A stretch of 64,000 nt of DNA from assembly GCA_035625915.1 (NCBI GenBank), contig DASPOR010000039.1, positions 24,983-88,982 on the forward strand. The letters run 5' to 3'. Shown piece after piece: positions 1 through 64,000 of the stretch. The position numbers and the translations under genes are program-made. Every line of letters begins with the position of its first letter. Position 1 is the first letter of the stretch. The notes under the pieces are model-generated. The model was not told the DNA's origin. It worked only from the letters and a program-made list of their open reading frames with translations, and did not search any database. This DNA comes from Alphaproteobacteria bacterium (GTDB lineage Bacteria; Pseudomonadota; Alphaproteobacteria; JACZXZ01).

Positions 1-1062
1 ACGTCGACATTCGTCGTTGGCCTGCTCCCGGGTTACGACGCGATTGGCGTCTTCGCACCGATTTTGCTCGTGACAATGCGTGTGTTGCAGGGCTTGGCCC
101 TCGGCGGGGAATATGGCGGTGCGGCAACCTACATAGCCGAGCATTCACCCGATTCGAGGCGCGGCTTTTACACCTCGTGGATCCAGACGACAGCCACGAT
201 GGGTATCGTCCTGGCACTCCTCGTGATTCTTATTTGCAGGCTGCAGCTTGGCGATCAGGCTTTTACCGATTGGGGATGGCGCGTGCCCTTCCTCATTTCG
301 GCGGTCCTCGTCGTCTTGTCGATCTACATTCGCATGAAACTCGAGGAGTCGCCGCTCTATGCGATGCTAAAGGAGCAGGGGAAGGCGTCCTCCAACCCGG
401 CACTGGAGAGCTTTGGCAGCGGCCGAAATTGGGGTTTGATATTGCTAGCACTGTTCGGGGCCACCGCACCGGAAGGTGTCGTGTGGTACACGAGCCAATT
501 CTACGCGCTATTCTACATGACGACCGTGCTCAAGATTAATTATGTGACGGTCTACGTCATCATGATGATAGCGCTTACCGCCGGCGCGCCCTTTTTCATC
601 TACTTTGGCTCTCTTTCGGACCGAATCGGCCGCCGCAACATCATGACGCTCGGCTTCGCGCTTGCCGTGGCCACGTATTGGCCGGTATTCACGTGGTTGG
701 GGACGTTCAAGGACAATCCGGTTGTGCTGACGATTCTCGTCTTCTACATGGTGATCTTGGTCACAATGGTGTACGGCCCGATTGCCGCGTTCCTGGTCGA
801 GCTGTTTCCGGCGCGCATTCGCTATACGTCGATGTCGTTGCCTTACCATATCGGCAATGGGGTATTCGGTGGACTTGTTCCGGCGGCCGGCGCCTCGATC
901 GCTGCGCTGACCGGGATTGCCCTCGGGGGGCTGTTCTATCCGATGGGCATCGCGGCACTTGGTGTCGTCGTGAGCCTTGTGGGTATCCGAGAGCCCACGC
1001 ACCATGTGAAAATCTGGGATGAGGTGGGCGGCGCACCGCCGCTCGTTCCGGATCAATTATAA
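1..1062 (+). CDS. MHS-family MFS transporter (metabolite:H+ symporter, ProP/KgtP-like), 5'-truncated by window edge
   Basis: Frame is open from nt 1; the listed ORF start at 64 is an internal TTG. Motif LQGLALGGEYGGAATYIAEHSPDSRRGFYTSWIQ is the MHS-family signature. Multiple hydrophobic TM segments follow. Confidence 0.75.
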   Translation, partial: TSTFVVGLLPGYDAIGVFAPILLVTMRVLQGLALGGEYGGAATYIAEHSPDSRRGFYTSWIQTTATMGIVLALLVILICRLQLGDQAFTDWGWRVPFLISAVLVVLSIYIRMKLEESPLYAMLKEQGKASSNPALESFGSGRNWGLILLALFGATAPEGVVWYTSQFYALFYMTTVLKINYVTVYVIMMIALTAGAPFFIYFGSLSDRIGRRNIMTLGFALAVATYWPVFTWLGTFKDNPVVLTILVFYMVILVTMVYGPIAAFLVELFPARIRYTSMSLPYHIGNGVFGGLVPAAGASIAALTGIALGGLFYPMGIAALGVVVSLVGIREPTHHVKIWDEVGGAPPLVPDQL

Positions 1063-1381
1063 CGACCGACGCCTGCGGCTGGCGAGACGGGGCGCCAAGC
1101 GGCCTCGTCTCGCCGCGACGCATCGACCGCTGGCGGACACGCAATCGCACTCTACGCGGCAGGGTCGGGCGCCGTGCCTCGACGGTGCTGAAGGCAGCAC
1201 CACGGTAGCAACGCGGCGACGATCGTTTCTGGCGGGGCCCCATGGCCCAGCCGCGCGGGCATTTCGCTCCGCATGCAAACGTGCGGAAACGAGCCAACGC
1301 GGTTGCTCCGGCGACGTGGGGTAGGCTACAAAGTGTCCCGATTTCACCGATACCCCTTTCTTCGCCACCTCGAGGGAGCCT

Positions 1382-3064
1382 ATGGCCGCCTACCAGTACA
1401 TCTACGTCATGAATGGCTTGTCGAAGACCTTCGCGGGGGGCCGGCAGGTCCTCAAGGACATTCGACTCTCGTTCTTTCCGGGCGCGAAGATCGGCGTCCT
1501 GGGTCCGAACGGCTCCGGCAAGTCGACACTCTTGCGTATCATGGCAGGGGTCGAATCCGATTTCACCGGCGAAGCCTGGGCGGCCGAGGGTGCGAAGGTC
1601 GGCTTTTTGCCGCAGGAGCCGCAACTCGACCCGAAAAAGGACGTGATCGGCAACGTGCTCGAAGGGGTCGGCGAGAAAAAGGCGCTGCTTGATCGCTTCG
1701 AGGCCGTCAGTGCACGCTTCGCCGAGCCGCTCGATGACGACGAGATGAACGCCTTGATCGCCGAGCAGGCCGATCTGCAAGCCAAGATCGATGCGATCAA
1801 CGGATGGGAACTCGAGCGCCAAGTGGAAATCGCGATGGACGCCCTGCGTTGCCCGCCGGGTGACGCGGACGTGAGCACGCTTTCGGGCGGCGAGCGCCGC
1901 CGGGTCGCCCTTTGCCGGCTGCTCCTCTCACATCCGGACCTTCTGCTCCTGGACGAGCCGACCAACCACCTCGATGCCGAGTCGGTCGCCTGGCTCGAGC
2001 GATTTCTTCACGACTATGACGGCACCGTTGTGGCGGTAACGCACGATCGCTATTTTCTCGACAATATCGCCGGCTGGATTCTCGAGCTGGATCGAGGCCG
2101 GGGCATCCCCTTCGAGGGCAACTATTCGTCTTGGCTGGAGCAGAAGCAGAAGCGCCTTCAGCAGGAAGAGCGGCAGGAGGAAGGGCGCCAGCGGGAGCTG
2201 GCGCGCGAGCTCGAATGGATTCGCGCAACACCGCGCGCGCGTCAGGCCAAGAGCAAGGCGCGCGTGACGGCATACGAGGCGTTGTTGGCGGAAAGCCGGG
2301 ACCGCAATCCCGACCAGGCGCAAATTGTGATCCCGGCCGGACCTCGGCTTGGCAATCTCGTGATAACGGCGGAGCATCTGCGCAAGGCCTACGGCGACCG
2401 GCTCCTGATCGACGATCTCAGTTTTCGCGTACCCCCCGGCGCAATTGTCGGCCTGATCGGCCCGAATGGCGCGGGCAAGACCACGCTTTTCCGGATGATC
2501 GTCGGCGCCGAGAACCCCGACGGTGGGGCACTTCAGCGCGGCGATACCGTCAAGTTCGGCTATGTCGATCAGTCGCGCGAATCCCTCCGCGCCGAGAAGA
2601 CCGTCTGGGAAGAGATCTCCGACGGGCTCGATCAGATCGAGCTTGGAAGGCACCGTGTCGCGAGCCGCGCCTATGTGGCCGCGTTCAACTTCAAAGGTAC
2701 CGATCAGCAGAAAAAGGTCGGCCAGCTTTCCGGCGGGGAACGCAACCGCGTCCATCTCGCCAAGATGTTGAAGGCCGGGGTCAACGTGTTGCTGCTTGAC
2801 GAGCCGTCGAACGATCTCGACGTCGACACGCTTCGTGCCCTCGAGGACGCACTCCTCGCCTTCGCAGGGTGTGCGCTCGTCATCAGCCACGACCGTTGGT
2901 TTCTCGATCGCATCGCGACGCACATCCTGGCCTTTGAGGGTGACAGCCAAGTTGTCTGGTTCGAGGGCAACTACACCGATTACGAGGCCGACCGTAAGCG
3001 TCGGCTCGGGCAGGAGGCCGACCAGCCCCACCGCATTAAGTATAAGCCGTTGGTGCGGGCATGA
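1382..3064 (+). CDS. ettA: Energy-dependent translational throttle protein EttA (ABC-F ATPase)
   Basis: 560 aa, two ABC domains ([45 protein letters not shown]). Near end-to-end collinearity with E. coli EttA/YjjK including the PtIM linker region and KRIKYK C-terminus. Confidence 0.9.
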
Positions 3065-3095
3065 GAGCGGTCGAGGGCCTCGTCACGTTCTAGTG

Positions 3096-3160
3096 TGGCG
3101 AATCCGAAATTCGACTTATCTGGGTGCGGGACCGTGAGCGAATTTCGGATTCAAAGCCAC
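3096..3160. repeat. Long imperfect inverted repeat (GTGGCGAATCCGAAATTCG ... CGAATTTCGGATTCaaaGCCAC) in convergent ettA/mlaC intergenic spacer; a third degenerate copy of TTCGGATT at 3190-3199
   Basis: Read directly: arms of about 19 nt with one 3-nt bulge, loop of about 25 nt. Could act as a bidirectional terminator or structured RNA; there is no adjacent U-tract. Confidence 0.5.
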
Positions 3161-3252
3161 ACGAGGAATATATTGTATCGAGTATGGTATTCGGATTTGA
3201 AGCTCCTAAACGCGGATGCCACCAAAATGACAGGAACTTCAAATCCACCACG

Positions 3253-3882
3253 CTAGCTCTTGCTTTTGAGCTGGTCGATTTTCTGATGAAGCAAGGCCGT
3301 CAACGCGGGCACGCTCCCGTTGTTGCGCTGGAGCACTGCCGCGAACTCCGAACGTTGCGTGACGACGAGGCTTACGCCCTCGACGACGACATCGACGATC
3401 TTGAAGCCGTCGGGGGTGCCGCGAACGCGCCACTGAACTTCGGTCGGCTCGTCGCCGGGCAAGCCTATGTTGGTGAACACCCAGGCGCCCTTCTCGCCGT
3501 CAGGGGTCGATGCGGTCACGATAAAATCTTCGCCCGCATAGGTATTGAACCGCGCGGCATAGGTTTCCACGACGTAGTCCTTGAATGTGTCGATATATTT
3601 GTTCCGCTCGTCTTCGTGTAAGTTTCGCGCATAGGTACCGAGCACGAAAAGACCGATGGCGCGGACATCGAATCCCTCGAGGAAAATTCGCGCCAGCTCT
3701 CGAACGCGGTCATCCTTGCCGAGCGATTTGTTTTTGAGGATGGCGATGACTTCGTCGGCGAGACTTTTGATGAAATTCGCCGCTTGCTCGGGAACATCGT
3801 TGGCGCGCGCCAGGCGCGGCGGACCAAAGCTGGCGGCCAACGCAACGATCGTTCGGGACAGGAATGCTCTGCGGGACCACAT
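3253..3882 (-). CDS. mlaC: Phospholipid-binding periplasmic protein MlaC (Ttg2D family), Tat-type signal (SRRAFL)
   Basis: Architecture and C-terminal region match the MlaC/Ttg2D family. A twin-arginine motif MWSRRAFLSRTIVALAA suggests the start at 3882; the ORF-finder start at 3918 is the alternative. Confidence 0.75.
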   Translation of the reverse strand: MWSRRAFLSRTIVALAASFGPPRLARANDVPEQAANFIKSLADEVIAILKNKSLGKDDRVRELARIFLEGFDVRAIGLFVLGTYARNLHEDERNKYIDTFKDYVVETYAARFNTYAGEDFIVTASTPDGEKGAWVFTNIGLPGDEPTEVQWRVRGTPDGFKIVDVVVEGVSLVVTQRSEFAAVLQRNNGSVPALTALLHQKIDQLKSKS

Positions 3883-3892
3883 GTCGGCGCGG

Positions 3893-4750
3893 CTATTGGG
3901 GTATTTGAGAAACCGCATCGTCCGAATTCGCCGGTTTCGTCGAATCGCTCGGCGTATCGTTCATCTCGTCGATCTCGATCGACGGTGCTACGATATTGCT
4001 GCCCGAGGCCCCCTTGGTGATCTGATCCTGGCGGCGTTGGCGATAAAGGCTTCGCAACGTGGCGTAATAGTCGACTGACGTGCGCCGAATTTCGTCGAGC
4101 GGGGCGATCAGCGGTTCGCGCTTGTCGATGCCTTCGTATGCGGCGCGCGCAACGGACTGGCCGAAGGTCGCATAGTATCCGACAGGATCCGCGAAGTTGT
4201 CGACCACGAGCCCCGTCGCATCGCGGGGATTCGAGGGACCGAACAGCGGAAGCATCAGGTAGGGCCCTTCATCCACACCCCATTTCCCGAGTGTTACACC
4301 GAAATCGGTGTCGTGGGCCTTAACCCCGCCGCGGTCCGCCGCCACGTCGAAAAAGCCGGCAAGGCCCACCGTGAGGTTGATCAGCAAACGAAGAACTGTG
4401 TCCGCGGCGCCGTCGACATCGCCCTGCAGCATCTGGTTCATGAAGACGTCCGGCGAGCGCACGGTCTGGATCATATTGTGCATGCCCTTGCGAAATTCCG
4501 CAGGTGTCTCGCCGTAGACCTGCGCCACCGGTTTTACGATGTTGTCGTCGAGGGCCAAATTAAAATCGAATATGTCGCGGTTCATCGGCTCGAGGGGATC
4601 ATTGGCCTCGTTGAAGGAGGCGAGTGCGGCAGGATCGGTCGGGGGAGTTGCGCAGCCCCCGACGAGCGCCGAGGCCAGCAGAACCGATCCGAGCGAAAGG
4701 CCGAGCCGAGGTAGCCTGCGGTCCTGTTTGTTATTCGTGCTTGCGGGCAT
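3893..4750 (-). CDS. mlaA: Outer-membrane lipoprotein MlaA (VacJ family)
   Basis: Lipoprotein signal MPASTNNKQDRRLPRLGLSLGSVLLASALVGGC. Conserved VacJ core (DPLEPMNRDIFDFN...QMLQGD...LINLTVGLAGFFDVA). Start placed at the internal Met before the signal peptide. Confidence 0.8.
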   Translation of the reverse strand: MPASTNNKQDRRLPRLGLSLGSVLLASALVGGCATPPTDPAALASFNEANDPLEPMNRDIFDFNLALDDNIVKPVAQVYGETPAEFRKGMHNMIQTVRSPDVFMNQMLQGDVDGAADTVLRLLINLTVGLAGFFDVAADRGGVKAHDTDFGVTLGKWGVDEGPYLMLPLFGPSNPRDATGLVVDNFADPVGYYATFGQSVARAAYEGIDKREPLIAPLDEIRRTSVDYYATLRSLYRQRRQDQITKGASGSNIVAPSIEIDEMNDTPSDSTKPANSDDAVSQIPQ

Positions 4751-5354
4751 CCCGTCCCTTTCCGTCTCGGCGTAGGCACTCAATCGCCACGCTGACTGCG
4801 GCGCGATTGCCGAGCCAACCTGCCAGCGTTGCATTGCGAACCCTTAAGACCCCCTTCGTGCGACCGGGCGCTCTTGCGAAAGCGCCTCTTGCCGATCAAG
4901 ACAAGCTCAACTGCGGCTCGCCTCCCAAGCCACCATGCAGCCGACGTCCCAAACCCCGGTAACGTCGTCTTGCATGATCAATTCACCTAACACAGGAATA
5001 GTTAAAAGACCAGTAGCGAGGGAAAACGCGGAGCGATTCGTGCGTCTCGAGCTGGCGACCGCAATTCGCTCGAGTCTCCATTAAGCGGAGAAGATTGCGC
5101 GCGAAAGCAGTCGCGAGTGCCCTTTGGCCGAGTTCTTCAAGCGTCGAGGATCGACCGACGGAAGTTCCGGATTGCCTTCGGAGGGTGAGCCCGACGATGA
5201 TGCGTTTATGGGGTGCGAGGCGTCCCACGGACCCTATAGGCAAGTGTGAGATTTAAGCGGGGCGGCCGAGGGATGAGCCCCAGACAGGGGAGAAAATAGG
5301 ATGGGACCTATCCCGATGCACTCCCTTGTATTCTGACGATTTTTCTTGTATTCA

Positions 5355-5382
5355 TAAAGATATGTTTATATTGATATGATTG
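5355..5382. promoter_or_regulatory. AT-rich putative promoter/operator upstream of sahR-metF-metH; tandem GATATG half-sites (5359-5364, 5373-5378)
   Basis: Local GC drop (ttcataaagatatgtttatattgatatgattg) immediately 5' of the regulator gene. Assignment as a SahR autoregulatory operator is inference only. Confidence 0.3.
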
Positions 5383-5402
5383 TATTGCCTTGGAGTTTGG
5401 CT

Positions 5403-10863
<5,461 letters not shown>

Positions 10864-10909
10864 CGGCGGCGGCTTATGGCTCGCGCGTCGCTCGCATTCG
10901 CCCTCGAAA

Positions 10910-13591
10910 CTAGGAGATTCGAATCCCCTGGTGGTCCTGGGCGGTATTCACCGTAATGGTTGCGGGAATGCCGCCCGTGAGGAGTGGTACGGGGACCGGT
11001 GCGGGCAGTGCTTTCACGACACGACGTTCGGCATAGGTGGGCATCGCACTCGCGAGGGAGGCAAGGACCCCAGCACAATAGGGGAGCGACTGCGCCATGA
11101 GCATGGCGGCCCAGGTGACCGCTTCCTGGTTGCGCCACCCGCTTCCGAGCGTGCCGTCGCCGATAAGGATCACCACGGCGCCGAGCCAAAGCAGCAGGCA
11201 CAGCACGAACTCCTCCCATGCGACGACGATGCCGCGGACGACCGCGGATTTGTCTTCGCATTTCGGCGTTCTCAAGAAGGGGCGCTTCTTCGTGAAGAGG
11301 CCAGTAAGCACGGCCTTCGAAACCGCATGGGTCAAGGCCATGCCGGCGATCGCCGCGCCGATGCGTTCGCCGAGGCCGCAATCGACCTTCGCCTTGTACA
11401 GCCACAGCGTTTCGACGACTTTGAACCCGACCATCACGAGGGCGGGAACGACGAACACGGTCAAGGGGTATTCGAACCATCGCGGCCAGAGTGCAAGGAA
11501 CAAGGTCCAGACAAGGGCAGCGAGCGTGAAAAGAAGTTGGAGCGCGTCGCCGAGCCACGGAAGCCACCCGGCCAGGAAGTGGAACTTCTGTGCGAGCGAT
11601 AAATTCCTGTCAGCCGGTGCGAACCAGCGGATGTGCCGTTTCATGATCTGCATGGCGCCGTAAGCCCAGCGGAAGCGCTGCACGCGATAGGCGGCGAAGC
11701 TGTCCGGCGTCAGACCGCGTCCGAAGGATTCCTTTATATAAACGGTCTCGTAGCCCGCGTGCATCACACGCAAGCCGAGTTCGGCATCCTCGCAAATGCA
11801 CCACTCCGCCCAGCCGCCGAGCTTTTCAAGAAGCGAGCGGCGCACGAGCGTCATCGTGCCGTGTTGAATGATCGCGTTCGATTCGTTCCTAAGCACCATC
11901 CCGAGATTGAAGAAGCCGGCATACTCCCAGTTGACCGCCTTCTTGAAGAGGCTCTCGCCGCCGTCGCGGTGGTCTTGCGGGCATTGGACAACGCCGACCT
12001 TCTCATCGGCGAAATAGGGGGCAGTGGCCTTGAGCCAATCCGCTCGCACGACATAATCGCTGTCGATCACGCCGATGATCTCGGCTTCGGGATCGCACGC
12101 ACGCAGGCCAAGATTGAGAGCACCGGCCTTGAAGCCCTTAAGCCGGTCGACATGGATAAACTTCACCCGCTCGCCAAGGCTTGCGCAGTGCGCCTCGACC
12201 GGCCCCCACACTGCCGGGTCCCTGGTGTTGTTGTCGATTACCAGAATCTCGAGGTTGGGGTAATCGAGTTTGGCGAGACTGTTCACCGTCTCGATCACCA
12301 TGCGTGGTGGCTCGTTGTAGATCGGAAGGTGAAGCGAGACTCTGGGCAGACGCCCAGCCGGCTCTGGGGCGAGCGGCTTGAATTCCCGGCGCCAACGCTT
12401 GGTCCAAAGCATCACGGCCATCTGCCCGCTCTCGGTCACGAGGAGTGCGAGAAGGCCGATCTGGCCGATCACCATGACGCTCCAGAGTGCCGTACTCGCC
12501 GGTGTCATGTACCGCTCGGCACCGGCAAGTATGGTCCAGACCAGAAGCGAGCCGGCCGCCTGGGCGAGGGTTGCGAAGAAAAGTCGGCCGCCGAAGCGAA
12601 GTTCCGACCAGCGATAGAGGAAGAACAATATGGCGGGGAACGCGAGCAGGCTTCCGGTAAGCGCCAGCGCCGGCCAGTAGCCGTTTTCGATGACGGGGCC
12701 GGTGAAGGAGTATTTGGCGTGCCGGTCCGCATCATAAAGTCCCCAATAGGCGCCTGCGGTCCCCTCGATCTTCTCCTTCCAGGGTTGGTCGAACGCCTCC
12801 ATGAGGAAGTACTGGACGCCCTCCCGGTCCGCGAAATTCAGGAACTCGCGCATGAAGCGAGCCTGATTGGCGAGGCTCGCCTGGGCGAGACCGAGCTGGC
12901 GCCCTTTGCTCGGCCAACCGACCTCGGTCAGCACCACGGGCTTGTGAGGGTACTCTTCCTTGAGCTGTTTGTAGCGGAACTGGATGTACTTGACCGCATC
13001 CTCGATCGGCACGCCCTCCCAGTAAGGCAGGATATGGACGGCGATATAGTCGACCTCCTTGACGAGTTCGGGATGGGCAAGCCAGACATGCCAGGGCTCC
13101 GCCGTAGAAACCGGAACCTCGATCTGGCTACGCGCCCGCCTCAAATACTGGATCATTTCCGGAACGGTCACGTCCGCGCGCAGAATCGCCTCGTTGCCAA
13201 CCAGGACCCGGTCGATATTAGGGTAGCGCCGCACCATGCTGACAAGCGACTGTAATTCAAGCTCGTTGAGTTCGGTACGCTTGTCGAGCCAAGCACCCGC
13301 GGTGACCCTCAAGCCATATTTCGCGGCAAGGCCGGGGACGTCTTGAACACCTTCGGTAGTGCTGTAGGTGCGCACCGCGCCCACGGGAAGTACCGCGAGA
13401 TCATTATCGATTTCTTGCTTGGTCGGAAATTTGCCAGTGAGGGGATTCTCCCCTTCGCGATAGGGGCTGAACGACACGCCCTGGATATTGCCCGACCACG
13501 ATGGAACGTCGAGTGGTGAGTTCAATGCCCCCCACACGGCGAGGTTGGCAAGCACTACCAGGGCTATGACGATCAGGTTTGAGCGACGCAT
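10910..13591 (-). CDS. ndvB: NdvB-like cyclic beta-1,3-glucan synthase: N-terminal GH17 glucanase-like domain fused to polytopic GT2 glycosyltransferase
   Basis: N-terminal signal-anchor MRRSNLIVIALVVLANLAV. GH17-like block (VGNEA...LTEVGWPS). Central and C-terminal multi-TM GT2 core (LVIDNNTRD...VIDSDY...QCPQ...QRFRWAYG). The ORF-finder start at 13657 adds 22 rare-codon residues; the ATG at 13591 is preferred. Confidence 0.7.
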   Translation of the reverse strand: MRRSNLIVIALVVLANLAVWGALNSPLDVPSWSGNIQGVSFSPYREGENPLTGKFPTKQEIDNDLAVLPVGAVRTYSTTEGVQDVPGLAAKYGLRVTAGAWLDKRTELNELELQSLVSMVRRYPNIDRVLVGNEAILRADVTVPEMIQYLRRARSQIEVPVSTAEPWHVWLAHPELVKEVDYIAVHILPYWEGVPIEDAVKYIQFRYKQLKEEYPHKPVVLTEVGWPSKGRQLGLAQASLANQARFMREFLNFADREGVQYFLMEAFDQPWKEKIEGTAGAYWGLYDADRHAKYSFTGPVIENGYWPALALTGSLLAFPAILFFLYRWSELRFGGRLFFATLAQAAGSLLVWTILAGAERYMTPASTALWSVMVIGQIGLLALLVTESGQMAVMLWTKRWRREFKPLAPEPAGRLPRVSLHLPIYNEPPRMVIETVNSLAKLDYPNLEILVIDNNTRDPAVWGPVEAHCASLGERVKFIHVDRLKGFKAGALNLGLRACDPEAEIIGVIDSDYVVRADWLKATAPYFADEKVGVVQCPQDHRDGGESLFKKAVNWEYAGFFNLGMVLRNESNAIIQHGTMTLVRRSLLEKLGGWAEWCICEDAELGLRVMHAGYETVYIKESFGRGLTPDSFAAYRVQRFRWAYGAMQIMKRHIRWFAPADRNLSLAQKFHFLAGWLPWLGDALQLLFTLAALVWTLFLALWPRWFEYPLTVFVVPALVMVGFKVVETLWLYKAKVDCGLGERIGAAIAGMALTHAVSKAVLTGLFTKKRPFLRTPKCEDKSAVVRGIVVAWEEFVLCLLLWLGAVVILIGDGTLGSGWRNQEAVTWAAMLMAQSLPYCAGVLASLASAMPTYAERRVVKALPAPVPVPLLTGGIPATITVNTAQDHQGIRIS

Positions 13592-13984
13592 TAATTTGTC
13601 TTCTCGACGCACAATTACGTTTGCGAACGGTTCGCCGCCGGAGACCTTGCATGCCATGGGGCAGAAAGAAGAACTTACCCGACTTACGAGCAGGGATTGG
13701 TACTGCGAACCCTATCGCATCGCCCTGCCGGCCTGTTGCGTCATTTTTGGGACTGCCCGGGATCCAGCACTCGACCATGAGCGAACGTTGCGGCGTGCGC
13801 GCGAACCGCTCATCTCAAGCGTCAATCGGATCGTAAATCAATAGAAGCCGGTTTGCCCTGCCGGTGCCGCGCCCAGACCGAATCTAGGTTATCGCCTTCC
13901 TCGCCACCCCTTCGTCACAAAGTACGCCAGTCAATGACGGCTTACGCCGCGGCCGATCCAACATGGACCTTCAGTGTATATAGA

Positions 13985-14003
13985 AAAGGCCGCCCCGGCG
14001 TCC
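13985..14003 (-). terminator. Weak intrinsic-terminator-like hairpin (GCCGgggCGGC + CUUUUCU) downstream of dppF in an AT-rich 3' region
   Basis: 4-bp GC stem and 3-nt loop followed by U4CU on the minus strand, read from the sequence. A 7-bp palindrome TTTTCGAatgaTCGAAAA lies nearby at about 14038-14055. Confidence 0.3.
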
Positions 14004-14142
14004 AGAGGAGTCGCGATGCTTAGCTCGATGATTTTTTCGAATGATCGAAAACGGCATCGCTTATGGATCGTTCGTCGTTCATGCGCCGTTCATTTTTCCC
14101 GTGAAAGTAGCGAGCAGGAGTTCGTCCTCGGACTAAAAATGT

Positions 14143-15150
14143 CTAGCCGATCGTCTCGGCGTAATGGCAAGCGACGAGCTGATCGTCCAGCGTTCGAAGC
14201 TCCGGCCGCTCGGTTTTGCAGCGGTCGGTCGCATAGGGGCAACGGGTATGGAAAGCGCATCCGGCCGGCGGGTTCAACGGGGAAGGGAGTTCGCCCTTCA
14301 ACATGACGCGCTGGGCGCGGAGCTTTGGATCGACAAAGGGGGTAGAGGCAAGCAATGCCTTCGTATAGGGATGCCGCGGGCGGCCAAAAATGCGAGCTTT
14401 CGGACCCTGTTCGACCGTGCGGCCGAGATACATGACCATAACGTCGTCCGCGATGTGCCGCACGACGGATAGGCCATGGGATATGAAGAGATAGGCGAGT
14501 TGGAATTCCTCCTGCAAATCCATCAGAAGGTTGAGCACCTGCGCCTGGATCGAGACGTCGAGGGCCGAAACGGGCTCGTCCGCGACGATGATCCTCGGCC
14601 GCAGCATGAGGGCGCGGGCAATCGCGATGCGTTGACGCTGGCCACCTGAAAACATATGCGGATACCGTTCGTAGTGTTCCGGGCGCAGGCCGACACGGGC
14701 CATCATCGCGCGGGCCGACCGCATCCGTTCGGCGGCGGCGATGTCGGTGTTGATGACGAGCGGTTCCTCGAGGATGCTTCCGACCGTTCGGCGCGGATTG
14801 AGCGAACCGTAAGGATCCTGAAACACGATTTGCACGTTGCGTCGCAAGCTGCGAATGGTCGGAGGCCCCGCACCCGCGACCTCTTGCCCGACGAGCTTGA
14901 GGCTGCCAGCCGTTGGCGGCTCGATCATCGTGACCATGCGTGCAAGTGTCGATTTGCCGCACCCCGATTCACCCACCACGGCGAGTGTCTTGCCGGGTTG
15001 GAGGCGGAAGGCAACGCCGTCGACGGCCCGAAGCTGAGCCTGCGGGGCGAACATGCCGCGGCGGACGTTATAGACTTTAGTGAGCGCACTCGCCTCGATG
15101 ACGGGTTCCCGGGGTCCTTCCCTCGCGGCGGTGCTTGGAATTGCGCTCAT
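14143..15150 (-). CDS. dppF: Dipeptide ABC transporter ATP-binding protein DppF
   Basis: ABC ATPase with GESGCGKST Walker [16 protein letters not shown] signature and oligopeptide-transporter C-terminal domain. 4-nt overlap with dppD. Confidence 0.85.
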
Positions 15151-16145
15151 TGGCGCGCCTCTTCATGCGCTGCCATGCCGATCGGATAATGGCAACGCAC
15201 CCGCGTACCGTTCTGCGATCGAAGCGCCGGCTGCTCGGCCCGGCAGCGATCGTCGGCGAAGCGGCAGCGCGGATTGAACAGGCACCCGTTTGGACGGTCG
15301 CTCAAGCCGGGAACGACGCCCGCGATGGTCGGCAGACGCCGCTCGCCGTGACTTCGCTCGGGAAGTGCGTCGAGGAGGGCCGAGGTGTAAGGGTGATGCG
15401 GTGCCGCAAAGAGCGAATCGGCCTTCTGCTCTTCCACGATTTGGCCGGCATACATGACGACGACACGACGCGCGGTCTCCGCGACGACGCCCATGTCGTG
15501 GGTAATGAGAATGAGCGCCATGCCGCGTTCGCGCTGAAGCTTGAGAAGAAGATCGAGGATCTGGGCCTGGATGGTCACGTCGAGTGCGGTCGTCGGCTCG
15601 TCCGCGATCAGCAGTCGAGGATTGCAGGCGATCGCCATGGCAATCATTACGCGCTGATTCATCCCGCCCGAAAGCTGATGCGGAAATGCGTCGAGCCGCG
15701 TGGCGGCCGCCGGAATGCCGACCTGTTCGAGGAGTTCGATGGTGCGCGCGCGACGCGACTTGCGCGAACCACCCTCGTGAATCCGGAGCGTCTCCATGAT
15801 CTGATAGCCCACCGTGAAGCACGGGTTGAGGCTGGTCATCGGCTCCTGGAAAATCATGGCGATGTCCTTGCCGGCGATCTTGCGCCGCTCGGCCGCACTC
15901 ATGGCGAGCACATCGCGGCCGTCAAAGCGCAGCTTGTCGGCCCGGACGACGCCGGGAAATCCGATGAGGCCCATGAGGGCGAGCATGGAAACGCTTTTGC
16001 CCGAGCCCGATTCCCCGACGATGCCGAGCACTTCGCCTTGGTCGGTCGAGAAGCTGACTTGATCGACCGCGCGCAAAGCGCCCGAATGCGTGCCGAACGT
16101 GACCGAGAGATTTTCGATTTCGAGAAGCGCCATGGGCGGGCTCAC
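15147..16145 (-). CDS. dppD: Dipeptide ABC transporter ATP-binding protein DppD
   Basis: ABC ATPase ([24 protein letters not shown]) with Opp/Dpp-type C-terminal extension. Confidence 0.85.
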
Positions 16146-16148
16146 CTT

Positions 16149-17051
16149 TCAGCGCTTCAGCCGGGGGTCGAGGGCGTCGCGCAGCCCATCCCCCATGAGG
16201 TTGAAGGCCAACACCGTGATCAAGATCGCAAGGCCGGGAAGCGTGACCACCCACCAGGCGCGCAAAACGAATTCCCGCGCATCGGCAAGCATCGTACCCC
16301 ACTCGGGGGTGGGCGCCTGCGCGCCGAGGCCGAGAAAGCCGAGGGCTGCCGCATCCAGGATGCCCGTCGAGAAACTCAAGCTCGCCTGGACGATGAGGGG
16401 TGCAAGACAGTTCGGCAAGATCGTCAGGAACATGAGCCGCGCCGTCGAAGCGCCGTTCACACGCGACGCCGTCACATAATCCTTGGCAAGCTCGCCGATC
16501 ACGGCCGCCCGTGTCACACGGACGAAATAAGGCAGATACACGATCCCAACGGAAATCACCGCATTGATGATGCCGGGGCCGAGGATCGCCACGATGACGA
16601 TCGCGAGCAGCAGGCCGGGCATGGTCAACACAATGTCCATGAAGCGCATGATCATGATTTCGGTCGCGCCTCGGAAGAATCCGGCGATAAGGCCAACGAC
16701 CACGCCGCTGACCAGCGATATCGTGACGACGACACTACCGATAAGCAGCGAGTAACGCGTTCCATGGATGAGCCGCGAGAGCATGTCCCGGCCGATCGCG
16801 TCGGTGCCGAGGAGATAAGTGGCCGATCCGCCATCCTCCCAAAACGGGGGCCGCAGGAAGGCATCGTCATGGATCGCGGTGGGCGAGTGAGGCGAAATCG
16901 CGTCCGCAAATATCGCCAACAAGATGATAATGCCGATTATAATCAGCCCGGCGACAGCACCGGCATTGGCGCGGAAATACCGCCACGTCTCCAGAATGGG
17001 TCCGGGCGGGGCGGGAGCGGTTGGCGCAAGGCGTTCGGTGTCGGTCGTCAT
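16149..17051 (-). CDS. dppC: Dipeptide ABC transporter permease DppC
   Basis: BPD_transp_1 permease with six TM segments. Order matches the dppABCDF operon. Confidence 0.85.
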   Translation of the reverse strand: MTTDTERLAPTAPAPPGPILETWRYFRANAGAVAGLIIIGIIILLAIFADAISPHSPTAIHDDAFLRPPFWEDGGSATYLLGTDAIGRDMLSRLIHGTRYSLLIGSVVVTISLVSGVVVGLIAGFFRGATEIMIMRFMDIVLTMPGLLLAIVIVAILGPGIINAVISVGIVYLPYFVRVTRAAVIGELAKDYVTASRVNGASTARLMFLTILPNCLAPLIVQASLSFSTGILDAAALGFLGLGAQAPTPEWGTMLADAREFVLRAWWVVTLPGLAILITVLAFNLMGDGLRDALDPRLKR

Positions 17052-17057
17052 TTCAGT

Positions 17058-18068
17058 TCACCGGGTATGCCGGATGCGCGGATTGATGAAGCCATAGAGC
17101 ACGTCGACGGTCAGGTTTACGAACATCACGACCGTGCCGATCAGCATGACCCCCCCTTGGAGTACGGGGTAGTCGCGGCGATTGATCGCCTCGACGAGCC
17201 ATTTTCCCACGCCGGGCCAGGAGAAAATCGTCTCGGTCAGGATGGCTCCCGCGAAAAGCGAGCCGATATAAAGTCCGATCACCGTGATCACGGGAATCAG
17301 TGCATTCCGCAAGGCGTGGATGCATATCACCAAGACGGGCGCCAATCCCTTGGCGCGGGCGGTGCGTATATAGTCCTCGCCGAGCACCTCGAGCATCGAG
17401 GAGCGCGTCATGCGCGCGATCACTGCAAGCGGAATAGTGCCGAGGACGATCATCGGCAAGATCAGGTGGCTAAGTGCCGACCTAAAAGCACCCTCGTCGT
17501 CCGAAAACAAGCTGTCGATCAAAAGGAACCCGGTCACGGGTTCGACATCGTACTCAGCGCCGATGCGACCCGAGACGGGCGTCCACTCGAGCGTGTTCGA
17601 GAAAAAGATGATGAGCAGCAGGCCCCACCAGAAGATCGGCATCGAATAGCCGGTCAGGGAAACTCCCATGACGCCGTGATCGAAGATCGAGTTGCGCCGT
17701 ACGGCGGCAATGATGCCGGCGGGCAATCCAAGGAGAATAGCGAACAGCATCGCCGAGACCGAAAGCTCGATCGTGGCCGGAAAAAGCTCCTTGAATTCTT
17801 CGACCACCGGCGCGTGCGTGATGAGGGATAGCCCGAGATCGCCCGACAGCACGTGCTCGATATAGACCAAGTACTGGACATAAAGCGGACGGTCGAGCCC
17901 GTAGTCATGGAGGAGTTCGGCATGCCGCGCGGGCGGAAGGCCGCGCTCTCCCGACATCGCTTCGATCGGATCGCCCGGCACCGAATGGACCAGCAAAAAC
18001 GCAAGCAGCGTTATTCCGATGAAGGTCGGAATTATCAGTGTTAGCCGGGTGAAAATGAAGCGGAGCAT
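17058..18068 (-). CDS. dppB: Dipeptide ABC transporter permease DppB
   Basis: N-terminus MLRFIFTRLTLIIPTFIGITLLAFLL and EAA-loop region typical of DppB/OppB. Confidence 0.85.
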   Translation of the reverse strand: MLRFIFTRLTLIIPTFIGITLLAFLLVHSVPGDPIEAMSGERGLPPARHAELLHDYGLDRPLYVQYLVYIEHVLSGDLGLSLITHAPVVEEFKELFPATIELSVSAMLFAILLGLPAGIIAAVRRNSIFDHGVMGVSLTGYSMPIFWWGLLLIIFFSNTLEWTPVSGRIGAEYDVEPVTGFLLIDSLFSDDEGAFRSALSHLILPMIVLGTIPLAVIARMTRSSMLEVLGEDYIRTARAKGLAPVLVICIHALRNALIPVITVIGLYIGSLFAGAILTETIFSWPGVGKWLVEAINRRDYPVLQGGVMLIGTVVMFVNLTVDVLYGFINPRIRHTR

Positions 18069-18146
18069 CAGCTTCTTGCGGCCGGCCGGCGGAGCAGCAC
18101 GAGGTCGCTCCGCCGGTTCGGGTCCTGCGTCACAGGATCATGACAG

Positions 18147-19745
18147 CTACTTGAGGCTCACCTCAGAGAAGTCGTGGTAGCCGAGCGGGCTCAACTTGAA
18201 GCCCTCGACATTCTTCGTCGTGGCGGCGGTCTGCACGCCGTGCGCGATGGTGTACCACGGTGCTTCCTCTTTGAAGATCACTTGAGCTTGTTTATAAAGC
18301 TCCGTGCGCTTCTTGATATCGGACGTTTGCTGCGCCTGGACGACGAGATCGTCGAAGGGCTTGTAGCACCAGCGGGCGGCGTTGCCTCCGCCGACGGGTG
18401 CTGCAGCGCAACCGAGAAGGGTATAGAGGAAGTTATCCGGATCGCCATTGTCGCCGGTCCATCCGAATTGCGCCATCATGGCTTCGCCCGCCTGGAGCCT
18501 CTTGCGGTACTCGCCCCATTCGTAAGTGACGAGCTTGGCCGTGACGCCCACTTTGGCGAGATCGGCCTGCATCAACTCGGCGATGCGCTTGGCGTTCGGA
18601 TTGTAGGGGCGCTGAACAGGCATATACCATAGATCCGACTCGAAGCCGTTCGGATAGCCTGCGTCGGCGAGCATCTTTTTCGCCTGGGCCGGATCGTAGG
18701 GATAGTCTTTGACCGCGTCGTTGTAGGACCACATGGAGGGCGGAATCGGGTTCTTCGCCGGTATGCCGGTGCCGAGATAAACGGCGTCGATTATCGCCTT
18801 CTTGTTGATCGCCATGTTCAGGGCTTGGCGCACGCGTTTGTCGTCAAAGGGTTTCTTCGTCGTGTTGAAGGCAAGATAGGCGATGTTGAGGCCGGCTTGC
18901 TCGTAGACCGTCAGCTTCGGGTCGCTCTTCATCGCGGGAATATCGGCCGGTGCGGGATATGGCATCACGTTGCACTCGCCCGACTTGAGTTTGGCGAAGC
19001 GCACTGATGCGTCCGGCGTGATCGCGAAAACGAGCCCGTCGATCTTCGGTTTGCCGCGCCAAAAAGTCGGGTTCGCCTTGTAGCGAATCTGCGCGTCCTT
19101 TTGGTAGCTCTCAAGCGCGAAGGGGCCCGTGCCGACCGGCTCCTGGTCGACCGTCTCGGGCTTGCCAGCCTTCATCATGGCGTCGGCGTATTCCTTGGAG
19201 CTGATCGAGGCGAAGTCCATCGCCATGTTCGCAAGGAACGGCGCATTTGGCACGTTCAGCACGATCCGGACCGTGTTGGCGTCGACCTTCTCGATCGACT
19301 TCACGATCTTCGGCATGTCCATGTCGTTGTAGTACGTATGGTTGTCGCTCGTCACCTTGAAGTAGGGATTGTCCTTGTTCGATTGACGATCGAAGCTGAA
19401 GATCACGTCATCGGCGTCGAAGTCGCGAGTCGGCTTGAAGTTCTTCGTGGTCTGCCATTTCACGCCCTTGCGCAAATGGAACGTGTAGGTGAGGCCGTCC
19501 GGCGAGACGTCCCAGCTCTGCGCGAGCCCGGGCTCGGTCTCGGTTGTTCCCATCTTGAACTCGACGAGCCGGTTGTAGATTTGACGCGCCGAAGCATCGA
19601 ACGACGTGCCCGTCGTATTGATGGCGGGATAGAAGTTTTCCGGACTACCTTCGGAGCAATACACCAAGGTCTTGGCCTGCCCACCCGTGGCGAATGTTAC
19701 GGCAGCCGCAAGACCGAGGCCCGCCGCCAACAGATGTCGTTTCAT
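18147..19745 (-). CDS. dppA: Periplasmic dipeptide-binding protein DppA
   Basis: After signal peptide MKRHLLAAGLGLAAAVTFATGGQA the mature protein begins KTLVYCSEGSPENFYP..., nearly identical to the E. coli DppA N-terminus and collinear throughout. Start at internal ATG with GGGAGG SD. Confidence 0.9.
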   Translation of the reverse strand: MKRHLLAAGLGLAAAVTFATGGQAKTLVYCSEGSPENFYPAINTTGTSFDASARQIYNRLVEFKMGTTETEPGLAQSWDVSPDGLTYTFHLRKGVKWQTTKNFKPTRDFDADDVIFSFDRQSNKDNPYFKVTSDNHTYYNDMDMPKIVKSIEKVDANTVRIVLNVPNAPFLANMAMDFASISSKEYADAMMKAGKPETVDQEPVGTGPFALESYQKDAQIRYKANPTFWRGKPKIDGLVFAITPDASVRFAKLKSGECNVMPYPAPADIPAMKSDPKLTVYEQAGLNIAYLAFNTTKKPFDDKRVRQALNMAINKKAIIDAVYLGTGIPAKNPIPPSMWSYNDAVKDYPYDPAQAKKMLADAGYPNGFESDLWYMPVQRPYNPNAKRIAELMQADLAKVGVTAKLVTYEWGEYRKRLQAGEAMMAQFGWTGDNGDPDNFLYTLLGCAAAPVGGGNAARWCYKPFDDLVVQAQQTSDIKKRTELYKQAQVIFKEEAPWYTIAHGVQTAATTKNVEGFKLSPLGYHDFSEVSLK

Positions 19746-19815
19746 TTGTGAACCTCCCTGAGAACAGCACCCCCACTCTCGCGCCCAGTGATCGCGGCAT
19801 TCGAGTAGCGGCAGT

Positions 19816-19829
19816 CGCACAAATGTGCG
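19816..19829. promoter_or_regulatory. Perfect palindrome CGCACAaaTGTGCG about 70-85 bp upstream of dppA start (candidate operator)
   Basis: Read directly from the sequence in the divergent dppA/thioesterase promoter region. Confidence 0.3.
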
Positions 19830-19986
19830 CGTCCGAACTGCACCTGTCAACCGGACTACGAACCCCGTTTAAGGCGCAATCCGGGGGCGAGCGGCCTTGA
19901 AACTGGACGCGGCCCCGCTCTTCTCCACTGTCGCCGACCGCTATTCTCGTTTTCAGCCCGTCCACGATCGACTATCCTCGCCCGTC

Positions 19987-20493
19987 ATGCCGACGGCACT
20001 TGGATCCGGCCCCGCTCCCGCACCCCTTGATCTCCATCGCGAGACTGTTTTGCCCGAATGGGTCGACTATAACGGCCACATGAACTTGGCCTACTATTTG
20101 TTGGCGTTCGACCACGCTGCCGATCGTGTGTTCGAGTTTCTCGATCTCGGTTCGCCCTACATCAAACGCACGAATTGCTCGATTTTTGCACTCGAGACCC
20201 ATCTGACCTACGAGCGCGAGCTGAAGGCGGGCGAGCCAATTCGCTGTACGAGCCAGCTCGTCGATTTCGACGCCAAGCGCGTTCAGCTCTTCCACAACAT
20301 GTATCACGCAACCGAAGGCTATCTCGCGGCGACCAACGAAATCCTTAGCATTCACGTCGATCTCGGCACGCGCCGCTCGCGTCCCTTTTCGCCCGAGACG
20401 GCTGACACGCTCGCGCGGCTGATGGCGGAACATAGAAAACTGCCGAGGCCGCCGCAAGTTGGGCGCGCCATTCGCATCAAGCGTAGTGCGTGA
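19987..20493 (+). CDS. Hotdog-fold acyl-CoA thioesterase (4HBT-like)
   Basis: WVDYNGHMNLAYYLLAFDHA motif of 4HBT-type thioesterases. About 168 aa from the internal ATG; the ORF-finder start at 19897 is a TTG. Confidence 0.6.
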   Translation: MPTALGSGPAPAPLDLHRETVLPEWVDYNGHMNLAYYLLAFDHAADRVFEFLDLGSPYIKRTNCSIFALETHLTYERELKAGEPIRCTSQLVDFDAKRVQLFHNMYHATEGYLAATNEILSIHVDLGTRRSRPFSPETADTLARLMAEHRKLPRPPQVGRAIRIKRSA

Positions 20494-20508
20494 CTGGAAC
20501 CTGATCGG

Positions 20509-21921
20509 ATGTCGCGCAAGGAACGACGCCATAAAATGAGGCAGGAGGCGAAAAAGCATCGCCTTGCTGCGCCCTCGCCTTCTGCGGCAATGACGGAGGC
20601 CGAAGCCGCCATCTCCGTAATTCAAGAACTACAGCAGCAGGCGATGACCGCCTATCGGACGGGCCGGTTACGAGTCGCTCTCGAGGCGTGTCGCGCCATC
20701 CTGGTACGACAGCCCAACCGGGCCGACGTCCTGAGCTTCGCCGGCATGATCGCCACACAGCTCGGCCAACTCGAGGATGCGGTCGAGTATTATAGCGATG
20801 CCGTCGCCATCAAGCCCGATTTCGCCGATGCGCATTATAATCTCGCGATCGCACTCCAGCGCCTCGGTCGCCTTCCGGATGCCGTCGCCGCATATCGCCG
20901 AGCGCTCTCGGAGAAGCCGACGTTTGGGGCGGCACGCCATAATCTCGGAAGCGTGTTGCGCGATCTCGGCGACCTCGACGGCGCCATCGAATGCTTTGGC
21001 AATGCGCTTTCCCTGGGGGGAGGGGCCGAAAGCGCATTCAGCCTCGGCTCTGCGCTGCAAGCCGCCGCTCGGCCCGGAGAGGCGGTCGATGCCTTTCGTC
21101 GCGCCGTAACGCTCAAGCCGGATTGGCCGTCAGCACACAGCCATCTTATCCACGCGCTGATGAAGCATGGCGATCTTCGTGCGGCGGTCGACGAATGCGA
21201 GTCGTGGCTTGCCGTGGATCGGGCAAGTGTGGAGGCGCAAGCGCTCAAGGCCATCTTGCTCAATGAAAGCGGAGATGAGAAAGCCGCGCGCTTCATCCTC
21301 GACTTCGACCGTTTCGTTCGCGTCGTCGATTTCGAAGCACCACCCGCCTATGCGAGCCTCGCCGATTTCAACGCCGCCCTTGTGCGCGCCGTCGAATCCC
21401 ATCCCACCCTCAAGGTGCCGCCGACGGACCATCCGACTTACCATCACCCGGCATTGCAGATCACCGAGGAGCTGCTTGGAGAACCGAGCGGGCCGATGGC
21501 CGATTTCGAGCGGATGGTGTACCACGCAATCGCGGGCTATCTGGCGGCCGTGCCGCGCGAGCCGCCTCACCCGTTCCTTGTGAATTTTCCGAGGCAATGG
21601 CGATTGACCGCCTGGGCTACGCGGCTTGCAGGCGAGGGCAACCTTGTTCCGCATATTCATCACGACGGCTATCTCGGGGGTGTCTACTACCCGCTCTTGC
21701 CCAAGGTCGTCTCGGAGACAGGGCGGGGCGAAGCCGGCTGGTTCGAGCTCGGGCGTCCCCCCGCCATCCTCCACACCGAAGCGCCACCTATCGTCCGGCG
21801 CATCCAGCCGAAAGAAGGGCGTATGCTGCTCTTCCCAGGCTATTTCTTCCACAACACGGTGCCGTTCACCTCGACCGAGCGGCGCATTTCCATCGCCTGG
21901 GATTTGATCGCGCAACCGTAG
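20509..21921 (+). CDS. TPR-repeat protein with C-terminal putative 2OG-Fe(II) oxygenase domain (2OG-FeII_Oxy_5-like), function unknown
   Basis: N-terminal TPR repeats (AHYNLAIALQRLGRLPDAVAAYRRAL...). C-terminal HIHHDGYLGGVYYP ... LLFPGYFFHNTVPF resembles the PF13759 family. 15 nt downstream of the thioesterase gene. Confidence 0.6.
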   Translation: MSRKERRHKMRQEAKKHRLAAPSPSAAMTEAEAAISVIQELQQQAMTAYRTGRLRVALEACRAILVRQPNRADVLSFAGMIATQLGQLEDAVEYYSDAVAIKPDFADAHYNLAIALQRLGRLPDAVAAYRRALSEKPTFGAARHNLGSVLRDLGDLDGAIECFGNALSLGGGAESAFSLGSALQAAARPGEAVDAFRRAVTLKPDWPSAHSHLIHALMKHGDLRAAVDECESWLAVDRASVEAQALKAILLNESGDEKAARFILDFDRFVRVVDFEAPPAYASLADFNAALVRAVESHPTLKVPPTDHPTYHHPALQITEELLGEPSGPMADFERMVYHAIAGYLAAVPREPPHPFLVNFPRQWRLTAWATRLAGEGNLVPHIHHDGYLGGVYYPLLPKVVSETGRGEAGWFELGRPPAILHTEAPPIVRRIQPKEGRMLLFPGYFFHNTVPFTSTERRISIAWDLIAQP

Positions 21922-21989
21922 CGTTGGGGCTTGCCCCGCGCGCCGTCGTATCCCGCCTGGATGCTCTCCTCGGGCCTGGCCGTCACGTC

Positions 21990-22004
21990 GAACGGTGTGG
22001 GTTC
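21990..22004. promoter_or_regulatory. GAAC-N7-GTTC palindrome about 45 bp upstream of uvrD (possible SOS/regulator box), followed by TATATAAG -10-like element
   Basis: gtcGAACggtgtggGTTCc read directly. The alphaproteobacterial LexA box is usually a direct repeat, so the assignment is tentative. Confidence 0.25.
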
Positions 22005-22048
22005 CACCGCACTTTCAGCCCTGGAAAGATGCTATATAAGGGGGAGCG

Positions 22049-24379
22049 ATGGCCGATCCCCAGAACAATCCGTTCGACGACCCATTTGCGCTTCCCGAGG
22101 TCGAGTTGCCCGCGCGCAAAACCGCACCCGTGCCGCGTCCGATGGCCTATCTCGACGGCCTCAACGAGGCGCAACGCGCCGCAGTACTCGCAACGGAGGG
22201 TCCCGTGCTCGTCCTCGCGGGTGCCGGCACGGGCAAGACGCGCGTGCTTACCACGCGGCTTGCCCACATCCTCAATCAGGGCTTGGCCCGGCCGTGGGAG
22301 GTGATGGCGGTCACCTTCACGAACAAGGCCGCTCGCGAGATGAAGGCGCGCATCGAGCGGCTTTTGGGCATGCCGGTCGACAGGCTTTGGCTCGGCACGT
22401 TTCACGCACTCGGTGCGCGGATATTGCGCCGTCACGCCGAGATGATTGGCCTCAAGCCCAACTTTACGATCCTCGACACCGACGACCAGCTCCGTCTCGT
22501 CAAGCAGCTCCTCGAAGCCCAGTCGGTCGACGATAAACGCTGGCCCGCGCGCGCGGTGCTCGCGGTCTTTCAGCGTTGGAAGGATCGCGGCCTCACCCCC
22601 GATCGCGTACCCGCCGGCGACAGCGGGGAAATCGCGGGTGGACGCGTGGTCGAGCTTTACGCGCAATATCAGGAACGCCTGCGCACGCTCAACGCCTGCG
22701 ACTTCGGTGACCTCCTGCTTCACGGCCTCACGCTCCTCACGACAAGTGCGGAGGTCCTCGCGGACTACCAGGAACGGCTCAAATACCTCCTTGTCGACGA
22801 ATACCAGGACACGAACGTCGCGCAGTACCTCTGGTTGCGGCTCCTCGCGCAGAAACACAAGAACATTTGCTGCGTGGGCGACGACGACCAAAGCGTCTAT
22901 AGCTGGCGCGGCGCAGAGGTCGGGAACATCCTGCGCTTCGAGAAGGATTTTCCGGGCGCGTGCATTATCCGCCTCGAACAGAACTACCGCTCGACCGGGC
23001 ATATCCTCGCCGCCGCTTCAGGCCTCATCGCGCACAATGAAAGCCGCCTCGGCAAGACGCTATGGACCGAAGGCGAGGAGGGAACGCCGATCTCCGTCCG
23101 AGGGCTTTGGGACGGCGACGAGGAGGCGCGCGTCGTCGCCGACGAGGTCGAAGCGCTTCAGCGAAACAAGATCAGCCTCGGCGAAATCGCAATCCTGGTT
23201 CGCGCGGGCTTTCAGACCCGCGAGTTCGAGGAGCGCTTCATCGCAATCGGCGTGCCCTACCGGGTGATCGGCGGCTTGCGCTTCTACGAGCGTCAGGAAA
23301 TCCGCGATGGGATCGCCTATCTGCGCGTGATCGCCCAGCCCGACGACGACCTTGCCTTTGAGCGCATCGTCAATACGCCGCGTCGAGGGATCGGCAATTC
23401 GACGATGCAAGCCGTCCATCGTCTCGCGCGGCGCCAAGGCATTCCGATCGCGGCCGCTGCCCACCGCCTCTGCGAGACCGACGAGATCAAGCCCAAGGCG
23501 CGAGGGGCGCTCAAGGCACTGCTCGACGATTTCGATCGCTGGCGCGCACTCTCCCACGCGGCCAGCCACGTGGAGCTTGCGGAAACCGTCCTCGACGAAT
23601 CCGGCTATACGGCAATGTGGCAGGTTGACAAATCGGCCGAGGCGCCCGGCCGGCTCGAAAACCTGAAGGAACTCGTGCGCGCACTTCAGGAGTTCGAGAA
23701 TTTGGAAGGTTTCCTCGAGCATGTGAGCCTCGTCATGGAGAATGAGGGGGCGACGACCGGCGAGCAGGTCAGCCTGATGACGCTCCACGCCGCGAAGGGG
23801 CTCGAGTTCGACGCCGTATTCCTGCCCGGCTGGGAGGAGGGTCTTTTCCCCCATCAGCGAGCCCTCGATGAGGGCGGTTTGGCGGCGCTCGAGGAAGAGC
23901 GCCGGCTCGCCTATGTCGGGCTCACGCGCGCGCGCCACCGCGCCTTTATCTCCTTTGCGGCCAACCGGCGCATCCACAACCAATGGCAAAATGCGATCCC
24001 GTCGCGGTTTATCGATGAGCTGCCGCGCGACCGCGTCGAGGTATCGACCGAACCAGGCCTCTACGGCGGTTACGATGAAATCGAACGCCGGTCCCAGGAG
24101 ACGCATAGCAGCTTCGGTTATGCCGGCCGCACTGGGTCGCCCTTCGGCGGCCGCACGAACCCAGCGCCGCCTCAGCGCGCGCGCCTCATCGAGGGCGAGG
24201 TGCAGCGTCTCGACTCGGGGAGATCGCCGCCGAGCTTCGGCACCGGCCAGCGTGTTTTTCACCAGAAATTCGGTAATGGCAGCGTCGTCGCCGTCGACGG
24301 CGACAAGCTCAAGATCGTCTTCGATCATGCGGGCGAGAAGATGGTGATTGCGAGCTTCGTGGAGCCGGTTGGCGCGTGA
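22049..24379 (+). CDS. uvrD: DNA helicase II UvrD
   Basis: UvrD/Rep family motifs (GAGTGKTRVLTTR, VDEYQDTN, helicase C-terminal domain). Confidence 0.9.
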   Translation: MADPQNNPFDDPFALPEVELPARKTAPVPRPMAYLDGLNEAQRAAVLATEGPVLVLAGAGTGKTRVLTTRLAHILNQGLARPWEVMAVTFTNKAAREMKARIERLLGMPVDRLWLGTFHALGARILRRHAEMIGLKPNFTILDTDDQLRLVKQLLEAQSVDDKRWPARAVLAVFQRWKDRGLTPDRVPAGDSGEIAGGRVVELYAQYQERLRTLNACDFGDLLLHGLTLLTTSAEVLADYQERLKYLLVDEYQDTNVAQYLWLRLLAQKHKNICCVGDDDQSVYSWRGAEVGNILRFEKDFPGACIIRLEQNYRSTGHILAAASGLIAHNESRLGKTLWTEGEEGTPISVRGLWDGDEEARVVADEVEALQRNKISLGEIAILVRAGFQTREFEERFIAIGVPYRVIGGLRFYERQEIRDGIAYLRVIAQPDDDLAFERIVNTPRRGIGNSTMQAVHRLARRQGIPIAAAAHRLCETDEIKPKARGALKALLDDFDRWRALSHAASHVELAETVLDESGYTAMWQVDKSAEAPGRLENLKELVRALQEFENLEGFLEHVSLVMENEGATTGEQVSLMTLHAAKGLEFDAVFLPGWEEGLFPHQRALDEGGLAALEEERRLAYVGLTRARHRAFISFAANRRIHNQWQNAIPSRFIDELPRDRVEVSTEPGLYGGYDEIERRSQETHSSFGYAGRTGSPFGGRTNPAPPQRARLIEGEVQRLDSGRSPPSFGTGQRVFHQKFGNGSVVAVDGDKLKIVFDHAGEKMVIASFVEPVGA

Positions 24380-25251
24380 CCCCCTCCACCTGGGTGATCG
24401 CCTTCGAGGTGCCGAAGGCCGCCGGTGCGGTCTTCGCCGACGCGGTCGGTGAGCTCGCCGCAAGCCATAGTTGCTTCGAGACCGCGGACAGGTGTGGCTG
24501 GCGCTTCGAAGCCCTCGTGGGTGCGGAGCCCGAGCGGGCCGCCATTTCCGTGAAACTCGCCCTTGTGGCGGCCGCCGTCGGTGTAGCGCCGCCGGTTGTC
24601 GAGATCACGCACCTCCCGCGGCGGGATTGGCTCGCCGAGAACCGCAAGCAATTTCCGCCAACCGCGATCGGTCGGTTTTTCGTCCACGGCTCCTATTTCG
24701 ATGGATGTGCGCCCGCCGGCAGTGTTGCGATTGCACTCGACGCCGGGCTCGCCTTCGGTAGCGGCACGCACGAATCGACGCGCGGATGCCTGATGGCGCT
24801 CGACCGGCTTGCGCGCCGCCGCCGCTTCGCTCGCCCTTTCGATCTCGGCACTGGCTCCGGCATTCTCGCAATCGCGATGGCGAAGCTCTGGCGCGCTCCT
24901 GTCGTTGCGGCGGACATCGACCCGGTGGCGGTTGCGGTGGCACGCGCGAACGCTGCGCGCAACGCCGTTCCAAATCTCGTGCACGGGATCCGGAGCGACG
25001 GGGTGCGCGCACCGGTGCTCAGGCGCCGCCGGCCCTACGATCTGATCGTCGCGAACATCCTGGCCCGGCCGCTCGAGCGGTTGGCCCCGCAAGTCGCACC
25101 ATTGCTCGTCCGCCCAGGCCGATTGATCTTATCGGGATTGCTTACGGAACAGATTCCGGGTGTGGTTGCCGCTTTTCGCGCTCAAGGCTTGGCGCTTGAG
25201 CGTCGTTATCGTCTCGGCGAATGGGCGACCCTGGTCTTGAGGAAGCGTTAG
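24376..25251 (+). CDS. prmA: Ribosomal protein L11 methyltransferase PrmA
   Basis: GTG start overlapping the uvrD stop (GTGA). Motifs AFGSGTHESTRGCL and DLGTGSGILAIA are typical of PrmA. Confidence 0.85.
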   Translation: MTPSTWVIAFEVPKAAGAVFADAVGELAASHSCFETADRCGWRFEALVGAEPERAAISVKLALVAAAVGVAPPVVEITHLPRRDWLAENRKQFPPTAIGRFFVHGSYFDGCAPAGSVAIALDAGLAFGSGTHESTRGCLMALDRLARRRRFARPFDLGTGSGILAIAMAKLWRAPVVAADIDPVAVAVARANAARNAVPNLVHGIRSDGVRAPVLRRRRPYDLIVANILARPLERLAPQVAPLLVRPGRLILSGLLTEQIPGVVAAFRAQGLALERRYRLGEWATLVLRKR

Positions 25252-25838
25252 AATCTCATCTTCATGTCGACGCCCACATTGGTGCCGTCGCTGGTCACGC
25301 GGCCATCTGGGCCGATTCGCGGCCCACTTCCCTTGAGCGGTTGCGAGACGTTCGCGTCCACCGTCACGTCGCCGAGATCGACGCTCGCACCGAGGCCGGG
25401 AGCGGGGTTGAACTCCTGATCGCGCGGTGGGGACACGCGGATATCATTCGGGTTGGTGGTTCCATTGCCATCGAGCCGAAGGGTCGGCGTCACGGTGGTC
25501 TTCGGACCTGCGGGGAACTCAAGGCGGAGGTCGGCGTTCTTGCCTTGCCCCGTCGCGTCGCCGGGAAGCTTATCGGCACGCGGGGCTTGGCCTTCGGCCG
25601 TCGTACCGTCCGGTGTGTCTGGACTTGCAAACGGCGAAAGCACCGAAGGAAGCTCGATTGTTCGGGCAGTCGGGGAGGTGCCGGGCTTTGGAACCGGTAT
25701 CGGCGGATCGACTGGAAAGGCGATCCCGGCGCGCACCGCACCCGCCATCGAGCATCCAATGATCCCCGCGAGGCATATCCTGCGGAGCCATCTTGCGCGC
25801 CAGATTATCCCCTTGCCCACGTTGGCCGATATGGTCAT
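25248..25838 (-). CDS. Hypothetical Pro/Gly/Thr-rich exported protein, possible lipoprotein (lipobox IIGC), ends in ...MKMRF
   Basis: No confident homology. Putative signal/lipobox RRICLAGIIGC. Start uncertain. Confidence 0.4.
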   Translation of the reverse strand: MTISANVGKGIIWRARWLRRICLAGIIGCSMAGAVRAGIAFPVDPPIPVPKPGTSPTARTIELPSVLSPFASPDTPDGTTAEGQAPRADKLPGDATGQGKNADLRLEFPAGPKTTVTPTLRLDGNGTTNPNDIRVSPPRDQEFNPAPGLGASVDLGDVTVDANVSQPLKGSGPRIGPDGRVTSDGTNVGVDMKMRF

Positions 25839-26077
25839 TCAACGACCTGATACAAGGGGTTTTTCAGCTGTAGGAACTTTTTAGCGAGCGGTGTCCGACA
25901 AGTAACCCCGGGCTTCTCCGCTTGTCATGCCCGGAGCGCTGAAAGACCTGGTTTCCCCGGCCCAGCCGGGGCATGACGAATGAAGAAGTCTTGGGCAATC
26001 CGGTTTAGATTCTAGTGCATCGGCAGCGATTCAGCACCCTGCGCAAAATACCTCAAAACCGTCATGCAAGGGCGGGC

Positions 26078-26344
26078 TCAGGCTACCTTGACCGCCTCGT
26101 TCTCGTTCACCGCCCGGTGGGGCAGGATCGTCCCCGCAATGACCCCCGGAATTTCGCCGCGGCAAATCCCGATGTCGGCAAGCATGTGATTGTCGAGACC
26201 TTCAAGTTCGGCAAGTGCAATCTGACGCGCGCGCCAATCGGCGACCGCCCGTAACATCGCCTGGGCAACCCTTCGGGCAAACCCGTTGCCCGCAACAGAG
26301 GACTTCTTGGCAACTGCACGCATTTCTTCAATCCTTCTCGTCAA
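26078..26344 (-). CDS. DUF1127-domain small protein
   Basis: C-terminal half WRARQIALAELEGLDNHMLADIGICRGEI matches the DUF1127 consensus (L..LDDR.L.DIGL.R.DI). Confidence 0.65.
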   Translation of the reverse strand: MTRRIEEMRAVAKKSSVAGNGFARRVAQAMLRAVADWRARQIALAELEGLDNHMLADIGICRGEIPGVIAGTILPHRAVNENEAVKVA

Positions 26345-26683
26345 ACATTCCTAACTTCCGTTTGCTCTCAAGGGCACATCGCAACGTGATCGATGGTATG
26401 TGCCTGGCGCGAGAGCACCCTTCTAGATAAGTATCTTAACTTCTTATCCACAGATTTTATTGTGCAACGCAGCATTGCCAAATACGCATAGTTCGCGGTC
26501 ACTTTTTGCGAAAAATGATTGGCTCAATGATTGTCTGACGTCGTGCGGGCCGCTCGGTCCTCGACGGCTATGGGAGGCTTGCCTACCCTCATTGGGGGGC
26601 CTAGCTTGCCCTCATTGGAAACGCATGAGCTTGTGAGGGCATCGGTGCAAGATTGTCGAGCAGCCTATCAGGGCGACGAGGCG

Positions 26684-28684
26684 ATGCAGAAGCTTCTGGC
26701 GAAGCATGGCTCAACACTAGACCTTGCCGCCCTGCGGGGCCTCATCGACGGCGTGATCGCAGCACCACAAGCGGAGGACCGGGCGGCCTGGGTGCAGCTC
26801 GTGACACCCACGGCGAGTGAGGCGCTGACGGCACAGCTGCTGGCACTTGAGGCCATGATGCGCCAGGAACGCTCGGCGCGCGATGCGAAGCCTTTGTCCT
26901 ATGCCAAACGTATGGAAACGCTGCGTGCCGAACTCCGGCGTCGCGGCCTCGCGGGCTTCATCGTGCCGCGAGGGGACGAGCATCAGGGCGAATATGTCCC
27001 CCCTTGCGCGGAACGCCTTGCGTGGTTGACCGGCTTCACAGGCTCGGCGGGCCTGGCCGTGGTGCTCGCGGAAAAGGCCGCCATTTTCGTCGACGGCCGC
27101 TATACGCTTCAGGTCCGTGCCCAGGCCGACGGTGCGCTCTATGAGTTTCACCATCTGACCGAAAGCCCGGCAAGCGCCTGGTGCGCCGAGAACCTGCCGC
27201 GCGGGGCGACCCTCGGCTACGACCCATGGCTCCATACGCCGCTGGAGCGGGAGCGTTTCGCCGCGGCCGCCGCGAAGGCGGGTGGGCGCGTCGAACCATG
27301 CGAGAGCAATCCCATCGATGCCGTTTGGATCGGTCGTCCGGCCGCGCCGATCGCACCGGTCGTACCCCATGCATTGCGCTATGCCGGCAAAGCCTCGGCC
27401 GAAAAGCGCGCCGAACTTGCGGCGGCGCTGAAGGCGAGCGGGGTCGATTCGACAGTTTTGACGGCCCCGGACTCGATCGCTTGGCTTCTCAACATCCGCG
27501 GCGCCGACGTACCCTGCACGCCGCTACCGCTTTCCTTCGCGATCGCTCATGCCGATGCGACGGTGGAAATCTTCTGCGATCCCCGCAAGCTCGCCCCTGG
27601 CCTTGCCGAGCATCTCGGCAACGCCGTCAAAACGAGCCCGCGCGAGGCGTTCGCGGTGGAGCTCGATCGACTTGGCTCGAGTAAGTTGCGCGTGCAGGTC
27701 GACCCGGCGAGCGCAGCCGCCTTCATCTTCGATCGGCTGGAACAGGCCGGTGCGATGGTCGTTCGCGGGCCCGATCCCTGTGCCTTGCCCAAGTCGTGCA
27801 AGAACGCGACGGAGCTTGACGGGACGCGTGCAGCGCATCGGCGCGACGGGGCGGCCCTTACGCGGTTTCTCGCCTGGATAAAGCGCCAGGCGGCGAAGGG
27901 TGGGATCACGGAAATCGAGGCGGCAGAGCGGCTGCACGCGATCAGGCGGACGGGCGAGTTTTTCCGCGGCCTTTCATTCTCGACGATCGCAGGTGCCGGG
28001 CCGAACGGCGCCATCGTGCATTACCGCGTCACCGAGGCGACCAGCCGTCCGATCGAGCCCGGCCAGCTCTTCCTCGTCGATTCCGGCGCTCAATACCTCG
28101 ATGGCACGACCGATGTCACCCGCACGTTGGCCATCGGCGAACCGAGTGTCGAAATGCGCGATCGCTTCACCCGCGTGCTCAAAGGGCACATAGCACTCGC
28201 GCGCACCCGATTTCCCGAAGGTACAACGGGATCCCAGCTCGACACGGTCGCGCGCACCGCACTCTGGCAGGCTGGCCTCGACTTCGACCACGGCACCGGA
28301 CACGGCGTCGGAAGCTTCTTGGGCGTGCACGAAGGCCCGCAGCGCATTTCGAAAGTCGCGAACACCGTCGCACTCAAGCCCGGCATGATCGTCTCGAACG
28401 AACCCGGCTATTACAAGACAGACGCCTACGGCATCAGGATCGAGAACCTGGTCGTCGTGGCGCCTGCGGACGGCGTTGCCGGGGCCGAGCGCAAGATGCT
28501 CGGCTTCGAGACGATCACGCTCGCACCGATCGATCTCGACCTCGTCGAGCTTGGCCTGCTTAGCGCGGATGAGGTGGGATGGCTCGACGATTATCATATC
28601 CGCGTGCGGGACACGCTGACCCCGCTGGTCGACGAGGCGACGGCCGGCTGGCTCGCGGAAGCGACGCGCCCGCTCAGCACTTGA
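26684..28684 (+). CDS. pepP: Xaa-Pro aminopeptidase (aminopeptidase P, M24B)
   Basis: Three-domain AMP_N/AMP_N-like/M24 core with the metal-ligand block HGTGHGVGSFLGVHEGP and NEPGYY. Start ambiguous: the ORF-finder start at 26531 adds a rare-codon segment; ATG 26684 (GAGG SD) or ATG 26855 (609 aa) are plausible. Confidence 0.85.
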   Translation: MQKLLAKHGSTLDLAALRGLIDGVIAAPQAEDRAAWVQLVTPTASEALTAQLLALEAMMRQERSARDAKPLSYAKRMETLRAELRRRGLAGFIVPRGDEHQGEYVPPCAERLAWLTGFTGSAGLAVVLAEKAAIFVDGRYTLQVRAQADGALYEFHHLTESPASAWCAENLPRGATLGYDPWLHTPLERERFAAAAAKAGGRVEPCESNPIDAVWIGRPAAPIAPVVPHALRYAGKASAEKRAELAAALKASGVDSTVLTAPDSIAWLLNIRGADVPCTPLPLSFAIAHADATVEIFCDPRKLAPGLAEHLGNAVKTSPREAFAVELDRLGSSKLRVQVDPASAAAFIFDRLEQAGAMVVRGPDPCALPKSCKNATELDGTRAAHRRDGAALTRFLAWIKRQAAKGGITEIEAAERLHAIRRTGEFFRGLSFSTIAGAGPNGAIVHYRVTEATSRPIEPGQLFLVDSGAQYLDGTTDVTRTLAIGEPSVEMRDRFTRVLKGHIALARTRFPEGTTGSQLDTVARTALWQAGLDFDHGTGHGVGSFLGVHEGPQRISKVANTVALKPGMIVSNEPGYYKTDAYGIRIENLVVVAPADGVAGAERKMLGFETITLAPIDLDLVELGLLSADEVGWLDDYHIRVRDTLTPLVDEATAGWLAEATRPLST

Positions 28685-28695
28685 CTTGCTGCCCG

Positions 28696-32509
<3,814 letters not shown>

Positions 32510-32511
32510 AC

Positions 32512-33369
32512 TCAGAAGAGGTTTATCGAGTTCCAGGTCTTTGCAATGAACGAGTCGTCGTTCTTTGTTGCTACACCGGTGTCACGATCGACTTTGACGT
32601 TCTCGACCAACTGATAGCTGTCGACGTACCACTGGCTGCGGGGGTAGTTGTACCCAAGCACGGCCGCCGTCTTCTTCGCTTCGTCGACGACGCCAAGCGC
32701 CATGTAACATTCGACGAGGCGATGGAGTGCTTCCGGCACCTGGGTCGTCGTTTGGTATTTGTCGACCACGGTCTTAAAGCGGCTGATCGCTGCGACGTAG
32801 GCCCCGCGCGTCTCATAGAAGCGGCCGACCTCCAACTCCTTGCCCGCGAGATGATCTCTTACGAGGTCGATCTTGCGGCGTGCGTCCTTGGCATAGGGCG
32901 TATCCGGGTAGCGGCGAATCAACTCCTCGAGCGAGGTAAGCGCCTGATCGGCGTTGGTCTGATCGCGCTCCACGTCGGTCACCTGCTCATAATAGGAGAG
33001 CGCCTTGAGGTAGTAGGCGTAGGCGATGTCACGGTTGCCCGGATGGAGTTGGATGAACCGGGTGAGCGCGTTGATGGCCTCTTGATAATTATTGTCCTGA
33101 TAGAGCGCATAGGCGGACATGAGCTGCGCCTTTGTCGCCCAAATCGAATAAGGGTGCTGACGCTCGACCTCGTCGAACGCCTTGGCCGCCGCCGGGTAGC
33201 GTTGCTCCGCCAACGCGTCCATGCCCCTGTTGTAAAGAGTGTTGACCGGCTCCTCGACGTACTTATCCTTTTCATCGTCGCCGGAGCAAGCGCCGAGCGC
33301 AAACAACGCAAGGGCCAAGCCTGCGCACGCGAGCATGCGTCTCGCTGCACCGCCTCGAATCCTTACCAT
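32512..33369 (-). CDS. bamD: Outer-membrane protein assembly factor BamD (TPR lipoprotein)
   Basis: Lipoprotein signal MVRIRGGAARRMLACAGLALALFALGAC followed by the YfiO/BamD TPR fold. The canonical lpxC-bamD-recN neighbourhood is conserved. Confidence 0.85.
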   Translation of the reverse strand: MVRIRGGAARRMLACAGLALALFALGACSGDDEKDKYVEEPVNTLYNRGMDALAEQRYPAAAKAFDEVERQHPYSIWATKAQLMSAYALYQDNNYQEAINALTRFIQLHPGNRDIAYAYYLKALSYYEQVTDVERDQTNADQALTSLEELIRRYPDTPYAKDARRKIDLVRDHLAGKELEVGRFYETRGAYVAAISRFKTVVDKYQTTTQVPEALHRLVECYMALGVVDEAKKTAAVLGYNYPRSQWYVDSYQLVENVKVDRDTGVATKNDDSFIAKTWNSINLF

Positions 33370-33567
33370 CGAACCCACTGTCTTGCGCAACCCCTGCCCG
33401 GTCTAATTTGCGGGGCCGATTGTCTCAGCCCCTGACGCTTGCCTTCTTATAGCACGATAGATTGCGTTGCCATAGGCTTGCGGTCGTTCAAAATCGACGC
33501 GCCACGGTGATCCCGCAGGATAAAACTCGATAATATTGACGTTCGGCCCGACAGTCGTCGAGGTCGA

Positions 33568-34500
33568 TCAGGCGGACGCCGCCATCGGCTGGCGATCCTG
33601 GCTATGCGGACTAACGGCCTCACGACCTTCGAACGGAACGAGGCGCCACGCGTCGCGGTCGGCAAACAGCGCGCGCAACAACTTGTTATGCATGCCGTGG
33701 CCTGAGCGGAAGCCGTGGAAATGGCCGATGACAGGTGCGCCCGCGAGGGAGATATCCCCTACGGCGTCGAGGACCTTGTGGCGGACGAATTCGTTCTCGT
33801 AGCGCAACCCGTCCGGATTCATGACCCGATCTCCGTCGACGACGACGGCGTTATCGAGCGAGCCGCCGAGGGCCAGTCCCGCAGCGCGCAGCTTCTCGAC
33901 GTCCTCGACGAAGCCGAACGTGCGCGCTCGTGCGATTTCGTTCTTGAACGCGCCGTTTTGCAGCGAGACGAAATATTCCTGGCGCGCCACGGCACTCGCC
34001 TCGAAATCGATCTCGAAGCTGATCGAGAACCCACTGCTCGGCGTGAACGATGCCATGGCTTCGTGATTACCGACGGCGACATGCTTCAGCACTCGAATGG
34101 CCTGTCTCGGTGCAGCCTGCTCGACGATGCCCGCGCAATCGATCAGGAACACAAACGGTGCGGAGCTTCCGTCCATGACCGGAACCTCGGCCCCATTGAG
34201 TTCGATGACGAGATTATCGATGTGGCAGCCGGCCACCGCCGCAAGAAGATGCTCGACCGTGCCGATCTTGACGGGACCGTGCTTGCCGGGAGCCTCAGCA
34301 CCGAGCGTGGTGCACATGCGGGTATCGACGACGTGCCGCCAAGTGGCGGGGATCTTGACCCCACCGCCCGAGAGATCGATGCGACGGAAAGCGACGCCGG
34401 TGTTCGGCTCAGCCGGCAATAGCGTCATCGTGACTTTCTGTCCGGAATGCAAGCCGATGCCCGAGCAACTGATCGGGGTCTTCAGGGTTCGTTGGAAAAT
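33568..34500 (-). CDS. lpxC: UDP-3-O-acyl-N-acetylglucosamine deacetylase LpxC (start non-canonical; see findings)
   Basis: The conserved N-terminus [26 protein letters not shown] aligns to E. coli MIKQRTLKRIV.... No in-frame ATG/GTG/TTG lies there. Candidate ATT at 34500-34498 is preceded by AAGGGGAGA. The alternative TTG at 34641 adds 47 rare-codon residues. Confidence 0.85.
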
Positions 34501-34650
34501 ATTACAGTCTCCCCTTGGATCGACGCTCAGGACCGTCGATGGCCCATTGCGACTTAAAATGTTTGTTTCCGGTCTGCTCCGGTCCCCACGGGCGACCGAG
34601 TGCTTCGATGACTCTTTACCAATGGTCCGCGAAGCACTCAAATCACCTTT

Positions 34651-34670
34651 TGTTACGGATTGTTACCGGT
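34651..34670. promoter_or_regulatory. Motif tGTTACGGATTGTTACCGg in ftsZ-lpxC spacer (copy 2 of GTTACGGATT...GTTACC element; GTTAC direct repeat at 10-bp spacing)
   Basis: Read directly from the sequence. Shares core with the element upstream of ftsZ at 36331-36352. Confidence 0.35.
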
Positions 34671-34702
34671 AGAACATTGCATTCTCAATAACTTACGCTA
34701 CC

Positions 34703-36301
34703 CTAGTTAGCTTGGCGGCGGAGAAACGCGGGGATCTCCAGGAGGTCGTCGTCTCCTTTCGAAGTTGCAAGCCGGTCACTGGGATCGAGCCCCCCAAGGC
34801 GAGGTTGAGATGGTGTCGCCGGCTCGTGCTGGGGTTCGGGTGCCCTGCGCGTTCCACCCGTCACTTTATTGAATAGACCCGCCATGCCCCGGCGTACCTT
34901 GCCTGGCTCCACGGCCATTGAACCGTGGGCCGCCTCGGCGGATGGAACACCACGCGCCGCGATTTCCTCCACCGCGGCCGCAAGCTCCGGCTCATGGGCC
35001 GTGAAAAATTCGGACTGCACGTTGGGCGCTGCAGCTGTCGCCGAGACGCGTTGGGTAGGTGCAGGCTTGATCGTGGCCGAAGCGGGGGCCGCCGCCGCCC
35101 GAACCGGTGGTGCTGTGGGTGCAGTCGGTACAGCCACGGGGATTGGGGCGAGTGCCGGCTCCGCTCCCGTGGCGACAATCTGCGGCGCTTCGGCCGCAGC
35201 ACGGATGACGCGGAGTGGCTCGCTCGCCACGGCCGGCGCTTGAACCGGCTGCGGCGCTGCCGCCACGATCGTACGGGGCGCTGGGCGATCGCTGACGAGG
35301 ACGGGCCGAAGCGGCTTCGGCTGCTGGACGGCTGCGGCATCGATACCCGTTGCGACGACGGACACGCGCACGCTGCCGTCCAGGTGCTCATCGAATGTCG
35401 AGCCAAAAATGATGTTCGCTTCGGGGTCGACCTCGTCGCGGATTCGATTCGCCGCCTCGTCGACCTCGAAGAGCGTCATGTCCATGCCGCCCGTGATATT
35501 GATGAGGACTCCCTTGGCCCCCTTCATCGACACGTCGTCGAGAAGCGGGTTCGAGATCGCGGCTTCGGCGGCATCGAGCGCCCGCCGCTCGCCCTGAGCC
35601 TCGCCGGTGCCCATCATCGCCTTCCCCATTTCGCTCATCACCGTGCGAATATCGGCGAAGTCGAGATTGATAAGGCCGGGCATGACCATGAGATCGGTGA
35701 CGCCGCGCACGCCGGAATAGAGAACGTCATCCGCCATCTTGAAGGCGTCGGCAAAGGTCGTCTTCTCATTGGCGACGCGGAAGAGGTTCTGATTGGGAAT
35801 GATGATCAGCGTGTCGACGAATTGCTGGAGTTCTTCAATCCCCTGTTCGCCGATGCGCATGCGGTGCTGCCCTTCGAAATGGAAAGGCTTGGTCACCACG
35901 CCGACAGCGAGGATGCCACGCTCGCGTGCGGCGCGCGCGATGACGGGTGCGGCCCCGGTGCCGGTCCCGCCACCCATTCCCGCGGTAATGAATACCATAT
36001 GAGCGCCGTCAAGATACTCGAGGATGGCGTCGAGGCCCTCCTCGGCGGCGGCGCGACCAACGTCCGGTCGGGAACCCGCACCCAATCCCTGGGTAACGCT
36101 CAGCCCAAGCTGGATGCGGCGATCCGCCTTCGAGAGCGCCAACGCCTGCGCATCCGTGTTGCAGGCGAGGAACTCCACTCCCTCGAGGTTGGCGGCGATC
36201 ATGTTGTTGACGGCGTTGCCGCCAGCGCCGCCGACGCCAATTACAACAATGCGCGGCTTCAGCTCATGAGCCGGCTCAGGCACGGATAGGTTGATGGTCA
36301 T
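34703..36301 (-). CDS. ftsZ: Cell division GTPase FtsZ
   Basis: Tubulin signature GGGTGTG, long alphaproteobacterial C-terminal linker, GGAGG SD 8 nt upstream of ATG at 36301. The ORF-finder extension to 36502 is Arg-rich junk. Confidence 0.95.
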
Positions 36302-36330
36302 GTCAGCCTCCAGTTCCCCATGTTCGTCGG

Positions 36331-36352
36331 TAACTTCCGTAATCCGTAACGG
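36331..36352. promoter_or_regulatory. Tandem heptamer element (minus-strand reading GTTACGGATTACGGAAGTTACC) in ftsA-ftsZ intergenic spacer, copy 1 of GTTACGGATT...GTTACC motif
   Basis: Read directly. Lies 30-50 nt upstream of the ftsZ ATG. Confidence 0.35.
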
Positions 36353-36410
36353 CCGTCGACATTTCGAGCCCTTGCCGGGCTCCGGCCGCGGCGGCGCGGC
36401 CGTGGCAAGC

Positions 36411-37679
36411 CTACAGATTTTCCCGCAGCCACACTCCAAATCGGCCGAACACATCGCTCGGCGGCTCCTGAACGCGGCGCGCACGCGAGGGCGAACCCGC
36501 AAAGCGCGTCAACGCGTATTGAAGCAATCCCGCACAAGTCGCAAACGCAGGGCCCGCGGTCGAATCGGCGAGCCCGCCGATGCGCAGCGGGCGACCCATC
36601 CGAACTTGTTTGTCGAGAACGAGTGCTGCGAGTTCGCGCACGCCCTGAAGCTGGCTCGCACCACCCGTGAGCACCACGCGACGCCCGGCGGTACGATCGA
36701 CGCCGCTTGCCTCGAGACGCCCGCGCACGAGCTCGAACGTCTCCTCGAGGCGCGGCTGAATGATGCTCACGAGAATCGATTTCGGCACATGATTGGGACT
36801 GGCATGCTCGTCTTCGCCCACCTGCGGTACGTCGACCACGTCGTGCTCGTCGGAGGATGTGGCGAACGTTGAGCCGTAGAGGGTCTTCATGCGCTCGGCG
36901 TGGACGAGCGGGGTCGACAGGCCGCGTGCGATATCGCTCGTGACGTATTGCCCGCCGACCGGAATGCAGTCGGTATAGATGACCTCGCCGTCGAAAAAGA
37001 CCGAGATCGAGGTGCTCCCGCCGCCCATATCGATGCAGGTAACGCCGAGGTCCATCTCGTCCTCGACCAGCGTTGCGAGGCCGGCCGCGTAAGGCGAGAC
37101 GACCAGCGCCTGCAGATCGAGATGACACCGTGCGACGCAGGTCTTGAGGTTTCGAACCGATCCCGCGGACGCGCTCACCACGTGCATGTTGACCCCGAGG
37201 CGTTCGCCATACATGCCGCGCGGGTCGCGAATTCCGTTGCTGCCGTCGATCGTGTAGCTCACGGGGATGGAGTGGATGATTTCGCGCTCGCTGGCATCGT
37301 TCAGGAGATAACCTTGTCCGAGGACGCGGCGCAGATCGGTGTCGCCGACTTCATGACCCGCGATCGAGACCTCGACCGCGACGGTCTGCGAGAGCGGGGT
37401 GCCGCACGTCAGATTGACGAAGACCTCGCGGATGGTCTCTTCCGCCATTTGTTCGGCCGCGTGCACGGCACCTCGAATCGATTCCTCGGCAGCGTCCATG
37501 TCGATAATGGCTCCCGCGCGCAGGCCACGAGACTTCTGATGCCCGATGCCGACGACACGGATATTTCCCTCGCCGCCGATCTGGGCGACGAAGCAGCAGA
37601 CCTTGGTCGTGCCGACGTCGAGTGCGGCGACGAGACCGCTGCGCGGCTTGGCCAATCCCCTCTTCATCGGCATCCCCAT
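36411..37679 (-). CDS. ftsA: Cell division protein FtsA
   Basis: Actin-like ATPase fold ([15 protein letters not shown]70-like domains). Position between ftsQ and ftsZ. Confidence 0.93.
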
Positions 37680-37718
37680 TTGCTGCCTTGTTGCTTCATC
37701 CCTTGGGTCATCGCGGCG

Positions 37719-38567
37719 TCACGTGTTCTTGCCGGGCTTGCCCTGGCGTGCCGCGGCGTCGGGCGAAAGCCGGACGATGAGACGGTCGGGCAAACGCAGA
37801 TCGATCAGCACGATGTCGCGCTCGAACAGGCGCTCTTTGGCGTCGAGGTCTGCAAGGCGCTGCAAGGCTTCGTCCGGATTGATCTCGGGCAGGCGCACGT
37901 CGATGCCTTCGTTGAGGTGAAGATTCCAACGGCGGTTTCCGACCCAAATGCCGGATTCGACATGGCGCGCGAGTTCGGGCACTTTCGCGAGCATGTCGAG
38001 GAAAGCAGGTGCCTGCTTGGGAGCCCCTTCGCCGACGACCATCGGGAGCTGAGCGAAGCGCGCGACGTCAGCACCCTCGATCACCTTGCCTTCCCGGTCG
38101 ACGAGCTTGATCCTGCCGCCCGATTGCCAGAGTGCGAGCGGGGTGCGCTCCTCAATGGTCACGAAGACGAGGCTCGGCCAGCGCCGCTCGACCGAGGCGG
38201 CGCGAACCCAGGGGAGCGATTCGAGCCGCTCGCGCGCCGCGCCGAGGTCGAGGCCGAGAAGCGGTGCGCCGCGCTTCGCACCCAGTGCAGCGAGAAGTTC
38301 CTGCGCGGTGGTCTCATGCCGGCCTTCGACCATCACATCGCCGACGCGCAGGCCGAGGCCGGATGTCGTTTGAAGTCCGGCATCGAGCAAGGCGAGCAAA
38401 GTCCTTTCAGCCGTCCCGCTCCGCCAAACCCAGGCTCCGGCGACGCAAACAAGCGTTGCAAGGAGCGCTGCACCTCCGTAGCGAACCACCGCACCGAGCC
38501 AACGCGGTGTCGGTCGACGCCAGCGCGGCTTTGCCGCGGGGAGCGATGGGGCGGTTACTTGTCGCAT
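37719..38567 (-). CDS. ftsQ: Cell division protein FtsQ
   Basis: Single TM anchor (GAALLATLVCVAGAWVW) plus POTRA and FtsQ periplasmic domain. Start at the ATG overlapping the ddl 3' end, as is typical. Confidence 0.8.
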   Translation of the reverse strand: MRQVTAPSLPAAKPRWRRPTPRWLGAVVRYGGAALLATLVCVAGAWVWRSGTAERTLLALLDAGLQTTSGLGLRVGDVMVEGRHETTAQELLAALGAKRGAPLLGLDLGAARERLESLPWVRAASVERRWPSLVFVTIEERTPLALWQSGGRIKLVDREGKVIEGADVARFAQLPMVVGEGAPKQAPAFLDMLAKVPELARHVESGIWVGNRRWNLHLNEGIDVRLPEINPDEALQRLADLDAKERLFERDIVLIDLRLPDRLIVRLSPDAAARQGKPGKNT

Positions 38568-39472
38568 GCCGCGTTCTCCACCATCCAGGTGACGAGCTCG
38601 GAAAAGGACATGCCGATGTGCGCCGCCTGCTCGGGCACGAGCGAAAGCGGCGTCATTCCGGGTTGGGTATTGATTTCGAGGAGATAAATCTCGCCGATGC
38701 GCGCGGTGTCGTCGTAGCGGAAGTCGGCGCGCGAGACACCTCTGCAACCGAGCACTTCGTGCGCACGTGCGGCGAACTCCATGCATTGCTGCGCGATTCG
38801 TTCGGGGATGGGGGCGGGAACCAGGTGAGTGGTCTTGCCCTCCGTATATTTCGCGGCGTAGTCGTAAAAACCGCTCAACGGACGAAGCTCAGTCACGGCG
38901 ATCGCCTTGTCGCCCATGACCGAGACCGTCAGCTCTCGCCCCGGAATGAAGCGCTCGACAAGCACCTCGTCGCCATAGGGCCAGGCATCGCGCTCGAAGG
39001 GCATTGCGTTGTCGCCAAGGTTGACGATGCGCACGCCGACACTCGATCCTTCGGAGACCGGTTTCACGACATAGGGGCGCGGCATGATGTCGCCTCGGAG
39101 GACAAGGTCGCGGTGCACGACCTTTCCGTCGGCAACGGGGATTCCAACCGACTGGAACAAGCGCTTCGCCATCGGTTTGTTCATGGCGAGCGCGGAGGCG
39201 AGCAATCCGGAATGAGTGTAGGGGACGCCGAGAATGTCGAGCACACCCTGAACGCAACCATCCTCGCCCCAGCGGCCGTGAAGCGCGTTGAAAACCACGT
39301 CCGGCAACGGCTCGAGTGCTGCTACGAGCTTTGGCAGGTTGCGCTCGACGACGATTTCGCTCACCTCGTAGCCGGCTTGACCCAGCGCCCTTGCGCATGC
39401 CTTCCCGCTCGTGAGGGATACTTCCCGCTCCGCCGACCACCCGCCCATGAGCACCGCGACATGCTTCGTCAT
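38555..39472 (-). CDS. ddl: D-alanine--D-alanine ligase
   Basis: ATP-grasp Ddl family ([20 protein letters not shown]...). Confidence 0.92.
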   Translation of the reverse strand: MTKHVAVLMGGWSAEREVSLTSGKACARALGQAGYEVSEIVVERNLPKLVAALEPLPDVVFNALHGRWGEDGCVQGVLDILGVPYTHSGLLASALAMNKPMAKRLFQSVGIPVADGKVVHRDLVLRGDIMPRPYVVKPVSEGSSVGVRIVNLGDNAMPFERDAWPYGDEVLVERFIPGRELTVSVMGDKAIAVTELRPLSGFYDYAAKYTEGKTTHLVPAPIPERIAQQCMEFAARAHEVLGCRGVSRADFRYDDTARIGEIYLLEINTQPGMTPLSLVPEQAAHIGMSFSELVTWMVENAACDK

Positions 39473-40440
39473 GGCGATACCTGCGGGATGGGCCGCAAGC
39501 CGCCCGCGGGCGGCACGCCGACGATGCGGATTTCCCAGCGAAGCTTGACCCCGCTCGTCTCACAAACGCGCAGGCGGACTTCTTCGCCGAGCGCTTCGAG
39601 ATCGGCGGCGGTCGCACCGCCGACATTGATCAGGAAATTGCAGTGCTTTTCCGAAACCATGGCGCCGCCACAGCGAAGGCCGCGGCAACCGGCCTTGTCG
39701 ATCAGTTGCCATGCTTTACGGCCCGCAGGATCGGCGCCATCCGGGTTTGCGAAGGTGCTGCCGCCGGTGCGGCTGCGAATCGGCTGGCTATCCTCGCGCG
39801 CACTTTGGATCTCTTGCATGCGCTTGGCGATCGAGGATCGGTCGCCCGGTGCTGCCTGGAGGAGTGCTCCCGTAAAAATCCAATCCTCGGGTGCAGCACA
39901 ATGTCGATAGGAGAGGCCGAGGGCCGAGAGGGGCAAGCGATGGAGATGCCCGGCGAGATCGATCGCTTCCGCCTCCACCAATGCGTCCTTGATCTCGCGG
40001 CCGTAAGCACCGGCATTCATGCGCAAGGCGCCGCCGATCGTACCGGGAATCCCGGAGAGGAACTCTAGTCCGGCCAAGCCGGCTTCGGCAGCACTCAACG
40101 CGACATTGAGATCGAGCGCACCCGCACCCGCGCGCAGCCTCGTACCTTCGACCTCGATCCCCGCAAATTCGCGCCCGAGCCTGATCACCACGCCGGGCAC
40201 GCCGCCGTCTCGAACCAAAAGGTTCGATCCGACGCCGATGACCGTTACGGGCACGTCGACGGGCTTTGCGGCAAGGAATGCGGCGAGGTCTTCGCGGTCG
40301 GCGGGCCGGAACATCACTTCCGCCGCACCGCCGACACGGAACCACGTAATCCGGTCGAGGGGCGCGTTCTCCGTAAGTCGTCCCCGAACGGGCGGGAGCC
40401 GCTCGATAACGTGGAGCGGGAGTTGCTTTGCGGCCATCAT
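39469..40440 (-). CDS. murB: UDP-N-acetylenolpyruvoylglucosamine reductase MurB
   Basis: FAD-binding MurB ([10 protein letters not shown]...IGVGSNLLV). ATGA overlaps with both neighbours. The ORF-finder 125-aa N-terminal extension is Arg-rich artefact. Confidence 0.9.
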
Positions 40441-41879
40441 CCGTTTGCCCCGCTTCGTTGGCCCGCACGCCGCGAAAATTGCGCCTCGAGCTCCGCCGGT
40501 AGCGCGTGCGCCCAATTCGTGATGCTGCCCGCCCCAACGCAGACAACCATGTCGCCCGGTTCCGCCACCTCGGCGACGATGCCGGCAAGCTCGGCGGGAT
40601 CGGCGAGCGGGATCACTCTGCGATGGCCGTGGCTGCGCAGTCCCTCGACGAGCGCGTCGCGGCCGACCCCTTCGATGGGCTGCTCGCCTGCCGCGTAGAC
40701 CTCCGCGACAATCACGGCATCCGCCTCGTTGAAGCAGGTGCAAAAATCCTCGAATAGATCGTGAAGGCGCGTATAGCGGTGGGGCTGCATGACCGCGATG
40801 ACTCGACCGTGGCAAGCCGTCCTCACCGCGCGCATCACCGCTGCGATCTCGACCGGGTGGTGGCCGTAGTCATCGATGACGCGGATACCCGCGACTTCGC
40901 CAATCACGGTGAGCCGACGCTTCACTCCCGCGAAGCTCGCGAGCGCCTTGCGGATCGTCGCCTCCTCCATTCCCATCTCGTAGGCGATGGCGATGGCGGC
41001 GAGGGAATTTTGCACGTTGTGCTGGCCGAGCATGGGGAGCGTGAGCCCCTCGAAGCGTTTTTCCTCGCCCCGGAACCGGTCGGCGACTGTGACCGTGTAG
41101 CGCGAACCGCTTGGGCCCAGTGTTACGTCGGAGGCACGCACGTCGGCTTGCGGGCTCATGCCATATGTAATGATCTTGCGGTCGAGCACGCGGGGGATGA
41201 GGGCCTGCACCTCCGGATGGTCGATGCAGAGCGCTGCGAAACCGTAGAACGGGATATTCTGGACAAAGGATGCAAACGCGTCGCGCACCTTGTCGAAGCT
41301 TCCGTAAAAATCGAGGTGCTCGGGATCGATGTTGGTCACGACGCAGATCGTGGCCGGCAGTTTGACGAAAGTGCCGTCGGATTCGTCGGCCTCGACCACC
41401 ATCCATTCGCCGCTGCCGAGGCGCGCGTTAGTGCCGTAGGCGTTGATGATGCCGCCATTGATCACGGTCGGGTCGATGCCCGCCGTCTCCAGCATCGCGG
41501 CGACCATCGAAGTCGTCGTCGTCTTGCCGTGGGTTCCCCCGACCGCGACCGACCATTTGAGCCGCATCAGCTCGCCGAGCATTTCCGCGCGTCGTACGAT
41601 CGGCATGAGCCGCTCGCGTGCGGCCTTGACCTCGGGATTGTCCGATTTGATCGCCGATGAGACGACGACGACCTCGGCTTCACCGAGATTTTCCTCGCGA
41701 TGGCCGAGTGCAATCGGGATCCCGAACGTTCTGAGGCGGCGGACGTTGGCGCTATCCGAGACGTCACTGCCCTGAACCTTGTAACCGAGATTGTGCAAAA
41801 TCTCGGCGATGCCGCTCATGCCGATGCCGCCGATGCCGACGAAGTGGATGATCCCGATATCGAGAGGCAGTGTCCTCAT
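40437..41879 (-). CDS. murC: UDP-N-acetylmuramate--L-alanine ligase MurC
   Basis: Mur ligase family; N-terminus [18 protein letters not shown] is typical of MurC. Confidence 0.92.
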
Positions 41880-43015
41880 TCCGCGGCAACTTTCATGGGC
41901 TGGGGGTTTCCGTTGGCCGGCAACAGCCGCTCCGCGAGCGAGGCGAGCCGCTCGGCGGCATCGATTCGCGCAACCGCCTGCGCTGCGCGCGCGGCGGCAG
42001 CGAGCGCTTCGGGGAGCGTGATAAGCGCTTCGAGCCGGCTTGCGAGTTTGGCCGCATCGAAATGTCGCTCCGGGATCAGCCAGGCCCCGCCTGCGGCGTC
42101 GATGGCCTGCGCGTTTGCGAGTTGGTGGCCGTCGATCGCATGGGGGTAGGGAACGAGAATCGCCGGCCGGCCGGAAGCCATGAGTTCGGCGCAGGTCGAA
42201 GCACCGGCGCGGCAGATAGCGAGGTGGCACGCCGCGAGTCGTGCGGGCATGTCGTCGAAGAAGGGCTGAATGTCGGCCGCGACCCCGCAGGCACTGTAAG
42301 CGGCGCGCACGGATTCCACATCCTCCGGCCGCGCCTGCTGGCCAACGGCGATCCGCCCGCGCAGGCTTTGCGGGAGTTGCGCTATTGCCGCAGGCACGAT
42401 GTGTGCGAACACGCGAGCGCCCTGGCTTCCGCCGGTCACGAGGAGCTTGAACGGGCCGTCAGCCTTGAAGGCGAAGGGCGGCTGCGTCGCAAGAACCGCG
42501 ATGTCCGCGCGGACGGGATTGCCGGTCACCACGATCTTCACCCGGTCGGTCTGGCGGACGGCCGCGGTGTCCTCGAACGAGGTCGCGATGGATCGCACAT
42601 AAGGGGCGAGCAGACGATTGGCGCGACCGAGGATCGCATTCTGCTCGTGAAGGGCCGTAGGGAGACGGGCGAGGACGGCCGCGGCCATCGTCGGCAGTGC
42701 GGCGTAGCCGCCAAAACCCAAAACGGCGTCGGGCTTCATCGATGAAATGCAGGATCGCGCCTCGAGAAAGCCGATGCCCAAGCGAAACGTCGCCGCGACA
42801 CGTTGAAGGACGCTGCGGCCGGAGATTCCACCCGCCGCGATCGTGCGCACCGCCGAACCGGCGAATTTTTCGGTATGGGCCGCACCCCTGCGGTCGGTCA
42901 CCAACAGGACGCGATGGCCCCGCGCAAGCAAGGTGCGCGCCGTTGCCTCGGCGGGAAACATGTGCCCGCCGGTTCCACCTGCGGCCAGGAGGATGAGACG
43001 GGGTGCTCCGGTCAT
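41876..43015 (-). CDS. murG: Undecaprenyldiphospho-muramoylpentapeptide beta-N-acetylglucosaminyltransferase MurG
   Basis: GT28 family ([16 protein letters not shown]). The 987-aa six-frame ORF is murG plus non-coding read-through. Confidence 0.92.
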
Positions 43016-44139
43016 CCGATTCCTCCCGGTCCCACGCGCCGGCGGGTCAGTGCTAGGACCATCCCCATCCCGAGCGCCAGGGCGAGGAGGGAGGACCCGC
43101 CATAGCTGATGAAAGGCAACGTCATACCCTTGGTCGGCATGAGATGCAGCTCGGACGCCATGTTGACGACGGCCTGAAGCCCGAACTGCACAAGAAGGCC
43201 CGCACCCGATAACAGCACGAAGAGGTTCTGCTCCTCCAACAGCCGACCGATGCCGCGCAGGATGACGAAGCCAAAGATCGTCACGATCCCAAGGCAGGCG
43301 AAGAGCCCGAACTCCTCGCCGGCAACCGCGAAAACGAAGTCGCTGTGCGCGTCCGGAAGGTGGAGCTTTGCGACACCCTCGCCGGGGCCGCGCCCGTAGA
43401 GGCCGCCATTCGAGAACGCTTCCATCGCGCGCTCGACCTGATAGCTGTCGCCCGACTGCGGATTGAGAAAGCGGTCGACGCGGCTCGCTACGTGCGGGAG
43501 CGTGAAATAGGCGGCTACGAGTGCCGCCATCCCGAGTGTGGTGAAAAGGACGACCCAATACATGCGCAATCCCGCAAGGAAGAATTGGGCGAACCACACG
43601 GCAGAGACGACGAAGAGCATGCCAATGTCGGGTTGTGCTGCGAGGATCGCAGCGACGGCGAAGTAGAGTACGATCGCGATGAAGTTGCCCGGGATTCGTG
43701 CGCCTTGACGCTGCCCGGCGAACATCCACGCGGTCACCACCGCAAAGGCGGGCTTGATGAATTCCGAGGGCTGAATCGAAAGGCCCGCGAGATAGATCCA
43801 ACGCCGAGCGCCCTTGATCTCCGTGCCGATCGCCGGCGTGAGCGCCATCAGGGCGAAAGCGATCAGGAACACGACGACCGCAAGCCGGCGCACGCCGCGC
43901 GGCTCGAGGAGCGAGACGGCCAACATGAGCGCCAGCGCAATCGGGAGATAGAAAAGTTCGCGTTTCACGAAATAGAAGGAGTCGTAGCCGATCCGGGCCG
44001 CAACCGAGGGACTCGCGGCGAGGCACAGGATGATGCCCAACAGGGCGAGGGCGCCGATCGCGACAAGGAGCCACTTGTCGACCGTCCACCACCAGCGGCC
44101 AATGACGCTTCTGTCGGTGCGGGCGAAGGTCATGGTCAT
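43012..44139 (-). CDS. ftsW: Peptidoglycan glycosyltransferase FtsW (SEDS family)
   Basis: Ten-TM SEDS protein with the conserved C-terminal PTKGMTLPFISYGGSS. Confidence 0.92.
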   Translation of the reverse strand: MTMTFARTDRSVIGRWWWTVDKWLLVAIGALALLGIILCLAASPSVAARIGYDSFYFVKRELFYLPIALALMLAVSLLEPRGVRRLAVVVFLIAFALMALTPAIGTEIKGARRWIYLAGLSIQPSEFIKPAFAVVTAWMFAGQRQGARIPGNFIAIVLYFAVAAILAAQPDIGMLFVVSAVWFAQFFLAGLRMYWVVLFTTLGMAALVAAYFTLPHVASRVDRFLNPQSGDSYQVERAMEAFSNGGLYGRGPGEGVAKLHLPDAHSDFVFAVAGEEFGLFACLGIVTIFGFVILRGIGRLLEEQNLFVLLSGAGLLVQFGLQAVVNMASELHLMPTKGMTLPFISYGGSSLLALALGMGMVLALTRRRVGPGGIG

Positions 44140-45548
44140 GCGCGAACCTCGGCATTGCGCCGCGGCCCGTCCGCTCCGGGCAACGCACCGACGAGTGCGC
44201 GGAACGCTTCGCCGCGGGCCTCGAAATTCTCGAATTGGTCCCAAGACGCACAGGCAGGCGAAAGCAGAACCACGGGCCGGACGGCGCGCTCGCGCGTCGC
44301 GGCCGCATTCGCCGCCACGACGGCCTTGGCGAGTGTTCCGCAATGCGTGTGGGGTACTCTCCCTTCGAGTGTGCGCGCGAAATCCCCGGCCGCTTCACCG
44401 ATGAGGTAGGCATGCGCGATGCGACCGAAGTGGTGTGCAAGCGACGCGATGCCGCCTTCCTTGGCCCGCCCGCCCGCGATCCAATGGATATGCTCGTAGC
44501 AGACGAGGGCTTTTTCCGCTGCGTCTGCGTTGGTGGCCTTGCTGTCGTTGACGAAGCGCACGCCGCCGATCGTGGCGATGAGTTCCTGGCGGTGCGCCAA
44601 TCCGGGGAAGCTTTCGAGATGGACGGCGATAGCACTTGGGGATGCGCCCGTGGGTTTCGTCGCTGCGTAAGCGGCGGCGGCGTTCTGCCAGTTGTGCCGG
44701 CCGGGCAGGGTCGGGATTCGCCTGAGGTCCGCGACCTCGGTCTCGGGCCCATCGGCTGCGTCGATGAGCAGGCCGTCGGGCGCATATACACCGCGCTGCA
44801 GGCGGCGCTTTGCGGAAATCGGCACGACGATCCGGTCACTCTTTTTGGTCAGCGCCTCGAAAATGCCCTCTGAATGGGCGTCGTCGACGCCGATGACGGC
44901 GGTGCAAGGCTTCGTCTGGCGATCGAAGATGTGCGCCTTGGCGCGGACGTAGCCCTCCATCCCGCCGTGACGGTCAAGATGGTCGGGTGTGATATTGGTT
45001 AGGACCGCAACGTCGAATGCGAGCGATGAGAGGAGTTCGAGCTGGTAGGACGACAGCTCGAGCACGTAGATGCCGTGCCGGTCGAGCGGGGCAAGTTCGA
45101 GGGCCGGCGTGCCGAGATTGCCGCCGACTTCGACCCGCCGTCCGGCGCTGCGGAGGACGTGGCCGATAAGCGCTGTCGTGGTCGATTTCCCATTGGTGCC
45201 AGTGACGCCGATATAAGCGGCGTCCCGCTGGCTCCGCGCCAAAAGCTCAACGTCGCAGACGATTTCGAGACCGGCATCGCGGGCACGCACCGCAATCGGA
45301 TGCGGCTTCGGATGGGTGTGAGGAATGCCGGGACTCCACACGATGGTGCGTGCACGGGCGAGATCTGCCCCTGTGAGATCGACGACCGGCACGCCCGAAG
45401 AGGCTGCCGTGGCACGGCGTGCTGGATTGTCATCCCACGCCCAAACCTCGGCGCCGCTTCGCAGCAGCGACCTTGCGCTCGCCATCCCGCTTTTGCCGAG
45501 GCCCATCACGGCGACCGGCTGCCCGGCCAGTGAGGCGACTTCGATCAT
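44136..45548 (-). CDS. murD: UDP-N-acetylmuramoylalanine--D-glutamate ligase MurD
   Basis: Mur ligase (VMGLGKSG, GVTGTNGKSTT). Start ATG with GAGGTGAGG SD directly after the mraY stop. Confidence 0.92.
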   Translation of the reverse strand: MIEVASLAGQPVAVMGLGKSGMASARSLLRSGAEVWAWDDNPARRATAASSGVPVVDLTGADLARARTIVWSPGIPHTHPKPHPIAVRARDAGLEIVCDVELLARSQRDAAYIGVTGTNGKSTTTALIGHVLRSAGRRVEVGGNLGTPALELAPLDRHGIYVLELSSYQLELLSSLAFDVAVLTNITPDHLDRHGGMEGYVRAKAHIFDRQTKPCTAVIGVDDAHSEGIFEALTKKSDRIVVPISAKRRLQRGVYAPDGLLIDAADGPETEVADLRRIPTLPGRHNWQNAAAAYAATKPTGASPSAIAVHLESFPGLAHRQELIATIGGVRFVNDSKATNADAAEKALVCYEHIHWIAGGRAKEGGIASLAHHFGRIAHAYLIGEAAGDFARTLEGRVPHTHCGTLAKAVVAANAAATRERAVRPVVLLSPACASWDQFENFEARGEAFRALVGALPGADGPRRNAEVRA

Positions 45549-45553
45549 GTGCC

Positions 45554-46642
45554 TCACCTCAGCTTCAGCGTGGATAGGCCGGCCAACGCCAGAATCGACG
45601 CGATGATCCAGAACCGGATGACGATCGTCGACTCCTTCCAGCCCTTCTTCTCGAAGTGATGGTGGAGCGGCGCCATGCGGAAGACGCGCTTGCCGGTGAG
45701 CTTGAAGGATGCGACCTGGACCATGACCGAGACGGTCTCGAGCACGAAAAGACCGCCCACGATCGCAAGCACCAGCTCGTGCTTGGTGATGACGCTGATG
45801 GCGCCCAACGCGCCGCCGCACGAAAGCGAGCCGGTGTCGCCCATGAAGACCATCGCCGGCGGCGCATTGTACCAAAGAAAGCCGAGTGAGGCGCCGACGA
45901 GTGCCCCGCAAAAAACCGCGAGCTCGCCGCTTCCGGCCACATAGTGAAGCTGGAGATAGTTCGCAAAGACCGTATTGCCGACCACGTAGGAGATAAGACC
46001 GAACACGCTCGCCGCGATCATGACCGGCACGATCGCGAGGCCGTCCAGTCCATCCGTAAGATTGACCGCATTCGATGCCCCCGCGATGACGAATGCGGCG
46101 ACGGGCAAAAAGAACCAGCCGAGCTGCAAGAGCACGGCCTTGAAGAAAGGTACGGCGAAACTCGTATTGAGCGGGGAAGGTGCATGCTGCATCACCCACA
46201 GGGCGGCGAGGAGGGCGATCGTGACCTGGCCGAGAAACTTGACCCTGCTCGGCAAGCCTTTGCTCGAGCGGCGGCTGAGCTTCAGGTAGTCATCGGCGGC
46301 GCCGATCGCCCCGAAGCCGAATGTCACGAACATCACGAGCCAGACATAACCGTTCGTCACGTCGGCCCAGAGCAGCGTGCTGAGCGTGAGGGCCGCGAGG
46401 ATGAGTACGCCCCCCATCGTAGGCGTGCCTTTTTTGGTGATGAGGTGGCTCTCGGGCCCGTCGTCGCGGATCGGTTGGCCTTCGCGCTGCTTGCGCTTGA
46501 GCCAGGCGATGAAATGCGGCCCGAGCCAGAAGCTAATGAAGAGTGCCGTCGCGATCGCCCCGCCGGTGCGGAACGTGATGTACCGAAATAGGTTGAGCGG
46601 TCCGAAATCTTCGGCGAGGGGGGAAAGGATGTCGTAGAGCAT
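45554..46642 (-). CDS. mraY: Phospho-N-acetylmuramoyl-pentapeptide transferase MraY
   Basis: MraY family ([16 protein letters not shown], multi-TM). Confidence 0.93.
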
Positions 46643-46655
46643 TTCTTGTTGTTCC

Positions 46656-48077
46656 TTACCCGTTGACCGCATGGGGCATCTGGTGGAGTGCTAGGAGTGC
46701 ATCCACCACCTTCGCCATGCGCGAGCCAAGCGAGCCTTTGACGGTCACAACGTCCCCGGGACGGATCTGTTCCACGAGAATCTTCGCAAGCGCTTCGGAA
46801 GTCTCGGCGTGGGCGCCGCGCATCTCGGCCGGCAGCGCCTCGTGAAGTGCCCGCATGAATGTACCGGCGCTGAACACGAGATCGATGCGCCCGGCGCGCA
46901 AGGCGCTCTCGAGACTTGCGTGGAGATGCCTCGATTCTGGTCCAAGCTCAAGCATGTCGCCGAGGGCCGCGATCCTTCGCCCCGCCGCACCGGGCTTCGA
47001 ATTCGCAAGGATTTCGATAGCACCGCGCATCGATGCGGGCGACGCATTGTAGCTGTCGTCGATCAACTCGAAGCTGCCGCCCGCCATTTCGACGCGATGG
47101 CGCTTGCCGCGACCCTTCGGCGCCGCAAGCTCCTTGAGCGTTGCGGCCGCCTGGTCGACATCGGCGCCGACCGCATGCGCGGCGGCGAGCACGGCTAGGC
47201 TGTTGAACGCCCAATGCCGGCCTGGCACACCCAGTCGAAATTTGATCTCGCGGCCATCGAAAGAGGCGCCCACATCGCTGCCGTTTCGCACTGGCTTGTA
47301 AGACGTGAGCCGCATTTGCGCTTCGCGATGAGCGCCGAAGCTGATGACGCGGTCCACGCCCGCCGCGTAGGCGCTTACGATAAGGACCGGGAAGAACGGA
47401 TTATCGCGGTTGAGGATTGCGACCCCGCCGCGCATGCCCGAGAAGATTTCAGCCTTCGCCTCGGCGATCGCCATGACCGTGTCGAAGTATTCCATGTGCA
47501 CCGCGGCGACGGTGGTGATGATTGCGACGTGGGGGGCCACGAGAACCGAGAGTGGGGCCAGTTCGCCCGGATGGTTCATGCCAAGCTCGAAGACGCCGTA
47601 TTGCGCATCGCGCGGCATGCGCGCAAGCGAAAGCGGCACGCCCCAAAGATTGTTGAGGCTCGCCGCACTTGCCGTCGTCTTCCCCTGACGCTCGAGCACG
47701 AGCTTGAGGGCTTCCTTGGTGCCGGTCTTGCCAACGCTGCCGGTGACCGCGATCACCTTGGCGTTCGTGCGCGCACGCGCGGCGCGGCCCAGGGCTTCGA
47801 GTGCGGCCTGGGTGTCCTCGACGACGACGAGCGGGGCCGCATCGCAGCCACGGGGTATTGCGGCCACGACCGCGGCGACAGCACCAGCCTCAAGTGCCGC
47901 GGCGACGAAGTCATGCCCGTCGACACGCGGACCCTTGATTGCAACGAAGAGGTCGCCTGGCTCGGCACTTCGGCTGTCGATCGAAACCCCACTTGCATGC
48001 CATGTCGCGTTGCTCACCCCGCCGGTCGCTCGCGCAACCTCATCCGAGCGCCAGATTTGAGTCCTTACGGCAGTCAT
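46656..48077 (-). CDS. murF: UDP-N-acetylmuramoyl-tripeptide--D-alanyl-D-alanine ligase MurF
   Basis: Mur ligase family with the MurF-type N-terminal domain. Confidence 0.9.
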
Positions 48078-49528
48078 TTGACGGTCCCGTCGAGGGCCGA
48101 AGCGACTGCCCGCACCACTTCCGCGTCGTCGAAGGGAATCGTCTTGTCCCCCACGATCTGCCCGCGTTCATGGCCCTTGCCCGCGATCACCAGCGTGTCG
48201 CCCGCTTCAAGCGAGCGCATCGCCGTTTCCACCGCCGCCGCACGGTCGCCGATTTCGAGCGCACCCGGGCAATCCGCGAGAATCTGGCTGCGGATGGCGC
48301 TCGGATCCTCCGTGCGAGGATTGTCGTCGGTCACGATCGTCCGGTCGGCAAGCCTCGCGGCGATGGCGCCCATCTGGGGCCGCTTGCCGGCGTCGCGATC
48401 GCCGCCACAGCCGAAGACGACGACCAGACGGCGCTCGGTATGACGACGAAGGGCATGGAGGACCGCTTCGAGTGCGCCGGGCTTATGGGCGTAGTCGACG
48501 AATATGGCTGCCCCGTTGGAAAGGCGGGCGATGCGCTGCATTCGACCGGGAACACCTTGCAGGTGAGGCAACGATGCGATCGCCGCGTGCGCATCTCCAC
48601 CGGAGCCGACGACGAGACCGAGGGCGGCAAGCAGATTGCCGGCTTGGAAATCGCCCACCAGTCCGACCGATACCTCATGACGACGGCTCTCATAGACGAA
48701 GTGGACCGTCTGGCCGGTTGCACTGGCGCGCACGCTCTCGAGGCGCAAGGTCTCGCCGTTGACGCCGTAGCTCAGCACCCGAAGCCCGCGCACCCGGCAA
48801 GTCTCCAAAAGTGCGCCGTATTCGGGCACATCGGCGTTCAGAACGGCACTGGCGCCATCCGCCATCACCTCGGCGAACAAGCGGCGCTTCGCCGCGAAAT
48901 AAGCCTCCATCGTCGGGTGATAATCGAGATGGTCGCGGTTCAAATTGGTGAAGGCGGCGGCGCGCACCGCGACCCCGTCGAGGCGATATTGGTCGAGGCC
49001 ATGAGAGGACGCTTCCATGGCCACATGGTCGATGCCCGCGGCGGCGAGATCGGCCAAATCCTTGTGGAGCGCTATCGGATCCGGGGTGGTGAGGCTGCCA
49101 TAGCGCGTGAGGCCGGGCGCGATGATGCCGAGCGTGCCGAGGCTCGCGGCCTGGAAACCGAGTTCGGTCCAGAGCTGGCGTGTGAAGCACGCGATCGAGG
49201 TTTTTCCGCTGGTTCCGGTCACGGCGGCGACCACGCGCGGTTGGCGGCGGTAAAATCGCGCCGCCATGAGCGCAAGCCGTCGACGCGGGTTCGGATCGGC
49301 GACAAATGCGACGCCACGCCTGAGCGGCATCCGGTCGGCATCGGCGAGGATGGCGACGGCACCTCGTTCGACCGCGTCAGCGATGAATTCCCGTCCGTCG
49401 GTTTTTGCGCCGGGCAAGGCCGCAAAAAGATAACCGGGTTCGACCCGTCGTGAGTCGGACGCAAGGCCGAGGATGTCGATCTCGGCCCAGGCAGGGTCAT
49501 TCAGTGCGGTGTAAGCAACTCCGTTCAT
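48074..49528 (-). CDS. murE: UDP-N-acetylmuramoyl-L-alanyl-D-glutamate--2,6-diaminopimelate ligase MurE
   Basis: Mur ligase (AVTGTSGKTS) with the meso-DAP-specifying region. The 73-aa upstream extension is artefact. Confidence 0.9.
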   Translation of the reverse strand: MNGVAYTALNDPAWAEIDILGLASDSRRVEPGYLFAALPGAKTDGREFIADAVERGAVAILADADRMPLRRGVAFVADPNPRRRLALMAARFYRRQPRVVAAVTGTSGKTSIACFTRQLWTELGFQAASLGTLGIIAPGLTRYGSLTTPDPIALHKDLADLAAAGIDHVAMEASSHGLDQYRLDGVAVRAAAFTNLNRDHLDYHPTMEAYFAAKRRLFAEVMADGASAVLNADVPEYGALLETCRVRGLRVLSYGVNGETLRLESVRASATGQTVHFVYESRRHEVSVGLVGDFQAGNLLAALGLVVGSGGDAHAAIASLPHLQGVPGRMQRIARLSNGAAIFVDYAHKPGALEAVLHALRRHTERRLVVVFGCGGDRDAGKRPQMGAIAARLADRTIVTDDNPRTEDPSAIRSQILADCPGALEIGDRAAAVETAMRSLEAGDTLVIAGKGHERGQIVGDKTIPFDDAEVVRAVASALDGTVK

Positions 49529-49532
49529 CAGC

Positions 49533-51275
49533 TCAATTAAGCGCAAGCTTCCGTTCCTGTGGATTGATCTGCACCCAAAGTGCCCGCTCGATCGCCGGGT
49601 CCTTCTCGTCGATCGGCATGACGCCGAGGAGAGGGGCAATGCGTTGCACGACGCGGTTGACCACCGGCACCGCGGTCCAGCCGCCGGTCGCGTAGCCGTG
49701 CGTCTGCTTTGTCGCGTGGGGCTCGTCATAAAACGCGAGCACCACATATTTCGGGTTGGTCATGGGGAACGCCCCGACGAATGAGGAGAGGAGCGCTTTT
49801 TTCGCATATCCGTGGAGCGACGCTTTCTCCGCCGTGCCGGTCTTTCCGCCGAGAAGATAGCCGGGAATAGAACCTTCCTTGGCCGTGCCGTCGGTGACTA
49901 CGAGGCGCATCAGGCGGCGCATCTCATCCGAGGTGCCCTCGGAGATGACGCGCACGCCCGATGCGTCTTCGCCCGCCCGGCGCTTGAGCAAAGTGGGGTC
50001 GTGGAGAATTCCGCCGTTCACAACCGCCGCACTCGCGGCTGCAACCTGGATCGGCTCGACCGACACGCCATGCCCGAATGCGATGGTCATGGTGTTGATC
50101 GGGCGCCACTGGGCGGGAAAGGCGGGCTCGCCGAGTTCGTCGATCTCGAGCTTGGATTGCGACAAAAGCCCCAGCCGGTCGAGGAACTCGTGCTGGACCG
50201 TCCCGCCGAAGTCGAGCGCCATCCTGGCGGCCCCGATGTTGGACGAATACATGAAGATTTCGGGCACGGTAAGGGCCCGCCGCATGTTGTGGTAGTCGTT
50301 GATCGTGAAGCGGGCGATCTGGATCGGATGCGAGGCGTCGTAGCTGCTCGTCAGTTTGGAAGTACCGGTCTCTAACGCCATCGCCGCCGTGAACACCTTG
50401 AAGATCGATCCCATCTCGTAGACGCCGAGCGTCATGCGGTTGAAGCGCTCGTCATCGCCCGCCTCGCCCGCCTTGTTCGCGTCAAAGTCCGGAAGCGAGA
50501 CCATGGCGAGCACTTCGCCCGTGCGCGCATCGAGCACCGCACCGCCCGCCGCCGCGGCCTGGTATTCCGCCATGCCTTGGGCAAGCTCCTCGCGCAGGAC
50601 GTGCTGAATCCGGAGGTCGAGCGAGAGGACGAGCGGCGAGCCACCCTTCGACAACGTTTCATCGAAGTGGCGTTCGATGCCGGCCATGCCGTGATTGTCG
50701 ACGTTGGTAAAGCCGACGACGTGCGCAGTCAAGACGCCATGCGGATAAACGCGCCGATCCTCGCGCTGGAAGTAGAGGCCGGGCAGGCCGAGACGATTGA
50801 CCTCATACTCCTGACGTGGGCTCAAACTGCGTTGGATCCAAACAAAGCGCTGCTCTCTTGTCAGTTTTTCCTCGATCTCCTTTACCTTGAGCTCGGGCAA
50901 AACCCGCACGAGCTGGCGTGCGGTATCGGCCGCGTTACGGATCTCCTTCGGGTCCGCGTAAAGCGAGGCCGTCTCCAAGCTGGTCGCGAGAAGCACGCCA
51001 TTGCGGTCGACGATATCCGCGCGCTCGAGCGGCAAGCGCGTGGCGCGCTCCGCATGCTCGGGTGAGGGCTCCTTCGGCTGGCTGAAGACTGTGACGTCGA
51101 CGAGGCGAAAGGCGATGACCGCGAACGCGATGGTGAAGAGGCCGGCGCAAAAGACCAGACGATTGCGGCCGATCTCGAGTGCTTGCTTGTTCGCACCTTC
51201 AAGGCGCACCGGACCGCCGTTACAGGCGGCGTCGTGGTGCGGATGGCAGGGGTTCTGCCGCCAAAGCTTCATCAT
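49533..51275 (-). CDS. ftsI: Peptidoglycan D,D-transpeptidase FtsI (PBP3)
   Basis: N-terminal TM anchor, PBP dimerisation domain, transpeptidase SxxK/SxN/KTG motifs (LGGKTGTAEK). Confidence 0.92.
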   Translation of the reverse strand: MMKLWRQNPCHPHHDAACNGGPVRLEGANKQALEIGRNRLVFCAGLFTIAFAVIAFRLVDVTVFSQPKEPSPEHAERATRLPLERADIVDRNGVLLATSLETASLYADPKEIRNAADTARQLVRVLPELKVKEIEEKLTREQRFVWIQRSLSPRQEYEVNRLGLPGLYFQREDRRVYPHGVLTAHVVGFTNVDNHGMAGIERHFDETLSKGGSPLVLSLDLRIQHVLREELAQGMAEYQAAAAGGAVLDARTGEVLAMVSLPDFDANKAGEAGDDERFNRMTLGVYEMGSIFKVFTAAMALETGTSKLTSSYDASHPIQIARFTINDYHNMRRALTVPEIFMYSSNIGAARMALDFGGTVQHEFLDRLGLLSQSKLEIDELGEPAFPAQWRPINTMTIAFGHGVSVEPIQVAAASAAVVNGGILHDPTLLKRRAGEDASGVRVISEGTSDEMRRLMRLVVTDGTAKEGSIPGYLLGGKTGTAEKASLHGYAKKALLSSFVGAFPMTNPKYVVLAFYDEPHATKQTHGYATGGWTAVPVVNRVVQRIAPLLGVMPIDEKDPAIERALWVQINPQERKLALN

Positions 51276-51682
51276 AGCGTGTCCTTCGCAAGGGTTACAC
51301 TGCCGCTTCGACCCTTTTGGGGCCGGGGAACCGGCAGTGGTATGGCAGGAGGAATGGGTGCCGTAGCACTCGGCGACGCATCGTCGGGCTGCGGCGCAGC
51401 AGGTGCTGGGCGCATCGGCAGATCGTCGAATCTGCCATATTGCTTACCCGCGAGCGGTTGGAGATTGAGATATTTGCGCGCGAGGGCCTCGATGTGCTCG
51501 GGCTGATTTCGGTAGCTCCATTCCGCTTTGAGCACGTGAATGGTTTCCTCGTTCTGGAGAATCTCGCGATTGATGCGAGTCAGCTTCTCTTCAAGTCCCT
51601 GGACCTGGTACTTGAGCTGAAAGAGCGCGAAGCCGAGCGCCAACACGAAGGCGAGCCAGAGCCATGTTGCTCGATGCATCAT
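51272..51682 (-). CDS. ftsL: Cell division protein FtsL
   Basis: Small bitopic protein (TM WLWLAFVLALGFALF plus coiled coil) in the canonical position between rsmH and ftsI. Confidence 0.75.
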   Translation of the reverse strand: MMHRATWLWLAFVLALGFALFQLKYQVQGLEEKLTRINREILQNEETIHVLKAEWSYRNQPEHIEALARKYLNLQPLAGKQYGRFDDLPMRPAPAAPQPDDASPSATAPIPPAIPLPVPRPQKGRSGSVTLAKDTL

Positions 51683-52668
51683 GGGACCTCCTCGGCCGGG
51701 GAAGCCTCAACGGGCCACGCAGCGGCGCCCGTGCGCACGGCCGCGCGTAGGCGTGCCGAACGCGCCCGCGGATTGCTTGCGATTTCATCGTCCTTGGGCC
51801 GCATCGCCTTCTTGGCGATGAGTTCGAAGCTCGCAGCACGGGGTGCGACCTCGCCTGGCAGCAGCCGCGATTTCGACGCTCCGACCGCGCTGCGGGCCTT
51901 GAGAAAGCGCTTTATCTTGCGATCTTCGAGGGAGTGAAACGCGACGACGGCGAGCCGGCCGCCGGGTGCGAGAATCCGCTCCGCCGCCGCGAGGCCGCGG
52001 TCAAGCTCGCCAAGTTCGTCGTTCACGTGGATGCGCAGTGCTTGAAAGGTTCGCGTCGAGGGGTCGATGCCGTCGCGTCCCTGGCGGACGACACGGCGGA
52101 TGATGGTGGCGAGGCGGCCCGTCGTGTCGATCGGTGCCTCGGTACGGGCCGCCACGATCGCACGGGCGATCTGGCGGGCAAACCTTTCCTCGCCATAATG
52201 GTGAATGATGCGGGCAAGCGATGCTTCGTCGAGGGTGTTGACGATATCGGCGGCACTGGCGCCGTCCCGTTCCATGCGCATGTCGAGCGGGCCGTCCGCG
52301 CGAAAGGAGAACCCGCGCGCGGGGTCGTCGATCTGGATGGAGCTCACGCCGAGATCGAGGGCAACGCCGTCGACCGCCGTGATGTCATGCTTTGCGAGCA
52401 GGTCGCCCATCTCGCCGTAGCGGCCGGAAAGCAGCGTGAGGCGGTCTTCGTAGTGCTGCACGAGCCGCTCCCCGCGCTCGAGCGCCACCGGGTCGCGATC
52501 GATTCCCCAAACCGTGCAGCGGGCGGCTCGAAGCAAAGCCTCGGAATAGCCGCCGAGGCCGAACGTGCCGTCGACATAGATTCCATCGTCACGTGGGGCC
52601 AGCACGGAAAGCACTTCGCGCAGCATGACCGGCACGTGGCCGCCGGGGAGGCCATTCGCCGCGATCAT
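51679..52668 (-). CDS. rsmH: 16S rRNA (cytosine1402-N4)-methyltransferase RsmH (MraW)
   Basis: HVPVMLREVL...YVDGTFGLGGYS is the MraW signature. Confidence 0.92.
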   Translation of the reverse strand: MIAANGLPGGHVPVMLREVLSVLAPRDDGIYVDGTFGLGGYSEALLRAARCTVWGIDRDPVALERGERLVQHYEDRLTLLSGRYGEMGDLLAKHDITAVDGVALDLGVSSIQIDDPARGFSFRADGPLDMRMERDGASAADIVNTLDEASLARIIHHYGEERFARQIARAIVAARTEAPIDTTGRLATIIRRVVRQGRDGIDPSTRTFQALRIHVNDELGELDRGLAAAERILAPGGRLAVVAFHSLEDRKIKRFLKARSAVGASKSRLLPGEVAPRAASFELIAKKAMRPKDDEIASNPRARSARLRAAVRTGAAAWPVEASPAEEVP

Positions 52669-53162
52669 GGCGCGCCTCCAGCACCGCCGTCGCCTTCGCC
52701 CGGCGCGCCCTGGGGCGGGCGGACCTTGAGCGTCATGCCCTGGCGCCGCGCGCGCTCGCGCGCCTCGGCCGCAAAGCTCTCTCGCCCTTTGGGCTCCCAA
52801 ATCTGAAAGCGAGGGCCTTGTCCGACGAAGGCCGCAAGCTCGGTTATTCCCGAATGGTCGATGAGCGCTTGGGGCAGCATGATGCGCCCTTCGGAATCGA
52901 ACGGGAGCTGATGGGCTTCGGCGAAAATGGTGGCGGCGAGGTCTTCCTGTTGATCGGAGAAGGTCTCAACGTCGTAAAGGCTTCGGGCCAACTGGTGCAT
53001 GAAGTCGATGGCGCAACATTCGAGGGCTTTGTGCTTGAAGGAGGGGAACGCGACGACACCGCTAAAGCTCTGGCCCGCAATGGCGGAACGGAAGCTCGCC
53101 GGAACGGACACGCGCCCTTTCCGATCGACCTTGTTCACCACCGTTCCGACGAACAGCGCCAT
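52665..53162 (-). CDS. mraZ: Transcriptional regulator MraZ
   Basis: Duplicated MraZ domain (MALFVGTVVNKVDRKGRVSVPASFR...FDSEGRIMLPQALID). Confidence 0.9.
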   Translation of the reverse strand: MALFVGTVVNKVDRKGRVSVPASFRSAIAGQSFSGVVAFPSFKHKALECCAIDFMHQLARSLYDVETFSDQQEDLAATIFAEAHQLPFDSEGRIMLPQALIDHSGITELAAFVGQGPRFQIWEPKGRESFAAEARERARRQGMTLKVRPPQGAPGEGDGGAGGAP

Positions 53163-53243
53163 GCTGCCCCCAACTGGACCGCCAGCACGGTCCGAACTTC
53201 CCCGGCATCACCCGCCTGCGCTTGGTTGGCGGGATGCTATCCT

Positions 53244-53276
53244 TGGGAAAACATGGGATAACATGGGATAAAATGG
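53244..53276. promoter_or_regulatory. MraZ-box array: TGGGA repeated 3.5 times with exact 10-bp phasing (TGGGAaaacaTGGGAtaacaTGGGAtaaaaTGG), 80-115 bp upstream of mraZ
   Basis: Direct repeats read from the sequence. MraZ is known to bind phased TGGGN-type direct repeats in the Pmra promoter of E. coli. Confidence 0.55.
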
Positions 53277-53514
53277 CCGTCAATGGATTTTCATAGTAAA
53301 AGCGAAGGCTTAGCCAAGAGATTTCGCCTGCTCGATTTGAAGCCGCGAAGGTCATCCAAGACCAAAGGTGCCACGTTGCTGAAGGAACGGCGCACATTCA
53401 TTCACGGGATTGAGGCGGAAATTTGTTCTCAAAATGTTCTTTCACGGATTTTCATGGGTCTCACCTTGCAGTCTCTGCAAGGGCCGCGTTGTTTTCCAAT
53501 TCGCGGGAATCGAG

Positions 53515-53928
53515 AAATGCCAGACGGCCTATAAGCCGGGTTCTGTCTTCGCCATCGGATCAATGACCCTGGGCGAAGGATGGCCATTCATCTGGGACGC
53601 CCGTTGCCGGGCGCCTCGCGCGACCTACCCGGATGGCAGCGCAGAAACTCGCCTGCTAACAATGAGTTAGCGGCCATCCCTACTTGGTCTTGCTCCCGGT
53701 GGGGTTTGCCCTGCCGCCCCCGTCGCCGGGGGCGCGGTGCGCTCTTGCCGCCCCATTTCGCCCTTACCGGCACCCGTTTCCGGGCCGGCCGGCGGAATAT
53801 TTTCTGTGGCACTGTCCCTGGGGTTGCCCCCGCCGGGTGTTACCCGGCACCGCGTTTCCGTGGAGCCCGGACTTTCCTCCCCCCGGCCATGCCGGCCGGA
53901 AGGCGGCCATCCGGCCGTCTGGCGCCTT
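53515..53928 (-). ncRNA. rnpB: RNase P RNA (type A, bacterial)
   Basis: Reverse complement contains AGGAAAGTCCGGGCTCCACGG, GGGTAACACCC, ACAGAAA, GGTAAGGGCGAAATGGGGCGGCAAGAGCGCACC, CACCGGGAGCAAGACCAAGTAGGG and AGATGAATGGC...GACAGAACCCGGCTTATAGGCCGTCTGGC, collinear with E. coli M1 RNA. P1 5' arm GCCAGACGGCC pairs with 3' arm GGCCGTCTGGC. All six-frame ORFs across this region are artefacts. Confidence 0.85.
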
Positions 53929-54001
53929 AGAGGTACGCGCCGGGTGGAATGGGGTCAAGACCTCCTGGCGGCCGCTTGCCAGCAGAGGCACGCCCAGCGC
54001 G

Positions 54002-54751
54002 CTATTCGGTCGGCAACCGGCCCAAAAGGTGATGCAGCAGGCTGACCGTCTCCGGGTCGGCGACGCCATCGACGCATCGCTGGCGGAAATGCCGCTGGAA
54101 GGCGGTTACGACCGCTTCCGTGGTTGGATCGTAGAGTCCTGTCCCTTCAACGCCGTAGCCAAAGCCGGATAGGGCAAGCTGGAGATTTGTAACGGCCGGA
54201 CCTGAGGCACCGGGGCCAAGTCGGCTGGCGTTGGCGGAAATCCGAAAGCTCGCATCCGGCCAGAGGCCAACTCCGGCGCGCGCGAGCCGCGCCCAGTCGA
54301 AACGCTCGCCCGGGTCTTGCTTTCGCGTGGGAGCCACGTCGGAGTGCCCAAGGACCCGATGCGCGGGAATGGGATGGTGCGCAAGGATTGCCCTGGCGAG
54401 GTTTTCAAGGGCTTCCATCTGCGCCTCAGGGAAATCGCGATAGCCGAACTCGTGGCCTGGATTGACCAGTTCGATCCCGATCGAATGTGCGTTCACATCG
54501 CGAATGCCTGCCCAATGGCTGACACCCGCGTGCCAGGCCCGACGTTCCTCGGCCACCAGACGGTAACAGGCGCCGTCCTCGTCGATGGCGTAATGGGCGC
54601 TGACTTTCGCCGCAGGATCGCATAGCCGTTCGAGTGCGGCACGACACGTCGTCATTCCGGTATAGTGAAGAAGAAGGATATCGATCGCACCGCCGGCCGG
54701 ACGCGTGTCGTGGTTGGGTGAGGGATGTTCGATGAAACGCGGTTCGTTCAC
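54002..54751 (-). CDS. AmpD-family N-acetylmuramoyl-L-alanine amidase with C-terminal peptidoglycan-binding domain
   Basis: Amidase_2 core (HPSPNHDTRP...LLLHYTG...RRAWHAGVSHWAG...IGIELV...GHSDVAPTRKQDPGERFDW) aligns to E. coli AmpD. C-terminal PG_binding_1-like segment. GTG start chosen by alignment. Confidence 0.75.
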   Translation of the reverse strand: MNEPRFIEHPSPNHDTRPAGGAIDILLLHYTGMTTCRAALERLCDPAAKVSAHYAIDEDGACYRLVAEERRAWHAGVSHWAGIRDVNAHSIGIELVNPGHEFGYRDFPEAQMEALENLARAILAHHPIPAHRVLGHSDVAPTRKQDPGERFDWARLARAGVGLWPDASFRISANASRLGPGASGPAVTNLQLALSGFGYGVEGTGLYDPTTEAVVTAFQRHFRQRCVDGVADPETVSLLHHLLGRLPTE

Positions 54752-54995
54752 GATCTCTCGACTCCCACCGTGCAAACGATCGTCTAGCTCAGGCGCAGGT
54801 TCGAGTAGCTTAGCATGGCGAGCATGAAGTCGTCGGCGCTCGCTTCGGCCAAAAAATCTTCGAAGCGGGTCGCGCCGCCGTCCGCAGCACTTATTGCCTT
54901 TCGTCCTTGCCGGCTCCAAATGCGGGGAGTAGCGTCGATCCCCGGTGCATTCGCACCGGGTCATGCCGTCACGAGTGCCGGCGAGGAGACATTGG

Positions 54996-56399
54996 ATGAG
55001 TGCAGTGCCGAAGACTTCTTCTGAACCGAGGCTCAAGGCGGCGGCCCTCGATGAACTCAAGGCGCTGTTGGGCGAACGCTTCACGACCGCGATGGCGGTG
55101 CGTCAGCTTCATGGCAAGGACGAGTCGAGCTTCGCGGCCGTACCGCCGGAGGCCGTCGCGTTCGCGCAATCGACCGAGGAAGTGAGCGCCATCGTCAAGA
55201 TCTGCGCGCGCCACAAGGTGCCCGTCATTCCGTTTGGCACGGGTACGTCGCTTGAGGGCCATGTGCTGGCCGTTCAGGGCGGGGTGTGCGTCGATTTGAG
55301 CCAGATGAACAATATTCTCCGCGTGAGCCGCGAGGACCTCGACGTCACCGTCCAGGCCGGCGTTACGCGCAAACAGCTCAACGAGAACATCCGCGACACG
55401 GGGCTCTTCTTTCCGATCGACCCAGGCGCGGATGCGTCCTTGGGGGGCATGGCGGCGACGCGGGCCTCGGGTACGAATGCCGTGCGCTACGGCACCATGC
55501 GCGAGAACGTGCTCGGCCTCACCGTCGTGCTGCCCGACGGGCGCGTCATACGCACCGCGAAGCGCGCGCGGAAATCCTCTGCCGGGTACGATCTCACGCG
55601 ACTTTTCGTAGGCTCCGAAGGAACGCTCGGCGTGATCACGGAAGTGACATTGCGCCTCTATGGCATACCGGAGGCGATTTCGGCTGCGGTTTGCCCGTTC
55701 CCTAATCTCGAGGCGGCGGTTAATACGGTCATTCAGACAATTCAGATGGGCGTGCCGATCGCGCGTATCGAACTCATCGATCCGACCGCGATGCGCGCCA
55801 TCAATCGCTTCTCGAAGCTCGACTACCCCGAAGCCTTCACGCTTTTCTTCGAGTTCCACGGCAGCGAGAGCGGGGTCAAGGAACAGGTCGAGACCGTGGA
55901 GGCGATCGCGGGCGAGCACGGCGCCAACGATTTCAAGTGGGCGTCGAGGCCGGAGGAGCGAAACAAGCTCTGGCAGGCGCGCCATGACGCCTATTTCGCC
56001 TCGATCCAGTTGCGCCCCGGCTGTCGCGGCATTTCAACCGACGTGTGCGTGCCGATCTCGCGCCTTGCCGAGTGCATTCTCGAAACTCACAAGGACATCG
56101 CCAAAGCAACCATGCCGATCACCATCGTCGGCCATGTCGGCGACGGCAATTTCCATCTCCTCTTCCTGATCGATCCGAACAACGAGGCGGAGCGACACGA
56201 GGCCGAGGCTTTCAACGAGCGCATGGTCATGCGGGCTCTCGCCATGGATGGCACCTGCACGGGCGAGCACGGTGTGGGGATCGGCAAGATGGATTTTCTC
56301 GTCGCCGAGCATGGCGAGGCCGTGAGCGTGATGCGTCAGATCAAGCGGGCGATCGATCCGGATAACCTGATGAACCCGGGCAAGATCTTGCGCATTTGA
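54996..56399 (+). CDS. FAD-linked oxidase, D-lactate dehydrogenase (cytochrome)-like / GlcD family
   Basis: FAD_binding_4 (PFGTGTSLEGH) plus FAD-oxidase_C domains. Start at the ATG with GAGGAGA SD. Confidence 0.8.
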   Translation: MSAVPKTSSEPRLKAAALDELKALLGERFTTAMAVRQLHGKDESSFAAVPPEAVAFAQSTEEVSAIVKICARHKVPVIPFGTGTSLEGHVLAVQGGVCVDLSQMNNILRVSREDLDVTVQAGVTRKQLNENIRDTGLFFPIDPGADASLGGMAATRASGTNAVRYGTMRENVLGLTVVLPDGRVIRTAKRARKSSAGYDLTRLFVGSEGTLGVITEVTLRLYGIPEAISAAVCPFPNLEAAVNTVIQTIQMGVPIARIELIDPTAMRAINRFSKLDYPEAFTLFFEFHGSESGVKEQVETVEAIAGEHGANDFKWASRPEERNKLWQARHDAYFASIQLRPGCRGISTDVCVPISRLAECILETHKDIAKATMPITIVGHVGDGNFHLLFLIDPNNEAERHEAEAFNERMVMRALAMDGTCTGEHGVGIGKMDFLVAEHGEAVSVMRQIKRAIDPDNLMNPGKILRI

Positions 56400-56614
56400 A
56401 CGAAAGGTTGACGCTTCCCACGCCGTAAATCGGACAGGTATTCGACATAGAGCATTTTCCGGCAAAGTGGCTGCAGGCTTGCCGTGGAAGATGCAACTAA
56501 ATCACCAAAGCTGGTGCATGACCCGATTCAATCCGATCGGATCATCCGCTATTATCGCGCGGGCTTCGCGGTACAAGATGTGCCGGCGTCGAGAGTGAGA
56601 GGAGGCCCGATTTC

Positions 56615-59600
56615 GTGAAGAAGCTGCTGATTGGCCTTGTCGTTCTGATCGCCGGAATTTTGGCGGCGGCTTTCATCGGTCCGAGCTTTGTCGACTGGAA
56701 CCAGTACAAGGGCGAAATCGCGTCCCGGATCGAGGCGGCGACCGGGTGCAAGCTAAGAATCGACGGTGAAATCTCCCTCAGCATCATTCCGGGTCCCTAT
56801 CTTTACGTCGGCGGCGTGAAGTTCGCCAACATCGCCGGTGCGGCGGAGCCCGACATCCTCCGACTCAAGGCGCTGGCGCTCAATATCGGCTTTTCGCCGT
56901 TGCTCGAGAGCCGCGTCCAGGTCGAAAGTCTCGATCTCGTCGAACCTCAATTGACGTTCGAACGCCTCGCGGATGGGCGGGATAATTGGCACTTCGGGCC
57001 GAACGCAAGTGGAGCGGCCACTTCGCGCGCCAAGCCAGCGCCAGCGAATGTCGCCTTGAGCCCGGCGGACTGCGGTCTGCCGGAGTGGATTCAGCTCGAC
57101 CGGATTGCGGTTCACAACGGCACGCTCGCTTATCGCGACGATCGGAGCGGGAAGGTCGCAACTCTCGGCCAGATCGATGGCGTGGTCGTCGCACCGCAGA
57201 TCGGGACGATCCGCGCGCAAGGCAAAGCTGTGGCAGCCGGTCAGCCTTTCGCTTTCGACACCGCACTCGAACGAGCGGGCAGCGGCGGCCTTGCGGGTCT
57301 GACCCTCAAGCTCTCGCTTGCCGATGCCAAGCTGGAATTCGCCGGCCGCATATCAGATGGCGGCGGGAGCCCTCAGCTCACAGGAAGGCTGCAAGCGTCC
57401 GGAAGCGACCTGCGCCGCTTTTACGACATGTTCGATCCGGACGGGGCAGCTTCCCTGCCGGCTTTCCTCGCGCAGAATTACGCTTTCGACGGTTCCGTCA
57501 CGGCGTCGGCCGCGAAGGTCGCGATTGGCGACCTCGCCCTTCGTCTCGGAGACGCCGATGCGAGGGGAGGGCTCGACATCGTTCCCGGCACGCCCACGAA
57601 GGCAACGCTCAAGCTCGCTCTTAACAGCATCGACTTAGACAAATGGCTTTCGATCACAGCGCCACCGCTGCCCGCCGGGGCTGCGCGAAGCGCATCCGGC
57701 ACCTCCCCCGGAACGAAGCAGCCGGTCGAAGGCCGCAATGCGGCCTTGGCACTGCCGAACGATGTCGATCTCGATTTCGACGGCACCGTTGAGGCCCTTC
57801 TCTACCGCGGCAACGTCGTGCGCCAAATCCACCTCGGTGCGGGGATGAGCAAGGGAGAGGTGTCGCTCAAGGAGCTGAAGGCGGAGTTTCCGGGCAGCTC
57901 CGATCTCACGATCTACGGGGCGTTCAACGCACAGAATGGCAAGCCGAGTTTCTCGGGCAATGTGGAGCTTGCATCGGACGACCTGCGTCGATTTCTTAGC
58001 TGGCTTATGATCGACGCGGATGGCGTGCCGGCCGAGCGGCTGCACCAGCTCCTGCTTACGGCGGCGGTGCAACTCAATGAGGATCAGCTACAGTTACGCG
58101 ATATCGACGCCAACATCGATTCATCGCATGTCGTCGGCGGTGCTACGATCCTGCTCCAGGGGCGTCCCGCATTCGGCGTGAGCCTTGCACTCGACCGGAT
58201 CAACCTCGATGCCTATTTGCCGAGTGCGGCCGGCAATGCAGCGTCGGGTGGAACGCTACCGGGTGCCGCGCCGCCGCCAAAAGCGCGATCGGCAACGGCC
58301 GGCGCGAGCGCCATTCCCTCGCGCGTCCTCGATGCGTTCGACGCGAACTTTCGCGCACGTGCGGACGAGGTCACGTTTCACGGCGAGCGAATTCTCGGCT
58401 TGCGCCTCGATGGCACGTTGCAGGGCGGCAATCTTATCCTGCGCGACGCGAGCGTCGACGACGTCGCGGGCTTGAAGGGAAATGTCGCCGGCAAGATCAC
58501 GGATTTAGACGATACGCCTAAATTCGAACTCGCCGGAAGCGTGGCAACGGCGGAACTGGCGACGTTCCTGCGATATTCCGGACTCAAATCCGCCACCACC
58601 GCCGACCAGTGGGGTGCCCTTACCCTTAAGGGTAACGTCAAAGGCAATCCGGACCGGTTCGCGATCGATCTCGACGCGCAAACGAGGGGTGTGTCTTACA
58701 AGAGTGTGGGCACAATCGATTTCGCGGGGAATGCTCCGACATACGACCTCGACGTCAACGCAACCCACCCGGATTTCGCGGTGTTCCTGCGCGGGGTCGG
58801 CTATCGACCGATGAGCGACAAGCTCGGCGACTTGCGGCTTCATGCGAAGGTGGCGGGTGGGCTCGACAAGGCGAAGATTTCAAATCTCGAAGTGGGCATC
58901 GGTTCCACGACGGTGAGCGGCCCTGTCGAGATATCCTTCGATGGACCGCGCCCGAAGATCGTCGCCAAGCTCGATGCCGGCCCCATCGATGTCGATTCGT
59001 TTCTGCCTGCCGGCGATCCAAGCGGGGGCGAAGGCAAGCCGCGGCCGCGCGGCCAGGCGGTGACGGGCATCAATTCGCGCTGGTCGACGGCACCTCTCGA
59101 TCTCGCAGGTCTCAAGTCCGCCGATGCCGATCTCACGCTCGCGAGTGCAGCACTCACCTCCGGGCAATACAGGATCGAGAGCGCCAAACTCACCTCGACG
59201 TTGTCGAACGGCACGCTCGATATCACTGGGCTGACCGGCAAGCTCCTTGACGGCAATCTCAAGCTGTCGGGGAGGCTCGAAGCCTCGGGCGAACCGGCAG
59301 CGAATTTCGATCTGAATCTCGATGGAGCCAACCTCGGCGAGGCCGGATTGAAGATCGGTGCTGTGCGGCTCATCAAGGGCTCATTGTCGGCGACGGCGAG
59401 CCTCTCGGCGCATGGCGCAAGCGAGGCCGCGTTCGTGCGCGCCTTGAACGGCAGCGGTTCGCTCAAGGTGCAAGACGGCACGCTCAGGGGAATCGACCTT
59501 TCGGCAATGAGCGACCGCGTCGCGAAGCTCGACCGCACGGTCGATCTGCTCGCCCTTGCCGCGATCGCGACCTCCGGCGGCGAAAGTCAGGTGAAAAGCC

Positions 59601-59995
59601 TCGCAGGTAGCTTCACGCTCAAGAACGGTGTCGGCGAAAACAAGGACCTGACGATCGAAACGGACGGCGCCTCCGGCAAGGGCGCGGGCACCCTCGATTT
59701 GCCGAACTGGTACATGGAATACGAGATCGCGTTCACGCTTACGGGTGCGGCCGACGCTCCACCCTTTTCGATCAAGCTCAAGGGCGCTCCGGACGAGCCG
59801 CGCAAGTTCCTGGATGCCAACGCGCTCCAGGAATACCTCTTGAAGCGCAGTGCCGCCGCGGTCAAGGACACGGGCAAGGAGAACAAGCCGGCCAACGCGG
59901 GACAGACTGCACCTGCCAATACGGAGGCGAATCCATCCGCCGACTCGATCATCCAGGATCTTTTGAAAAGCTTGAACAAGAAGGCCCCGCAATAA
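56615..59995 (+). CDS. AsmA-family protein (large envelope-biogenesis protein, N-terminal TM anchor)
   Basis: GTG start with GAGAGGAGG SD. N-terminal anchor KKLLIGLVVLIAGILAAAFI followed by an AsmA-like region. 1126 aa of repetitive beta-rich sequence typical of AsmA/TamB-like proteins. Confidence 0.75.
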   Translation: MKKLLIGLVVLIAGILAAAFIGPSFVDWNQYKGEIASRIEAATGCKLRIDGEISLSIIPGPYLYVGGVKFANIAGAAEPDILRLKALALNIGFSPLLESRVQVESLDLVEPQLTFERLADGRDNWHFGPNASGAATSRAKPAPANVALSPADCGLPEWIQLDRIAVHNGTLAYRDDRSGKVATLGQIDGVVVAPQIGTIRAQGKAVAAGQPFAFDTALERAGSGGLAGLTLKLSLADAKLEFAGRISDGGGSPQLTGRLQASGSDLRRFYDMFDPDGAASLPAFLAQNYAFDGSVTASAAKVAIGDLALRLGDADARGGLDIVPGTPTKATLKLALNSIDLDKWLSITAPPLPAGAARSASGTSPGTKQPVEGRNAALALPNDVDLDFDGTVEALLYRGNVVRQIHLGAGMSKGEVSLKELKAEFPGSSDLTIYGAFNAQNGKPSFSGNVELASDDLRRFLSWLMIDADGVPAERLHQLLLTAAVQLNEDQLQLRDIDANIDSSHVVGGATILLQGRPAFGVSLALDRINLDAYLPSAAGNAASGGTLPGAAPPPKARSATAGASAIPSRVLDAFDANFRARADEVTFHGERILGLRLDGTLQGGNLILRDASVDDVAGLKGNVAGKITDLDDTPKFELAGSVATAELATFLRYSGLKSATTADQWGALTLKGNVKGNPDRFAIDLDAQTRGVSYKSVGTIDFAGNAPTYDLDVNATHPDFAVFLRGVGYRPMSDKLGDLRLHAKVAGGLDKAKISNLEVGIGSTTVSGPVEISFDGPRPKIVAKLDAGPIDVDSFLPAGDPSGGEGKPRPRGQAVTGINSRWSTAPLDLAGLKSADADLTLASAALTSGQYRIESAKLTSTLSNGTLDITGLTGKLLDGNLKLSGRLEASGEPAANFDLNLDGANLGEAGLKIGAVRLIKGSLSATASLSAHGASEAAFVRALNGSGSLKVQDGTLRGIDLSAMSDRVAKLDRTVDLLALAAIATSGGESQVKSLAGSFTLKNGVGENKDLTIETDGASGKGAGTLDLPNWYMEYEIAFTLTGAADAPPFSIKLKGAPDEPRKFLDANALQEYLLKRSAAAVKDTGKENKPANAGQTAPANTEANPSADSIIQDLLKSLNKKAPQ

Positions 59996-60055
59996 CGGGC
60001 GCGATCAACCGACGCGATCGGTCGGGGCATCGCTCTGCGCGGCGCGCATCCCTCG

Positions 60056-60268
60056 TCACCGAGAAGCCTTCAGTGTCTCCAGCACGTGAATGCGCAACGC
60101 GCTCGAAAGATTGCCGCGCCGCTTGCCGTCGATCTCCTCGATCAGCAGGTTCAGCGAAATCCCGCGCCCGCTCGCGATCTCCTTGAGGGCCTCCCAAAAA
60201 GGTGCCTCGAGCGACACGCTCGTGCGGTGCCCCGCGATCGTGACCGAGCGTTTCGCGAGGCCCGCCAT
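60056..60268 (-). CDS. Ribbon-helix-helix domain protein (RHH_4-like)
   Basis: SVSLEAPFWEALKEIASGRGISLNLLIEEIDGKRRGNLSSALRIHVL matches the small RHH family commonly found beside fumC in alphaproteobacteria. Confidence 0.55.
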   Translation of the reverse strand: MAGLAKRSVTIAGHRTSVSLEAPFWEALKEIASGRGISLNLLIEEIDGKRRGNLSSALRIHVLETLKASR

Positions 60269-60270
60269 GC

Positions 60271-61677
60271 CTAGCGCGGCCCGAGCATCGCTTCCGGCCG
60301 CACCCATTTGTCGAATTGCGCCTCGGTAAGGAACCCGAGTGCCATGGCGGCGCGCTTGAGCGTCGTCGACTCGGCATAGGCCTTCTTCGCGACCTTTGCC
60401 GCCTTGTCGTAGCCGATGTGGGGGTTGAGTGCGGTCACCAGCATGAGCGATTCATGCACGAGCCGGTCGATCCGCTCTTTATTCGCTTCGATGCCGATGA
60501 CGCAGTTGTCGGTGAAGCTGACGCACGCGTCGGAAAGCAGGCGAAGCGACTGCAGCAGATTATAGATGATCACGGGCTTGTAGACGTTGAGTTCGAGATG
60601 GCCTTGGCTGCCGGCGAACGTAATTGCCGTGTGATTGCCCATGACCTGGACGGCGACCATCGTCATCGCCTCGCACTGGGTGGGGTTGACCTTGCCCGGC
60701 ATGATCGAGGAGCCGAGCTCGTTCTCGGGGAGGTGCAACTCGCCCAAGCCGCAGCGCGGCCCCGACGCCAGAAGCCGGATGTCGTTCGCAATCTTCATCA
60801 GGGAGCAGGCGATCACGTTGCACGCACCCGAAGCTTCGACCATCGCGTCATGTGCCGCAAGCCCCTCGAACTTGTTCCTGGCGGGTGCAAAGGGAAGCCC
60901 CGTAATCTTGGCGAGTTGGCGTGCGAACGCCTTGTCGAAGCCGCGGCGCGCATTGAGCCCGGTTCCAACCGCGGTGCCGCCCTGGGCGACACGGAAGAGG
61001 CGGGGGAGCGTGTTGCGCGCGTGTGCGATGCCGTTCTCGACTTGCGCGGCATAGCCCGAGAATTCCTGCCCGAGGGTGAGTGGGGTTGCGTCCTGTAGGT
61101 GTGTGCGTCCGACCTTGACGATGCCCGCGAAAGCCTTCGACTTCGCTTCAAGGGCACCCTGGAGATGTTCGAGAGCCGGCACGAGCGTCCAGGCGATCTC
61201 CGCCGCCGTCGCGATGTGCATCGCGGTCGGGATGCTGTCGTTCGAGGATTGGCACATATTCACGTGATCGTTCGGATGCACGGGCGTCTTCGATCCGAGT
61301 TTCCCGCCGAGGATTTCGATTGCCCGGTTGGCGATCACTTCGTTCGCGTTCATGTTCGTCTGGGTGCCCGAGCCCGTCTGCCAAACGACGAGGGGGAAGT
61401 CGTCCGTCAGCGTGCCGTCGATGACCTCGTCCGCCGCCTTGACGATTGCGCGGCCGCGCTTCTTGTCCAGGGCGCCGAGTCCGATGTTGGCGAGGGCCGC
61501 CGCCTTTTTTTGCAAGCCGAGCGCGCGAATGAATTCGGGCGGCAGCCGCTCGCCGCCGATCCTGAAATTGCGCAGGCTGCGCTCCGTTTGAGCACCCCAG
61601 TAGCGATTCGCGGGCACCTCGATGGGGCCGAAGCTGTCGGTCTCGATCCTGGTTCTTTGCTTCGATGGTCTCGCCAT
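60271..61677 (-). CDS. fumC: Fumarate hydratase class II
   Basis: Signature GSSxMPxKxN ([17 protein letters not shown]) and a full-length aspartase/fumarase fold. Start at MARPSKQ. Confidence 0.93.
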
Positions 61678-61756
61678 GGCCTTCTCCCAGCACACATGAA
61701 AAAGCGCGCCCACTCATAGCACCGGGTGTGGGGTGGGAACACCCGAGCGGTAGAAC

Positions 61757-62197
61757 TCAGAAATCCGGTTCGTATCGGGGACGGCGCCGGGACTTTGCGG
61801 CCGGGGCACTTTCGCGCGACGGCTTTCGAGCCTGCGTCGCCTCGCGTTTCTGCGCTTTCTTGGCGTTGGTGCGCAAACCCGTCTCATAGGCTTTCCGCGC
61901 CCACCGGCAGAGCACTTTGCCGTCTTTGAGCAATTCCTTGGGCGTCTCCCAATAAGGCAGCGCCACCTCCTGCCCACGATGCCCTTCGTAGGTAATCGGG
62001 CCGCAGCCGCGCCTTTCGAAAGCGCCCTTCGTCTTTTCGTCGGCCTTCAAGAAAAGCGTGCGATCGAAAATGAGCGCGAAAATCGTGCCGTCGAGATAGA
62101 GCCCGTGGCCGCCGAAGAGGCGTCGAGCCTCGACCGGGCCAAGGGGCGTGAGCAGCTTTAGGATACGCGCAACGAGCGGAGGATTGGGCGAGGCCAT
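61757..62197 (-). CDS. TfoX N-terminal domain protein with basic C-terminal tail
   Basis: VEARRLFGGHGLYLDGTIFALIFDRTLFLKAD matches the TfoX_N domain. C-terminal Lys/Arg-rich tail. Confidence 0.6.
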   Translation of the reverse strand: MASPNPPLVARILKLLTPLGPVEARRLFGGHGLYLDGTIFALIFDRTLFLKADEKTKGAFERRGCGPITYEGHRGQEVALPYWETPKELLKDGKVLCRWARKAYETGLRTNAKKAQKREATQARKPSRESAPAAKSRRRPRYEPDF

Positions 62198-62203
62198 GAC
62201 CCT

Positions 62204-63820
62204 CTACCGGGTAAGCCCCTGAAAGAAATCGTTGCCCTTGTCGTCGGTGACGATGAAAGCGGGAAAATCCTCAACCTCGATCCGGTAGATCGCTTCCATG
62301 CCAAGCTCAGGATAGTCGATGACCTCGACCTTGCGGATGCAATCCTGGGCGAGGCGCGCAGCCGGACCGCCGATCGATCCCAGGTAGAAACCGCCGTTGG
62401 CCTTGCAGGCTTCGATGAAGGCTTTCGAGCGATTGCCCTTGCCGACGGTGACGAATCCCCCGCCGTTCCTCATCAGGATATCGGCGTATGAATCCATGCG
62501 TGCCGATGTGGTGGGTCCGAAGGAACCCGATGCGAAACCCTGGGGCGTCTTGGCGGGGCCGGCGTAATAGATCGGGTAGTTCTTTATCGCATCCGGCAGC
62601 CCTTCGCCGCGTGCGATGCGGTCCTTGAGGCGTCCGTGGGCGATGTCGCGCGCGACCGCCATCGGGCCCGTCAGGGACAGGCGCGTGCGCACCGGATATT
62701 GGCTGAGGGTCTTTCTGATGTCGCTCATCGGCTTGGCCAGATCGATGCGCACCACTTCGCCGCCGATTTCCCGCTCAGTCGGTTCCGGCAGGTACTGCGC
62801 CGGATTGGTCTCGAGGGCCTCGAGGAAAACCCCGTCGGCGGTGATCTTGCCGAGGGCCTGGCGATCCGCGGAACACGAAACGCCGATGCCGATCGGCAGG
62901 CTCGCGCCATGGCGCGGCAATCGGACGACGCGGACGTCGTGGACGAAATATTTCCCGCCGAACTGCGCGCCGATCCCGAAGCCGCGCGTCAATTCGCGGA
63001 TTTGCGCCTCGAGTCCGAGGTCGCGAAACGCCCGGCCGTAGGCGTTTCCCTCGTGGGGCAGGCTATCGAGATAGCGCGTGCTCGCGAGCTTGACGGCCTT
63101 CAGGTTCTGCTCCGCCGACGTGCCGCCGATGACGACCGCCAAGTGATAGGGCGGGCACGCCGCCGTGCCGAGCGAGCGCAGCTTGCCGTCGAGCGATTTG
63201 AGGAGTGCCTCCGGCCGCAGGATGGCCGGCGTCTCCTGGAAGAGGAACGTCTTGTTCGCCGATCCGCCACCCTTCGCGATGAAGAGAAAGCGGTATTCGT
63301 CGCCCTCGGTCGCATAGAGGTCGATCTGTGCCGGCAGGTTCGTCTTGGTATTGACCTCCTCGAACATCGATATTGCCGCCATCTGGCTGTAGCGCAGATT
63401 CGCCTCGCTCCAGACCTTATGGATACCGCGGCTGATCGCCTCGGCGTCATCGAAGCCGGTGAAGATGCGCTGGCCCTTCTCTCCCATGACGATGGGTGTG
63501 CCGGTGTCCTGGCACATGGGAAGGACGCGCCCCGCCGCGATCACGGCGTTCTTCAGGAGATCGAGGGCGACGAAGCGATCGTTATCCGATGCTTCGGGGT
63601 CGTCGATGATGGCGCGAAGTTGCTTCAAGTGTCCAGGGCGGAGCAGATGGGAGATGTCATTGAAGGCATTGGCGGTAAGGCGCGTGATCGCCTCGGCCAC
63701 CACTTTGACCATGCGACCGCCCGCGAAGCTCGCCGTCTCGACGAAATCCCCGGTGAGCTTGCGATAAGTAGCAGTGTCCTCCCCGTGGGGGAAGAGTTCC
63801 TGGTGGATGAACTCGCTCAT
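62204..63820 (-). CDS. fumA: Fumarate hydratase class I (single-chain Fe-S type)
   Basis: Fumerase (N) and Fumerase_C (C) domains; C-terminal region [37 protein letters not shown] is typical. Start at [11 protein letters not shown]. Confidence 0.88.
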
Positions 63821-64000
63821 GATTTTAATTCCGTTTCTGGGCTGAAGGCGTCGCTCCGTTCCTATCGTCTCATCCGCATCCATGGCCGTGGCGATCGACC
63901 GACGCGCCGACCACGCGAGATGCGTTGAAACGGAACGAGGCTCGGAATATGAGGGTCGGACGACAGGGCGGCAACATCACTTCTTGCGGAACGCGTCGAG

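Follow-up and report, generated by a model that had tools for sequence, protein, structure and literature searches.

The window analysed here, a stretch of 64,000 nucleotides of alphaproteobacterial DNA, carries on its minus strand lpxC, whose stop codon ends at position 33568, and, upstream of it, the end of ftsZ (Table 1). Homologues of the lpxC product carry the Pfam family PF03331 (UDP-3-O-acyl-GlcNAc deacetylase), and the product itself matches solved LpxC structures (E about 1e-92, residues 2-300) along its full length, including the N-terminal strand and the GxGLHSG motif. The homology sets in at I-F-Q-R-T-L-K, the first isoleucine of which is an ATT codon; ATT makes up 17% of the isoleucine codons in the window. 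Residue 2 of the window protein (F) lies opposite K3 of the P. aeruginosa enzyme in the structure alignment, so the ATT is aligned with Ile2 of MIKQRTLK. A preliminary description, made from the sequence alone, had placed this in-frame ATT (34500-34498) at the Met-Ile site of E. coli, and the alignment agrees.

That description had also stated that no in-frame ATG, GTG or TTG lies near the N-terminus of LpxC, which is the case: the sole one before an in-frame stop is a TTG at 34641-34639, 47 codons upstream and separated from the ATT by 141 nt. The sequence from -230 to +90 around the ATT is the same in four independent assemblies, which rules out an assembly error as its source. Immediately ahead of the ATT, the strong Shine-Dalgarno (SD) sequence AAGGGGAGA with its 7-nt spacing, likewise proposed earlier, was found at 34516-34508 with a calculated duplex energy of -8.2 kcal/mol; in the window, an SD of this strength and at a usable spacing stands ahead of some 2% of randomly chosen positions. 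A scan of the other long open reading frames of the window for non-canonical starts gave no convincing candidate.

Table 1. Features of the lpxC 5' region, in window coordinates
Feature	Position	Strand	Remarks
lpxC coding sequence, as proposed	33568..34500	-	ATT start, 310 codons plus stop; from ORF limits and LpxC homology
Internal ATG used by gene callers	34426..34428	-	Gives a truncated product of 286 aa
Proposed ATT (AUU) initiation codon	34498..34500	-	Conserved codon in the clade
Shine-Dalgarno AAGGGGAGA	34508..34516	-	7 nt before ATT; duplex with 16S 3' end -8.2 kcal/mol
Putative 5' untranslated leader	34501..34606	-	Codon score 5 SD below genes; 5' end predicted; most of the "47-residue extension"
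Inverted repeat/hairpin enclosing -10	34591..34647	-	Arms GAGTGCTTCG / CGAAGCACTC, lower stem GGTGATT / GGTCGCC
Predicted -10 hexamer TAAAGA	34613..34618	-	TA at fixed spacing from TTGnnn
Predicted -35 hexamer TTGAGT	34636..34641	-	Holds the TTG earlier named first conventional start; TGA.TTG invariant in 57 sequences
Two direct repeats GTAACAA	34650..34666	-	10 bp apart, directly upstream of -35; G..A.A invariant in both, 57 sequences
ftsZ stop codon	34703..34705	-	Upstream gene

Conservation of the ATT codon and its Shine-Dalgarno sequence

Nineteen further distinct sequences from the uncultured clade to which the window belongs, with LpxC identities of 69-98%, were compared with it. Its close relatives are all unclassified soil MAGs labelled "Alphaproteobacteria bacterium", and the affiliation with Rhodospirillales/Acetobacteraceae supposed in the preliminary description is tentative. 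ATT occupies the proposed start codon in 20/20 of these sequences. It is held there against synonymous drift, given that the four other conserved isoleucine columns are dominated by ATC (71 of 80 codons, with ATT in 6). Among the 140 degenerate amino-acid columns that are invariant across the set, the codon is also invariant in 11, and of these the ATT alone ends in A/T.

The SD is conserved to the same extent. A G-rich SD precedes the ATT in all 20 sequences, with energies of -7.8 to -12.4 kcal/mol and spacings of 2-7. Across the clade, the distance from the G-rich tract to the ATT is 10, 12 or 14 nt; it varies by non-triplet steps and so keeps no constant frame, and read as codons the tract would consist of rare ones (CGA/AGG, GGG/GGA), which indicates that it is kept as nucleotides. 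In three relatives (L007, L093 and L097), no ATG, GTG or TTG occurs in frame from the upstream stop as far as the ATT. The invariance of ATT and SD, together with these lineages that lack any canonical start, supports the AUU-start candidate put forward in the preliminary description.

In lineages outside the clade, the codon equivalent to the ATT, or the one preceding it, is ATG or GTG. Their canonical starts near the conserved Gln, GTG in L020 and ATG in L034, L044 and L049 among them, lie 1 to 3 codons before that residue, and the ATT sits at 2; in gamma- and betaproteobacterial lpxC the ATG is one codon further up.

A conserved promoter-like element upstream of lpxC

An element upstream of lpxC is conserved in 57 alphaproteobacterial sequences and comprises two GTAACAA repeats, TTGAGT, 17 nt and TAAAGA, its pattern being GTAACAA-N3-GTAACAAAGAGTGATTTGAG. 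A TA dinucleotide follows TTGnnn after 16-18 nt in 56/57 distinct lpxC upstream regions, after exactly 17 nt in 42. The hairpin around the predicted -10 hexamer has a minimum free energy of -30 kcal/mol (z = -4.85). Because it is present in 40/57 sequences and was misaligned by MAFFT, it was analysed sequence by sequence: in those 40, the -10 is flanked by a stem of 10 or more base pairs, most positions of which show 4-6 different pair types. A consensus RNA fold over all 57 upstream regions returned no structure.

Judged from its consensus, the element reads as a predicted sigma-70-type promoter embedded in a covarying inverted repeat. The promoter consensus is TTGACGS-N10-14-GCTANAWC in Caulobacter and CTTGAC-N17-CTATAT in S. 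meliloti, forms that the window sequence (TTGAGT, 17 nt, (G/T)(C/T)TAAA(G/C)A) fits. Compared with ordinary alphaproteobacterial promoters of this type, however, the lpxC element is far more conserved and, unlike them, has two invariant GTAACAA repeats upstream and a covarying inverted repeat in 40 of the 57 sequences. A stricter E. coli-type promoter scan did not call it, because its second hexamer has no T at position 6, and called another site at 34688-34659 (TTGAGA, 18 nt, AACAAT).

Other identities for the element were considered. The GTAACAA repeats were compared with the CenR motif TGA-N8-TGA (PMC9275681), the ChvI motifs TTGC-N3-GCAA (PMC9731502) and GCC-N8-GCC, and were rejected as a CenR or ChvI site owing to mismatch. 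An RNA leader with a mini-ORF (GTG-ATT-TGA) and a leader peptide starting at the TTG were also rejected, because frame and stop are unconserved and because the 17-nt spacing to the TA holds even where the hairpin is missing. A likeness to the 16S rRNA 3' end (CGTAACAAGGTA), considered as possible mimicry, is probably coincidental. Rfam 15 covariance models matched nothing at E <= 1 in positions 33300-35000 of the window, nor anything in 10 related loci at E <= 0.1; a literature search for the sequence strings of the element retrieved unrelated primers only, and one for CenR together with lpxC retrieved nothing.

Alternative start sites

If LpxC began at TTG 34641, it would carry a 47-residue N-terminal tail, the alternative that the preliminary description had left standing. 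The TTG is the sole in-frame canonical start upstream, its frame is open over 54 codons, and in two relatives (L003 and L009) the frame is likewise open from the homologous TTG; moreover, the LpxCs of other alphaproteobacteria commonly bear an N-terminal tail of 8-28 residues that opens with a canonical start behind a good SD. The features of such extended proteins, namely a kept frame, coding-type codons and a canonical start with an SD, are found in other lineages and not in the window. Orthologue comparison revealed no conserved 47-residue extension: indels between relatives are not multiples of 3, a 1-nt indel already separates the window from its 93%-identical relative L001, the frame is shifted in L002, L004 and L006, and in-frame stops interrupt it in L005, L007, L081, L093 and L097, in L005 and L081 at 7-9 codons upstream of the ATT. 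The in-frame TAG of L007 sits inside a GCTAGC palindrome and may be a base-calling error, as contig naming suggests that this MAG is a long-read assembly. The atypical codon usage noticed earlier in the extension was borne out by its GC3 of 0.57 versus 0.77 in genes and by a codon log-odds of -0.27 versus 0.38 +/- 0.12, a value as low being reached by 0.13% of within-gene 47-codon windows. The proposed leader by itself has no significant RNA structure (z = +0.63). As for the sequence AAGGTGA, formerly taken as the SD of this TTG, it ends 1 nt before it (GGTGA-T-TTG) and both lie in the -30 kcal/mol stem, which makes the arrangement unusable for initiation. The TTG is the invariant one of TTGnnn-N17-TAnnnn in 56/57 lineages, where it is mostly out of frame with lpxC or separated from it by stops; TTG and AAGGTGA belong to the promoter-like element, not to a competing ribosome-binding site. 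We looked up the 286-aa and the 357-aa TTG form in a protein collection, which contained the former and not the latter, so no gene caller on record has picked TTG 34641 for the window sequence. A tailed LpxC is, on this evidence, very improbable. Gene callers have instead placed the start downstream, at ATG 34428 (286 aa) or TTG 34452. These are the closest canonical starts, and the resulting forms populate the databases: 286 and 287 aa for the window and L007, 281-288 aa for many other clade representatives. Overall, the public entries for this protein range from 286 to 354 residues inside individual 90% clusters, a length of 248 also occurs among the cluster representatives, and many entries are devoid of the first 24 conserved residues. 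Neither codon is preceded by an SD, and starting there would cost 16-24 residues, including QRTLK...SGIGLHSG, that match the first strand and GxGLHSG motif of solved LpxC structures. Since the clade preserves the 24 residues that follow the ATT while their codons vary synonymously, and since this segment aligns with the start of the structures, we regard a downstream start as excluded for practical purposes.

A further candidate lies just ahead of the ATT. An in-frame ATG, GTG or TTG occurs 4-7 codons upstream in 13/20 sequences, usually just 5' of the SD, and two others have one at 8-9 codons, a frequency above the chance level of roughly 5% per codon. Close relatives differ in whether this NTG is TTG or ATG (L005/L088, L089/L091), and as such swaps resemble those of real start codons, the species that bear it may use it instead of, or besides, the ATT; PGAP and Prodigal have indeed picked NTG codons at these places. 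Were it the real start of the clade (M-R-G-E-E-x-I-L-Q...), the G-rich tract would be coding, and the window, L007, L093 and L097 would have lost the NTG and would use ATT or a near-cognate codon secondarily. We consider this unlikely. The NTG codons lack a properly positioned SD of their own (-1.5 to -5.9 kcal/mol, or poorly spaced), their position is unsteady (-4 to -9), they are missing in at least four lineages from three subclades, and the inconstant frame and rare codons of the G-rich tract do not fit a coding role; besides, the ATT in 20/20 sequences would be left unexplained and the window itself would still need ATT initiation. In about half of the relatives, a second start at an NTG 4-7 codons upstream may exist. 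It is also conceivable that the ATT is kept for a reason other than initiation, such as base pairing to the SD within the mRNA (GGAG...AUUCUCC) or a bias towards A/T-rich codons at the 5' end. ATT-CTC-CA does follow the SD in most sequences, where GGAG can pair with CUCC, and genes in general lean somewhat towards A/T-ending codons close to their starts. Yet the pairing amounts to just 4 bp, the window (TTC) and the L008-type sequences L008, L096 and L097 (ACC or CCT) have no CUCC, the codons beside the ATT show no A/T preference, and four lineages without a start codon would be supplied with none. This explanation seems scarcely tenable, and a 5'-end codon preference could contribute to the preference for ATT, though not to its 20/20 invariance.

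Discussion

The ATT and its SD are conserved throughout the clade, the window offers no usable canonical start and its upstream region is non-coding. From this we infer, with good confidence, that lpxC of the window starts at ATT 34500-34498 behind AAGGGGAGA and that the region up to TTG 34641 is not translated; comparative evidence makes ATT the most likely lpxC start in the window organism and in at least 19 relatives. The AUU would be read by the initiator tRNA on a ribosome placed by the strong SD 7 nt upstream, yielding an LpxC of 310 residues with the N-terminus M-F-Q-R-T-L-K, where E. coli and P. aeruginosa have one residue more. Within the 141 nt, a 5' leader would be preceded by the sigma-70-type promoter (-35 at 34641-34636, -10 at 34618-34613) with its inverted repeat around the -10, and transcription is predicted to start near 34606.

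LpxC catalyses the committed step of lipid A synthesis, and its level is tightly controlled in E. coli, where excess LpxC is harmful. In enterobacteria this control is post-translational, through FtsH, LapB and YejM. FtsH control of LpxC was reportedly found not to be conserved in alphaproteobacteria in a 2011 study by Langklotz and colleagues, and to our knowledge how these bacteria set their LpxC level is largely unknown. The conserved non-polar C-terminal tail of the clade proteins (...AASA) recalls the C-terminal degron of E. coli, and the same enzyme is in need of a tight level; the difference is that the enterobacterial system acts by proteolysis, whereas the window lpxC would be governed at translation initiation.

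AUU initiation has precedents. The essential gene infC, which encodes IF3, has a rare AUU start conserved in many species, and E. coli IF3 discriminates against AUU (PMC5499595, PMC6868393). The lpxC case would share with it a rare AUU start kept across species on an essential gene, but gene and pathway differ: infC regulates itself through its AUU, whereas IF3 would act on lpxC from outside; infC is absent from the window. The label "infC-like" used in the preliminary description is warranted for the start codon only, any IF3 dependence or autoregulation of lpxC being hypothetical. In E. coli, the AUU start of pcnB (poly(A) polymerase I) holds in check an enzyme whose excess does harm (PMC2939334). 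The two genes are alike in this respect; pcnB, however, was described for E. coli, whereas clade members with as little as 69% protein identity retain the AUU of lpxC, and the SD that goes with it is unusually strong. E. faecalis ebpA has an ATT start and was first annotated at a downstream ATG (PMC4447247), and N-terminal proteomics uncovered non-canonical starts in Deinococcus deserti (PMC2830850). These cases resemble lpxC, as proposed here, in a non-canonical start that would lower or tune expression and, as shown for ebpA, in mis-annotation by pipelines; they are experimentally proven, whereas the lpxC case is built on comparative sequence evidence. A literature search linking lpxC, AUU and "start codon" returned an unrelated match only.

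If it works like those of infC and pcnB, the AUU start of lpxC would be a built-in throttle, giving little LpxC per mRNA and making its synthesis sensitive to IF3. More speculatively, and with considerable doubt on our part, the clade-wide AUU and its over-strong SD might tie LpxC output to IF3 and ribosome status, linking outer-membrane synthesis to translational capacity and supplementing or replacing FtsH/LapB proteolysis, while the upstream promoter, nearly invariant across Alphaproteobacteria with its GTAACAA repeats and covarying hairpin, might be the site of an envelope regulator.

A start that is inefficient by design, checked by IF3 and kept down to 69% identity, would offer a concrete and testable mechanism for setting the LpxC level, and lpxC would be a rare example of conserved AUU initiation beyond infC and pcnB. 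As the rare ATT has probably led gene callers to mis-call lpxC, recognising it would correct LpxC annotations in the databases. The promoter-like element, common to many Alphaproteobacteria and absent from Rfam, provides a separate lead on envelope regulation.

Results

The LpxC encoded in the window matched solved LpxC structures with E of about 1e-92, and its residue 2 aligned to Lys3 of P. aeruginosa LpxC, so that the ATT proposed as start codon corresponds to Ile2 of M-I-K-Q-R-T-L-K. The preliminary description, which had set a candidate AUU start against a 47-residue extension from an upstream TTG, also placed this ATT where E. coli has Met-Ile, and its sequence statements were confirmed; the only incorrect one was AAGGTGA as the Shine-Dalgarno sequence (SD) of the TTG, since this motif ends just 1 nt before the codon, too close for a working SD. 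The order ftsZ-lpxC-bamD was kept in all loci examined of the clade, the set of related sequences defined below.

Features of the lpxC locus in the window
Feature	Position	Strand	Remark
ftsZ stop codon	34705-34703	minus	upstream of lpxC
Promoter-like element, form GTAACAAT-N3-GTAACAAAGAGTGATTTGAG	34591-34666	minus	
Core element GTAACAAAAGGTGATTTGAGTGC	34656-34634	minus	23 nt around TTG; invariant in window and nine genome relatives
Inverted repeat	34591-34647	minus	-30 kcal/mol, z = -4.85
In-frame TTG	34641-34639	minus	47 codons upstream of ATT
Predicted -35, TTGAGT	34641-34636	minus	
Predicted -10, TAAAGA	34618-34613	minus	
Predicted transcription start	near 34606	minus	
SD, AAGGGGAGA	34516-34508	minus	7 nt before ATT
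ATT, proposed start codon	34500-34498	minus	Ile2 position
C-terminal non-polar tail of LpxC	33571-33582	minus	
lpxC stop codon	ends at 33568	minus	
BamD/YfiO-like TPR lipoprotein gene	32512-33390	minus	downstream of lpxC; PF13525 in related loci

Scanning one genome per species yielded 80 lpxC loci (compared loci are numbered from L001), among which L001-L009, all unclassified soil 'Alphaproteobacteria bacterium' MAGs, encode LpxC with 74-93% identity to that of the window, the next best matches reaching at most 63%. Searching metagenomes with the 22-mer conserved upstream contributed three new sequences, and another seven came from contigs looked up after a protein search, giving a final clade of 20 distinct sequences, window included, with pairwise LpxC identities of 69-98%. 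Four contigs assembled independently from other samples carry the window sequence unchanged between -230 and +90 of the ATT, so the lack of a canonical start does not stem from an assembly error. Of the 80 loci, only those of the clade show the ATT arrangement; lpxC genes of other alphaproteobacteria begin at canonical codons, and their products are often 8-28 residues longer at the N-terminus. Many LpxCs of L012-L068 are apparently longer by this amount, with good SDs before their canonical starts, as in a Thalassospira lpxC with GTG at -23 codons and an SD of -9.1 kcal/mol. At the ATT position, L033 carries a CTG behind a good SD, and the SD before its sole in-frame canonical start is weak.

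The codon aligned with the ATT is ATT in all 20 clade sequences, and each carries a G-rich SD before it (predicted duplex -7.8 to -12.4 kcal/mol, spacing 2-7 nt), a strength equalled at only about 2% of random window positions. In 140 alignment columns the amino acid is degenerate and never changes, and the codon is fixed as well in just 11 of them. Ten of these fixed codons have G or C at the third position, as the GC-rich genomes of the clade prefer, and the ATT is the one exception. At the four remaining columns with invariant Ile, ATC stands in 71 of 80 instances and ATT in 6, and ATT accounts for 17% of Ile codons in window genes. Since ATT is fixed here and ATC prevails elsewhere, selection acts on the third-position T at the nucleotide level; an ordinary Ile codon would not account for this. 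The G-rich tract, whose distance to the ATT varies with lineage (10, 12 or 14 nt), would read as rare codons (CGA/AGG, GGG/GGA) and is conserved as nucleotides, not as amino acids. On the 3' side of the ATT, amino acids are kept and third positions vary.

The alternative of an N-terminal extension has one canonical codon to start from, the TTG being the sole in-frame ATG, GTG or TTG (NTG) between the upstream stop codon and the ATT. The 47-codon stretch thus delimited is non-coding by composition, bearing out the earlier remark on its atypical codon usage: its GC3 is 0.57 against 0.77 in the 37 long ORFs of the window, and its mean codon log-odds is -0.27 against 0.38 +/- 0.12 for 47-codon windows inside genes, only 0.13% of which score as low. 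Orthologues likewise argue for the ATT, as relatives differ upstream of the SD by indels of lengths not divisible by three (1 nt between the window and the 93% identical L001), in-frame stops lie 5-31 codons before the ATT in L005, L007, L081, L089, L093, L096 and L097, and no NTG whatsoever occurs from the stop to the ATT in L007, L093 and L097.

Nearer to the ATT, an in-frame NTG lies 4-7 codons upstream in 13 of the 20 sequences and 8-9 codons upstream in two more (carriers at 12-21 nt include L002-L006, L008, L081, L088, L089, L091, L095 and L096), mostly abutting the SD on its 5' side. Its frequency is above chance, and the TTG/ATG exchange between close relatives (L005/L088, L089/L091) resembles that of true start codons; against this, none of these NTGs has its own well-placed SD, they vary in position, and they are missing in four or more lineages spread over three subclades (among them the window, L007, L093 and L097). 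In some species they may thus serve as a second start, which would give an isoform 4-7 residues longer; for the window itself the NTG is no alternative to the ATT. A downstream start at ATG 34428 (286 aa) would drop 24 conserved residues, including the GxGLHSG motif.

Public collections hold the window protein in a truncated 286-aa form. In the protein collection (clusters P0001-P0054), called clade LpxC lengths span 286-354 residues inside single clusters at 90% identity, many further representatives have 281-288 residues and the shortest has 248, the varying lengths coming from gene callers and PGAP. At least half of the cluster representatives are apparently cut to an internal Met, without the conserved N-terminus.

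The sequence around the TTG belongs to an element that, with a few substitutions, precedes lpxC in 57 distinct sequences of Alphaproteobacteria (consensus nnnnGTAACAATCnGTAACAAAGAGTGATTTGAGnGnnTCnGGGnnnnTTGnTAAA) from Rhodospirillales-type, Kiloniellales, Thalassospira, Sneathiella, Caenispirillum, Oleisolibacter and other lineages, lying about 90-270 nt upstream of the gene in L010-L065. Positions G..A.A in both of its repeats and TGA.TTG are invariant across the 57, and TA follows the TTGnnn hexamer by 16-18 nt in 56 (exactly 17 nt in 42), a spacing kept even in lineages without a hairpin there. This fixed spacing is the geometry of a sigma-70-type promoter, which the element probably is; a strict E. 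coli-type scan called another site instead (34688-34659), because the second hexamer has no T at position 6, so that the promoter assignment is an inference. At L039 the element still accompanies lpxC, although a search of the 3 kb upstream yielded no ftsZ. The two GTAACAA repeats lie 10 bp apart directly against the -35 and resemble a site for an OmpR/PhoB-type response regulator; they match neither the published CenR motif (PMC9275681) nor the ChvI motif (PMC9731502). The searchable literature yielded no mention of the lpxC upstream element.

Of the 57 sequences, 40 have the -10 inside an inverted repeat of 10 bp or more, with 4-6 pair types at most positions, and the arms of this repeat vary by lineage yet stay complementary. 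This covariation points to a hairpin, either in RNA (e.g., ftsZ read-through transcripts) or in single-stranded DNA; in RNA it may act in read-through from ftsZ, as a terminator or as a processing site. Three Kiloniellaceae MAGs (L027, L032, L035) share a long conserved leader, TTTTTGGGGGATTCCTGCTC ... GAGTCTGGAGTCTCGTTTTC, about 75-170 nt past the promoter-like element and well upstream of the lpxC start, and a shorter motif of a U-run and a G-run, TTTGGGGGA, recurs in many other lineages. An Rfam 15 scan of the element, hairpin and leader region gave no match, and neither the Kiloniellaceae leader nor the TTTGGGGGA motif matches an Rfam family.

Discussion

Comparison across the clade shows that the ATT and its strong SD are both conserved; in the window, no canonical codon is usable as a start and the region upstream is non-coding. 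The proposed ATT start of clade lpxC is well supported on comparative grounds. The SD would be bound by the 30S subunit, which would set AUU in the P site, and LpxC would begin with fMet at the ATT-encoded position. In E. coli infC and pcnB, AUU is inefficient and IF3 discriminates against it; by analogy, the arrangement would restrain LpxC synthesis and couple output to IF3 activity, the strong SD partly offsetting the inefficient codon.

The level of LpxC is critical in E. coli, where it is set by FtsH/LapB proteolysis. After an otherwise variable region, clade LpxCs end in a conserved non-polar tail, which reads MAASA, AAASA, VAASA, VAATA or LAASA in the members whose sequences were read (RAASG in one). 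This tail is reminiscent of the FtsH degron at the C-terminus of E. coli LpxC and may signal proteolysis; as it is kept, proteolytic control may coexist with translational control of LpxC in the clade.

We found no report of AUU initiation for lpxC in the literature. Such initiation is documented for infC (PMC5499595, PMC6868393), pcnB (PMC2939334), E. faecalis ebpA (PMC4447247) and a few others, a type of start that the lpxC ATT would join. If true, it would add a new case to the AUU-initiated genes.
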